Assembly: GCA_951406725.2 (NCBI GenBank)
Contig: OX597819.1
Span: forward strand, 116,374,001-116,438,000
Direction of reading: 5' to 3'
DNA from: Octopus vulgaris
Lineage: Eukaryota
Length of the DNA stretch: 64,000 nt
Shown here: piece by piece, positions 1 through 64,000 of the stretch
How the letters are laid out: every line of letters starts with the position of its first letter
Position numbering within the stretch: the first letter of the stretch is position 1
Notes under the pieces: generated by a model
The model's input: the letters and a program-made list of their open reading frames with translations, nothing else
Databases searched by the model: none
Told to the model about the DNA's origin: nothing
Made by a program: the position numbers and the translations under genes

Positions 1-450
1 ATAGTATAGCACATAACAAAAAAGTAGAACAAAATAGTATGAATAATACCAATTACAATAAAATAACTATACAGAGTAACTAATATAAATCTACAAAGCA
101 TAATAATACTTCATTATCTAGTCAAAATATATACTGTAATTGTATAGACCCAGATATATGAAATTAGACAGGGATAGCAGAGTAAAAACGTCATATACCA
201 GGCAACAGCAATTACGGATCGACGCAGAACTGGGTTAAATTCAGTATACCTAAGAACGAATAGATTTTTAGGGACCAAAATTAAAATGAATAGTACAAGA
301 CTAAGAAAATTAAGGCATATGAAAAAAAATTAACTACACAATCAAATGGAACATATTCGCACATGCACCTAGTTAGAAAATTAGCAATAAATTATGTAGA
401 TTATGCCTAGAAGAAAGCTATAAAATAATGAAACGTAAAGGGAAATTTTG
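1..450 (+). mobile_element. Degenerate Penelope-like element, C-terminal GIY-YIG endonuclease remnant (truncated by window start)
   Basis: Hand translation across frameshifts gives CNCIDPDI, KNVIYQATAITD, YTIKWNIFAHAPS and NKLCRLCLEESYKIM. These match the CNC...VIYxA...IxWxI...CxLCLxE pattern of PLE endonuclease domains. Stops and frameshifts are present. Confidence 0.65.
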
Positions 451-634
451 TAGGCTTTTCTAGTATCATATTTATAAATGTATTAATTTTCTGTTGGTCC
501 ATCCATATGTAGGAAAATTAATATCCTCTTGTAATTTTTATAGAATTTATTTTAAGTTAAATTATATCATTTTAAAGATGTATATGCCTGAGTATCTATT
601 TACCTGTATTTGCATGTGGATGTATGAAAAACTG

Positions 635-665
<31 letters not shown>

Positions 666-1689
666 GAGAGAGAGAGAGAGAGATATGTGAGCATGCGGGA
701 TTATCCATTTAAATGATTGTATACGTGCATATCTATACACATATACTTATATATATGTATGTATCAATATGTATATATATATATGTATATATATTTATAT
801 ATACATATATATATATGTGTGGCTTTTTCTTCATCAGTGTGGATATATATCTTGAGTTCTTTATTAGTCCATGAAATTGACATATTGATGTTCGACAGTA
901 ATTTTTAATATGCACCTCTTTTTGTATAAACAGAGTTAAACCTATATGTATGTATGTATTTATAAGAAAAATGTAGCCAGTAAAATATGTTTTTTTTAAT
1001 GTTCTCTCCCCTGAATTTCTTATAAATACATACCATTAGTTTTTTTCGCTCTCGCGTTTGGGAAAAATATCACAATATTTTCGCCGTAGACAAAATATAT
1101 CGATGAAATAATATTTTTTAATCTAAACATTCAAAAATCTTTCTTCAATACGAAGTATAGCTTAGTATTACTTTTATTACAATTTACGACAGTCACGTAA
1201 ATGATCCCCTTTAGATACGTCTTTACACGTATGTACTTCGTAAGTTTCATTCTTTTAAATTTATCTAGCTGTTTTTAGATAATCTATGTAACATATATTA
1301 CCTATATCGTCAATCGATTATTGATTTTTCTGAAATACATAAATAAAAAACAAATATATATATAAACTATTAATCAATCTCAATTGGTAGTTCTAACTTC
1401 CAATTTACTTAAAAGCATAGTAGGTATGATAGATGAGGATTATGAAATTTTAAAATATGAATTTGAAATAAAATATAGCTCCTTATTTTTTTATTTTTGA
1501 ATGTACATACATATACAACCTGACCAATATGTTCTTTAGGGAATTTTTTTTAATATACAAATACCTATTCAACAATGATAACTAAGAAAAATTGAAGGTA
1601 TATTTCGAATGCCTTTTTGTTTATTTTTCCTTTAAATCTCACCTACTGAAGCGTAGAAATTTGACCTTCGTGATGTTTTCTTTACGGAA

Positions 1690-2131
1690 ATCTGCACAGC
1701 CTCAAAGTAGCGGTCTGGTGTGTTGTTGGAAAAGCTGCCGTAATTACTCCTTACTCTTTTGAATACAGTAATGGAACTCTGGGCGTTAGATCAAGATGAT
1801 AAATAACTTCTTTGTGCCTGAATTATCACGAAAACATGTACCTATTCGACGTGTGTGGTTTCAGCAGAATAGGGCGACGGCTCACACAGCCAGAGCTTCA
1901 AAGGTCATTCTTCGCCCTCTCTTTGATGACCATCTCACTTGCAGGTTTGCTCACATTCCTGATTTATCCATGTATGATTATTCGTTGTGGGGAGACCTCA
2001 AGCCACGTGTGGAAGTCACCCAAATCGACAGAGCAATGCTGGAGAGAGTGGGGGCCAAAATCCAAGAACGCCTTCAGAAATACATCAAAGAAAACGGACA
2101 CTACATTATTGATGTTGTTTTTCACACTTAA
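1690..2131 (+). mobile_element. Tc1/mariner-superfamily transposase remnant (DDD catalytic region, internally deleted)
   Basis: Upstream segment reads HSLKVAVWCVVG...ITPYSFE. ORF 1796-2131 contains WFQQNRATAHTA and PDLSMYDYSLWGDLK, matching the WFQQDGAxxH and SPDLxPxDxxLWGxLK motifs. Confidence 0.8.
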
Positions 2132-2189
2132 TGTTGACAAATTCTAACGTAATACGAACATATTGATGTCAGTAACATTTGTTTGCAGC

Positions 2190-2390
2190 TAAAGACTATT
2201 GAAAAGGTTGCAAGACGCAACGAATGTTTTGGGAAAATAAAAATAATAAGTGAACATTTTACCGGTGAGTGAGTTAAATTATAAGGCACAAAAAGAAAAT
2301 GATTCTCCCCAGAATATGCTTCAACACACGAACACATATAAAGAATATAAAGAATATTGCAAACGAAATCCAAAAACGAAATATATATAT
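2190..2390 (+). repeat. Dispersed non-coding repeat, homologous to 9955-10165 (inverted), with a hammerhead-like motif at its 5' end
   Basis: About 200 bp alignable to the reverse complement of 9955-10165 (ttataaggcac...gaatatgcttcaacac...aaaacgaaatatat). Confidence 0.75.
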
Positions 2391-3045
2391 AAATATATAT
2401 ATGTGCGTGTGTGTGTTTGTGTGGAAGATACACGTATAGGCGTACACTAGTATGTGTATACAGAGTAAAAGCTAAAGTCAATGAGTTAGAGAAGAAACAG
2501 ATGTAAAGAGGTAAAAGAAGGACGGTTTGAGTTCTACTTCCGGTTAATATTGCTGAAACTTTTCGTCAAAAAAATATAGAGGAATAAATACAAAACAAAA
2601 CTAAAAGAAGAAAAAGAAAAAGATTTATTTGAGTATTGCGGCGGATATTATCTCACATGCAGCTCTATAAACACATGGGTAATTTTTTCTCAAAAGCATG
2701 AAAAGAGGACCATTAAACTTGATGTTCAGTTATGGAACAGATATTTTTTTTATCGTATAAATTTGAAGTAATGGCTGAGTAATATAATATTTCAAATAGA
2801 TCTGTTCGCTCTACTTCCTTCATCTTGATTGCATCTCGATTTTGCACTTGCATCGGAAAGGTTGTGGTGTGTATTTGTGTGCGCATGTGTGCGTGTGCGT
2901 GAATGTGTGTATGTGTGTGCATATAGATATATAATTATATATATATATATATATATATTACATGCACACATATACACACAAACGCAATCATGCATATATA
3001 AGTACATATCAACATACATAGATACACAAGCACACAAATGCATAC

Positions 3046-3084
<39 letters not shown>

Positions 3085-3109
3085 TATATATATTCATTCC
3101 GTATCTATC

Positions 3110-3142
<33 letters not shown>

Positions 3143-3143
3143 T

Positions 3144-3190
<47 letters not shown>

Positions 3191-3839
3191 TTTATACATA
3201 CAAATATATATCTTGATCATATATTTATATATGTACACACTCATGCGCACTCACACGCACTCTCACACACACACATCTTTACACACACACAGACACACAC
3301 ATATATATATATACATAAAGCGCCATAAAATTATTAACACAATAACATTTGTGTGCATTTGCGTGTGTGTTCATTTGATAATATTCGTAAGTCTAGTCTA
3401 TACGCTGATAATTCATTGGCCCTTTCAAGTACGTCAATAGTGGCTATGAGTAGAATAAGTCAACCATCATGAGGTTATGAGGTAACGTGCGTTCAATGTT
3501 ATCATTCTGATTTCAGATAGCAGACTCCACAGTCTGAAAATGTTCACTGATCTATCAGTGTCATTGGAAGATGATATATAGATTTCCTGATTTAATCAAA
3601 TATATCTAATCGGTAAATTGTGAAATATTTTCTTACTGTTATATTGGAATATTGCTTTTTCACATCCGCCATGACCTCATAAGTTTAGTAAATGTAACTG
3701 AACATAACAGAAACGTAGGTGCATAGATACACATAAATACACATAAAGGCCTAAGTACCCAAAAGCATACAGGAATGCATATACATACGTATATACATAT
3801 ATATATATGTTTATGTGTATATATGTATATATGAATATA

Positions 3840-3945
<106 letters not shown>

Positions 3946-3954
3946 GTATATATA

Positions 3955-4019
<65 letters not shown>

Positions 4020-4095
4020 TCAGAAATAAACATATATATGCATATATACACGCATACACTCGGACTACACACAAACACATACATATGTAAATATA

Positions 4096-4142
<47 letters not shown>

Positions 4143-4404
4143 ATGTGTGTATTATGCATGTATGTAAGTATGTGTGTATGTGTGCGCGTGTATATACATA
4201 TATGGATGTACAGCATTAACATACACACATAGGAAATGGCATAAGCAGACTTATGCTTGGGTTAAAAATAAGATAATGATTATTGAAAAGCGATTACGAT
4301 TCATACTTTATTGATTGCAACTTTAAACGGGATTTGGATACCCTTTATATTACTAACACTCTGTTTTTGATATATGTATCTTTATCTGCATCAATCTAAC
4401 TAAC

Positions 4405-4712
<308 letters not shown>

Positions 4713-5272
4713 TCAATCATATTGAAATATATTTTACACAGTTAAATGGAATTCTTAGTCTTCCGATAGAAGAGTGTATGTATGTATGTATGATGTTTTC
4801 AAAATTAAATTTAAGTTCTTGAGAGAGATCAAAGCAGTTGCTAACAAACCAACAATTGGTTTTGTTAAAAGAGTTCCCGCTGTTTGTGAATATGTGATGT
4901 AGCGTGTTGGCTGAAATTTCGACGCGTACATCCACGTGTCTGCATCCATGAACAAAAGAATCTCACATTGAGAAAATATTGAATGTTTTACAAATTTCAC
5001 TTCGCCTCAAATAGATTGGATTTGGAGAATCCGCGTCAGTTTGTTTTGCTATTTTTCCGAGAATATATTAACGCTTTTGTGTTAATTTGTTGGTACATAA
5101 CCTAATGCACCTATGATGATAGGTATAAATGAGAATTTATAATCAAGGTACAAGTGCTAATTAGCCATTGTTGTTCCCTTTTTCTTGGATATCTGAGTGT
5201 ATACTCACATCTGCTGGGCAGCTAACCGCCAGCTAAACAGTACAACAACGCATGACATTTGTTCACTGAACT

Positions 5273-5613
5273 GGAAGACCCCCTTCGGTCATGAACGACC
5301 ATGGAATTGCACCTAGAATGTTACCCTCCGAGGCACAAATCAGGAGAAGATTGTTTGTGGGAGGCTAGCAGTCGCTCCATGCATACCAGCCTCCCCTCTT
5401 CACACCACTGATGTAATCCAAAGGAAAGGCAAAGGGGCCGATACAGCTTGGCACCAGTAATGTCGCAACGCATTTCTACAGCTGAGTGAACTGGAGCAAC
5501 GTGAAATAAAGTGTCTTGCTCAAGAACACAACATGCAGCCCGGTCCGAGAATCGAACTCACAACCTCACGATCGTAAGCTCGACGCTCTAACCACTAAGT
5601 CATGCACTTTCAC
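5273..5613 (-). mobile_element. tRNA-derived SINE with CORE-like central domain
   Basis: Minus strand has A box (tgacttagtggttagagc) and B box (gagttcgattc), then ttgagcaagacacttt...cagctgtagaaatg, which resembles the CORE domain. Target-site duplication ttcactg(a/t)act at 5262-5272 and 5614-5624. Confidence 0.8.
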
Positions 5614-5962
5614 TTCACTGTACTATGAAACATATATTTGCTACATTTGCACCCGATTGGTGTTATTATTGGGGTTTCTACTACTATTGCTTGTTTTTAA
5701 ACGTATGAATACCTGCTGGTCCTGACATCCCTTTCATATCTACATCAGAGCAGTCCTTCCTAAAGATATAATCGTAAATATTCTGTGTGTGTATGTGTGT
5801 GTATGTATGATCGAGGTCAAGAAGAATAGTAAAAATACCCACCGGAAATGAGGGACTGCCTGCTGTTGTCATAGCATGCTTCCGATGTATATCTTGCTCT
5901 TTCACGTCGCTACTGGTTATCTATATCAATACTGGTATTGTATAAGTGTTTATTACTATAAA

Positions 5963-6352
5963 GTGGAGGCGCAATGGCCCAGTGGTTAGGGCAGCGGACT
6001 CGCGGTCATAGGATCTCGGTTTCGATTCCCAGACCGGGCGTTGTGAGTGTTTATTGAGCGAAAACACCTAAAGCTCCACGAGGCTCCGGCACGGGATGGT
6101 GGTGATCCCTGCTGTACTCTTTCACCACAACTTCCTCTCACGCTTACTTCCTGTTTCTGTTGTACCTGTATTTCAAAGGGCCGGCCTTGTCACTCTCTGT
6201 GTCACGCCGAATATCCCCGAGAACTACGTTAAGGGTACACGTGTCTGTGGAGTGCTCAGCCACTTACACGTTAATTTCACGAGCAGGCTGTTCCGTTGAT
6301 TCGGATCAACCGGAACCCTCGTCGTCCTAACCGACGGAGTGCTTCCATTTCC
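5963..6352 (+). mobile_element. Full-length tRNA-derived SINE (family C, tRNA-Arg-like head)
   Basis: Head gtggaggcgcaatggcccagtggttagggc...ggtttcgattcc. Near-identical copy at 34158. Perfect TSD attactataaa at 5952-5962 and 6353-6363. Confidence 0.9.
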
Positions 6353-6764
6353 ATTACTATAAACCATTAACATAGAGACGTCGCTTTATGTCCACCTGTT
6401 TTATCATTTCATCCACTGAAAATATTGTGGCAACAACGCGCAGAGACGTGCTGATTTTGCTATTTGGAAGTACGCTTAAGTTACAACTTTTGTCTGTCAC
6501 CTATGCTTCATACGATGTAGACCTGACACGGGGCTGAATAGCTTTCTCAGGGCACAAATAAGGAAAGTCAGTAACATCATTAAGAATGAATTCGTAGAAA
6601 TAGATGCCTACGCATGTATGTTGATAGATTTAGACTAGTTACCAGTTGCAATACATTCATATTTGAAACAGATATAGATTTATGTCTACACACAGGCACC
6701 TACGAACGACTCCAACACGCATCTACGTATGTCTATCTGTCTGTTTGTCTTCCTATCAATCTAA

Positions 6765-6810
<46 letters not shown>

Positions 6811-7051
6811 GTCTATCTCTATTTAACCACCAACCTATTTATCTATCTGTATACTTTGTGTATATTTGTGATGTATATGTGCCCATGTGTGTGCGTGTAT
6901 ATGCGTGTTTGTTGTGTGCGTGTGCCTGTGCATGTATGTATGTATGTATGTATGTATAATGTTTAAAGCAATTAATTAACGAACCTGTTTATTTTCAAAT
7001 ATCATTTATTGAAAATACATTGAGCATATACATGTATATGTACTTATATAC

Positions 7052-7097
<46 letters not shown>

Positions 7098-7117
7098 TTT
7101 ACATATATATACATATA

Positions 7118-7157
<40 letters not shown>

Positions 7158-7237
7158 CACAGATTTTATGTATAAACTCACACAAACCCACTTACACATA
7201 CATATTTGTGTATGTACGTATATACTCCAATACGAAA

Positions 7238-7282
<45 letters not shown>

Positions 7283-7625
7283 TAGTTGTCAAATGCAAAG
7301 ATACAATGAATAAACCATTTTTGTGTTTTTTACATATTGATTTTGTTTACTTTTTGATTTACTTATAATGAAACAAGCACACATCGAATGCAGCTGCAAT
7401 AGAAAAGAAAAATATACGATATGTCTGTATAAACATAATAAATTTTACTATTTATTCTCGGTATTTTCAACATAATTGGTCTCATTCAAATTCATCTATA
7501 TATTCCGTTTTAATGGAAAATACTGCCAGGAAGTAAATATATTTTACAGATATTGTTGTTCTGTTTTGTAATTTGTTCATGGTTAAAATTTTGTCTCCAA
7601 ACATACCTTCCTCGTCAATGTTTTG

Positions 7626-7679
<54 letters not shown>

Positions 7680-7860
7680 TATATATATATGCATATATAT
7701 AAATACAGATATGTATGTATGTGCTAATTCATATTATATGCATATATAGTCTGGTCCACAAAGACATACATAGAGACAACTACATGCTTATATTGGAAGA
7801 ATGTAATATAAGTATATACACTATATATATATTGATGCATTTATATATGTGTGTATTTGT

Positions 7861-7909
<49 letters not shown>

Positions 7910-8080
7910 GCGTATATATTATTATACATATGTCAATCTCTATAGGTATCTGTCAGCCTGTTTGTCTGTGTCTGTATCTCTCTACACATAGAAACACAGA
8001 AACACACACACATATATAGATACATACACACACAAACACGTATATTCACACACATCTACAAGTCAGTGTGGCTGTACATG

Positions 8081-8135
<55 letters not shown>

Positions 8136-9325
8136 ATATATATATATTGTGTGTGTGTGTGTGTGTGTGTGTGTATTCTCATATACATATATATATATAT
8201 ATATATACATGCATATATATATATATATGTATATACATATATATACAAACATGCGTTCGCCCGTCTATCCACATACATACGCCTGTCCGTCTATCAATCT
8301 ATAGATAGCTCTGTCTATGTATCTTTCTACCTGTCTATCTATATATATGTGTGTGTGTGTTTAAATGCACGTTTGGTGTATGTGTTTGCGTGTCTATATC
8401 TCTATGCGTTTGTTAAGTTGCACATATATACACACAGAATTTGTCCAATCAGAATAACCTATTCAGTGACTTACAATTGCAAAACAGCAGTCTAATAACA
8501 TTCAATATATATAAATTACCTCTTTATGTTTTATATTGTCAATTCGAATCTATAATAGTTGTATCAATTGGTGTAAACACTGGGAGAGTTTATTTTCTTT
8601 TTTTTATGATCATATACAGACACGCAAAAAGTTATGCAACTTCTTATAAGTAACCTCCATTAGTATACATACACACGAAGCACCTACACACATGTATACG
8701 TTCATACATACACACACACATATATCTTCATACGTGCATACACAAAAGCTCTCTCTCACACACACACACACACGCACACATGTTCAGACGTATATACGTA
8801 TGTATTTATGTCTGTATTCCTATATGATCGTGTCTATACATTGTTATGTTACTCTCTGTGTTTGTTTATTCGGAAACTGGACTTAATTTTATGAATAATT
8901 ATATTGTCAGGCGATTTATATCACGTGGTAATCACGCACTCACAAACAGACGCACGGACCCGCACACACGCACACACACACAAGTACACATACGCACTGA
9001 CACGCATACACGCCCGATCGTACAAAAACACTAAAATACGAACATTAAACAGAAACAAGCCATTCTAATATAGCTGAGTGGCATGTATATCACCAAAACA
9101 AGGAAATAAAGTCATGTCATACATCATACAAATGAAATTTTCGTCTATTTAAACTGTCACTCACCCTAGAAGAATTCAATAATTGATAATTGGTATCTCA
9201 TAACAGCTTCATACCAGAACGGGAGATAATCTCAAATTTGGCATGACATCATACGTATATCGTGCGAGCACGCACACACTCACACATACATACACATACA
9301 GACGCACACACGCACATAAAAATAA

Positions 9326-9375
<50 letters not shown>

Positions 9376-9378
<3 letters not shown>

Positions 9379-9563
9379 CAGCATCGCTTGACAAGCGATG
9401 CTGATGTGTTTACGTCCCCGTAATTTAGCGGTTCGGCAAGAGAAACCGATAGAATAAGTACTAGGCTTACAAGGAATAAGTCCTGGGGTCGATTTGCTCG
9501 ACTAAAGGCGGTGCTCCAGCATGGCTGCAGTCAAATGACTGAAACAAATAAAAGATAAAAGAT

Positions 9564-9570
<7 letters not shown>
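9376..9570 (+). mobile_element. 3' half of SINE family A
   Basis: Matches the 3' part of the full copies at 32968 and 47939 (gatagaataagtactaggc...gcagtcaaatgactgaaaca). Confidence 0.85.
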
Positions 9571-9603
<33 letters not shown>

Positions 9604-9615
9604 ATAGATAGGTAT

Positions 9616-9718
<103 letters not shown>

Positions 9719-9954
9719 TTTCCAGTTTTGGGTATCATTAGCCCGGTCTGAACAAATTAGCCAGACCGATGTTAAACTGCTATTATTCACTGTCAACACC
9801 TTCCGTCGTTAATAATATCATTTGACAAATGTATGTCCTCACATTCACTGATGTATAAGTAACTAATAATTGGATTACAGTAAAACAAGCATAGAATCAT
9901 ACATATACATATGAACATTCTCCCCACCGCAATTTGGACATGCATACATAACTA

Positions 9955-10165
9955 TATTCTTGCATATATTTCGTTTTTGTACTTGGTTTGCAAGATTCTT
10001 TATATGAGTTTGTGTGTTGAAGCATATTCTGTTGTGTCTGGGGAGAGTCAGTTTCTTTTGGTGCCTTATAATGTAACACACACACCGGTAAAATTTCCAC
10101 TTATTTCTTTTTTTATTTTCCTAAAATTTTCGTTGTGTCTTGCAAAATTTTCAATAATCTTGACT
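9955..10165 (-). repeat. Second copy of the dispersed repeat at 2190-2390
   Basis: Reverse-complement similarity to 2190-2390. Confidence 0.75.
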
Positions 10166-11063
10166 CTCTTGCATATATATTTTCCCTTTTTTTACTGTTT
10201 AAAGTTAGAGTAAATCTAAACGTCCAACCACTTTTGTAGCTATGTTGACATACTCCTGCTTTTTTTTTCCAGATAGCATAATCATTTCTTGTCTATGAAT
10301 GAAGTAATGCATTCCCCCACAACGGATTCAAGTTTGCCCCAGGCCAGTCGGCGCATATCTTGTTACTCCAATTGTAAAATGTATGAATAGGATTGTATAT
10401 CATGCATTTGCTCACTGCGTATCAACTTACCACAATTTCTCCTTCATATTTTTGGTCACAATGGCGTGAATTCCACACTAGATCATACAGCTGAATTCCA
10501 CACTAGATCATACATTTCTCTTATGAACCCTCAAAATATGTGACATTCGTTTTTGAATTCACGGGTTATTATTTTTTAACGTTTAAGGGCCAACGATATT
10601 CTTTTATTCCACCGGCCTCAATGTAGCTACCTTTATTTAGTGATATTTTCTGTTGTCTCATTCTGTTCCAGATTGTTCTTGGAAGTTACATCCTGGCTTA
10701 TGAGGAGACACTATCTGGCAGACACTCTCTCTTTTAGTTAGCAATAATGTCGTTAACATTGCCACATTAAATTGCTTGTCTGTCAATATTTTCTACCTGT
10801 TATGCTTTCAGTACTTAGTGTGACTTTCTTGTTCTTTAATGGAATGGAAATAACTTTCAAAGTGTGATGCATGCATGTAAGCTTTCATGCAAATATATTT
10901 CGTATGCATATATGTATGGCTTTGAGTATGTGTGCATTTATGTATGTATAATGCATGTATGTATGTATGTATGTATGTATGTATATGTGCCGATTTATAT
11001 GTTTTGCCTCATGTATGTATTCTCATGAATATAGTGCATATCTAGGCATGTTTATGTATATTT

Positions 11064-11580
11064 AAATGATAAACTTCTGGGAAGTTTTACAAATTTTTAC
11101 AGTTCCAGTGATGGATTGGATCTGTAGTCTTCGAATTAGCATTCTCCTTTTGAGAAGTCTAATTTCTGAAGATTAGTATTTAGGCAATGCGTTAGATATC
11201 CCAGAGCCCCAATAATTACAGGTATAAACCTAACTTGTAATCTGGATAGAATAACTGCAGCTTTCTCGGTAATTTAGCATATGTGTTCTGTTTTTTCCTG
11301 ATCTTATGTTAACATCCGCTGGGCAGCTAATTTCCACAACTGTACACAGTTTCTCTTCTCTATCCAAACCATTATATTAGGTCTGTTGTATTTACATTAT
11401 TTGAGGTCTTCAGTGGAACATTCCACCAGTACTCTTTTTTTATTATGAGTCGTTATGGCTTCTACCATACAGTGGATTCTTATTTCTTTATCCTCGGTGA
11501 TATTCTTCCGATGGATTTCATTATAGTGTGCCCTAGCAACAGCTTCATGTTTCATCGGTAGAGAATACCATGATGACTAT
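11064..11580 (-). mobile_element. 3' remnant of RLE-type (R4/Dong-like) non-LTR retrotransposon
   Basis: Minus-strand fragments read MKHEAVARAHYNEIHRK, WWNVPLK, NRPNIMVW, REEKLCTVVEISCPADVNI and FIPVIIGALG, a restriction-like endonuclease signature. Homologous to 60729-60882. Flanked by (TATG)n-rich DNA. Confidence 0.8.
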
Positions 11581-11967
11581 ATTTGTATGCATGTATATTT
11601 TGTCATAGCATACTTCTTAGAAAAATGCTTCTACTCCCGAGGGACCTTCTTCAGTGATAGATACTGCAAATTGTTATGGTACTATATATTTGATTTATTT
11701 AAAAGAAAAAATGATATAAGTATCCTTGAGATGTACGGATTGGAGAAACATCTGCTAAGAAGAAAGAAAGGATTTCTATTGTTGTCAGATAGTTAGATGA
11801 ACAAAGGCAGCTGAATATATCAGTTTAACAAGCTGAAGAAACCATATGTTAACAACGCAAATTTGCAATTAATAGGTAGGAATTTTGACAAAATGCTTTT
11901 CATCACCAATGGTAGAAAATTTTATTCTCAACTCTTATCATCATTTCAGTGTATATATACATACATG

Positions 11968-12033
<66 letters not shown>

Positions 12034-12066
12034 ATTTCGGAATGATCATTTTGCCAGTTTAGCCAA

Positions 12067-12128
<62 letters not shown>

Positions 12129-12899
12129 CATATATATTAAGAGGTAAATATATAATGGATTAATGATTGAAGAAATAATATATAAGTACAGTTAAAGGAC
12201 ATGCTGGATATTTGAAATTGGCACGTGTAATAATTAAGTATGCAGGGATTAACCACAATATATAGACATTACATATGACTGAGTATGGCAGGAAAATAGC
12301 GAATAAGAAGTGAGAGACAGAAATATGAACGAAAGCAGGAATGCTAGGAAGCAGAGTAAGAACTTGCAATTCAAGTAGAAATATAGTTACACACGCATAT
12401 ATTATAACACTTGAAGCATACATAAAAGTACACACTCACACAAATACATACAAACCCACACGCAATAATATTTAAATACGTATAAATAAGTATGTGCATA
12501 TCGTTATAGGTATGTACATATATAGCCAATATACAAGCTTAAACATTAATAAATATATGAATTACACCACACTCCGCACTTTGTCCATACATAATACAAA
12601 CATACTAAAGAACATAATTATTACGACTATATATCTCTCTAGTCTACTAAATATTCATGTTAAAATGTTGTAAAGATTCTCCAAAATATTTTAGTGATGT
12701 ACGTATAGTAAATAGGATACTAGAATACTGAATAGAAAAAAAAATATCATGAGTTATTTCCATAGCCAAGTTGTTATTTACTTCACGTATAAAGTTTTCA
12801 TGATACGAGACAACATATAATCTGTACAAGAAAAGAACTATATTCAATATTTGAAAACTTAAGACATGTAGCACTAAATTAACAAGTAATTTTAATTAA

Positions 12900-13260
12900 A
12901 CCTCCTCGAGGATTGTGAAGACGCAGGCTGGAAAGCGGAACATTTTCCAATCGAAGTCGGATGTAGAGGTTTCGTTGGACACAGTGTGAGACGACTGTTG
13001 TTATCGCTAGGCCTAACTCATAGTAAAGTCAATACCACCATGACCGATATCCAATCTACAGTGGAGAATGCTAGCCACTGGACTTGGTTAAAAAGAGACG
13101 ATGAGCGATGGCTAGAAGGATATTGAGCTTTACTTGATAACCAGTTGATCTAGCAAGCGGAGCCTCATATCAGTAAGGGGGGACGGTGCGCATTGATGCC
13201 GTCGAGAGATAGGCCCCGAAACGGCGCACATTCTCTCCTGATGACCCCATACACTTGCTG
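12900..13260 (+). mobile_element. 3' end remnant of RLE-type LINE (HERO/NeSL-like)
   Basis: Translation LLEDCEDAGWKAEHFPIEVGCRGFVGHSVR contains the PxEVGCRGF motif of RLE C-termini. It is followed by a GC-richer, UTR-like segment. Confidence 0.7.
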
Positions 13261-14124
13261 GCTTCCGGTATGCGGAGTTTTTGACTGGTAGCACTTGCAT
13301 GTGCAAGTTGTTTGCAGGACATTCAATACTTCTACACTGAATTAATATTGGTTCGTCAAGAATGTTTTCCCGAATGCGAGATGCATTACCTAAGCATACA
13401 TTAGTGTTACTAGTAACGTTTTAGATTAATTTCAATCACCAGATACACATTTCGAAACCACACCGGACAAAATTTCATCAAGTGTACATGATTTTACAAT
13501 CATTTACCTCGCACATTCACATACATCAAATCTATGCGCATATATTGATTAAAAATGTGTATAGGTTAGCGTATATTAACATAGCAACTTACAGGTTATA
13601 CTTCCTCTTTAATCTTTAATCTTAAATCTTCTGATATTCTCATTGAGCATATTTTTTTATTTGCTTATGTTTTACGTTTTCATTCTCAGACACATGTATA
13701 AATGCGTTCATGATTTCATTTGCCTTGATACACACATATTCTCCTGTAAGTATATAATAACAGCGTGAGTAAATTCTCAGTTTTTATTCTTAAAAGTCCT
13801 GTAAACAATCATACACACACACACACAGACACAATGAAACACACAAACAAACAAACAAACAAACACACACACTCACACACACATATAGACACCTAAATAT
13901 AGGTATATGCATATATATATAGTGCATCTCTACGTGTTTCTAAGTATCATATATATGTTAAATCAAAATATATTAGAAAGAAATCCATGAAGAAACCACC
14001 GGTATTATAGTAAGGCTGCAATTGCAGCGGTTATTAGTCAATGCAGTAGAAATATGTGTAGGTCTATTTGAGGATGTATATAAATAAAAAGAATTGAATG
14101 TACAACAAGCTGCACAATAATCCA

Positions 14125-14193
<69 letters not shown>

Positions 14194-14197
14194 TATT
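14125..14197. repeat. (ATT)n microsatellite
   Basis: Direct reading. Confidence 0.95.
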
Positions 14198-14912
14198 GAA
14201 AGAGAGATACAGAGATAAATACACACACACACACATGTATGTATATTGCATGTCTTTATGCATTAATAAATGTATGTAAACAAGTACATCTATACAAATA
14301 TTAATTTATGTACCAGTGTTTATAAGTAAAAATGTAAATTTATTATCTACTATCAGTGCTTGGAGTTTGAGTATGTTAATATTTTTATAGGTTGGTAGCT
14401 AAATTCAGTTTCTGATGTATATTTATTGAATGACGCTGCACGTACATTTATTTTCTTTTTTCTTGTATATCTTCTACATGTGTAAGTACTCCCGCTTATG
14501 GCTATCAAAACTAGACTTCAATTTGAGCAAGCGCTTAGGCTAAAGCATTTGTGAATATTTCGTTGAATATTCTTAACTCATTTTTCACTAGCAACATTTA
14601 AAATATTTGTGTTGCTAAATAGAAACAATTGTTTGTACACAAATGTATGAGTGTGTGAGAAAACATTATCATTGTTATTCGTTTACAGATATATGAAATA
14701 TTTAGTGGTGTGTATATTTATGAAATGGTAGTCGTAAAAGGCACGATTTTGTGAATATATGAGTTATTATATACATTCATCTATATTTGTTTTCGATAAT
14801 ATATTCCCTGTGTCTTCTTTTAGCTATGTCTATAAATCGCCTATCTTAGGTCTGAATATCGACATCCGTATTTGCTTGTACTTTTCTATGTGTGTGAGAG
14901 AGTATATATGCC

Positions 14913-15022
<110 letters not shown>

Positions 15023-15433
15023 GTAAATGGAATATAAGCTTAAAATGGAATCTACGAGGAACTTTATGATCATAACGATCGTTTCGACCCACCCTGCACA
15101 AAAGTGTCTCGTGATGTAATTTTACAGGCGGTGTCTCTGTAAATAAACCCTATTTTGCTCAGCATGTATTTCAGGAATTCCTCAGTGTCCGTTGAGTATA
15201 CAACGAATGATAGAACCAGCGACAATTATGTATATACTGTGGATTTGGTAGATGCCAAATACTTTATAATCACCTGACAGGTCATGTTATAATCTCACAC
15301 ACAAAATGCACCATCGCACACACATAAATATACACATATATACACGAATATTTTCTATGTCGGTACATACTCACACACACGCACAGACGCGCGCATACAC
15401 ACATACACACACACATAAACACACACACACATA

Positions 15434-16745
15434 TACGAGGATATTATATAGTGTTGTAAGAAAATGTCATCACGGTATTATCTACCTATGAGATATGATG
15501 TTGTAGCTGGAAATCGAAAGTTTACAATACAATGTTATTTACTCAGTTTTCCCTCTTTATATTTTATCAACTTCAGAGTATTCTCCATTCGAAACAACGC
15601 ATCACTCCTTATGCGTTTTTCACTGTTTCACTGTTTCAAGTAGTCCTATAATTCTTTTAACGCCTACATCGCTTTCTTTCTTTACCTCTTCCACGTCTGC
15701 AAAACGTATTACTTTAAGAATTTTTTTCATCTGAGGGGACAAAAAGACGCAGCGAGCAAGAACACTTGAATAGGGAGCGTGTATAAGCGGGCCCATGCCG
15801 CTTTTGTTTAAAACTGTCTCATACTCACTTAGCTCCGCTTCGTCACAGGTTGGGCCGTTTTTTCTCATAGCGTCATGCAAAAACGTCACAACTGCCAAGT
15901 AAAATCTCTGTTTAACTGTTTGACCAGGAGGAACAAATTCTGTGTGGACAATTCCTTTGGCATCGATGAAACAAATCAGCATCCTCTTGACATTGGATTT
16001 CATATGGCACTCATTTTGGGAGTAGGTGTCAATGAACACTTCTATTGACTTCATCGCTGCTTTGTTTCCTGAACGTAGCTAGCACCATCTTTCTTCACCA
16101 ATGATGACCTTCAAAAAAGGTCCGGATCACATTCCAACTGTTCTTTCAGTCCATGACACGAATTCAGTCATGACCGCTTTTGATATTCAGTGAGCAAGCG
16201 AGGCACACATTTTGTTGTAATTCATTTCATTCGCAATTCCACTCTCAAAAGTCGTTGAAAGGAGCTCCAGGACACACCAGTCATATCGAATCGTTCGTCA
16301 ATTATCTGGCGTTTGTCCTCCAAGATCGGTTTATTAAATTTCGTGATATCTTCATTCGACGGCCACCCTGAACGAGGCTGGTCTTCCAGAGTCAAGTAAC
16401 CATTCGTAAAGCGGCAAAACTACTCGTAAACTTGTATTTCGACTCATCGCAGCGGCTTTGTAGGCTGTTTCAATTAGGACAATTGTTTTGGCCGCCGTGT
16501 TCTCAATCAGAAAACAGATTTTCATGGACGCAGTTTCTTCGTTCCAGGCATCGTAAAAATCTATGAAGAGGGTAGAAGCACTGTTTAAACAAAGACGCGC
16601 TACGTGGAAGTAAGATCTCACCCGACGCGACGCCGGTCGGCAGACTGATGGGCAGAACGAAGTTGGTTCTAGCGGCGGAAACCTGCACTACAGCAGGCTT
16701 GCCCCACAGGGAAAGTTTTCGGGTGCTTTTGAGTACTTCCTCGTG
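15434..16745 (-). mobile_element. Near full-length (~1.3 kb) degenerate mariner transposon
   Basis: ORF 15620-16054 has MLICFIDAKGIVHTEFVPPGQTV and APYSSVLARCVF (YSPDLAPCDF motif), and an N-terminal HTH-like segment lies near 16350-16530. Ends share a decayed TIR start (tacgagga at 15434, reverse complement cacgagga near 16745) in TA context. Confidence 0.85.
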
Positions 16746-16811
<66 letters not shown>

Positions 16812-16821
16812 TATATTTACA

Positions 16822-16852
<31 letters not shown>

Positions 16853-16890
16853 GCATATATGTGTGTGTATATATATATGTATATATATAC

Positions 16891-16921
<31 letters not shown>

Positions 16922-16999
16922 TATACAATATATATATATATATATATATAAATATACATATACGTGTGTATAAATATATCTATATATATACATATATGG

Positions 17000-17040
<41 letters not shown>

Positions 17041-17564
17041 ATATATACGTGAAACATTACAAATGATTCGAGGGAAAAAATAGACAGACAGTGGATAGAG
17101 TTAGTTGACAGACACCTGAAAAGTGTTGAGCAAAATGTAAACAAATATTAACCATAACACCACACGTTAAAATAAACGATTGCCTATCAGTTACTTGTAT
17201 TTAAACAATTTCTTTTAATGAAACCATATGTACAGTACACATTGTAACCTAAGATACTGATAACGTACCAGCTATTCTGCTACGATGCAGAATGTTGCTT
17301 CGTTGATGATGGAGGTGACATATTGAGCAAATATTTAATTTTTATTCTTTTTACGGTGTATTCAAGCTGTATTTTAAAAGTAAACTTTAGGCAAAAGTAT
17401 TAAATTTCGAATACAATATAAAACTCATTGTATATAGTAAATACACAAAATTAGAACCATAAAAGTTTTATATTGGCATGTGAATAAACTGTCAGTTGTA
17501 TGTATGTATGTATATACATGTATGTATATAAGCACTCATACATACATATTTACACGCAACCCCA

Positions 17565-17629
<65 letters not shown>

Positions 17630-18225
17630 CATACATACATATGTGTGAGTGGATATATATATATATATGTATATATATACATATAGGAATAAGAATCAGC
17701 AATGTAACTATTGACAGTTTTTGAGTTCGAAATAAGATTAAAATATAAAATATTGCCTATTTCGAAATAATATCTATTTAATCTAATTCATCTAATCTAT
17801 ATATCCGTATTGATCTCTCTTTCAGAAATATCAAAGCAGTCCTCTTGATTTTCTGTTTTATATTAACGTTTTTCTTTGTTTTTGTTTTCTTTTTATCCAA
17901 ATTAATCTCGATGATATTACGTGTCTTGTAGGTGTTGATTTATAGCTAGCGCCCCTTTTTAGAAATATATATTCTAATGAAATTATTTCATTGGGAAATC
18001 GAAATAGAATAATCTTAAAGCAATATCGAATATCAATATCGTGTAGAATATCGTTTCTGTAAATGGCAGAGTTAAAATATATAATGGCTGGATAAAGAAA
18101 TCATTACTGGAAAAAAAAAATGAAGTCTTGTGATTGCATTATATAAAATCCACGGATAAGTCAATGCATTACTTACCTACACACGCAGCCCCGTACACAC
18201 ACATACACACATTCATATACACACA

Positions 18226-18284
<59 letters not shown>

Positions 18285-19415
18285 CTGTTTTTGGTAAAAG
18301 AAACAGCACATCGAGTCTCAGGCAAGAATATCTTTTCGAATGTATATCGAGCGGGTTTTCAGTGTGGTTTTTCTTTTCAAAATTTTAATAGTTAATAAAG
18401 ATAAGAGAATTTCATAAATAAGTTAACTATATTTTCTAATATCAACTTCGGATGAATTGCGATAGAGGAATTTGTTATTTTTATTTTAAATATTCAATAT
18501 TGATAAATGTTTTCGACTCATTGACATTCAATACGTGATTTAAATGGTCTCAAGAAGTACCCCTTTTTTTAATTGATTAGAGAAAGAAATTTAGGGATAT
18601 AGTAAAATATGGATATAATAAACTTAGTTTGTATTTAAAAAAGTCGGGATAGTTTATAAGTAAGACGTGTAAACTGACGAAACTTCGACAGTTTACAAAT
18701 AATTCGTTTTGAATGGTTGAATTCAAAGTACAGGCATTCACATTTTATAAACCAGAAGCTGTTTAACCCAATATTTACACGCCATGAATTATAGATTTCC
18801 TACTTCGACTTAAACTGTTAAAAGAATAGTCCTAATATTTAGGAAGAACACATAATATATAGAGGCAGGAGGGGAATGAAGCATTGCTAATAATATTATC
18901 ATTAGAAATGTACCAAATATTTCTTGTGCTCTTTCAGCAACAATAATATCTGTTACAACGACAGAAAAATATATGCCCCATATAGCAGGGGTATATGTGT
19001 GTGTGTGTTAGAGAGAGTTTGTGTATTGGCGTGTGTGTGTGAGTGTGTGTGAGTGTGTGAGTGTGTGTGTGTAAGAAACTATTTTGTTACATTATTATGT
19101 TTATACAAATGCGTGTATATGATAAGATTATTGAAAGAAACGAGAAAGTTCTAGTAAAAAATATTATTTTAACAGTATTTTGTGGCATAGGAAATAATAA
19201 ATTTATTCTGTACGAATAATTTTTTCACCCCTAAATATTTATAATTGTATATAAATTCCTTAGTTACTATAATTTATTAGTTTCTTTTTCATATTCTTAG
19301 TTTATGCATCTGTATGCAAATATAGTATTGGTATATTCCATTTATGTTCATTAGAAATTAGATAAATAAAGAATTTTGACATGTACGAATATTTATTCCT
19401 CCACCCCTCTGTATA

Positions 19416-19710
19416 TGCACAGGATTGGCTTTGTTGTAAGAGGTTTGCTTCCCTACCGCATAGTGCGGCCCCAGTTTCATTGCGTGCCTTTTTGAGCAGG
19501 TGTATTCTGCCATAGCCTCGGCGAGATAAATGCCTTAGGCGGAAACCGAAAGAAGCTTGTCGTATATGTGTGTATGTGTGCATGCATATGAGTGCCTTTC
19601 TGTCTGTGTTTGTCTCTCACCATCACTTGACGGCTGATGTTGGTTTGTTTTCATCCGATAGAACAAGTACCAGGATTAAAGTGTTCTGTGTTTGATCCGG
19701 TTGACTAAAA
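19416..19710 (+). mobile_element. Old diverged SINE family A copy
   Basis: gcacaggattggct...gcggaaaccgaaagaagcttgtcgtatat...gatagaacaagtaccagg aligns with family A. Confidence 0.7.
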
Positions 19711-22700
19711 TACTTACATATGCATGGATATTTATATACTCCCATGCACACTCACACACACATGCATATATAGCTCATTATGTTTAAAGGGTTGGTGTCA
19801 CGGTCTTGAGTTCCAATATGTGAGCGGCCGCAATGTTGGTCTTTAGCCACAGATATCATTTCAGAATCCCCCAGTCTTCTAAACTCAGAATGTGTAGAGG
19901 CCGATTATTTGGGTGCATCTTCCCTCCTCACAATTTATCCTATTCCGATCATCTGCTGAATGAATAAGTTTGAGAAGTTGCCTACGTCTGCTCCTGACAA
20001 CATTAGCACCTCAGTCTATTGCGATAGAACATATATATCAGTTTTGGTCTTCCAATTTCTTTTGTATCCATAAAACTTCCATTTCATATTACATTACTGC
20101 AGTTTCAAAATTTATTACTTATATTACCCTTAGAGAATTTTCAAATGTTCTGTAACTTCCCTGTTTTCCAATTCTTTATTTACAAAGTTAACACAATTTT
20201 TTATGTGTTTACCGAGTTGAAATTCTACAACATAACACACTATCCGTAACAAAGCCGCTGAAATTTACGTAGGAAAGATAAAAATGACTATCTCTAATTT
20301 AACCCTGAGAAAAACGATCTTTTCCTATCGTGACAACATGTGTATACTCTATAACCAATGAATCCTGAATCATTTTAAAATGTGCTTGCATTCCACAGAC
20401 AAATAAAGACAGCTGTATCGTATTAACAATATCGGTTGTTTAGTCAATAATTATCGAATAAAACATCCTGGTACTGCTTGACTGAGGAATACTCGGACAT
20501 TGTCCATCATATTTTTATATACGAAAACAGTTTTTCATGAAAAAACCAATACTTCTAATCAATCTCATGTTATGTACCCCGAAGCAAATAATTTATAACA
20601 AATATAATTCCACGGATGGTTCCGCTCTCTTTGACATTAGTTGATAAATATCGTAATTTGCAGAAGTGTATTCAGTCAGGACGTATTTTGAAAAAATCGG
20701 TTAAAATACCACTTCAGCTAAACACATTTCTCTTCCCACATTTTCGTATTCCTTATATTTGGTCAAATCCTTCTATATAAAATGGTACTGAATTTTTACA
20801 ATGATTCACACAAAATATCCTTTTACATCTGTGTGGACATAATTAACTGTGACATTTTCATAATTACCTGTCTCGTTTAAAGTATTTCATAACAGCAAGG
20901 AAATTGACCGTTAAATGCTAGATGTTAATTGGTTGCAATAAACTCGAGACTATTACCTCTTTATTTCCTAAGTATTCCGAATCGAGATAAATACAAATAG
21001 ACAAAAATTACAGCGAAAACAAAGATGTCAATGTTGTTTTTCGACGTGAGCTGCAAGGAACTTAAAATAAATTACTACTTTTGTCTGAAATAACTTTGTT
21101 ATTAAAATGGGAGTTTGAAGACTGACAGCAGCTGGGTTGAAGTTCAAATGAAAGCAACGATTTTCCCATCTCACAAAAACAACTTAAGCATTAATTACAA
21201 TTAGTGACTTAATCACACATCTTCCAATGGGATGCTGTCATAGTCACGTGGCTAACAAGTTCGGTTGGCACCTGTTGCGTTCGATTCCATTTTGCTTCAT
21301 ATTCAGCAAGTATTTTCTGCGGCTACCCCGGGTAAAGACTTGTGAACGAAAGTTGGCTGAGAGAAAAATTATACGAAGAGTTTGCCAGACAGATCATTCT
21401 TCTTCTTGGTTGCCAGACACAATCCGACGTCTGTTTGAATAACATTATATTGACTTTAGATGATTTTAGGGGAAAACATTCTGATGCGATCATACTCACT
21501 AGTTTTAACTCTGAGCGTAAATTATCCCAATATCAGTTTTGGTACAGTAGTTTGATAGAAGATTATATAAAAAGTAAGGAAAAAAGGAAGCGGCAAGAGA
21601 CCCATGCACCAAGTGGTGTGTAATTGGATGAACAGAGAGCATTTTTCTAGAGGACAAAAGGGTAGATAGACCAACCTTCTTTTCGTTAGGTTTCGTAGCA
21701 TTCTCAGAGTTAACATTAGATCATTCATTAGTTATATAACCTACTCTTTGATTCGAAATAAAATGATTTCAAATGTAACTTCAACACTCTTAGAGACACA
21801 TAAGTATTTTTCCAAGATAGATGATATTTGAATATTCTAGATGTTCGAACATTTGTTATAGCTGGGGCATCTCGTGGTTGAACAATTAGGACACAGGTTT
21901 TCGCTGGTCATCAGAGTGTCATTGGCCAAAAGCATTTGTATCTATACTGACAATTACGTCATTGTATAATGACTTTCTCGGAATTAATTTCGAGATGCGT
22001 TTTACCACGCAGCTGCTTGGAATCTCTATCCCACCTTAACCTTGTTAGGTCCACCATTCCATGCTGCTGCATATTTCAGTTAATGACATGAAAATAGTTG
22101 AATAATCTTTCTACCTTACCAGGAAGCAGGAGTCTTGAAGATATAAATATTATATGACTCTGGATTTCATAAATTTCGTTCCTCATCTGCTCTCTCAACA
22201 CGATGTCCTAGACTCTCTTTTACGTATCATCAAAACGATGTCAAATAATCTTCATCATCCACGTTTTTGTTCTATAAAGACAAAATGCTTTCTATTCAGA
22301 CTTTGGGAAGGCCAGCGACTTTTTTGATTTTGAAATACTTCGAATATTCTAAAGTTTGTTACAGACATTCCAGTTTTGCCTCTTGCATATCAGGAAGTAA
22401 CATCTTGCTTTCAACAACTTAAGATCCATACTTCTTGACGTCGATGCCCAATTTGTTTTATGCGTCTTCATTGCCTAACTGGCATGTAACTCTAAAGATA
22501 GGAAATGTCATGGAGGGAACCTAGTTTTAAAATTGCTATCAATTGCTATCTCACCTACTGCAAGTAAATGGCTTAGATCACTGTAGCAGAATGCCGGTGT
22601 ATTACTCGAAATTCTGTGATTAGTATGAGATCAATCATGAACTGCGGTAGAAAAGGATTTAGAATGATGAGTTTTCTCTCAATTTTCATGATTGCCCCAT

Positions 22701-24249
22701 TTTTGGAATCTCTCATAATTTGTCTGTAATCAGTTTTTATTTCACATTAAAGAATTACAGCATCCTGTATATTCCTCTAAGTTTCATATTAGGAATCAAC
22801 ATATAATTTTCATGCATCTCATACATAGTATACAACACCGTACTTGTGTTCAGATAATAATTACAGAACGTGTGTTAACGGGAAGTTATACTGTAACAAC
22901 CGAACCTCCTGTTCATAGTCGGTAAAATAAGTAACATTTGAGCCTGGAGGCGGTGTAATCGAGCCACTTTCCTAAACCTGCCAGCCTTAAGTCAAAATAT
23001 GAAACCACGTCGACAAGCTGACTCAGCTTTTTTGCGTGTAAGGAAAATGCGATACGGTATTTATTAAAACTCTTTACGTTCTGTGTTCAAATTCGATGAC
23101 GGTTGACTTTATCATTTATCATTTCTAGGTTAAACGCTGAAGCCTTAGCAATGGTTTTCCCCGTTCCCTGACAATTACTGGCCTTGCACTTAAATCAGAG
23201 AGAATTACTGTTAAAGACAGTGATCTGGTGGAATTCTTATCTGGACGGACAAAAGGCTTCGTTGTATTTATTGCGGTTTTATGTTCTCAGTTCAATTCTG
23301 CGAAGGTCGATTTTGCTTTTCATCAGTTCACGCTCCATAAAATACGTACCAGTTACGCACTGAGCTTGATGTATTTGATTAGACAGAATTATACCAACAA
23401 CCTACTCCAAGTTATCATAGGTACTCAAACTTAGATGTTTTTCAGCGGATATTTGATATTTAATGCAAGAGACACCTATGTATTTCGTGCCAATGGGGAT
23501 ATGCTGAGGGCTTTACATCTAAGACGCATTCATGAATAGACTATAAGCGGGAACAAAGGAGTAGTTTGTTAGTAGCTACGACTTTAATAGTATGAAAGGA
23601 ACGAGAATTTTGTCTCTAGTGCGTTGCGCAGATGAGTATTTTTGTTTAAATCTCTATATTTATCTTTATTTCAATGGTTTTAATGAACCTCCTTATGAAC
23701 TCTGTCGATTATAAATTAGCAAAATAATTTAGCAAATAATGAAGACATAGTTGAAATATTTATTGCAAGCTAACTTCTGTATTCCCCAAAGAGAGGAGAA
23801 TCCAAATGCAGATCAAGAAATAAATTTCAATAAATCGAACGCATAAATGGGTAAACGGATTGTTATAAATACACTTAAATTCCATTTGTGTATAATTGAC
23901 ACAAATGTCAATTAGAGAGTATTTTTAAAGTTCGGACAAACAAACCATAGCACGAAAGTTAATAAATTCTCCCCGCGGAATATATATTAGATTAATAAAA
24001 CATTAATATGGAAAATCGAAACGAGGAATGTCTAATGATATTTTGGGAAACGCTAAAGTGATCCATAATATTATACTCAAAGATCTACAATGTTTTGATA
24101 CTAGCGCTGAAGGCTTCTTATATATTAAAAGTTAAAGAATATTATTGTATCACTCTCATTGACTTGACTCAAGATTTTTTTATTCTTAGTAGAATTTTTA
24201 TGGGTAGCAATTTATACCCGTAACCTTAGATATCCATAACTTTTCAATA

Positions 24250-24910
24250 ATCTTTCAAGTAATAATCTTTCTTGTCCCGAAAAGGCAGACTTTCCGTAGA
24301 AGTTCTACAGGACATTCTATTCCAGTCTCTTTCAACCATTTGTCTATATCTTTACTCATAGTTCCTAATGCACCAAATATTAAAGACATAGTTATCATAA
24401 TTCAAATTCACACAATTTCAAATTTTAAGGGACTGTATTTTGTAAAATTGTCATCCTCTGTCTTTACAATGAAGTGGACATAATTACTCAATTAGTAAAA
24501 AAAAAAAAAAAAAAAAAAATGTCCCTGCCTATTTTTATTATGTATGGTTTATTATTTTCTAGCTTTTTATCTGTTTCAAAAGGAAAATTCAATAAAATTT
24601 CGCATTTCACCGACTGATGCGCTAGTGATTCCAGTGTAAAACTTTAACACTTGATCATGCTTCCAATTCTTGTATCCTTCCTGTACCAACTTGGGACATT
24701 CCGCAACAATGTGTACCACTGTTTCATTTCAAATTATACATAGTCTACATTTTGCTGACTCTTTCTCTCCACACACATATTTTCTCAGGTTGCTTGATTT
24801 AACGCTTGGTCTTCAGCTGTCATAATAAGGCTCTCTGAATCTTTTTTTTTCGGTTGGTTTTTATTCCACATACATCCTCAGTTGCTTTCCAGAACTGACC
24901 ATGCAATGAT
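24250..24910 (-). mobile_element. RLE-type (R4-like) non-LTR retrotransposon 3' remnant
   Basis: Minus strand reads ESAKCRLC...ETVVHIVAECPKLVQEGYKNWKHDQV (CCHC knuckle plus RHD-like motif) and LIFGALGTMSKDIDKWLKETGIECPVELLRKVCLFGTRKII. Confidence 0.8.
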
Positions 24911-25019
24911 TTCTCTTCAATTAGTTTAATATGTTCTTTTCTTTTTCAGTCTTGTTCTTTTCTCCTGTACCACATTTGATCAAGTATTACTTAACTACAT
25001 TCATAAATTTGTCTGTGCT

Positions 25020-25381
25020 TGTCTTCCTCTTCTTCTTCTTCTTCTTCTCCTTCTTGTCCTCCTTCTTCTTCTCCTCCTTCTTCTTCTCCTCCTTCTTATT
25101 CTTCTTCTCCTTCTTCTCATCCTTCTCCTCCTTATTCTCCTTCGTCTTCTTCTCCTTTTTCTCCTCCTTCTTCTTCTCCTTCTCCTCCTTCTTCTTCTCC
25201 TCCTCCTTTTTCTCCTCCTCCTCCTTCTTCTCCTCTTCTTCTTCTTCTTCTTCTTCTTCTCCTTCTTCTCCTCCTCCTTCTTTTTCTTCTCCTTCTTCTC
25301 CTCCTCCTCCTCCTTCTTCTTGTTCTCCTTCTTCTCAGCCTCCTCCTTCTTCTTCTCCTTCTCCTCCTCCTCCTTCTTCTT
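25020..25381. repeat. (CTT/CCT)n low-complexity polypyrimidine tract
   Basis: About 360 bp almost entirely C/T triplet repeats. Confidence 0.95.
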
Positions 25382-25609
25382 TAATGCAGTTGGTGGACAG
25401 AATCTTTAGTAAGCCGGACAGAATGCTCAGCTGCGTCACTTTCGGCTTTCTGAGCTCAAATTCTACTGAGATTCAGTTTGCCTGTCACCTTTTCGAGATT
25501 GACCATTTAAGTAACAACTTTGTACTGAGGTCGATGAAATCTCCTTTCTCCTCCAAAATTTCAATACGAGTGCCCATTTTAGGAAGGATTATTATTGAAT
25601 TTTATTATT

Positions 25610-25942
25610 GCTCTCCTTTCTGTTAATATTGTTTTAAGTCACGTTTGTTTGTTTGCTTGTTTGCTGGTTCGCGGACAAGATATCTCAAGAATAGCCGCAT
25701 GGATTCGGATGGAACTTTCAGGGATGTTTGGCCGCATGACTGGCACACCCTGATTAGATGTGGGGATCGATCCGGTATTGGACAAATATTCTGGATTATT
25801 TTTCCGGATTTTTTACATAATTTTCGAAAACGGTCGGATTCATTTTTAGTATTTTCGTCTCCGGCTAATCATCTCCGGTTAATCGTTGAGACGACGTTGG
25901 TGTTACCATGGCGGTGGTATGTGCCCTCTGAGCGCTCTTGTT
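25610..25942 (+). mobile_element. Putative non-autonomous Helentron/HINE-like DNA element
   Basis: (GTTT)n near the 5' end, internal gatatctcaagaa...ggattcggatggaacttt...gattagat, and a 3' ggcggtggtatgtgccctctgagcgctcttgt end. This architecture resembles DINE/HINE-type elements. The 5' terminus is decayed. Confidence 0.45.
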
Positions 25943-26020
25943 ATAATTTGTATTTGTTCATTAATATATTTTCTATTTGTTTTTGTTCCATTCTTAAACC
26001 TTTTAACCATCCGTCCCATT

Positions 26021-26252
26021 ACCTATTTCTTTACTACCCACAAGGGGCTAAACACAGAGGAGAAACAAGGACAGACAAACGGAATAAGTCGATTATATCG
26101 ACCCCAGTGCGTAACTGGTACTTATTTAATCGACCCCGAAAGGATGAAAGGCAAAGTCGACCTCGGCGGAATTTGAACTCAGAACGTAGCGGCAGACGAA
26201 ATACCGCAAAGCATTTCGCCCGGCGTGCTAACGTTTCTGCCAGCTCGCCGCC
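26021..26252 (-). mobile_element. Full-length SINE family B
   Basis: Minus head ggcggcgagctggcagaaacgttagcacgcc, B box gagttcaaattc, central gtcgactttgcctttcatcctttcggggtcgat domain. TSD tcccattacc at 26014-26023 and 26254-26263. Confidence 0.9.
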
Positions 26253-26550
26253 ATCCCATTACCGCTTATTTTCCTCCTAATCATCTTCAACCACAGCATA
26301 ATGAAACTTGGGTTTTGTTTATCGGATAATTAATAGTATAACTTATAACTGAAATTATTTCGACTGCAGTGAAACACTGAATTCATGATCAAGTAAGATA
26401 TATTTGTATTGTGTTATACTCTGTATTTACAGGAAATTGCATCGTTTAACTTGTAGACATGAGCACTAATATTATAGTGTGTTTAAAATGTAGCTTTTAT
26501 TTCTACATACATACATACATAATAAATAAATACACACACACAAACACACG

Positions 26551-26581
<31 letters not shown>

Positions 26582-26656
26582 TACTTTTACTCATCTACTC
26601 GTTTCATCCATATATGTATATGCATGTGTGTGTAAGCACGCGCGCGTGTGTGCACC

Positions 26657-26690
<34 letters not shown>

Positions 26691-26742
26691 TACATATATA
26701 TATACATATAAAAATACATATATACATCTATATATATACATC

Positions 26743-26811
<69 letters not shown>

Positions 26812-26839
26812 TTAGAATAACTTAGAAAGGTTTTTGGCC

Positions 26840-26890
<51 letters not shown>

Positions 26891-26917
26891 CATATATATA
26901 TACATACATATATATAT

Positions 26918-26996
<79 letters not shown>

Positions 26997-27499
26997 CATA
27001 TATACATACAGATATACAGTAGTTAAATATGATAGGATATTATACGTGATGACACCCGGTATGGAGTATTTCAATAAAGTGTAGTAGAAAATAACATACT
27101 GGTTTTGTGTGCTAAAAATGTAAAACAGAGCAAACAAATATGAAATTCAATCGTGTGAAAATGGCGAATGATATAAGATTTATGTATCAAAATCTCATTT
27201 CAAATCCCCCAGAAATATGCTGCACTCTCATATGTTTTTGCTTTTCCTATTATTTTATTGATCCGTACTATTCCCCTGGGGAAATTAAAAGATTATATAT
27301 AAGATCAATAGCATTTTATGTAAAATCAATACAATAATTTCCATCTGATATTAAAAATCTGAAAACTTCATAAATGCGCAAATTCACAAACACACACACG
27401 TACATACAAACGCATATATAAACATGTATAGTCGTAGGATTTAACGTGTATATATATTTATACATATTTATGTATACATACAGATATATATAATACATG

Positions 27500-27531
<32 letters not shown>

Positions 27532-27838
27532 ATACATGTATGTATATATATATATATATACATACATAAAGACACGTATACATATATTCAATGCATAAAT
27601 AGTTAGATATAAATGTATACAAGCTAAGATATATATATGTAAATATGTATCTAGAATGGTATGTATATGAGTGTATTTATATATGCGCTGTACCTTTTTA
27701 ATTCTATCTCTAAGTATTAACATATAGACCATGCTGGATAAAGCGATACCTACAAATGTCTATTTATGTCTGTATCACTCTTCAATATTGATATGCACAC
27801 GTGTTGAGGCATTTGATGCATAACTAATTATATATATG

Positions 27839-27904
<66 letters not shown>

Positions 27905-27988
27905 AATATTTGTGCAATATATCAATGAGTATGAACATGTATTTGTGCCGCTGTATATAACACACACACACGCGTACATATATATATA

Positions 27989-28038
<50 letters not shown>

Positions 28039-28363
28039 CACATAACACATAAGTGCGTGTGTGTGTGTGTCTTTGTGTGTGCAAACATGGAATGAAAGTA
28101 GAATAGAATTGTAAATGAAATGAATTAATACCATATCAATAATCATGAGTTATGTCATATGGAGAATAGATTCACAAGTTATATACATCTAAATTTGAAC
28201 ACGTACCAAATTATATAACTTTATACATACATACATTCATGCACATACATTTATATAAAAAATCGTTCTACAATTTCTTTTCCCCTTTGTCTCTATCTCC
28301 TTCTTCTCCCTCTTTTTATTACTTTATATATATATACACACACATACATATATATGTATATAC

Positions 28364-28399
<36 letters not shown>

Positions 28400-28466
28400 C
28401 TCTCTCTCTATATATATATATGTGTGTGTGTATCTATATCTCTAAGTATATATGTGTGTATATATA

Positions 28467-28505
<39 letters not shown>

Positions 28506-28538
28506 GTGCATATATATATATATATATATGTGTGTGTT

Positions 28539-28585
<47 letters not shown>

Positions 28586-29552
28586 ATGTATGTATGTATA
28601 TATATATGTATATATGTTTTTATGAATGTATGTATATTACTCTGTGAGTGTGCATGCCTGTGTAATTATGTATATTCATGCCTTATTGTGTAGTTGTCAG
28701 TTTCCTACATATTGAAGTCTTCATAACAATAGAATTTGATAGAAAACCATTGTTATTAACGATTATGGCGTTGATGCCAAGAATAAAAGAACCGAAAGCT
28801 TTAATTTTTTTTTCTAATATTCTGTTTTGAAATTTCACCAACAGCAATATTATTGAATGGGTGGGATGAAGTGATCGGATAAAACAATGTTTTAAGCAGA
28901 ATGCTATAAATTAACACATACATATTTATCATTTGTTTTTTTGTTTTTTGTTCATTTCGTTTTATATTCTTGAAAACTCCACTTTAGATAGCATTGTTTC
29001 CTTTTTTTTTCTAATGTTATATCACAGTTATTTCATATACGAAATTATATCCCTGAAATTAATAATATTAAATATATTGAATACACATACGTGCGCACGC
29101 ACATACACACACGCATATACACACATATATGTACGTACATATGGTTGTATATATTTTTATATTTGTATATATACATATGTATATATATATAGTATATACA
29201 TGTATATCAGCATATATATATATATATACATGTATATCTGTATATATATATATATATACATGTATATCTGTATATATATATATATACATGTATATCTGTA
29301 TATATATATATATATACAGATATACATATATATATATACATACATAAATGTACTTATATCTATATATATGTATATATGTATATATATGTATGTGTGTATA
29401 TATAATATACCTATATACATATATATGCACATATTTACATATATATATATATATATATACATGCAATTATGTGCTTATATATGTATATAGGTATATTATA
29501 TATACACACATACATATATATAATGCGTTTATATATATGTATATGTGTGTGC

Positions 29553-29592
<40 letters not shown>

Positions 29593-32500
29593 ATATATAT
29601 ACATATACAAATAGCTAGAGACAGAGAGATGAGAACAGGGAGAGAAAGAGAGAGGGCAGAGAGAGATGAGGGTATAAATAGCCGTTTGGTAAAGAAATAT
29701 GCTTCATAGCATCTGGGTTTTGGTTTCGATTCCACGACGCAAATCATTGTAGCATATAACTTGTAACTTGTAACATATCTTCAGATTAACAGACACCATA
29801 TGAATAGAATTTCTTATACGGACTGTGTGTGGAAGTCTGAAACTTTTGGTTAAGAAGATTTAATTGTATCTAAAATAATATTGAGCATTTGAATGGATTT
29901 GTCAAGAATTCTAACAGTATGTTTCGGAAAAAGAAAAATATGACGAATCAAGTGAAGAGAAGCTTGGGACGCCTTGCATCTAACGCCTATTCAAACGATG
30001 CCAATGGATAGTATTCCAAAGTTTTCATAGCAGAATCCCACCGTTAAAAAATGAAGTGTTGCCGAATTGAATACCCTTGTTTTGTTGTATCAACACAAAA
30101 CCCGTGTTGCACGTGGAGGTGCTTTTAAAAACAGCGAGAATTTAAGTAATGCTATGAACAGTATGATAGCCGCTGAACCAATGAAAAATAAAAAAGAATA
30201 AACACCGCAAGTGCAATGCTGTATCCTGCCTTTAAAAAATTGTTACATCGTCATTTAATCGTCAATAATTCGTCGTATGATTTAGAATCGCAAGAACTAG
30301 ACATGTAGATAATCGAAGAATTCTTACTTGCAAGAGAAGGAACTCTAAGATGTTCTGCAGGAGAACAAATAGCGTTGGTTGGCTTGTGGAGACGAAGATA
30401 GAATTTATTCATAGAGATGAATTTATTTCACTAGTGAATCGTAAGGCAGCAGTGATTTGGACCTTTGTATTGAAGGTTTTTGTGTTGAAAACTGACGCAA
30501 AGATTATCCAGTCACATTTAACGAAGCTAAAATTAAAGAACGACTGGGGTTTCCAGGCTGCTAAGAGAAGAAATCAGATCACATTATCTTTGTCATTATA
30601 ACTATAACTCACTAATTCGACTTCCACACAAAGTCCTACTTGTACAGATCTTAGTGGACAGTAAATTGTGTGAACTAAATACTATTTTTTCTAATATATT
30701 TTTAGTACTGTCTATAATGTATTCACCATTAGGAATTTATCATATTTCAAAATGATCTCAACTTCATTTTATTTTGTTTTTTAAGTATTATATTTTCTCA
30801 CACCCTTTGTTGGCTCTGGAGAGTACTGAGACGTTTACTACTATATCTTAATAGTTTTCTTTCCTATACTCCTTCCAGTGTGCTAGTATTGAGAAGGAGC
30901 TACCGGTGTTGATATCGATCATTGTAACAGGATAGTCGATTAAATATGAATTAATAAATGTGCAGAATTACCGCATCATTGTATTACGTATCACTAGCTT
31001 ATAAGAAACGCGCGTAAGCAGATTGCAGATTATAAATTTTGAAGTAAACATTTGTAAGTCTCCATTTGTTTGTGTTTTATACAACGATCTTAAATCTTAG
31101 GACGCGAACTTTGGATTTAGTGATAGAAAGAGAGTGTATAGATTACATGGTTCACAACGACTCTCGCTCGTCGACAAGAAGTATTATTACAGAGCGCCCA
31201 AAAAGTCTTCCCTTACCCTTGTCTCTTTGTGTAAGACACACACACGCACACATTTGGAGACGGAAGATACAACATCTGGTGACGAGAGTTTCGAAGCTCA
31301 CGTAAGTTATTTAACAATTTATTCGTGATACAAATTGTTAAATAATAGAAGGCCTATTAGCTACAATAATACAGTTGCAAAGGCAACAACAAGAGCAGCA
31401 GCAGGAGTTGCAGAAGCAACTAGTATAGCAACAACTACAACAGCAACGATTATTGGAGCTATACGCAAAGAAGTCTGAAAATGCGGTAAGTTCGGTTTTG
31501 CCAGACGGCGTATCAAACTCCATAACAGAATTCAATTACAACCCAGAGGATGATATAACTTTCGCAGCGTACCACAGAAGTACGAGGAAATTTTAAAGAA
31601 GGATTGCAAAACATGGTTGGACGCAGAATAATAATTTTTTTTCTGCGTAAATTAGCTCCGTCTGAGTATGAACTATACTGTAATTCATACTGCCCCAAAA
31701 GTCTTTCAGGAAACAATCAAATTACTGTCTAACGTGTTCGGTGATAAAACTTCTTTATTTAACACTTGAATGGAGCGTTGGAATTTAACTAAAAAAAAAG
31801 GGCGATGGCTTTATTACATATGCAGGGATAGTCAACAGAATTAGTGAAAGTTTTAAACTTAAAGAACTTACTACAGAGATGTTTAAGTGCCTCGTTTTTG
31901 TACAACACCTTACATCAAGTGGGATACAGAAATACGGGCAAGAATTCTTTCAAAACGTGGACATGCGAACTAATATTTTGCCCTGCAGACTGATGCAAAA
32001 GAGTTGAAACAGGACGTAAGAAAAATTGAAGAAAAGGATGTCGCAAAAATACAGATATGTAGGCCGTGAAAGGAAAACCAAAGAACATAGCTAAGTCTTA
32101 ATCTCTGTTACAGATGTGGAGGCCTACATGTCTGGAACGATTGTCCTTTTAAAAACCAAAAAATGCGACAGTTGTCAAAAATTTGGACCCAAGTGTTCAC
32201 ACTGCAGAAGAAAATTATGAAGGTCAAATGTTAAATATTCTGAAGTTCTCTCAGCAGAAAATAAAATCGACTTCCAAATAAGGAAATTTGTTCATGTAAA
32301 ATTAAACGAATACTGGTAGTGACATTTAAATCATTAACACCGACACGTGGAAGAAAATAAAGAAACTTATGTTAAGAAAAACAGCAAAAATTGAACGTGG
32401 CATGACGGGTAACAAACTACACATTCTATGTGAAATGTGGAATGATATCACATTTCGAGAAAAAACTTGGAAGGCTAAAGATTTCGTCGTAAAAACGCCA

Positions 32501-32967
32501 CCAATCTATTTGGTACGGACTGTTTGGAGTCATTTGACTCATGAGATCTCCTGATAAACCGGTACTGTAAAGAATTAAAAGACTGCCCTCCACCAGTGAA
32601 AAGAAATCTTCGGCTGAATTGAAGAAAAGATTAATTAAAATCATTATGTGTAACGTTATTCACGAACTGCCAGTGACAGCGCATAATATAAAAATGAAAT
32701 CCGCCGAGAATAATTACATTACGAGAATGAAAGAAATGTTCAAAAATAAGCAAAATAAAAACACAAATTCGAATAATTTTTCACTACGGGCAAATGTACG
32801 CGCAAAGAGTAATACCAACTACATTACAGGAACAAGTATTGCCGGAATTCCACAGTGGAGACCTGGAAATATCGAGAAGCAAAGCCTTAATGATAAGCTA
32901 TGTATATTGGCCGACAACGAACCAGCATATTGAAAGTTGTGTAAAATTATGTAGAGGTTGTAAACTA

Positions 32968-33358
32968 GGCGCCGGAGTGGCTGTGTTGTAAGTAGCTTGC
33001 TAACCAACCACATGGTTCCGGGTTCAGTCCCACTGCGTGGGCAAGTGTCTTCTGCTATAGCTCCGGGCCGACCAATACCTTGTGAGCGGATTTGGTAGAC
33101 GGAAACTGAAAGAAGCCTGTCGTATATATGTATATATATATACATGTATGTGTGTATGTGTTTGTGTGTCTGTCCCCCTAGCATTGCTTGACAACCGATG
33201 CTGGTGTGTTTACGTCACCGTCACTTAGCGGTTCGGCAAAAGAGACCGATAGAATAAGTACTGGGCTTACAAAGCATAAGTCCCGGGGTCTATTTGCTCG
33301 GCTAAAGGCGGTGATCCAGCATGGCCACAGTCAAATGACTGAAACATGTAAAAGAGTA
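32968..33358 (+). mobile_element. SINE family A, full length, inserted in Gypsy integrase
   Basis: Head ggcgccggagtggctgtg...ggttccgggttcagtccc, internal (TA)(TG) microsatellite, tail gactgaaacatgtaaaagag. Confidence 0.9.
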
Positions 33359-33594
33359 GCAGCCAAGGCTTTAACAGATGAAATACCAATCGTGGCCTGA
33401 GACGGATAGTCCGTGATACAAATCGAATACATATCGTTGTTGATAGCAGTACAAAGTGGCCAGAGGTATGTAGGTGCAATAAACTAGCCGCAAAGACAAC
33501 AACAAAGTTCCTGTATGAATCATTTGCCCGATACGGTGTTCCTGACATGTTGGTATCAGATATCGGAGCACAATTTATGGGTAGTAAATTCAAA

Positions 33595-33973
33595 CTTTTA
33601 CTCTTTCTCTTGTTTCAGTCATTTGACTGCGGTCATGCTGGAGCACCGCCTTTAGTCGAGCAAATTGACCCCAGGACTTATTCTTTGTAAGCCTAGTACG
33701 TATTCTATCGGTCCCTTTTGCCGAACTGCTAAGTTACGGGGATGTAAACACATCAGCATCGGTTGTCAAGCGATGTTGGAGGGGACAAACACAGACACAC
33801 AAACATATACACACATACATATATATATATATATAAAATATATATGACGGGCTTCCTTCAGTTTCCGTCTACCAAATCCACTCACAAGGCTTTGGTCGGC
33901 CCGAGGCTATAGAAGAAGACACTTGCCCAAGGTGCCACGCAGTGGGAACGAACCCGGAACCATGTGGCTGGTA
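33595..33973 (-). mobile_element. SINE family A, slightly 5'-truncated, inserted in Gypsy integrase
   Basis: Reverse complement of family A. The integrase reading resumes on both sides. Confidence 0.9.
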
Positions 33974-34157
33974 CTGCAAGATAAATGCGATGAAGCATAT
34001 TTTTACTCCGCCCTACCACCCGAGATCAAACGGGCCTGTAGAAAGTTTCGTTGTTACTTTCTAGCTAGAGTTAAAGAAAGCAAGGTACGACATTGGAAAT
34101 AACGAAGCGGCTGCATCGTCATCTTGTTTGCTATTACAACACTGGTACTATGTATCT

Positions 34158-34542
34158 GTGGAGGCGCAATGGCCCAGTGGTTAGGGCAGCGGACTCGCGG
34201 TCATAGGATCGCGGTTTCGATTCCCAGACCGGGCGTTGTGAGTGTTTATTGAGCGAAAACACCTAAAAGCTCCACGAGTCTCCGACAGGGGATGGTGGTG
34301 ATCCCTGCTGTACTCTTTCACCACAACTTTCTCTCACTCTTACTTCCTGTTTCTATTGTACCTGTATTTCAAAGGGCCGGCCTTGTCACTCTCTGTGTCA
34401 CGCTGAATATCCCCGAGAACTACGTTAAGGGTACACGTGTCTGTGGAGTGCTCAGCCACTTACACGTTAATTTCACGAGCAGGCTGTTCCGTTGATTCGG
34501 ATCAACCGGAACCCTCGTCGTCGTAACCGACGGAGTGCTTTC
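34158..34542 (+). mobile_element. SINE family C, full length
   Basis: Near-identical to 5963-6352. TSD act(a/g)tgtatct at 34147-34157 and 34543-34553. Confidence 0.9.
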
Positions 34543-34845
34543 ACTGTGTATCTAAACCATACATCAAAATAACGTGGGGCACCAGAACATTTGGAGACGG
34601 ACGATACAACAGTTCTTTAGGTGAATATTTATACCTTTATAATGATATGTTATTGAGATGCCGAATACTACTGAGAGCAGATGGAGACGATAAGTGGTTA
34701 GTAAATGCCTATGGCTGTACAAGTTATATAAATCTGGAAATATCGAGTAAAACTATTTACCTATGTAATTTTTACAAATTTATTGTTTAGAATTTATCAA
34801 AAATATAATAGCCATTTAATATAATAGACAATGCATCGCGAAAAC

Positions 34846-34891
<46 letters not shown>

Positions 34892-34902
34892 GTGTGTGTA
34901 TG

Positions 34903-34933
<31 letters not shown>

Positions 34934-37900
34934 CTATATATATATATAATATAAATGTATATATATGTGTAATATATATATATATAAACATATATATGCA
35001 CACACACACATATATATATATATACATATATGAAACATTTTTTGTTGTATTGTTTCTGTCTTTAAGCTGCAGAGAAAAGTTTTGATTACGTTTAGAAATT
35101 CTCGTGTTAAGTGGAGTAGCTAAATATTAGACGAAGAAAATTGACAGACAGGGAACTGAGATTGTGATTAAAGACAAGTAACAGATGTGACTGAAATTAG
35201 AAAGACGAAATGAGAAATTCGCATAGAAAAGCCAATATGATACTAAATAATGTTATGCGAAGAAGCTGGCGATAAGCATTTTGTTAATGCTGTTGGATGT
35301 GCGACTTACTCTTAAGTACTACGGCATATTCAAATTTAAGTCCTCAGTTTAAGGTGTTTAGATGACATTGCTACTGATATAGTAGAGTTCCCTAATTCAT
35401 CTTTGGCGAATATTGCGACTTACATTATAATTATATATTAGTATGTGATACACCATAAAGCAGATTTTAATATCATATATGTTATACATATCAAAGAGGA
35501 AAGACACTAGTACTAATAATAGACGAAACAGATTTCAGACATTGAAAAGTGAATTTAATGATATTTAAGGTAATTCTTATCGTATATTCTTAATACTGAA
35601 GGAAAAAGTCCATTTTCTAGGGATAATGGACATTACGTGTAGGATCTGTATAATTCCGTGATTTTGCAGTTTGTGTTTTAGTTGAAATTCCTGTTTTTTT
35701 TTTAACTGATATAGTCGGCAGGTTTTGTACCATAGTCATCTGGTTTTAATCCTTTTTATCGCAAAAATAAATGTAATGTTTATATTAGAAATGATGTTTC
35801 ATGTCCATTGAAAATAGCACTGATAATTTCTTCAAGTTTGTTGCCGCAGTGAACTTGAAATATCTCAACAAAACATCTCTTCAAACTTCACATTGCTCGA
35901 CAAATGACAGATTGGTACATAAAACTGATTTCTGCAATTAATTTAATGACATTTTGAGTTAATATATCTCATTGCGCCAATAAAATGATCAAAAAGAATT
36001 TGTGATTATAAATGATATTTATAATTTATAAATCATATAAAATATGTTTATGGTTATAAAATCTTTGTTTAGGATTCCCTCCTGTTATGTGACGTTTATG
36101 CCGTTTTGCAACTTTCGGTTCAGTTGAGGTGACTTACATCTTAAACCTTACTGGGTCTTTGTACTTTACTTTTTAAGATTGTGGGGAGCAATGTGAAATG
36201 GCCTACATGATCAAGTACACAAAATGTAACCGGACTCCAGATCAAAATTCCCGATCGCCAGATTCTGAACCTTGCATCCTAATCGTTAGGTCTTGATGCA
36301 TGACTTAGTGGTCAGGATAATAAAATACGAACTATCGTTTCCAATAGTTTTCTTTTGTCTGTAGCTGTTATTCAGTGGGGAAAGAGCAGTGCTTTTGCTG
36401 TGACTTAAGCATCTCAGGCTGTTGAGCAGAGTATACAAAATAGTTTATGGGCAAAAATCATGGTTTGAGAGCCTGAAACATAGAGAAATCTGCAAAGACT
36501 CTAAAAACATTCTGGTAGTTTTAAATCAGGCGGTATATTACGACACAAGAAGAATATGAAGAATACAAAGATACCGCCGACGGTCTCCCGAAAAGTTTCG
36601 CTCAAAGAACCGCGCACTCAGGATTTTGCTCGAACAGATGCCCTATGCAAAACACCGTGGAATGATTCCGAAAATAAATCTCTTAACTGCCCAGCTAGGT
36701 CAGCCTCCATTCCATGTATTACACCTGAGAATTCAAGCATTTTTTACTGGGAATAGAACGAAGGAATATATACTGAATATGTTTTATGTGAAGAGGGGTT
36801 CTTCTAATTGTCAGCACCGATATCTCTTTGAATAAATATAAACACTATATTTGAAAGAAAGGGATAAATACAAAGCGTGCCTTCACTCTGATGTTACGTA
36901 TATGGGAACCGAACAGCTGTACAGCCAAACCTACGCAAAATCAGTCGTCACCAACTTTTGAAAAACATTGTTTTTGTAATCAATATGCCCCATGACATTT
37001 TTGCACAATTCATTATCAATTATTATTCAATTAGACTTCGTGTCACTCAAGATAATGTTTGCGGGGATTAAATTTCAGTCATGATTAGGTAGAGCTCGTC
37101 GCTTTCAAATTATCTTGACAACTACTCGCTTTGCCTGAGAGAAGTGTAAACCTTCACGACAGATTGTCTGTTAAATGATGGCCTCGATTCGGATTTCACC
37201 AGAAATATGCTATTGTAACCATATGAAACCTTGAAGACGGTTAATGCAAAGAGATTCCTGTAATGTAATATATTTACTTGGTAACAATTTCTCGCTCCAA
37301 CGAATCGGATTAAGTAGTAGTGATTATATTCTAACTAGCAAAATCATACAAAACTAAATATCCGCCATAATATTTTGTCTGTACGATTTCGGAGTTACCG
37401 GGCTATTAAACTCATTTTTCGAGACGAAACACTTCTAATATTAACCGCTTTATTCAGCTTCGATCTGTAACACGTTATACAGGTTGCTGCTGAAAAATAG
37501 CTCTCTTATTCTACATGTCCATCGATTTGGCGGTAAGGATGTTAGGCTGGTGATAACAGTGGTTTCATATAATTAATGGTTTTTCAATTCCCATCATGGT
37601 TTGAACCGGTTTAAGTGGTGCTCAGGCTTTTGAAATAATAATTGTGAATCGCGAATTTCTTCATTGCCCTCTGTACATTAAAAGCAATGTCAAACGTCAC
37701 AAATTTCCCAGTAACGTTAAGTGACAACCTACCTATGTATGATCTGAACATAAAATCTGCTTTAATAACATCAACCACATTTTCGAAAGATTCTTATATC
37801 GCAGGAATCGGGAGCCGCTGAAAAGATAGTATAGAAAAAACGTCCGAATCGTAAAACAAGGAGATAATGACAGGATAAATATTTGAGCCAGAATATCAGT

Positions 37901-38066
37901 TGAATATATCTTCTGAATCAAAATAAATATGTCTCGTGTTTTTATATCTGACTCATATGAGTAATGTTTGGTAATTCTTTTCCAATGAAATCCTATTGTT
38001 TGCATCATTTTTGTCTCGGGAGCAAATGGAGTTGCGCATAAAATAATCTAGTCCGACTTTTACATT

Positions 38067-38470
38067 TCATGTCCTAATACATTTCCTGCAGTGGCTGTGT
38101 AGTCCTATCCTGGACAAACGCTCCCTCTGGCTGGTGCCGCAAATGTAGCGAAGACTTTGTCTAGCTTGTTGTAATGTCATAGTTTCTTGTTGACGTCTTT
38201 TCTTGTCTTTCCATTTCTCATCTCCCTCTTTGCCACTCCTTTGTGTTCCCTCTTTTACGGTACGTCGCCAATCTTCATGGTTGCTGGCAACTGCTTCCCA
38301 ATTGCTAATATTGATGTTGCAGGCCTTCATGTCCCTTTTGCAAACATCCTTGTACCGTAGGAAAGGTCTTCCCACAGACCTAGTACCCCTAGCAAGCTCT
38401 CCGTAGAGTATGTCCTAGCGGATTCTGCCATCTTTCATACGGCTAACATGTCCAAGCCATCTCATACCTT
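38067..38470 (-). mobile_element. RTE/BovB-clade LINE 3' remnant
   Basis: MRWLGHVSRMKDGRI..ILYGELARGTRSVGRPFLRYKDVCKRDMK...WEAVASNHEDWR...SRIGLHSHCRKC is the canonical RTE C-terminus. Confidence 0.88.
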
Positions 38471-40025
38471 CTCCCTTGACTATCTGAATATGTAAAAATG
38501 CCTTTTATTGTAACAACACAATTAAATGTACGATAAAAAATTATGAAAGTAAGCACCTGCTAATATATACATACTGCACAACAACAATGAAATCCTATAC
38601 GCTTCCCCAAAAATGAACTCCATATTGCCTACTACATCATAACTAATTATCTTACAGTGCGTTTGCCGCTTCACTTAAATTTTCGCTGTGTTATAATGCT
38701 TTTGGTAAAATTTGAACAAGAAAGATAGTAGATTTCTCGATTTCTTAAACATGTCTCAGGAAAGAGAAATGATTTTAGTTCCATTGATTGAAAATTGGAC
38801 CGCAGTTCGTTATTATAAAAGCTTACTTGAGTTTGCGGTTTGTTGATTTGCAGTCCATACATCAACAGGGATATTCATTGCATTTAATGTGCTTTGTTAA
38901 ATGATATTTTTAAGTTTGAGGAAAATGACAATGATATGTTGACTGATAACTCAATATGTATATTATAAAATAGAGTTTATTCTAACTTTGTATCTGAGCA
39001 ACACGCTTAAATTTTCAAACATCCTGTCCTCCTGGAAATTACTCCATTAATTAACTGCATATGATATGGTATCCCCTCTAATTAGAAGCGTTTCTTAAGA
39101 AACATATTCTTATTCAGTTTAAACTATTACTTTTATGCTCTTTAATTAATTCGTGGTGTGATAGGTGCAAGCATATTACACCAGCTATGAATGAATTGTA
39201 ACTATAACCCGCAGATAAATCCGATTATAAAATGATTGGGAATGATGTTAAATAATTATATGTTGAAAAGTTCCCTAATTTAATTAATGTATTATAATTA
39301 AGATGTGTGGATATCAACACATATATGGCCAGGGCCTGTATGTCTCTTTGAATTTGCGATGTAGTATTTTAAATTCATATCAAGCACCGCAGCCTGTATA
39401 AGATCTTTTCAGTTAATAACAATTACTTCAGTATTAGGAGATTAAGCCTTAAAACCAACAAATCGGAAATGTGAAGGCATTTTCATGATAAGATTAAGTG
39501 AGTAGTTGCTTTATAGCGTCAGAATCAAAAGTTGCAATTCTGCTGCAGGGGTGATCAACAACGAAATATCTTAGAAATCAGAAAGTTTTATGACCATTTA
39601 GAGAGATTGAACTAAATTATTTGAAATACTGTAAGATAAGATCAAGCATATGCAATTTATTTCATATACTGAATGAGTATTAATCTTACAAAGGCCACAA
39701 ATTTGTACATGTAGAAGATTTGATGGCCTGATAACCATATCGTATCAAATATTTACCCCAGTTTTTAGATAAATAAATCGAGGTTGACAATATTGCTTCA
39801 TAATTTAAAAAGAGACACATTTAATCTCCCCTGTTCATAAGCCTCAACGTCTTTCTCTCTCGCTCTCTATTCCTCCCTTTTCCCCGCTCTCTTTGCTTTT
39901 CTTTTTCAATCTTTTTATTTTTAGATATGTAGGTGCAGATATAACTATGTGGTAAGAAGGGTGCTTCCCGGGCACATACTGCCGCCTGGTTCAGTCCATT
40001 TGCGTGGCACCTTCAACGAATATTG

Positions 40026-40214
40026 TCTTATTTCTTTATTGCCCACCAGGGGCTAAACATAGACGGGATAAACAAAGAGAGTCAAAGGGATTACGTCGAT
40101 TTTCATCGACTCCAGTGCGTAACTGGTACTTAATTTATCGACCCCGAAACGATGAAAAGCAAAGTCGACATCGATGGAAATTTGAACTCACTACATAACG
40201 GCAGACGGAATACC
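40026..40214 (-). mobile_element. SINE family B, 5'-truncated
   Basis: Aligns to the 26021-26252 body and ends at gcagacggaatacc. Confidence 0.8.
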
Positions 40215-40776
40215 TTTACCGGGACATTGCCGGCAGTCGGTAACATAGTACCGGAATGTCCCGGAACCTCGTCGGTAGGAGTTGTGCCACTGGCAGGGGA
40301 AGAGACACCGTCGGTGGGATTTGTGCCGCCAACGGTAGAAGTGACTGCCTCGACCTCGGAGAAACACGAATTATTGGTCTTCTACAGAGTCGGAGGGTAT
40401 TTTGTGCCTTGCGTCTAGAGTAGAAAATATTATACAGAGGGCATTGGCTACCTAAATATCGATTGATAAAAGGACAGGATTGTCATAGTTGGAATATTAT
40501 TTATCAAAAACCTCCGCAATCGGTGACAACCCAGGGTTAAACAAAAACCAGATGATTTTATGTAAAGTATATAGACATATGTGCATTCATATCATTAAGT
40601 GTACAGTCTGTTCATACAAAAAGTTAAACTGTTGGCATCTGGTTTTTGTTTATTACAAGTTCATAAGACACATTTCACATACAAATACGGCTATATACAA
40701 ACACAGACATACACACACGTACGCACACATATATATACATACATATATAAGTATGTATATACATGTATATATATGT

Positions 40777-40815
<39 letters not shown>

Positions 40816-40817
40816 AA

Positions 40818-40902
<85 letters not shown>

Positions 40903-41197
40903 CACAAATGCGCATGTATATCTAAACATTGATCCTGGCTAAATCAGGTGCTTCATATATGTTATTATGCCACCAATTATCTGTTGATGTATGAGTCTAA
41001 TGGCAAAAGTGTCTGGCGATTATGAACATTTATCGATGTACTGCTGCAGGGCTAAATAATTATTTACTCTTTAAGAATATATACATACGCGTGTATGTAT
41101 TTATACATATAAAATGCTTATGTATAATATATAGAAATATGTGCATTGTTACATATGTGTATATGATATGCACATATTCACACACACATACTTTATA

Positions 41198-41258
<61 letters not shown>

Positions 41259-41507
41259 GCATACATATATATATATGTGTGAATATTTACACCTACACAC
41301 TAGTATGTTAATAGAGTCTGGTGATGGTTCACAGGGTTGCTATACACTTCTGCGCTCCAGAAATATTTTAGTTAACTCGCGATTGCCTGAATGAGCACAG
41401 GTGACGCGAAACTCTGTGTAGCAAAGGAATGAAGAGGGTGACGCTATTTGATATCTAAAAACTATATGTAATCTCTCCAATATTTTTTCCTTTGTTTCAA
41501 TCTAGAA

Positions 41508-41569
<62 letters not shown>

Positions 41570-41957
41570 TATATACAAAAATGCTCATTCAGAGACGCGT
41601 GTACGATATACGTAAGTGATGAGAAACATAAAAATTTTAGTATATATCAGTTGATATTGGTCAGCTGACATAACGGTTGACGATAGTCAATGGTTCTCGT
41701 GGTGAATCATTAGGTACGGAAATTGGAAGTTTGCAAATTTATTTTCACCGACTAATAGACATGTATTTGTGTGTGTGTGCGTGTGTATTTTAGTGATTTT
41801 TTTAACACTAACTTCACTGTTATATTTCTAACATGTTGCAGTTTAACGACATATTCTTCAGATCTTCATTACTGTAGCTATATATTTTTGGATGTCAATA
41901 TAATCTCTTTTTGTATATATATATATATAAAAATACACACACATATACACAAACATA

Positions 41958-42172
41958 TCTCTTTTACTCTTTTACTTTTTTCAGTCAGTTGACTGCGGCC
42001 ATACTGAGCACCGCCTCTAGTCGAGCAACTCGCCCCCGGGACTTATTCTTTGTAAGCCCAGTACTTATTCTATCGGTCTCTTTTGCCGAACCGCTAAGTG
42101 ACGGGGACATAAACACACCAGCATCGGTTGTCAAGCAATGCTAGGGGGACAAACATAGACACACAAACATAC

Positions 42173-42207
<35 letters not shown>

Positions 42208-42378
42208 CATATATACGACGGGCTTCTTTCAGTTTCCATCTACCAAATCCATTCAGAAGGCTTTGGTCGGCCCGGGGCTATAGTAGAAGACACTTACCCA
42301 AGGTGCCACGCAGTGGTACTGAACCCGGAACCATGTGGTTGGTAAGCAAGCTACTTACCACACAGCCACTCCTGCGCC
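41958..42378 (-). mobile_element. SINE family A, full length
   Basis: Ends in cacagccactcctgcgcc (reverse complement of head) and carries the family tail ctcttttactc. Confidence 0.92.
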
Positions 42379-43084
42379 TATGTATAAGTGTAGTATAATC
42401 CTATAATTTTCCTGAAGCATTTTTTGATATGAATTAAATATTTAAATATTTATTAAAGCGTAAACAATGCAATTTGAAAAAAATCAAATATTCTGGTCGG
42501 CGGTTAGTACTATTATCTAGTATCTCAATATTTCAAAGTCAGGTCCTTTTCGGCAGGAAATCTACAGAAAGAAAGTGTTAATAGGTAACTTCACCGTTGA
42601 GTATCCAGCAATCAACACAATCCCTCCGTTGGTTTCCGGAGAAGGCGTCTTACAGATATTAACACACTTTTCAGTAGATTTCCTGAAGGCAGCATCTTCA
42701 CCCTCAAGTATTTGAACATATTTTGGCTTTTAAAAATATTTGAAACAGCTATATTTATATGTATGGGTGTGCGGATTATCCAGTTGTAACTCGAGCTTCA
42801 TACACGTCTGTCATGTACGTTCTTAATGATCCAGCAAACAATATGTTAAGTATGAAATCTGAGACGCATTGTTTAATTACACATTGATCGGGAATTGTGA
42901 TTCACGTTGTTGAACACGTGAATGACATAAGCTGGACAAGTATAAACAAGACTGTTTAATGTAACTGCAAAACGTAGATTTCACAAATGTTCCACATTTA
43001 CAGCAATATTTTTGTTTAGTCTTACCGTACCATAAGTCCCGGAAATTCTTTTCTACTCTAAGCCCAAGGCCCAAAATTTGGGGG

Positions 43085-43626
43085 CAGGGCTCCAGTCGAT
43101 TAGATCAACCCCAGTACGCAACTGGAAATTAAATTATTGATCCCGAAAGGATGAAAGGCAAAGTCGTCCTCGGCGGAGTTCGAGCTCAGAACATAGAGAC
43201 AGACGTAATACCTATTTCTTAACTAGCCACAAGAGGCTAAACACAGAGAGGAAAAACAAGGACAGATAAACGGATTAAGTCGATTATATCGACCCCAGTA
43301 CGTAACTGGTTCTTATTTAATCGACCCCGAAAGGATGAAAGGCAAAGTCCACCTCGGCGGAATTTGAACTCAGAACGTAACGTCGGACGAAATACCTATT
43401 TCTTTACTACCCACAAGGGGCTAAACACAGAGAGGAAAAACAAGGACAGTCAAACGGATTAAGTCGATTACATCGACCCCAGTACATAACTGGTACCTAA
43501 TTTATCGACCCCGAAAGGATGAAAGGCAAAGTCGACCTCGGAAGAATTTGAACTCAGAACGTCGCGGCAGACGAAATACCGCTATGCATTTCGCCCGGCG
43601 TGCTAAAGTTTCTGCCAGCTCACCGT
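43085..43626 (-). mobile_element. Tandem trimer of SINE family B (~183-bp period)
   Basis: cccgaaaggatgaaaggcaaagtc recurs three times, near 43142, 43326 and 43509. Only the rightmost unit has the head. Confidence 0.88.
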
Positions 43627-44139
43627 TATTATATGCCCAGTATAATGTTTTGCGCCTATCATGTGGTTGGACGCAAATGCCCATTCTCCAAATCCAACAC
43701 CCACCTGCACCTTCATAATTTAAATGCACCATCTGTGTGTGCATATATGTGTGTATATATACATGTATGTACATGTTTTCATATATGTGGAAAACTATAT
43801 ACATGAATACATGTTCCCTAACTTAATGATTTCGGATTCAATTCCACTGCCTGGCACAGTATGTATGTGTGTGTGTGTGTGTTTTTGCTTGTGTTTTACA
43901 TACACCAACGTTTAGCGACTGGCGTTTGTATGTTTACATCACTATAACTTGTCGGTTCACAAATAAAAACAGTGGAATAAATGATAGGCTTATAGAATAA
44001 CTAATTAAGTCTGGTCGGCTCGTGGCTATAGTTCAAGACACTAGCCCAAGCAGTGGGACTGAACCTAGAACTATGTGGTTGGTAATAAAACTACTTATGA
44101 CACAACCACTCCTGAACCTACATACATACTTACATACAT

Positions 44140-44199
<60 letters not shown>

Positions 44200-44267
44200 T
44201 TTATTTTATAGAAGGAGCTTCTACAGGACTAGAACTGTTTCATTCAAATGAAATCAAAATACATATG

Positions 44268-44643
44268 AAAGAAGGTTTGAAAATGCAATTTTAAAAGATG
44301 TTTATTTACTTCACCGGTTTCACTTTTTAGAAAAAGATTGTCAAAAGTAACATGTAAAAGTATGGTTGTGTTAATTATTGGTTGTCACAAAATGCTACAA
44401 TACATATATACAGTCTTTGGTAACAAGAACATGTTAAAGGCATAAAAAAGTTTAACAAGTTTTTTTATGTACTTAACATGTTCTTGTTACCAAAGACTGT
44501 ATATATGTGATGTAGCATTTTGTGACAACCAATAATTAACACAACCATACTTTTACATGTTACTTTTGACAATCTTTTTCTAAGAAGTGAAACCGGTGAA
44601 GTAAATAAACATTTTTTAAAATTGCATTTTCAAACCCTTCTTT
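44268..44643. repeat. ~375-bp near-perfect palindrome (arms ~183 bp, ~9-nt spacer), probably an inverted Penelope-like terminal repeat
   Basis: 44268-44450 is the reverse complement of 44460-44643 with few mismatches. Flanked by (TA)n on both sides, and each arm contains a hammerhead-like motif. Confidence 0.92.
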
Positions 44644-44686
44644 AGTATATAATTCCACTCGTGCGGTACCTTACAACTCCACTTTG

Positions 44687-44743
<57 letters not shown>

Positions 44744-44751
44744 GGATATAT

Positions 44752-44815
<64 letters not shown>

Positions 44816-45297
44816 AGATTGTGACGATCTATTTGTATATTTATCATAGCAATACTTTGGAGCAAATGTGTACTCATGGATTGATAAATAGAAATTATTT
44901 TCCTTCTGTAATATCAGAATACAATCATTATTATACATGTTTTCTTTCACTAGGTTTCTCTGTGGGAACCTATTTGCTTTACGTTTCGGGTACATCCACA
45001 TCCAGCCCTGTTGCAATATATGTATGGGTGTGCGGAAGAGAAAATCAACATGATTTTATTGTTAATATGTCAGCTAATTTGTTATTTCTTTAAAAGAGTG
45101 TATCGGTAGTAACGCCAATCTTGTCTGAAATGAGTAAAACCATATGCATTTCGATGCAACATGTCCAATATCTCACTTTCCTTCCGTACGCTAATTGATT
45201 TTCTATAGAATAGATGTCTTAGTTACAACACAAACCAAAATATTTATCTATCTATCTTTCTATCTATCTGTCTGTCTGTCTTTCTGTCGCTCTCTGT

Positions 45298-45356
<59 letters not shown>

Positions 45357-45357
<1 letters not shown>

Positions 45358-46215
45358 CGTGGTCTGATCAATAAATATCCGAATTGTTACTATATTAACG
45401 AAGCTAAGGCGTGCAGAGGGAAGCTGCTTGGCACAAATTGGCGATAAAATGCTGCGCACGCTCACTAAGATTTAACATTCTAGCCCTCTTCCGCTGTTTA
45501 CTGCACTGCTTGGAAATAACGTGTGCAAAGTGTGATCATCGCCTTGACTATGACAGTAGAAGATTGAGCAGAGAATCTGCATCAAATTTTGCCAAATGCT
45601 TGGAGATACCTTCTCAGAAGCCTTCGCAATGTTTTCAAATATGTTTTCATAGCTCTCCATACAACTAAGATCTTGTGCAATTTGGTCAGCTGAAGGCAGG
45701 TTTGGCGCAAACTGGGCAGATGTGCGTCTCATAACCAAACCTTCAGTGAGAATTCATTGAACTGAACCTTAACCTATATGCACATCCTCTGATGGAACAC
45801 GGATGGTGAATCGACGATTTCCCCTCACAGCTGCACTTACATCTGCAATGTTTTTCTCTGTTCTGCTGATTGCGAGTCTCTCAGAACGTTCGATGGCATC
45901 GACACTTTTTCGGTGATCTTCGAAACGTCTGAAACACTCGTGTTCGGCTCATACATTCCTCTCCATATGGTATTTGCAACGCTGCGTAGACCTCTGTGCA
46001 TGTATCGCCATCACAACTTTCTGTGTCATAGTCAATACGACTATCTTACGCTACACCCTTTCCTTCCAAATACTGCTGTAAACAGCGGAAGTGAGCTAGT
46101 ACATAAAAAGGTAGTGCGTATGCACAATAGAATTCAATCCCAAGCGGCTTTACTCTGCCTGTTTTCGCTTCGTTGCTATGGGAACAGTCCGGATACATAT
46201 TGATCCGACCTCACA
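45357..46215. mobile_element. Non-autonomous mariner derivative made of two opposed 5' ends
   Basis: Imperfect TIRs: ggtctgatcaataaatatccgaattgtt versus reverse complement ggtcggatcaatatgtatccggactgtt. The + strand has EQRICIKFCQMLG near 45565, and the minus strand at 45660-46030 also encodes an N-terminal transposase remnant (YGEECMSRTRVF). Confidence 0.75.
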
Positions 46216-46235
46216 TATATAATTTTTATTCGTGT

Positions 46236-46608
46236 ACTTCTTTGTTATTTTACTGTGGCCATGCTGGAGCACAACCTTAATGGGTGGTAGTCGAAGAAAT
46301 TGACCCCAGGACTTATTCTCTGTAAGCCTAGTACTACTAACATCTTTCACTTTTGCCGAGGCGCTAAGTTGCAGGACATAAACACACCAGTATCGATTGT
46401 TAAACAATTGTTGGGGGACAAACACACACACACAAATACACATATACGACGGGCCCCTTCCAGTTTCCGTCTACGAAATCCACTCAAAAGACTTTGCTTA
46501 GCTCGAGGCTATGGGGGAAGACACTTTCCCAATATGTCACGCAGTTGTACTGAACCCGGAACCATATGGTTGGGAAGCTAGTTTCTTTACTACACTGGCA
46601 CGCCTGCG

Positions 46609-46609
<1 letters not shown>
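46236..46609 (-). mobile_element. SINE family A, diverged
   Basis: Aligns to the family A reverse complement. Confidence 0.85.
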
Positions 46610-46651
<42 letters not shown>

Positions 46652-47938
46652 CGATGTTTTTTATGCGTATGTGAGTTTGTATGTATGGCTGTTTGTTTAT
46701 GGCGTTTTGTGTATGTGTACTTGTGTAACTGAGCTTTTGTGATATATGCATGCATGTTTACACAGACAGACGGACAAATACACGCATACTCTCTCCGATC
46801 CACGTACACAACCACGCATATTTACAATGTTATATATCTATACATGTATACATTCATACATGATATGAGAATCCCTATGCAATTTGTAATTTTTTATCTA
46901 TTATACCCACGCAAAAGTGCTTTGTTCCTCAACAGAGAGGTAATAAAATGTAGATAAAGTATAACATTGTCCTGAATTATATACAGTGAACAGAACATGT
47001 CGTGTAATTAGATTACTCTCATCGTACCCATTTCTGATACTGAGTTCCTCTTAAAGGAGAAACGCCATATTTTACAAAGCTACAAATCGCCATTTTTGGA
47101 ATCTGTATAATGAAAAATTGTCGATATAAATGTTGATAGCTGTTTGACTATTTTGTGCCGTCCCGCTGTACATTATATAGAAAGAGAGAGAGATAGACAG
47201 AGAGAGAGAGAGAGAAAGAAAGAAAGAGAGAGAGAGAAATAAAGAAAGAGAGAGTAAAATAGATATAACAATTGAGTTAAAATAAGAAGCACAGGAAGAG
47301 TGTACAAACGAGATTCGGTGAAATGCAATGATTAAGCTACGCCCCACACGCTTACAGAAACAGAGGAAAAGTATCATAGAGATAGAGAAGGACAAAGAGT
47401 TGGAGTAAACTTAGAATAGCTACTGGGGCACTTATAAAGGCGAGAAATTTGTTTTATTTAATTTTAGTTAACCGTAATAAATATTTTCCCTTTGAAAATA
47501 AGCATACATTTCATCATTTTGTCTAAGTAGCAAGCAGTTTTAGTAAAAACTAAATTATGATAATTTCATGTGTACCATATTTCCTATTATACGTATAGTT
47601 GACCCTCATTTAGCGTTTAACACTCTAGTAGCAAATGTCTTGGTAACGATATTCTTCTTAAGGTTAGAGTGCTGCTTCAGATTTTGTATGTTAATTTATT
47701 TGTTCTTTTACCTTATCTTGAGAGATCTTATTCCTATGACAGGAGGAATATATGGTGTTCCCATATTTCCATAAAATCTATTTACGACTACATCCCTGTA
47801 GTTGTAAATAGTGCTATTTCACCCTGTATTTATTGTATAGTATGTAATAATAAATTCTAAGTAATTGGCAACTGGAAGAACTTAAATTCGGGAGAAAACA
47901 TTTCATAGAATGCTTTTAGACAAATGCTGATACTAATA

Positions 47939-48435
<497 letters not shown>

Positions 48436-48639
48436 AAAAAATACTTGCTCAGCGTTTGACACTTGACGATGTAGAAGCTTACTTATTTAACGAAGGTTTG
48501 TGAATTTAATAAATATATTTATTAGTTTGGATACTAATTAACAGAATATAGAAATGTATGCTGTGGAGAAGATAAGGTTTTTGGCGAAGTAAACTAACCA
48601 GACAGGTTCAATAGCTGATTTCTTTCAAATAAAGGCATG

Positions 48640-48810
48640 CCATTTTGGGAAAGAAGGATAATTTATAACATCAACCCCAAAGCTCAACAGCCCCCCAAAA
48701 ATGAAAGAAAAGTCGATCTCGGTTAAATTTGATCTCTGAACGTGAAGCCGGAAGAAATGAATTCAAGCATTTCGTTCTACAGGTTAACGATTCAACCAGC
48801 CCTCAGCCTT
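48640..48810 (-). mobile_element. Old SINE family B remnant
   Basis: atgaaagaaaagtcgatctcggttaaatttgatctctgaacgtg resembles the family B body. Confidence 0.6.
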
Positions 48811-49702
48811 GGTTCCATAACTTATAAAAAACCCCAGTTATTCTGAGTAGGTAGAATATCCTTAAGAAAGTTTTGAATTTTATGGAAACAATACTTTACT
48901 TAACAATGTGTATTCCTATCTAACGAAAAAAAATTTACAATGTGATAAACAATTACGTTCATTTCTATTCGAAATTTGTATAATTCGATTTTCAGATATT
49001 AACTAACAATTTACAATAGATTCAGAGATTTACATCATTCATAATTTGAGTTAAACACACCCATATTTCATAAATTGCCATAGTAACCGAGAAAAATATT
49101 GTTAAGATATTTCTTTAGCAGAGATGCAAGCAACTTTCGACATTAAATGTAATACACATAGAAATACAAATAATCAATTTTAGCAAAACAACAAAGGAGG
49201 AAAAACTTTAAAATTACATTAGAGATTGTCTTCAGTAATTTTGGTGCAAATTATCAAAGCCGAATGTAAAGACTTGATGTTAGTTCCATTTCCAAATTCT
49301 GTCATTTTTGTCACTACAATTATAATGATTATAGTCGAAGCTTCTCTCACAAGACATTTTCTTACAATACTGCCAAGAGAAGATATATTTTCGATACGTA
49401 CATACACATACAAACACACATATATACATACATGTATACATAGATACACACACACACACACACGCACATACATACACATGTACACACACACAAACACATA
49501 TGTATATATATGTGTATATATAATGTAGTAAATCCCCCAAAATGAAGAACAAACTCAAGAAAAAACAACGCGAGAACGTGATAGAGGCAAATTATTAGCA
49601 GACGCTAAGGGAATGAAAGGAAGATGGTTTTAGGTTTCGAGTAAACTCTTCTGAAAAAGGAGTCAGAGGAAAGTCGCAAGATCGCCAATGATTCACGTGT
49701 GG

Positions 49703-49774
<72 letters not shown>

Positions 49775-49923
49775 GTATATATATGTATATGTATAAATAT
49801 ATATATATATATGTATATGTATAAATATATAAAACTTAGATATGTTTCGACCAGAGATTGGTCCAGGCCATGTCTAACTTAATAGCACCACCTGATAGGA
49901 TTATTTGAATCCTGTTTAAGTCA

Positions 49924-50567
49924 AGTTTTGTTCAAGTAGTGAGTTCTTGTTGGGTGAGTTGTATCCAGTTTTGTTCAAGTAGTGAGTTCTTGTTGGGTGA
50001 GTTGTATCCAATTATGGGTGGCTTATCTGGTATTCTTTGAAGGAATCTATCCAGACTCTGTTTGAAGTTGATGGGATCCTTTTCCTCTTTGATCTCCCTC
50101 GGGACAATGTTAAATAGGGCAGGGCCTGTTGAGGAAAAGAAATTATGTTGCAGTGTACATGTATGTTGTGATCTTGAATTTGGCAGGGGACGTATAGCCC
50201 GTGGTCCAAGTCTCGGATGAACCTTGAAGCTAATGTTTAGGTCGTTTTGGCAAAGTTGGCGGTATATTTTCCACATCGTACAAATGATGTACCGCTCACG
50301 GCGACGCTGGAGGGAGTAAAGTTGCAAGGCTTTAAGGCGATCCCAATAGTCGAGAGCAGCCATGCCTTCAATTTGTTTAGTGAGAGCCCTCTGGGGTGAC
50401 TCAATTCTGGAGATGTTTTGTCTTGTGTGAGGAGACCACAGTGGGCAGCAGTATTCAAGGTGTGGCCGTACAAAGGATGAAAAAAGTGGTATGATGACAC
50501 CTTGTTCTCTGGACCGGAAAGTTCTTAAGATCCAGGAACTCATCCTACGAGCTGTATCGACCTTCTT
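49924..50567 (-). mobile_element. CR1-clade LINE, 5'-truncated 3' end (C-terminus of ORF2)
   Basis: Uninterrupted ~210 aa: [12 protein letters not shown]...[20 protein letters not shown]...IESPQR...[20 protein letters not shown]...[10 protein letters not shown] 43-nt tandem duplication lies at the 3' end. Confidence 0.92.
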
Positions 50568-51205
<638 letters not shown>

Positions 51206-51889
51206 GAACAGAAGAGAAAAAGTATAAAAAATGCGTGTGTGGTATGACCATAGTAGGATGGTGGTGGAATCCTCTTAAATGGTCAAGTGACATAAAAGTG
51301 ACCTGTTTTGATGTAATAGTAGTGATTGGAATTGTTCTGAATAAATTCGTGGGTAGTGATGTTCTGAATATATTGTTTTTAGTATTTGTGTGGGTATATC
51401 TCTATGGCCCTTGTAATAGTATCATTTGTGGTGGACACATTCAAAAGGGGTTTATATTTTGTGATAAAATATAACTCTTTACTGATACGCTGACTACAGA
51501 TTGCATCGTCCCTGAATTTCTAGAGGGGAAAATTCTGGAGCTCCATTTCGAAATAAGACAATATAGGCATTGTTGAAAACTAAATGTGGTAATTTCAGTC
51601 ATAAAGAATCTAATCCCTAATTATCTGAAAGTCCTAAGCAAAAACATTAGTAAGATGATTTCCAAAATATCTTCAAATAAATATCTTCAAACATATTGCG
51701 CTAAATCTGAGCAGAATTGGATTCATCTACAGGCTCTAACACATCGCCGCCTCACAACTGTATATCTACTCTGTCAGGAATTGTGAGCCGTCTTCCATGC
51801 GCTATTATGTGAGACGCACCAAGGCCTATACGCATATTTAGTTACATGTTAATGAGAAGTTTCTATTAGTACATATCAGCAGAGCTCTG

Positions 51890-52290
51890 GATTGAGAAAG
51901 GCTTTAGAGCATCGGGAAAAAAATAAAGACTGTCCTATTATTTCTTATGTCTCTTTACATTTTGAGTTCAAATCTCGCTGACTCTGCCAATCGTTTCGCC
52001 TGCCATGTATTCTAATAAATGTAATCGACTAACAAACTTGACTTAAAATTATTCGAACGTGTCGATGTTCGAACAATTCCTGCAATTTGTCAACTCTGTT
52101 AAAACATTGGGATGCGAGCTCTCTGAATAGTTATCACGCCGGACAAAATGCTCAGCAGCATTCTTATCCGTCTTTGCCCTCTAAGTTCTAATCTTGCGGA
52201 GGACCAATTTGGCTTTCATCCTTTTGCCGTCTATAAAATAAGTACCAGTTGAACACTAGTACCAATGTAATCGACTTATACACTCTTCCG
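51890..52290 (+). mobile_element. Cluster of old SINE family B remnants
   Basis: Repeated decayed gagttcaaatctcgc and ggctttcatccttt...taaaataagtaccag...tgtaatcgact motifs. Confidence 0.55.
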
Positions 52291-52350
52291 AAGTTGCTGG
52301 ACTCGTATCAATATGTGTGTGTGTGTGTATGTGTATGTAATTATATACAT

Positions 52351-52392
<42 letters not shown>

Positions 52393-52920
52393 GTATATAT
52401 ATATACACACACACAATCACACGTACTTACATCAGACATATGCAGACATATGTTGTGCTATTATAAAAACCTGTATAATCATTCCACCCTGACTTGTAAA
52501 GTCGATTCGATTTCCTTAATGTTATGCGAGAAAAAAAATCATTGTATCAATAATCAAATTGATATTTTTTGAAACCAATAAATTAATGCATAAACAAAAT
52601 AGATAAATAAATAAGTATAAAATCCTAAGATCAATATCAATACTTGTTATATTATATTCTCACCATCGGTATATGTAATCAAATTGGGCTAACATTTACA
52701 ATACGCGGAACAAATCGAGTTATACTTCTTCCTATCGTTATTGCTACTACGACTGTCACCGTCGTCGTGATCGTCAAATTCCCCATTTTCGTCTTCGAAT
52801 AACTCCTATTCCTTTCCTCCTCCTCCTCTCCTCTTCCTCCCCCTCATCATGATCATCATCGTCATCAACATCTGTTCTTATTTGTATGATTAAAAAAAAA
52901 TATAAATATGATTATTACAA

Positions 52921-53150
52921 GGCGGCGAGCTGGCAGAAACGTTAGCACGCCGGGCGAAATGCGTAGCCGTATTTTGTCTGTCGTTACGTTCCGAGTTCAA
53001 ATTTCGCCGAGGTCGACTTTGCATTTCCTCCTTTCGGGGTCGATAAATTAAGTACCAGTTACGCACTGGGGTCGATGTAATCGACTTAATCCGTTTGTCT
53101 GTCCTTGTTTGTCCCCTCTGTTATAGCCCCCTGTGGGTAGTAAAGAAATA
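52921..53150 (+). mobile_element. Full-length SINE family B, followed by older diverged copies to ~53520
   Basis: Head ggcggcgagctggcagaaacgttagcacgccggg and tail gtgggtagtaaagaaata. Confidence 0.9.
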
Positions 53151-53586
53151 TATATAAGGAGCAAAGATGGAAGAATCGTTAGCACGCCAGACACACTGCT
53201 CAGCGGCATTTCGTCCGTCATCACGGTCTGTGTTCAAATTCCACCGAAGTCAACTCAGCCATTTGTCGTTTCGAAGTCGGTAAAGTAAATACCAAGTTGA
53301 GCACTGGTTGCCGATGTAATCTACTGCCCCTCCCGCCTCCAAAATGCCTAACGCTCTGCCTATATTAGAAGAATTATTATTATTACTAAGTCAGCAAGAT
53401 GACAGAACCATTAGCATGTGGAACAAAATGATTACCAGAATTTCTTCCAGCTTGTTCTTTTCCTTTTCCAAATTCCTCTGAGGTCTACTTAGCTTTTTTT
53501 CTATTTTCGGAATGGATAAAGTATCCAACAAATGTTGGTTTCAAACATTTGGCATAAGGCCAGCAAGTTTATGAGTTGGTGGGTAA

Positions 53587-53898
53587 GTTATGTTGTTGTT
53601 TGTTCCTTCCCGAGCCATGCCTAGCTCATTAGGGCCGGTTTCCCAGTTTCTTAGCGTATAGGTTTCCCACCTGGACGGGACGCCGGTCCGTCGCAGGTGA
53701 GCTGCAAGGTGCAGGAGGAAAGAGTGAGAGAATGTTGTGGCAAAAGAGTCAACAGAAGTTCGCCTTTACATTCTGCCGGAGCCATGTGGATCTTAGGCGT
53801 TTCGCTCATAAACATACACATCGCCCGGTTTGAGATTCGAACCCGTGATCCCTCAACCGCGAATTCGCTGCTCTAACCACTAGGCCATGTACCTCCAC
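53587..53898 (-). mobile_element. SINE family D (head related to family C, different body)
   Basis: Minus head gtggaggtacatggcctagtggttagagcagcg...gggttcgaatctc, body acctgcgacggaccggcgtcccgtccagg, (aac)n tail. TSD ttggtgggtaa at 53576-53586 and 53899-53909. Confidence 0.88.
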
Positions 53899-54560
53899 TT
53901 GGTGGGTAAATCTACTTCATCGACCTCTGTGTTTAACAGGTATTTATTTTATCGATGCCGAAACGATTACGGGCAAAGTCGACCTCGGCGGAATTTGAGC
54001 TCAGATTGTAAAAACAGATGAAATGCCACTAAATATTGTTACTGGCGTGATAACTATTCTGGCAGCTCTCCGCTGATGCTCCAGTCAAATATTCAGATCG
54101 ATGTGATCGATTTGCCCCACTCTTCCCCAAACTGTTGGTCTTGTGGCAAGTCTGGAGACCGTGAGCAGGGTGACTAAACCATACTGCATGTTTTCGAGCA
54201 TTACTTATAGGGCGAGTCCGACTATCGAACAGCACCGCCCATCTTCAACCAAGTAATGGATGTAGTGTTCTTTCTATGGTGACTTTGGTAGACGAGCCTG
54301 ATACCTTCTTCCATGTAGAAGTTCTTTAATTTCAGCTTGGAAAGGAAAGTGATGGCGGAATGGTAAGTCCCATGTACGAATCAATTTCTCATCAGATGGG
54401 TGATGGTGGCAAAGACACAATGAAGGTGAATGAACCTGCCCTAAGTGTGCACTTCAAGACAAGAGAACAACCGTCACACAAGCCCTTGATTCCTTTGAGT
54501 TCAGCGGATCACCGGCTCGTAGGGTTACTTGAGTGACTAGCTGGAAGTTGTATTTAGATA

Positions 54561-54990
54561 TTTTCTATTCTCTTTTTCTCTTTTTACTCTTTTTACTTGT
54601 TTCAGTCATTTGACTGCGGCCATGCTGGAGCACCGCCTTTAGTCGAGCAAATCGACCCCGGGACTTATTCTCTGTAAGTCCAGTACTTATTCTATCGGTC
54701 TCTTTTGCCGAACCGCTAAGTGACGGGGACGTAAACACACCAGCATCGGTTGTCAAGCAATGCTAGGGGAACAAACACAGACACACAAACATATTCACAC
54801 ACACTTATATATATATATAAGTGTGTACGACAGGCTTCTTTCAGTTTCCGTCTACCAAATCCACTCACAAGGCATAAGTCGGCCCGGAGCTATAGCAGAA
54901 GACACGTGCCCAAGATGCCACGCAGTGGGACTGAACCCGGAACCATGTGGTTGGTTAGCAAGCTACTTACCAAACAGCCACTCCTGCGCC
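54561..54990 (-). mobile_element. SINE family A, full length
   Basis: Complete reverse-complement match to family A. Confidence 0.92.
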
Positions 54991-55898
54991 TATATTATGC
55001 ATTCTTTTATCTCATTTTTTCTTTCCCTGACTTTCTCCCGCCCCTCCCTCATTTATGTAAAGCCTAACACAAATTGTAAAACCTGTCCCCTGATAATGCT
55101 CCCCTAGCAACTAAATTATCATTAGTTGCATAGGTTTAATGTATGTATGAATATTTCTACATAAATACATACGTGGATAAAAACACGCACAAACATGTAT
55201 ATATGCATAATTATACGCACACTCATACATACACATGAACGCGCGGACACACACTCTGACATACACACACAGACATTCACACATACACACACACACACAC
55301 ATATATATATTAGTATTATTAGTCGATGCCATTTCTGCTCGGTAATTGTAATGTTTTAGCTAATTAACTTGCTCAATACTGTTATTTTTTTTACTGTCCT
55401 TGTCCTACTATTGATTTAATTTTAGTTTACACACACACATATATATTAATGTGTGTGTGTGTGGTTATGTTTGTGTGTGCGTTTATATATATATGTGTGT
55501 GTATGTGTGCATGCACACATGCATACATACCTATCTATCTATCTGTCTGTCTATACACACGTATTTAAACACTACGTACACCTATGTACCCACATACTTG
55601 TCCGAAAAAAATCATTGACAACTAGTATATGGGTCTGAATGCAATATTAATTAGTAGAATTAAATTGGAAGAATTTCGTTCGTTTGTAAATCGTTGTAGA
55701 TGTGTTTGCATTAACGGAAACATAGTGGTAACATATTGGAGGAAGAATCTGAGTTGTTTGCCTTCTCTATGTGCAAACGTATTCAATGTAAAACAGGAAC
55801 GAGATAACAAACATCACTCATATTGAGTTTGGCATCAAGATATAATGTAGAAGGGATCAATTATTGCTTTGGTACTTTGCGTTAGCCATAAATGCTAA

Positions 55899-56291
55899 TA
55901 CTCTTTTACTCTTTTACTTGTTTCAGTCATCTGACTGAGGCCATGCTGGAGCACTGCCTTTAGTTGAGCAGGTCGACCCCAGGACTTATTCTTTGTAAGC
56001 CTAGTACTTATTTTATCGGTCTCTTTTGCCGAACCGCTAAGTTACGGGGACGTAAACACACCAGCATTGGTTGCCAAGTGATGTTGGAGGGGGACAGACA
56101 TACACACAAACATATATATACATATATACGACGAGCTTCTTTCAGTTTCCATCTACCAAATCCACTCACAAGGCTTTGATCGGTCCGAGGCTATAGTAGA
56201 AGAAATTTGCCCAAGGTACTACGCAGTGGGACTGAACCCGGAACAATATGGTTCGTAAGTAAGCTACTTACCACACAGCCACTCCTGTTCC
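55899..56291 (-). mobile_element. SINE family A, full length
   Basis: Complete reverse-complement match to family A. Confidence 0.92.
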
Positions 56292-56608
56292 TTTTCGCTA
56301 TAGGAAGAAATCCTGAAATTTTTGCGGGTGTGGTTAGTCGATTTGGTCGACTGCAATGCTTGACTTGTATGCAATTTATCGACGCTGAAAAGAGGAGAGG
56401 TGGAGCCGGAAGAAGAATGTGAAGCCGCAAGAAAATTGTGAAGCCGGAAGAAATGCTTCTAAGCGTTTTATTCGGCGTACTAACGACTGTGTTTGCTATC
56501 CTCTTTCCTAATTTCTTATAATGATACTTTGATTTTGTTGTAAGCCCGGTCGGCTGGAACTAATCGAATTTATGTTCCGATGCGTTCATATTATTTAGAT
56601 TTCCCATT

Positions 56609-56990
56609 TTATTGGGTTGGCCAAAATGTCTGTTCGCTTTTTGTCGATACTAAATTACAAGAAGAATGATAAGAAGCTAGCTTCATTCAGTTCCTTTCAC
56701 ATGCGCTCTCGACCACTCGAAGTACTTAGATGCGAACTTCTGACGAGGCAGGTTGTATTTTGTGTATTTAGGATCACCTTGAAAATTGGAGAACAAAAAC
56801 AAAATGGAGAAAAGATGTAAAAGTTCATCTTGATGTGCTTTCGCCGCAAAAGAGAGAAAATTCTCTGAGCTGGGAATAATGGATTTGCCAAAAATGGCAG
56901 AAGATACTGAAACGAATCGGTAATTATGTAAATATATAACATGAAGAATAAAACACTTCGTGTTTAAAACTTGTGTCTTATTTGGAATAC
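56609..56990 (+). mobile_element. Possible mariner-derived MITE or deletion derivative
   Basis: Starts TATTGGGTTGGCCAAAA (mariner-like TIR start) and has a KWQKILKRIGNY-like transposase C-terminal remnant. The right TIR is not recognisable. Confidence 0.4.
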
Positions 56991-57462
56991 GGAGCTGAAT
57001 TTTTTAAGTATACAATGGCTAGTTAAATTAGGATTCGTGTTTAATGTAAATAGATTTAAAATGTTGACTGTTGATAATATTACAGCAATGAAAACACGAT
57101 ACTAGTTTATGATTAAATGAGACTAAATGATGTTAGATATGAAAGTAGATTTGTTTTCGATTTTTGCAGATCTTGGGCTCAAATTGAAGTCAACATCGTT
57201 ACATATAAATGCCAATAATGGTGCGTTAGTCCTCCATAAATTAACCGAACCTATCGGTTTCATAAATAGCAAAAGTCTCAAGTTCGTTTCCTCTCTATCA
57301 TAGTTAAAAAGAATAGAAAGTGATAATAAATATAGTGAAGAAACATACACTGTTCGGTGAAAGCACATAAAATTGTTCCTTCCATTTCCTTAAGTACAAC
57401 ATAGCCAAATAAACCAACATTAATGCGAAGTATGGTACTATCGAAATGGCATGTAGGAACTA

Positions 57463-57579
<117 letters not shown>

Positions 57580-58121
57580 TCAATATAGGGTAAAAAAAAT
57601 TTTGTAGAATTCTTTTGCCACCAGCGGCCTAGTAGGAAAAAATTAAATAGTCATAGACCATTTTTAAGTTCAACATCAACAATCAAGGAACGGCCATAAT
57701 AGGCCGTTCACCCACTAGAAATAACAGCCAAAGAATTACAGGGTAAATGTTTTTAAAATTTTCTCCTGGTTTACAGAATTAACTTTTATTTGCGGTTGAA
57801 GCTTTGGCTGTTATTTCTAGTGGGTGAACGGCCTATTATGGCCGTTCCTTGATTGTTGATGTTGAACTTAAAAATGGTCTATGACTATTTAATTTTTTCC
57901 TACTAGGCCGCTGGTGGCAAAAGAATTCTACAAAATTTTTTTTGCCACCCTATATTGATTAATTATGAATTTTCTGGTTAATTCTGTAATGGAATCGGCG
58001 GCTTATATTTATTTGCTGCCGATAAATTTGGCGCGAGTGCGACGATTTAAAAATTTTAGGTCAGATATAAACTTGGCAAGGTCGGAAATGCCTCGTGAAA
58101 ATATCTGCTCCGACTTGGGCT

Positions 58122-58228
58122 ATTTCTTACTGATAAATCTGAGGGCCTGTGGAAGATTGGCTTGATTTAATTTAATCAGGTTAGTTTACCATTAATCAGC
58201 AGATGAAACGGTATATCGTATAAGAAAT
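58122..58228 (+). ncRNA. Type I hammerhead ribozyme fold, copy 1 (core variant CUGAUAA)
   Basis: Stem I atttctta/taagaaat, core CTGATAA, stem II atctg/cagat, GAAA, stem III acg-gtatat-cgt, GUA site at 58218-58220. Confidence 0.7.
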
Positions 58229-58613
58229 TACAGGGTAAATGTTTTTTAAATTTTCTCCTGGTTTACAGAATTAACTTTTATTTGCGGTTGAAGCTTTGGC
58301 TGTTATTTCTAGTGGGTGAACGGCCTATTATGGCCGTTCCTTGATTGTTGATGTTGAACTTAAAAATGGTCTATGACTATTTAATTTTTTCCTACTAGGC
58401 CGCTGGTGGCAAAAGAATTCTACAAAATTTTTTTTGCCACCCTATATTGATTAATTATGAATTTTCTGGTTAATTCCGTAATGGAATCGACGGCTTATAT
58501 TTATTTGCTGCCGATAAATTTGGCGCGAGTGCGACGATTTGAAAATTTTAGGTCAGATATAAACTTGGCAAGGTCGGAAATGCCTCGTGAAAATATCTGC
58601 TCCGACTTGGGCT

Positions 58614-58720
58614 ATTTCTTACTGATGAATCTGAGGGCCTGTGGAAGATTGGCTTGATTTAATTTAATCAGGTTAGTTTACCATTAATCAGCAGATGAAA
58701 CGGTATATCGTATAAGAAAT
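58614..58720 (+). ncRNA. Type I hammerhead ribozyme, copy 2 (canonical core)
   Basis: Stem I atttctta(58614-21)/taagaaat(58713-20), CTGATGA 58622-28, stem II atctg/cagat, GAAA 58697-700, stem III acg/cgt with near-palindromic loop. Predicted cleavage 3' of GUA at 58712. Confidence 0.85.
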
Positions 58721-59083
58721 TACAGGGTAAATGTTTTTTAAATTTTCTCCTGGTTTACAGAATTAACTTCTATTTGCGGTTGAAGCTTTGGCTGTTATTT
58801 CTAGTGGGTGAACGGCCTATTATGGCCGTACCTTGATTGTTGATATATATATATATATATATATCAATCAATCTATCTATACACAGACACACGCACTCAC
58901 ACAAACATATACATACATACATTCACATATATATATACATACATACAGACACACACATATATATATAAAATAAAATATATATATACTTCTCATCACAACT
59001 GTCTATCGAACGGGAACGTAAAACAGTAAGTCTTGTGCTAAATGTGCAGCTTTGATATATTTTATTTAATATATATATATATC

Positions 59084-59140
<57 letters not shown>

Positions 59141-59759
59141 GTGTGTGTATGTATATGTGTGTGTGTGTATGTGTATGTATATATATGTGCATGTGAGTGT
59201 GTGTGTGTGCCTGTGTGGGTGTTTACACACACGTATATATTAATATCAAATGTTAATCTTTATATTCTACGTACCGTGAATTACAGCGGTAGTATTGGTT
59301 TGAGTGATCCTCGTATATAGGCGTCCATATATCGGAAACCATCTGTGTGGGCACAGAAATGTCAGATTATGTGATTTTAGTGACCATGCGCTTCCACTGT
59401 CTCAAGGGTCCGTTCACTGCATGTCAGACAAAATCACTACGAAAGGCATATAGAATAATTCTAATAATTCTGTCATTGTTCTCGCAAAATAAGCCAGACA
59501 GCTTATTAAAAAGTAATTATTAGCGACGGAAGAAATTGAATACGGAAATTGAATACAGTATGGTGACCTTGTACGTATGTATATGTATATATGTGTTTTT
59601 TTCTTTGCGTTTAAGTTTCGAGAGATTTCAAGCCGGTTGTTACTAACAAAATGACAAGACGTTTTGAGGTAAGTGCGTTCCGGGTGTTTCTACGAATATA
59701 GTTAAGTTGGGGTGTTGATTGAACTGTTGATACATACACCCAAGGACTCTTCGTTTTTC

Positions 59760-59990
59760 TGCTTTTAGTCACAACACCAATGTGTGCAACATTCTCATCG
59801 ATTCCGAGGTACTTGTAGCTTTCACCGTTAGTGATAGGAGAGATTAACGAGTCATTGATGAACATATTCTCAACCTGGTCGACAATATTTCCTCGGTTGG
59901 CGATCATTTACGAGCATTTATCTTGCCCAAACTTCATTCCTATAACTTATGAGAACATTGTAGCTAGTTTTAATTGTCTGTTGATATTGG
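59760..59990 (-). mobile_element. Non-LTR reverse transcriptase fragment (RLE-type, R4-like)
   Basis: GMKFGQDKCS...NRGNIV...GESYKYLGIDEN corresponds to the late RT domains. Confidence 0.7.
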
Positions 59991-60498
59991 TCATATTACC
60001 AGAATATAACATTTGGTAATCAACAAAAAATATGTGGGTAACATTAACTTTATTGTTATATTTCGGAATTGTCATTTTGCATGTTTAGCCAATAAAAACA
60101 CACGCACTATATATTTGGCGTTACTTTGCTTCAGTGTTATTTTTTTTTTACATTAATCTTAATCTTATTTCGGCCAGAGTTCTTTCGTCACACTCCTGTG
60201 ACCGCATCAGTGGTCCTTTGTTTTCTTCTTTCTTATTTGTGTCCCTCACAGGGTATATTTGTTGGTATGTATGTACGTATTAACTTTATTCTTTTGTGCA
60301 TATCCAAGCATGTAGCCTTGGCATTTTGTTAACAGAACGGAGAAAGGATCCACTGCAAGTGCAAACAGTATTACAGATATACTATCACTGTGGAATATGC
60401 TTGATGATAATTAAATTCTGTTTGTACCAATACGTGTTACTTCAGTAGTTGTCAGTATTGTGTATGTATGTATGTATGTATGTATGTATGTATGTATG

Positions 60499-60882
60499 TT
60501 ATTTAGTTTTAGTTCAAGATTTCTTGCCAATAGAGAAATATACAGTTTCTAACCTAGATTCAGGGCTCCTTCATTGGAACTTCCACATCAACTACAAGGT
60601 ATATTTGTCTGTATGCATGTACGTATGTATGTGTGCATGTGTGCAGATTTTTATGTTTTGCTCTATGTATGTAATCTCATGGATATAATTGCATATCTAG
60701 ACATACACATATATATATATATATATTTAAATGATAAACGTCTGGAATGTTTTAAAGATTTTTACAATTCCAATGATGGATTGGATCTGAAGTCTTCGAA
60801 TTAGCATTCTCCTCGCTGGTTTTGAGAAGCCTAATTTCTCGACATTGGTATTTAGGCAGTATGTTACATATCCCAGGGCCCT
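60499..60882 (-). mobile_element. 3' end of RLE-type LINE homologous to 11064-11210
   Basis: 60729-60882 aligns to 11064-11210. An adjacent UTR-like segment ends in a (TATG)n tract. Confidence 0.75.
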
Positions 60883-61731
60883 AGTGTTTGTATGTATGTA
60901 GATATGTATTCATGTACGTGTGTGTACATATGCTTGCATGTATGAATGTATGCATACATGTGTGTGTGTGTGTTCGTGTGTGTGTTGTGTATGTATTTGT
61001 GTGTACCTGTACCGTGTGTCTTGCGTTTTATTCTCTTCTAATCATATGACAATGGCAATTCCATAGCGTCAAACTTTTCTAGACGTTTCGTAGTTGAGAT
61101 GACAATTTTGACGGCTATAATGATAAGTATCCTGGGGTGTTGAAGAGATACATACTAATTAACTCCCCATTCTGGTTCGTGTCATATATTTTCTAAAACC
61201 AGAATTAATTATAATTGCTATGCATCTGTTTGGTAGCAGGGTTAAGACCACCTGTTTCCAACGTAGCAATCTGTTCATTTCTTATTGCTTGGAGTAAGAA
61301 GTTATTTATGAATAAATGACCACCTTGTTATTACTCAAATAATTACTTCATGCTGAACCCAAGGAATTTCCTATAAATAATTACGATATTTTGAGATTAA
61401 TTCCTCTCGTTTGCATTATACATCAACTTAATGAATTAACAAATGGTTATTTAAAGGTTGTATCGTAAATAATCTTTAAGATATTTCACAAAATTTCATT
61501 AATCAGGAATATGTCTTCGGCATACGAATGATAGTTTTAATTGCGTTCTTGCTCAATAAGTTACTTAGATTAATTGTCTGGAAATATTACTGTAATCATA
61601 TGATTAGATATGACAAATCTTCGGATGTTTCGAAAGATTTAGCGCTTAGCAAACTTATATTTATGTACTAACCGCTCAATTACAATTTATGCTGATCATT
61701 TAAATAGTAACATATATTAACTGGTCAAATA

Positions 61732-61780
<49 letters not shown>

Positions 61781-62924
61781 ATAAGATAGTGGTATATGCC
61801 CAGAAAGAGGGAGAGTAGGGGTAACATAAACTATTTATTATTATCAGTTAAAAGGGGACTAAAATGGACAAAGAAGTCACAATGAGATCTAAATGAGCAT
61901 TAAGGGTACTTGGGGAAAATAATATCCAAAATATAGCAAAATTTATATATTATTGTACTTTGTATAATAAATAGTAAAATTTAAAAATTTAGAAAGGGAT
62001 ATAAGGACCAAGTAAGAGAAGCATATAAAAACCAATTCAAGCCCTAAAAATGTAGGGTACTTTTATATAAAATAGAAGCTTCATAATACTTCATCCTAGA
62101 AAACAGTTAAGGTGGTCATGATAAAATCATTCAACAATGAACCCACAATTAAAGTAAATTCAGATTTTATCAGAGAAAGAGGTACACATTTGACTGAAAA
62201 CCAGGGACTAAAGGCAAAAAAATGAGATAATTGGTTCTATAACAGGTAAATTTATTTAACTGTAGAAAGAAGTTACAACCCCTTCACAAATCATAGAATG
62301 TTACAACAGTATATATGAGGGTAAATTGGTATACAAAACATAAAATTCAATAATATAATATAATATAATATCTGTACACTGAATTTTTCTTCGAGTAATT
62401 TCCATAGCGTTAGTTCTCATTCTCTTTATGGGAAGCGGGTATTTCAATTAGATATGCAATCTCTCAGGAGAATTCCACCTAATAATTTCCGGCCTAGAGG
62501 ACAGTAATCTATCTTATACTGATTCCGCCGCTTACAACATTATATTATGCAATCCCAGAATATGCGCTTGAAACAGTGCGAGTAATGGCGTTTAGAAACG
62601 TGTCATTGTCATGCTTGTTACACAGATAAACGATTTCTTGACGGCAAACACATCAAACCCATCTAAATGTGGCAATTTAACTTCCACTTTGAAAAGCCAC
62701 ACACCACTCACTTAAAAATACATTGGATAACATATTCCTAAATATAATTATCTGACAACAAAGGTATTTAATAGTTATAAAGGAAGACATTTGACCGGAG
62801 ATCTACTTGATAAAAATTAACGCAGTGTTAAACAATACTGGATGACGTCTTGTATACTGTCCGAGTTGCTTTTATATCGAACACACTGGTTTACAGATTA
62901 AATTAGTTTTGGGCTTAAAGCAGT

Positions 62925-63075
62925 GAGCACGTCTTCACGATCTGAGTTCAAATACCGCCAAAGTCAACTTTGCCTTTTATCCTTTCGGCGCTGATAAAAT
63001 AAGTACGAGTTGAACAGTGGGGTTGTTGTAATCGACTTGCCCTCTCTTTTGAGATTGCTGGCCTTGTACCCAAAT
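62925..63075 (+). mobile_element. Old SINE family B remnant
   Basis: ctgagttcaaataccgccaaagtcaactttgccttttatcctttcggcgctgataaaataagtac. Confidence 0.7.
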
Positions 63076-63255
63076 TTTAAACGAATATCACGTGTGTTCA
63101 ACAGATGTTATGCACATATGTACCGTACAAAATAATAAGTTAATACAGATTAGTAAATCAATCCATTTCTGTAGGTTCAGCTACATGTTAAATCTATTCG
63201 ATTTATTTTGTTGCTTTGTATAAATGTCATTACATAATGTATATATCATTTCCAT

Positions 63256-63472
63256 CTCTTTTACTCTTTTACTCTTTTACTTGTTTCAGTTAGTTGACTG
63301 CGGCCATGCTGGAGCACCGCCTTTAGTCGAGCAAATCGACCCCGGGACTGATTCTTTGTAAGCCCAGTACTTATTCTATCGGTCTATTTTGCCGAACCGC
63401 TAAGTGACGGGGACGTAAACACACCAGCATCGGTTGTCAAGCAATGCTAGGGGGACAAACACAGACACACAA

Positions 63473-63505
<33 letters not shown>

Positions 63506-63668
63506 CGACAGGCTTCTTTCAGTTTCCGTCTACCAAATCCACTCTCAAGGCATTGGTCGGCCCGGGGCCATAGCAGAAGACACTTGCCCAAGATGCCACG
63601 CAGTGGGACTGAACTTGGAACCATGTGGTTGGTTAGCAAGCTACTTTCCACACAGCCACTCCTGCGCC
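63256..63668 (-). mobile_element. SINE family A, full length
   Basis: Complete reverse-complement match to family A. Confidence 0.92.
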
Positions 63669-64000
63669 TATAGTAGAAAATGTAGAAAAGCGTACATTTT
63701 TCCGATATATCATTATTAAAATAATTTCACTATCTGTTTCAGGAAGAATAAGCTTGAATAATGTATAATTACATGGTTAAAATACATAATTAATGAATTT
63801 TCATCAAATAAATTGTAACGAAATCTTATCCCAAATCATCAGCATTGATGCCAACTATACTTGTTATAATCCGTTGTTGGTTTAAATGCAAGTGAGACAG
63901 AGAAAACGAGCTGTACGTTGCTCAGTGCTGGCGTGGTATCCTCAGAGCAGTGGCACTTTTAAAAAAATATCCACATGAATACACAATTATATTGGTGCGG

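Follow-up and report, generated by a model that had tools for sequence, protein, structure and literature searches.

An insertion in the genome of Octopus vulgaris raises the question of whether the copies of a repeat can be made from RNA that has been cut by the hammerhead ribozyme the repeat carries. The insertion lies in a stretch of 64,000 nucleotides (the window, in whose positions all unprefixed coordinates are given), and the copies compared with it come from a host genome of 2.8 Gb. It consists of a 492-nt non-coding unit in 2.3 tandem copies (57734-58844) and an inverted arm (57572-57733), with TA repeats on both sides. Unit positions are numbered from the first base 3' of the predicted cut (+1 = 58221), and the position matching +1 in the first unit is 57729. 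The features are as follows.

57463..57571, no strand: left target flank, (TATC)n then (TA)n microsatellite
57572..57733, minus strand: arm A (L070), inverted, unit +74 to +238, with a 3-nt deletion near +216
57733..57734, no strand: head-to-head blunt junction, A +74 / B +6, 5 nt past the cut equivalent (57729)
57734..58220, plus strand: arm B, first unit, +6 to +492
58122..58228, plus strand: first type I hammerhead, core CTGATAA
58221..58712, plus strand: arm B, second unit, complete (492 nt), non-coding, +1 = 58221
58614..58720, plus strand: second type I hammerhead, intact, cut after 58712
58713..58844, plus strand: arm B, final partial unit, +1 to +132; its outer end lies on the AT repeat
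58845..58864, no strand: right target flank, (AT)n

The element and its ribozyme

The element can be classified as a type I hammerhead retrozyme without coding capacity; it sits in (AT)n with its two arms head-to-head, and the copy in the window is one young insertion of it, with a layout typical of the family. No long ORF was found in the six frames of the unit. Every base through 57733 is explained by the inverted arm (+238 to +74), whose outer end at +238 lies on the TA repeat, and the ungapped direct match begins at 57734 (unit +6). An earlier note on this DNA had stated that the inverted arm joins at the equivalent of the cut, which the junction at 57733/57734 bears out. It had also placed the start of the direct array at about 57731, some 2 nt from that point. 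This has to be corrected, since AAG at 57731-57733 belongs to arm A and the array starts 5 nt past the cut equivalent; the match 'aagaattac' on which the other placement depends requires a 1-nt deletion in AAA that appears in none of 302 read-through junctions. Other repeats are present in the window, namely a dispersed SINE-like repeat in three copies that are 74-91% alike (54571-54997, 55892-56298 and 63255-63675), and a 184-bp unit in 2.6 tandem copies with 86% matches (43094-43580).

Each unit end bears one type I hammerhead. The GTA triplets at 58218-58220 and 58710-58712 agree with the cut placement of the earlier note, the predicted 3' products starting TAAGAAATTAC at 58221 and 58713. 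The second hammerhead is composed of stem I (ATTTCTTA/TAAGAAAT), the CTGATGA motif, a long stem II, the GAAA motif, a stem III that is short and palindromic, and finally GTA; sequence, fold and conservation together give the CUGANGA / GAAA / NUH core and the three stems, with stem I open, that define type I. In the first hammerhead G8 is replaced by A, a change present in 1 of 121 locus haplotypes, and this copy of the ribozyme is predicted to be inactive because the change lies in the core. The ribozyme-competent fold is predicted to lie 1.8 kcal/mol above the minimum, and an Rfam search of the window at the gathering score gave no match, the hammerhead motif going undetected.

Among the 121 locus haplotypes (19 of 302 sites could not be parsed), the predicted hammerhead core is conserved: outside N7, which tolerates all bases (T 47, A 46, C 17, G 8), CTGANGA shows 3 deviations, and the cut triplet is GTA (90), GTC (28) or GTT (1), never GTG. 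Compensatory changes are present in all three stems. Stem III alternates between two palindromes, ACGGTATATCGT (54) and ACGGTGCATCGT (57), the fifth pair of stem II is G-C (71), A-T (31) or mismatched (12), and stem I has two minor compensatory variants. These represent few independent events, because each change is one event within a subfamily. The computed stability of the stem III 12-mer is -13.6 kcal/mol as a dimer compared with -0.2 alone, and a stem III that is stabler as a dimer has been described for metazoan hammerheads (PMC4209133). Another type I hammerhead family, with the stem III palindrome CGATCG, was observed at L199:100-560 and near position 2339 of L229; in L199 it is arranged head-to-head, and its end, on (AT)n, lies some 35 nt beyond its own cut.

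Genomic copies and the ends of their arms

A search with the whole unit gave 40 loci biased toward full units, so sampling was anchored on the outer ends instead. The A anchor (the +238 end plus TA) had 688 exact matches, the first 84 of which were used, and the B anchor (the +132 end plus AT) had 231, the first 61 giving 59 loci, 40 of them new, with a single complex locus left out. BLAST gave the positions of the arms, and circular extension refined their inner ends, except for an arm in L097 whose boundary was taken straight from BLAST; the inner ends of older copies are uncertain by a few bases because the alignment reference is the unit of the window. The A-anchored set excludes 15 pieces (11 internal, 4 neighbouring insertions or fragments) and the pooled set 14 (all of L184, 5 internal pieces and 1 neighbour), leaving 123 end-anchored insertions with 213 arm 5' ends. 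L184:5-4223 is a palindrome of several kb with nested arms and a duplicated rearranged junction.

The architecture is very regular at the outer ends. An opposite-strand arm ending at +128-132 was found in 63 of 84 A-anchored insertions (the remaining 21 were scored as single-arm), and one ending near +238 in 44 of 58 B-anchored insertions. Outer ends are thus fixed at +238 and +128-132, and 117 of 118 distinct two-armed insertions have one long and one short end, the exception having two short ends. Either arm may be the longer, arrays reach 8 full units among the sampled arms, and the junctions vary from locus to locus (1-4 nt microhomology, blunt, or with templated or (TTTTAAA)n fillers). 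These tandem non-coding units with one hammerhead each, dispersed as 688 and 231 exact end matches, correspond to what is called a retrozyme. At L161:4823-5391 a deleted unit of about 241 nt (+141 to +391 missing) occurs in tandem, with hammerhead and short end retained, as if copied from a mini-circle or a deleted source.

The inner ends were analysed as stops per base at risk along the unit. In the pooled set, 54 of 213 ends fall at +1..+25 compared with 12.2 expected, whereas the 25 nt upstream of the cut hold 8 (10.6 expected) and +26..+50 hold 11 (13.9 expected). The excess is about fourfold over chance within 25 nt downstream of the cut and absent upstream, which makes it a one-sided edge. 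At closer range, +1..+9 contains 16 ends against 3.2 expected and the 9 nt upstream of the cut 4 against 3.1; no clustering is seen at the front edge of the ribozyme (376-425), with 12 ends against 15.4. In the A-anchored set +1..+25 is the top 25-nt window (34 of 147 ends, 8.3 expected; scan-corrected p 0.0002), and the new, independent B-anchored loci, counted with one arm each, give 14 of 39 against 2.7. Taking one arm per insertion in the pooled set leaves 32 of 123 against 6.9, with 4 against 6.0 in the 25 nt upstream. Single-arm insertions have 9 of 33 ends in the interval (1.9 expected), three of these nine carrying small rearranged pieces. Young copies show 34 of 96 (5.2 expected) and older copies 20 of 117 (6.9 expected).

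Two subsets show a smaller excess: arms whose partner ends far away, the class to which the copy in the window belongs, have 10 of 114 ends at +1..+25 compared with 6.5 (p 0.11, not significant), and the set selected for full units has 8 of 64 compared with 3.6 (scan-corrected p 0.32). The edge is also not sharp to the base, the modes being at +5, +8 and +22; 3 of 213 ends lie at +1..+4, so that the ends must be taken as trimmed. On their first pass 44 of 170 arms stop at +1..+25 and 126 continue, about three quarters of first passes reading past the cut site without a scar; later passes contribute 10 ends against 3.5 expected. Of the 302 read-through junctions, 301 are free of indels and the remaining one has a 1-nt deletion, an observation compatible with circles and with uncut multimers equally. 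Unit heterogeneity, compared in 16 long arms, likewise favours neither of the two.

The two arms of an insertion tend to stop together, which suggests that both probably copy the same molecule or source. Among 90 two-armed insertions, 15 have both inner ends close to the cut (odds ratio 25). Of the 75 pairs elsewhere, 11 have stops no more than 8 nt apart, where permutation gives 2.5, and arm lengths correlate (rho 0.52). The mean difference between the arms of one insertion is 0.23 bases, compared with 3.3 between loci and 0.42 for the nearest other locus. Locus-private alleles occur in both arms in 17 cases and in one arm in 94, a split that is expected from later mutation and is no proof of one template.

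Origin of the edge at the cut

The positions of these ends suggest that the copies start preferentially just past the cut, likely since part of the reverse-transcribed RNA had self-cleaved there. The same edge could be produced by a transcription start at about +1..+25 if a promoter made the RNA 5' end and coincided with the cut by chance. The ends are dispersed like a start cluster, and from ATCAG at unit 447 to +12..+15 the distance is 57-60 nt, which is how far the ATCAGT box of U1/U2 genes lies from their start. However, when U1/U2 promoters of five families (38 of 40 loci) were built into a profile, held-out promoters reached 16-24 bits and the best unit site, in seven scanned units, no more than 5.8. 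None of the top-scoring unit sites for this type of profile implies a start within +1..+25, the 16 ends at +1..+9 lie upstream of +12, and the edge falls on the cut of a conserved ribozyme, all of which makes a promoter an unlikely source of the edge. The U1 and U2 genes collected here (L241-L280) have in common an AAT...ATCAGT box 57-61 nt before the start, in 38 of 40 loci belonging to the five families.

Two further accounts place the cause in the template or in the DNA ends. It seems slightly less probable than a promoter that the edge reflects reverse transcriptase halting where it meets the folded but uncut ribozyme from its 3' side (at stem I with an extension to about +14, perhaps protein-bound) and dissociating there. 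The median inner ends (+10 in B arms, +20 in A arms) and a predicted fold in which stem I reaches about +14 are in favour of stalling, whereas the far stronger stem II hairpin (413-476) is depleted of ends (13 against 20.7), the stop rate does not rise with pairing in 18 other windows of the unit (rho -0.43, p 0.07), and the ends at +1..+9 lie within or at stem I, the excess being gone at the cut. The least probable of the three is that the AT-rich self-complementary stretch +5..+33 attracts arm-to-arm end joining whatever the end of the RNA. Many junctions are indeed at its T6-A3-T4 run (+22..+33) or have (TTTTAAA)n fillers, the excess is concentrated where both arms end in that stretch, and the AT-rich window 226-250 has a twofold excess. 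Nevertheless, windows 26-50, 201-225, 276-300 and 426-450, equal in AT content and 4-mer microhomology, have ratios of 0.4-1.4 compared with 5.6, the excess is uncorrelated with AT or microhomology, and single-arm insertions are enriched at +1..+25 too. The stretch probably shapes the positions of the ends inside +1..+25 rather than causing the pile-up.

Self-cleavage of part of the template is the likely reading for the family. The proposal of the earlier note that the cDNA was copied from hammerhead-cut RNA holds at this level, and its expectation that the 5' boundaries of other copies would not be random is confirmed by the edge at the cut; they are spread over +1..+25, though, and not gathered at +1/+2. 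The note had also taken the copy in the window as independent evidence of activity in vivo, a weight that it does not bear, since a single end within 25 nt of the cut would be met about 1 time in 18 by chance (12.2/213). That the +6 end of this copy is a run-off on cleaved RNA is given a chance of about two in three at best, because the arm stopped on its third pass and its partner ends far away.

Related elements and a possible mechanism

Earlier publications describe retrozymes, propose their link with Penelope-like elements and report inverted, truncated copies that have a tail on one side (PMC7229834; PMC8557442; PMC3846280); the element belongs to a known class. A full-text literature search, extending to few subscription papers, gave no paper in which the copy ends of such elements are mapped relative to the hammerhead cut; the pile-up behind the cut is a new footprint. 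As described, metazoan non-LTR retrozymes share with this element the tandem non-coding units that each contain a single type I hammerhead, the AT-rich composition, the hundreds of dispersed copies and the presence of Penelope-like elements in the same genome (PMC7229834; 10.64898/2026.07.22.740005). On the other hand, the unit has 492 nt compared with the 170-400 nt described for their circles, its arms lie head-to-head with two fixed ends in (AT)n (the word 'inverted' is absent from the main text of PMC7229834), and it is described here from its genomic copies.

The layout agrees with mobilisation by a Penelope-like enzyme. Accounts of endonuclease-bearing Penelope-like elements report partial tandems, an adjacent inverted 5'-truncated copy, extension at one end only, microsatellite targets and a hammerhead in the repeat (PMC8557442; PMC3846280), and the partial tandem, the inverted 5'-truncated copy, the one-end extension and the microsatellite target are all found here. 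The unit itself carries no RT plus GIY-YIG ORF such as an autonomous element of this kind has; its ends differ by about 106 nt compared with the 30-40 bp tail of those elements, and its pairing of short and long ends is near-strict (117/118). Regarding a partner, 50 GIY-YIG loci were compared with the unit: the best 30 among 150 that had been scored out of 6136 candidates, and 20 regions with long ORFs. Apart from one separate insertion they had no homology to it, and tblastn with flank comparison at 160 loci revealed no RT/EN joined to an arm, the matches being separate neighbours. A young and abundant element with an intact 781-aa frame (RT and C-terminal GIY-YIG), a coding-like stretch upstream and, on the 3' side, a long region of short repeats was observed at L223:2300-6500 and many other loci; a hammerhead scan alongside it found none, and as a partner it was discarded, having no DNA in common with the 492-nt unit.

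The inverted junctions of Penelope-like elements have been attributed to self-priming on an antisense template (PMC3846280). Here twin priming fits better than the self-priming described there, because both outer ends are fixed and either arm may be the longer; the same reasons speak against one arm having been copied from the other by fold-back, and that model is rejected. The L1 type of twin priming, with arm A stopping at the start of B, was unsupported (ratio 1.1-1.2 at 126-150). The Anolis Poseidon element PAc is similar in that both strands are nicked and extended, the target is AT-rich and two internal RT starts lie downstream of the hammerhead (PMC11167929). According to the same source, however, its start sites show no strand difference, whereas one start of each kind is used per insertion here; insertion in vitro does not depend on its hammerhead, and none of its RNA-seq reads start or end at the cut of that hammerhead. 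In the octopus family copy ends pile up behind the cut. The HDV-like ribozyme of R2, whose cut at the element end makes the template 5' end and leads to variable junctions of microhomology type (PMC3774820), is by analogy a conceptual precedent for ribozyme-defined copy ends. It differs, as reported there, in ribozyme class, in its single-arm insertion in 28S rDNA and in its obligatory cleavage, most templates here being read through.

That the outer ends at (AT)n are fixed on both strands suggests two internal priming events. An RT/GIY-YIG protein of Penelope-like type, acting in trans, would nick both (AT)n strands, and cDNA would begin at two internal sites, one per strand. On hammerhead-cut linear RNA the enzyme would run off at +1; both cDNA ends would then lose as much as about 25 nt, with a greater loss on arm A than on arm B, before being joined through microhomology or short templated fillers. 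If the template were instead an uncut multimer or a precisely ligated circle, it would be read through, giving tandem arrays. A more specific version, in which a dimeric Penelope-type enzyme primes both target strands on one RNA, at two fixed sites of it, and the hammerhead acts as a switch between a cut and an uncut or circular outcome, is put forward tentatively, as somewhat less probable than not. Regarding possible transcripts, clustered sense-strand A-to-G changes at 57975-58466 were noticed in contigs of presumed-RNA runs X1, X5 and X6; in X1 they account for 25 of 50 changed places and resemble hyper-editing of dsRNA from inverted arms. In the contigs of four runs no position gathered many starts or ends, although assembled contigs do not reveal RNA ends.

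The role of the hammerhead in Penelope-like elements has been called unclear (PMC8557442). If the switch exists, cut RNA would give short palindromic stubs without a ribozyme, ending just past the cut, circular or uncut RNA would give ribozyme-bearing arrays able to spread further, and the genome would be a countable in vivo record of cut and ligated templates, at about 1 in 4 first passes. The paired stopping of the arms constrains models of Penelope-type inverted insertion. The one-sided edge of copy ends is genomic evidence for cleaved RNA as a real germ-line template, and it offers a cheap test that can be applied to any hammerhead repeat family.
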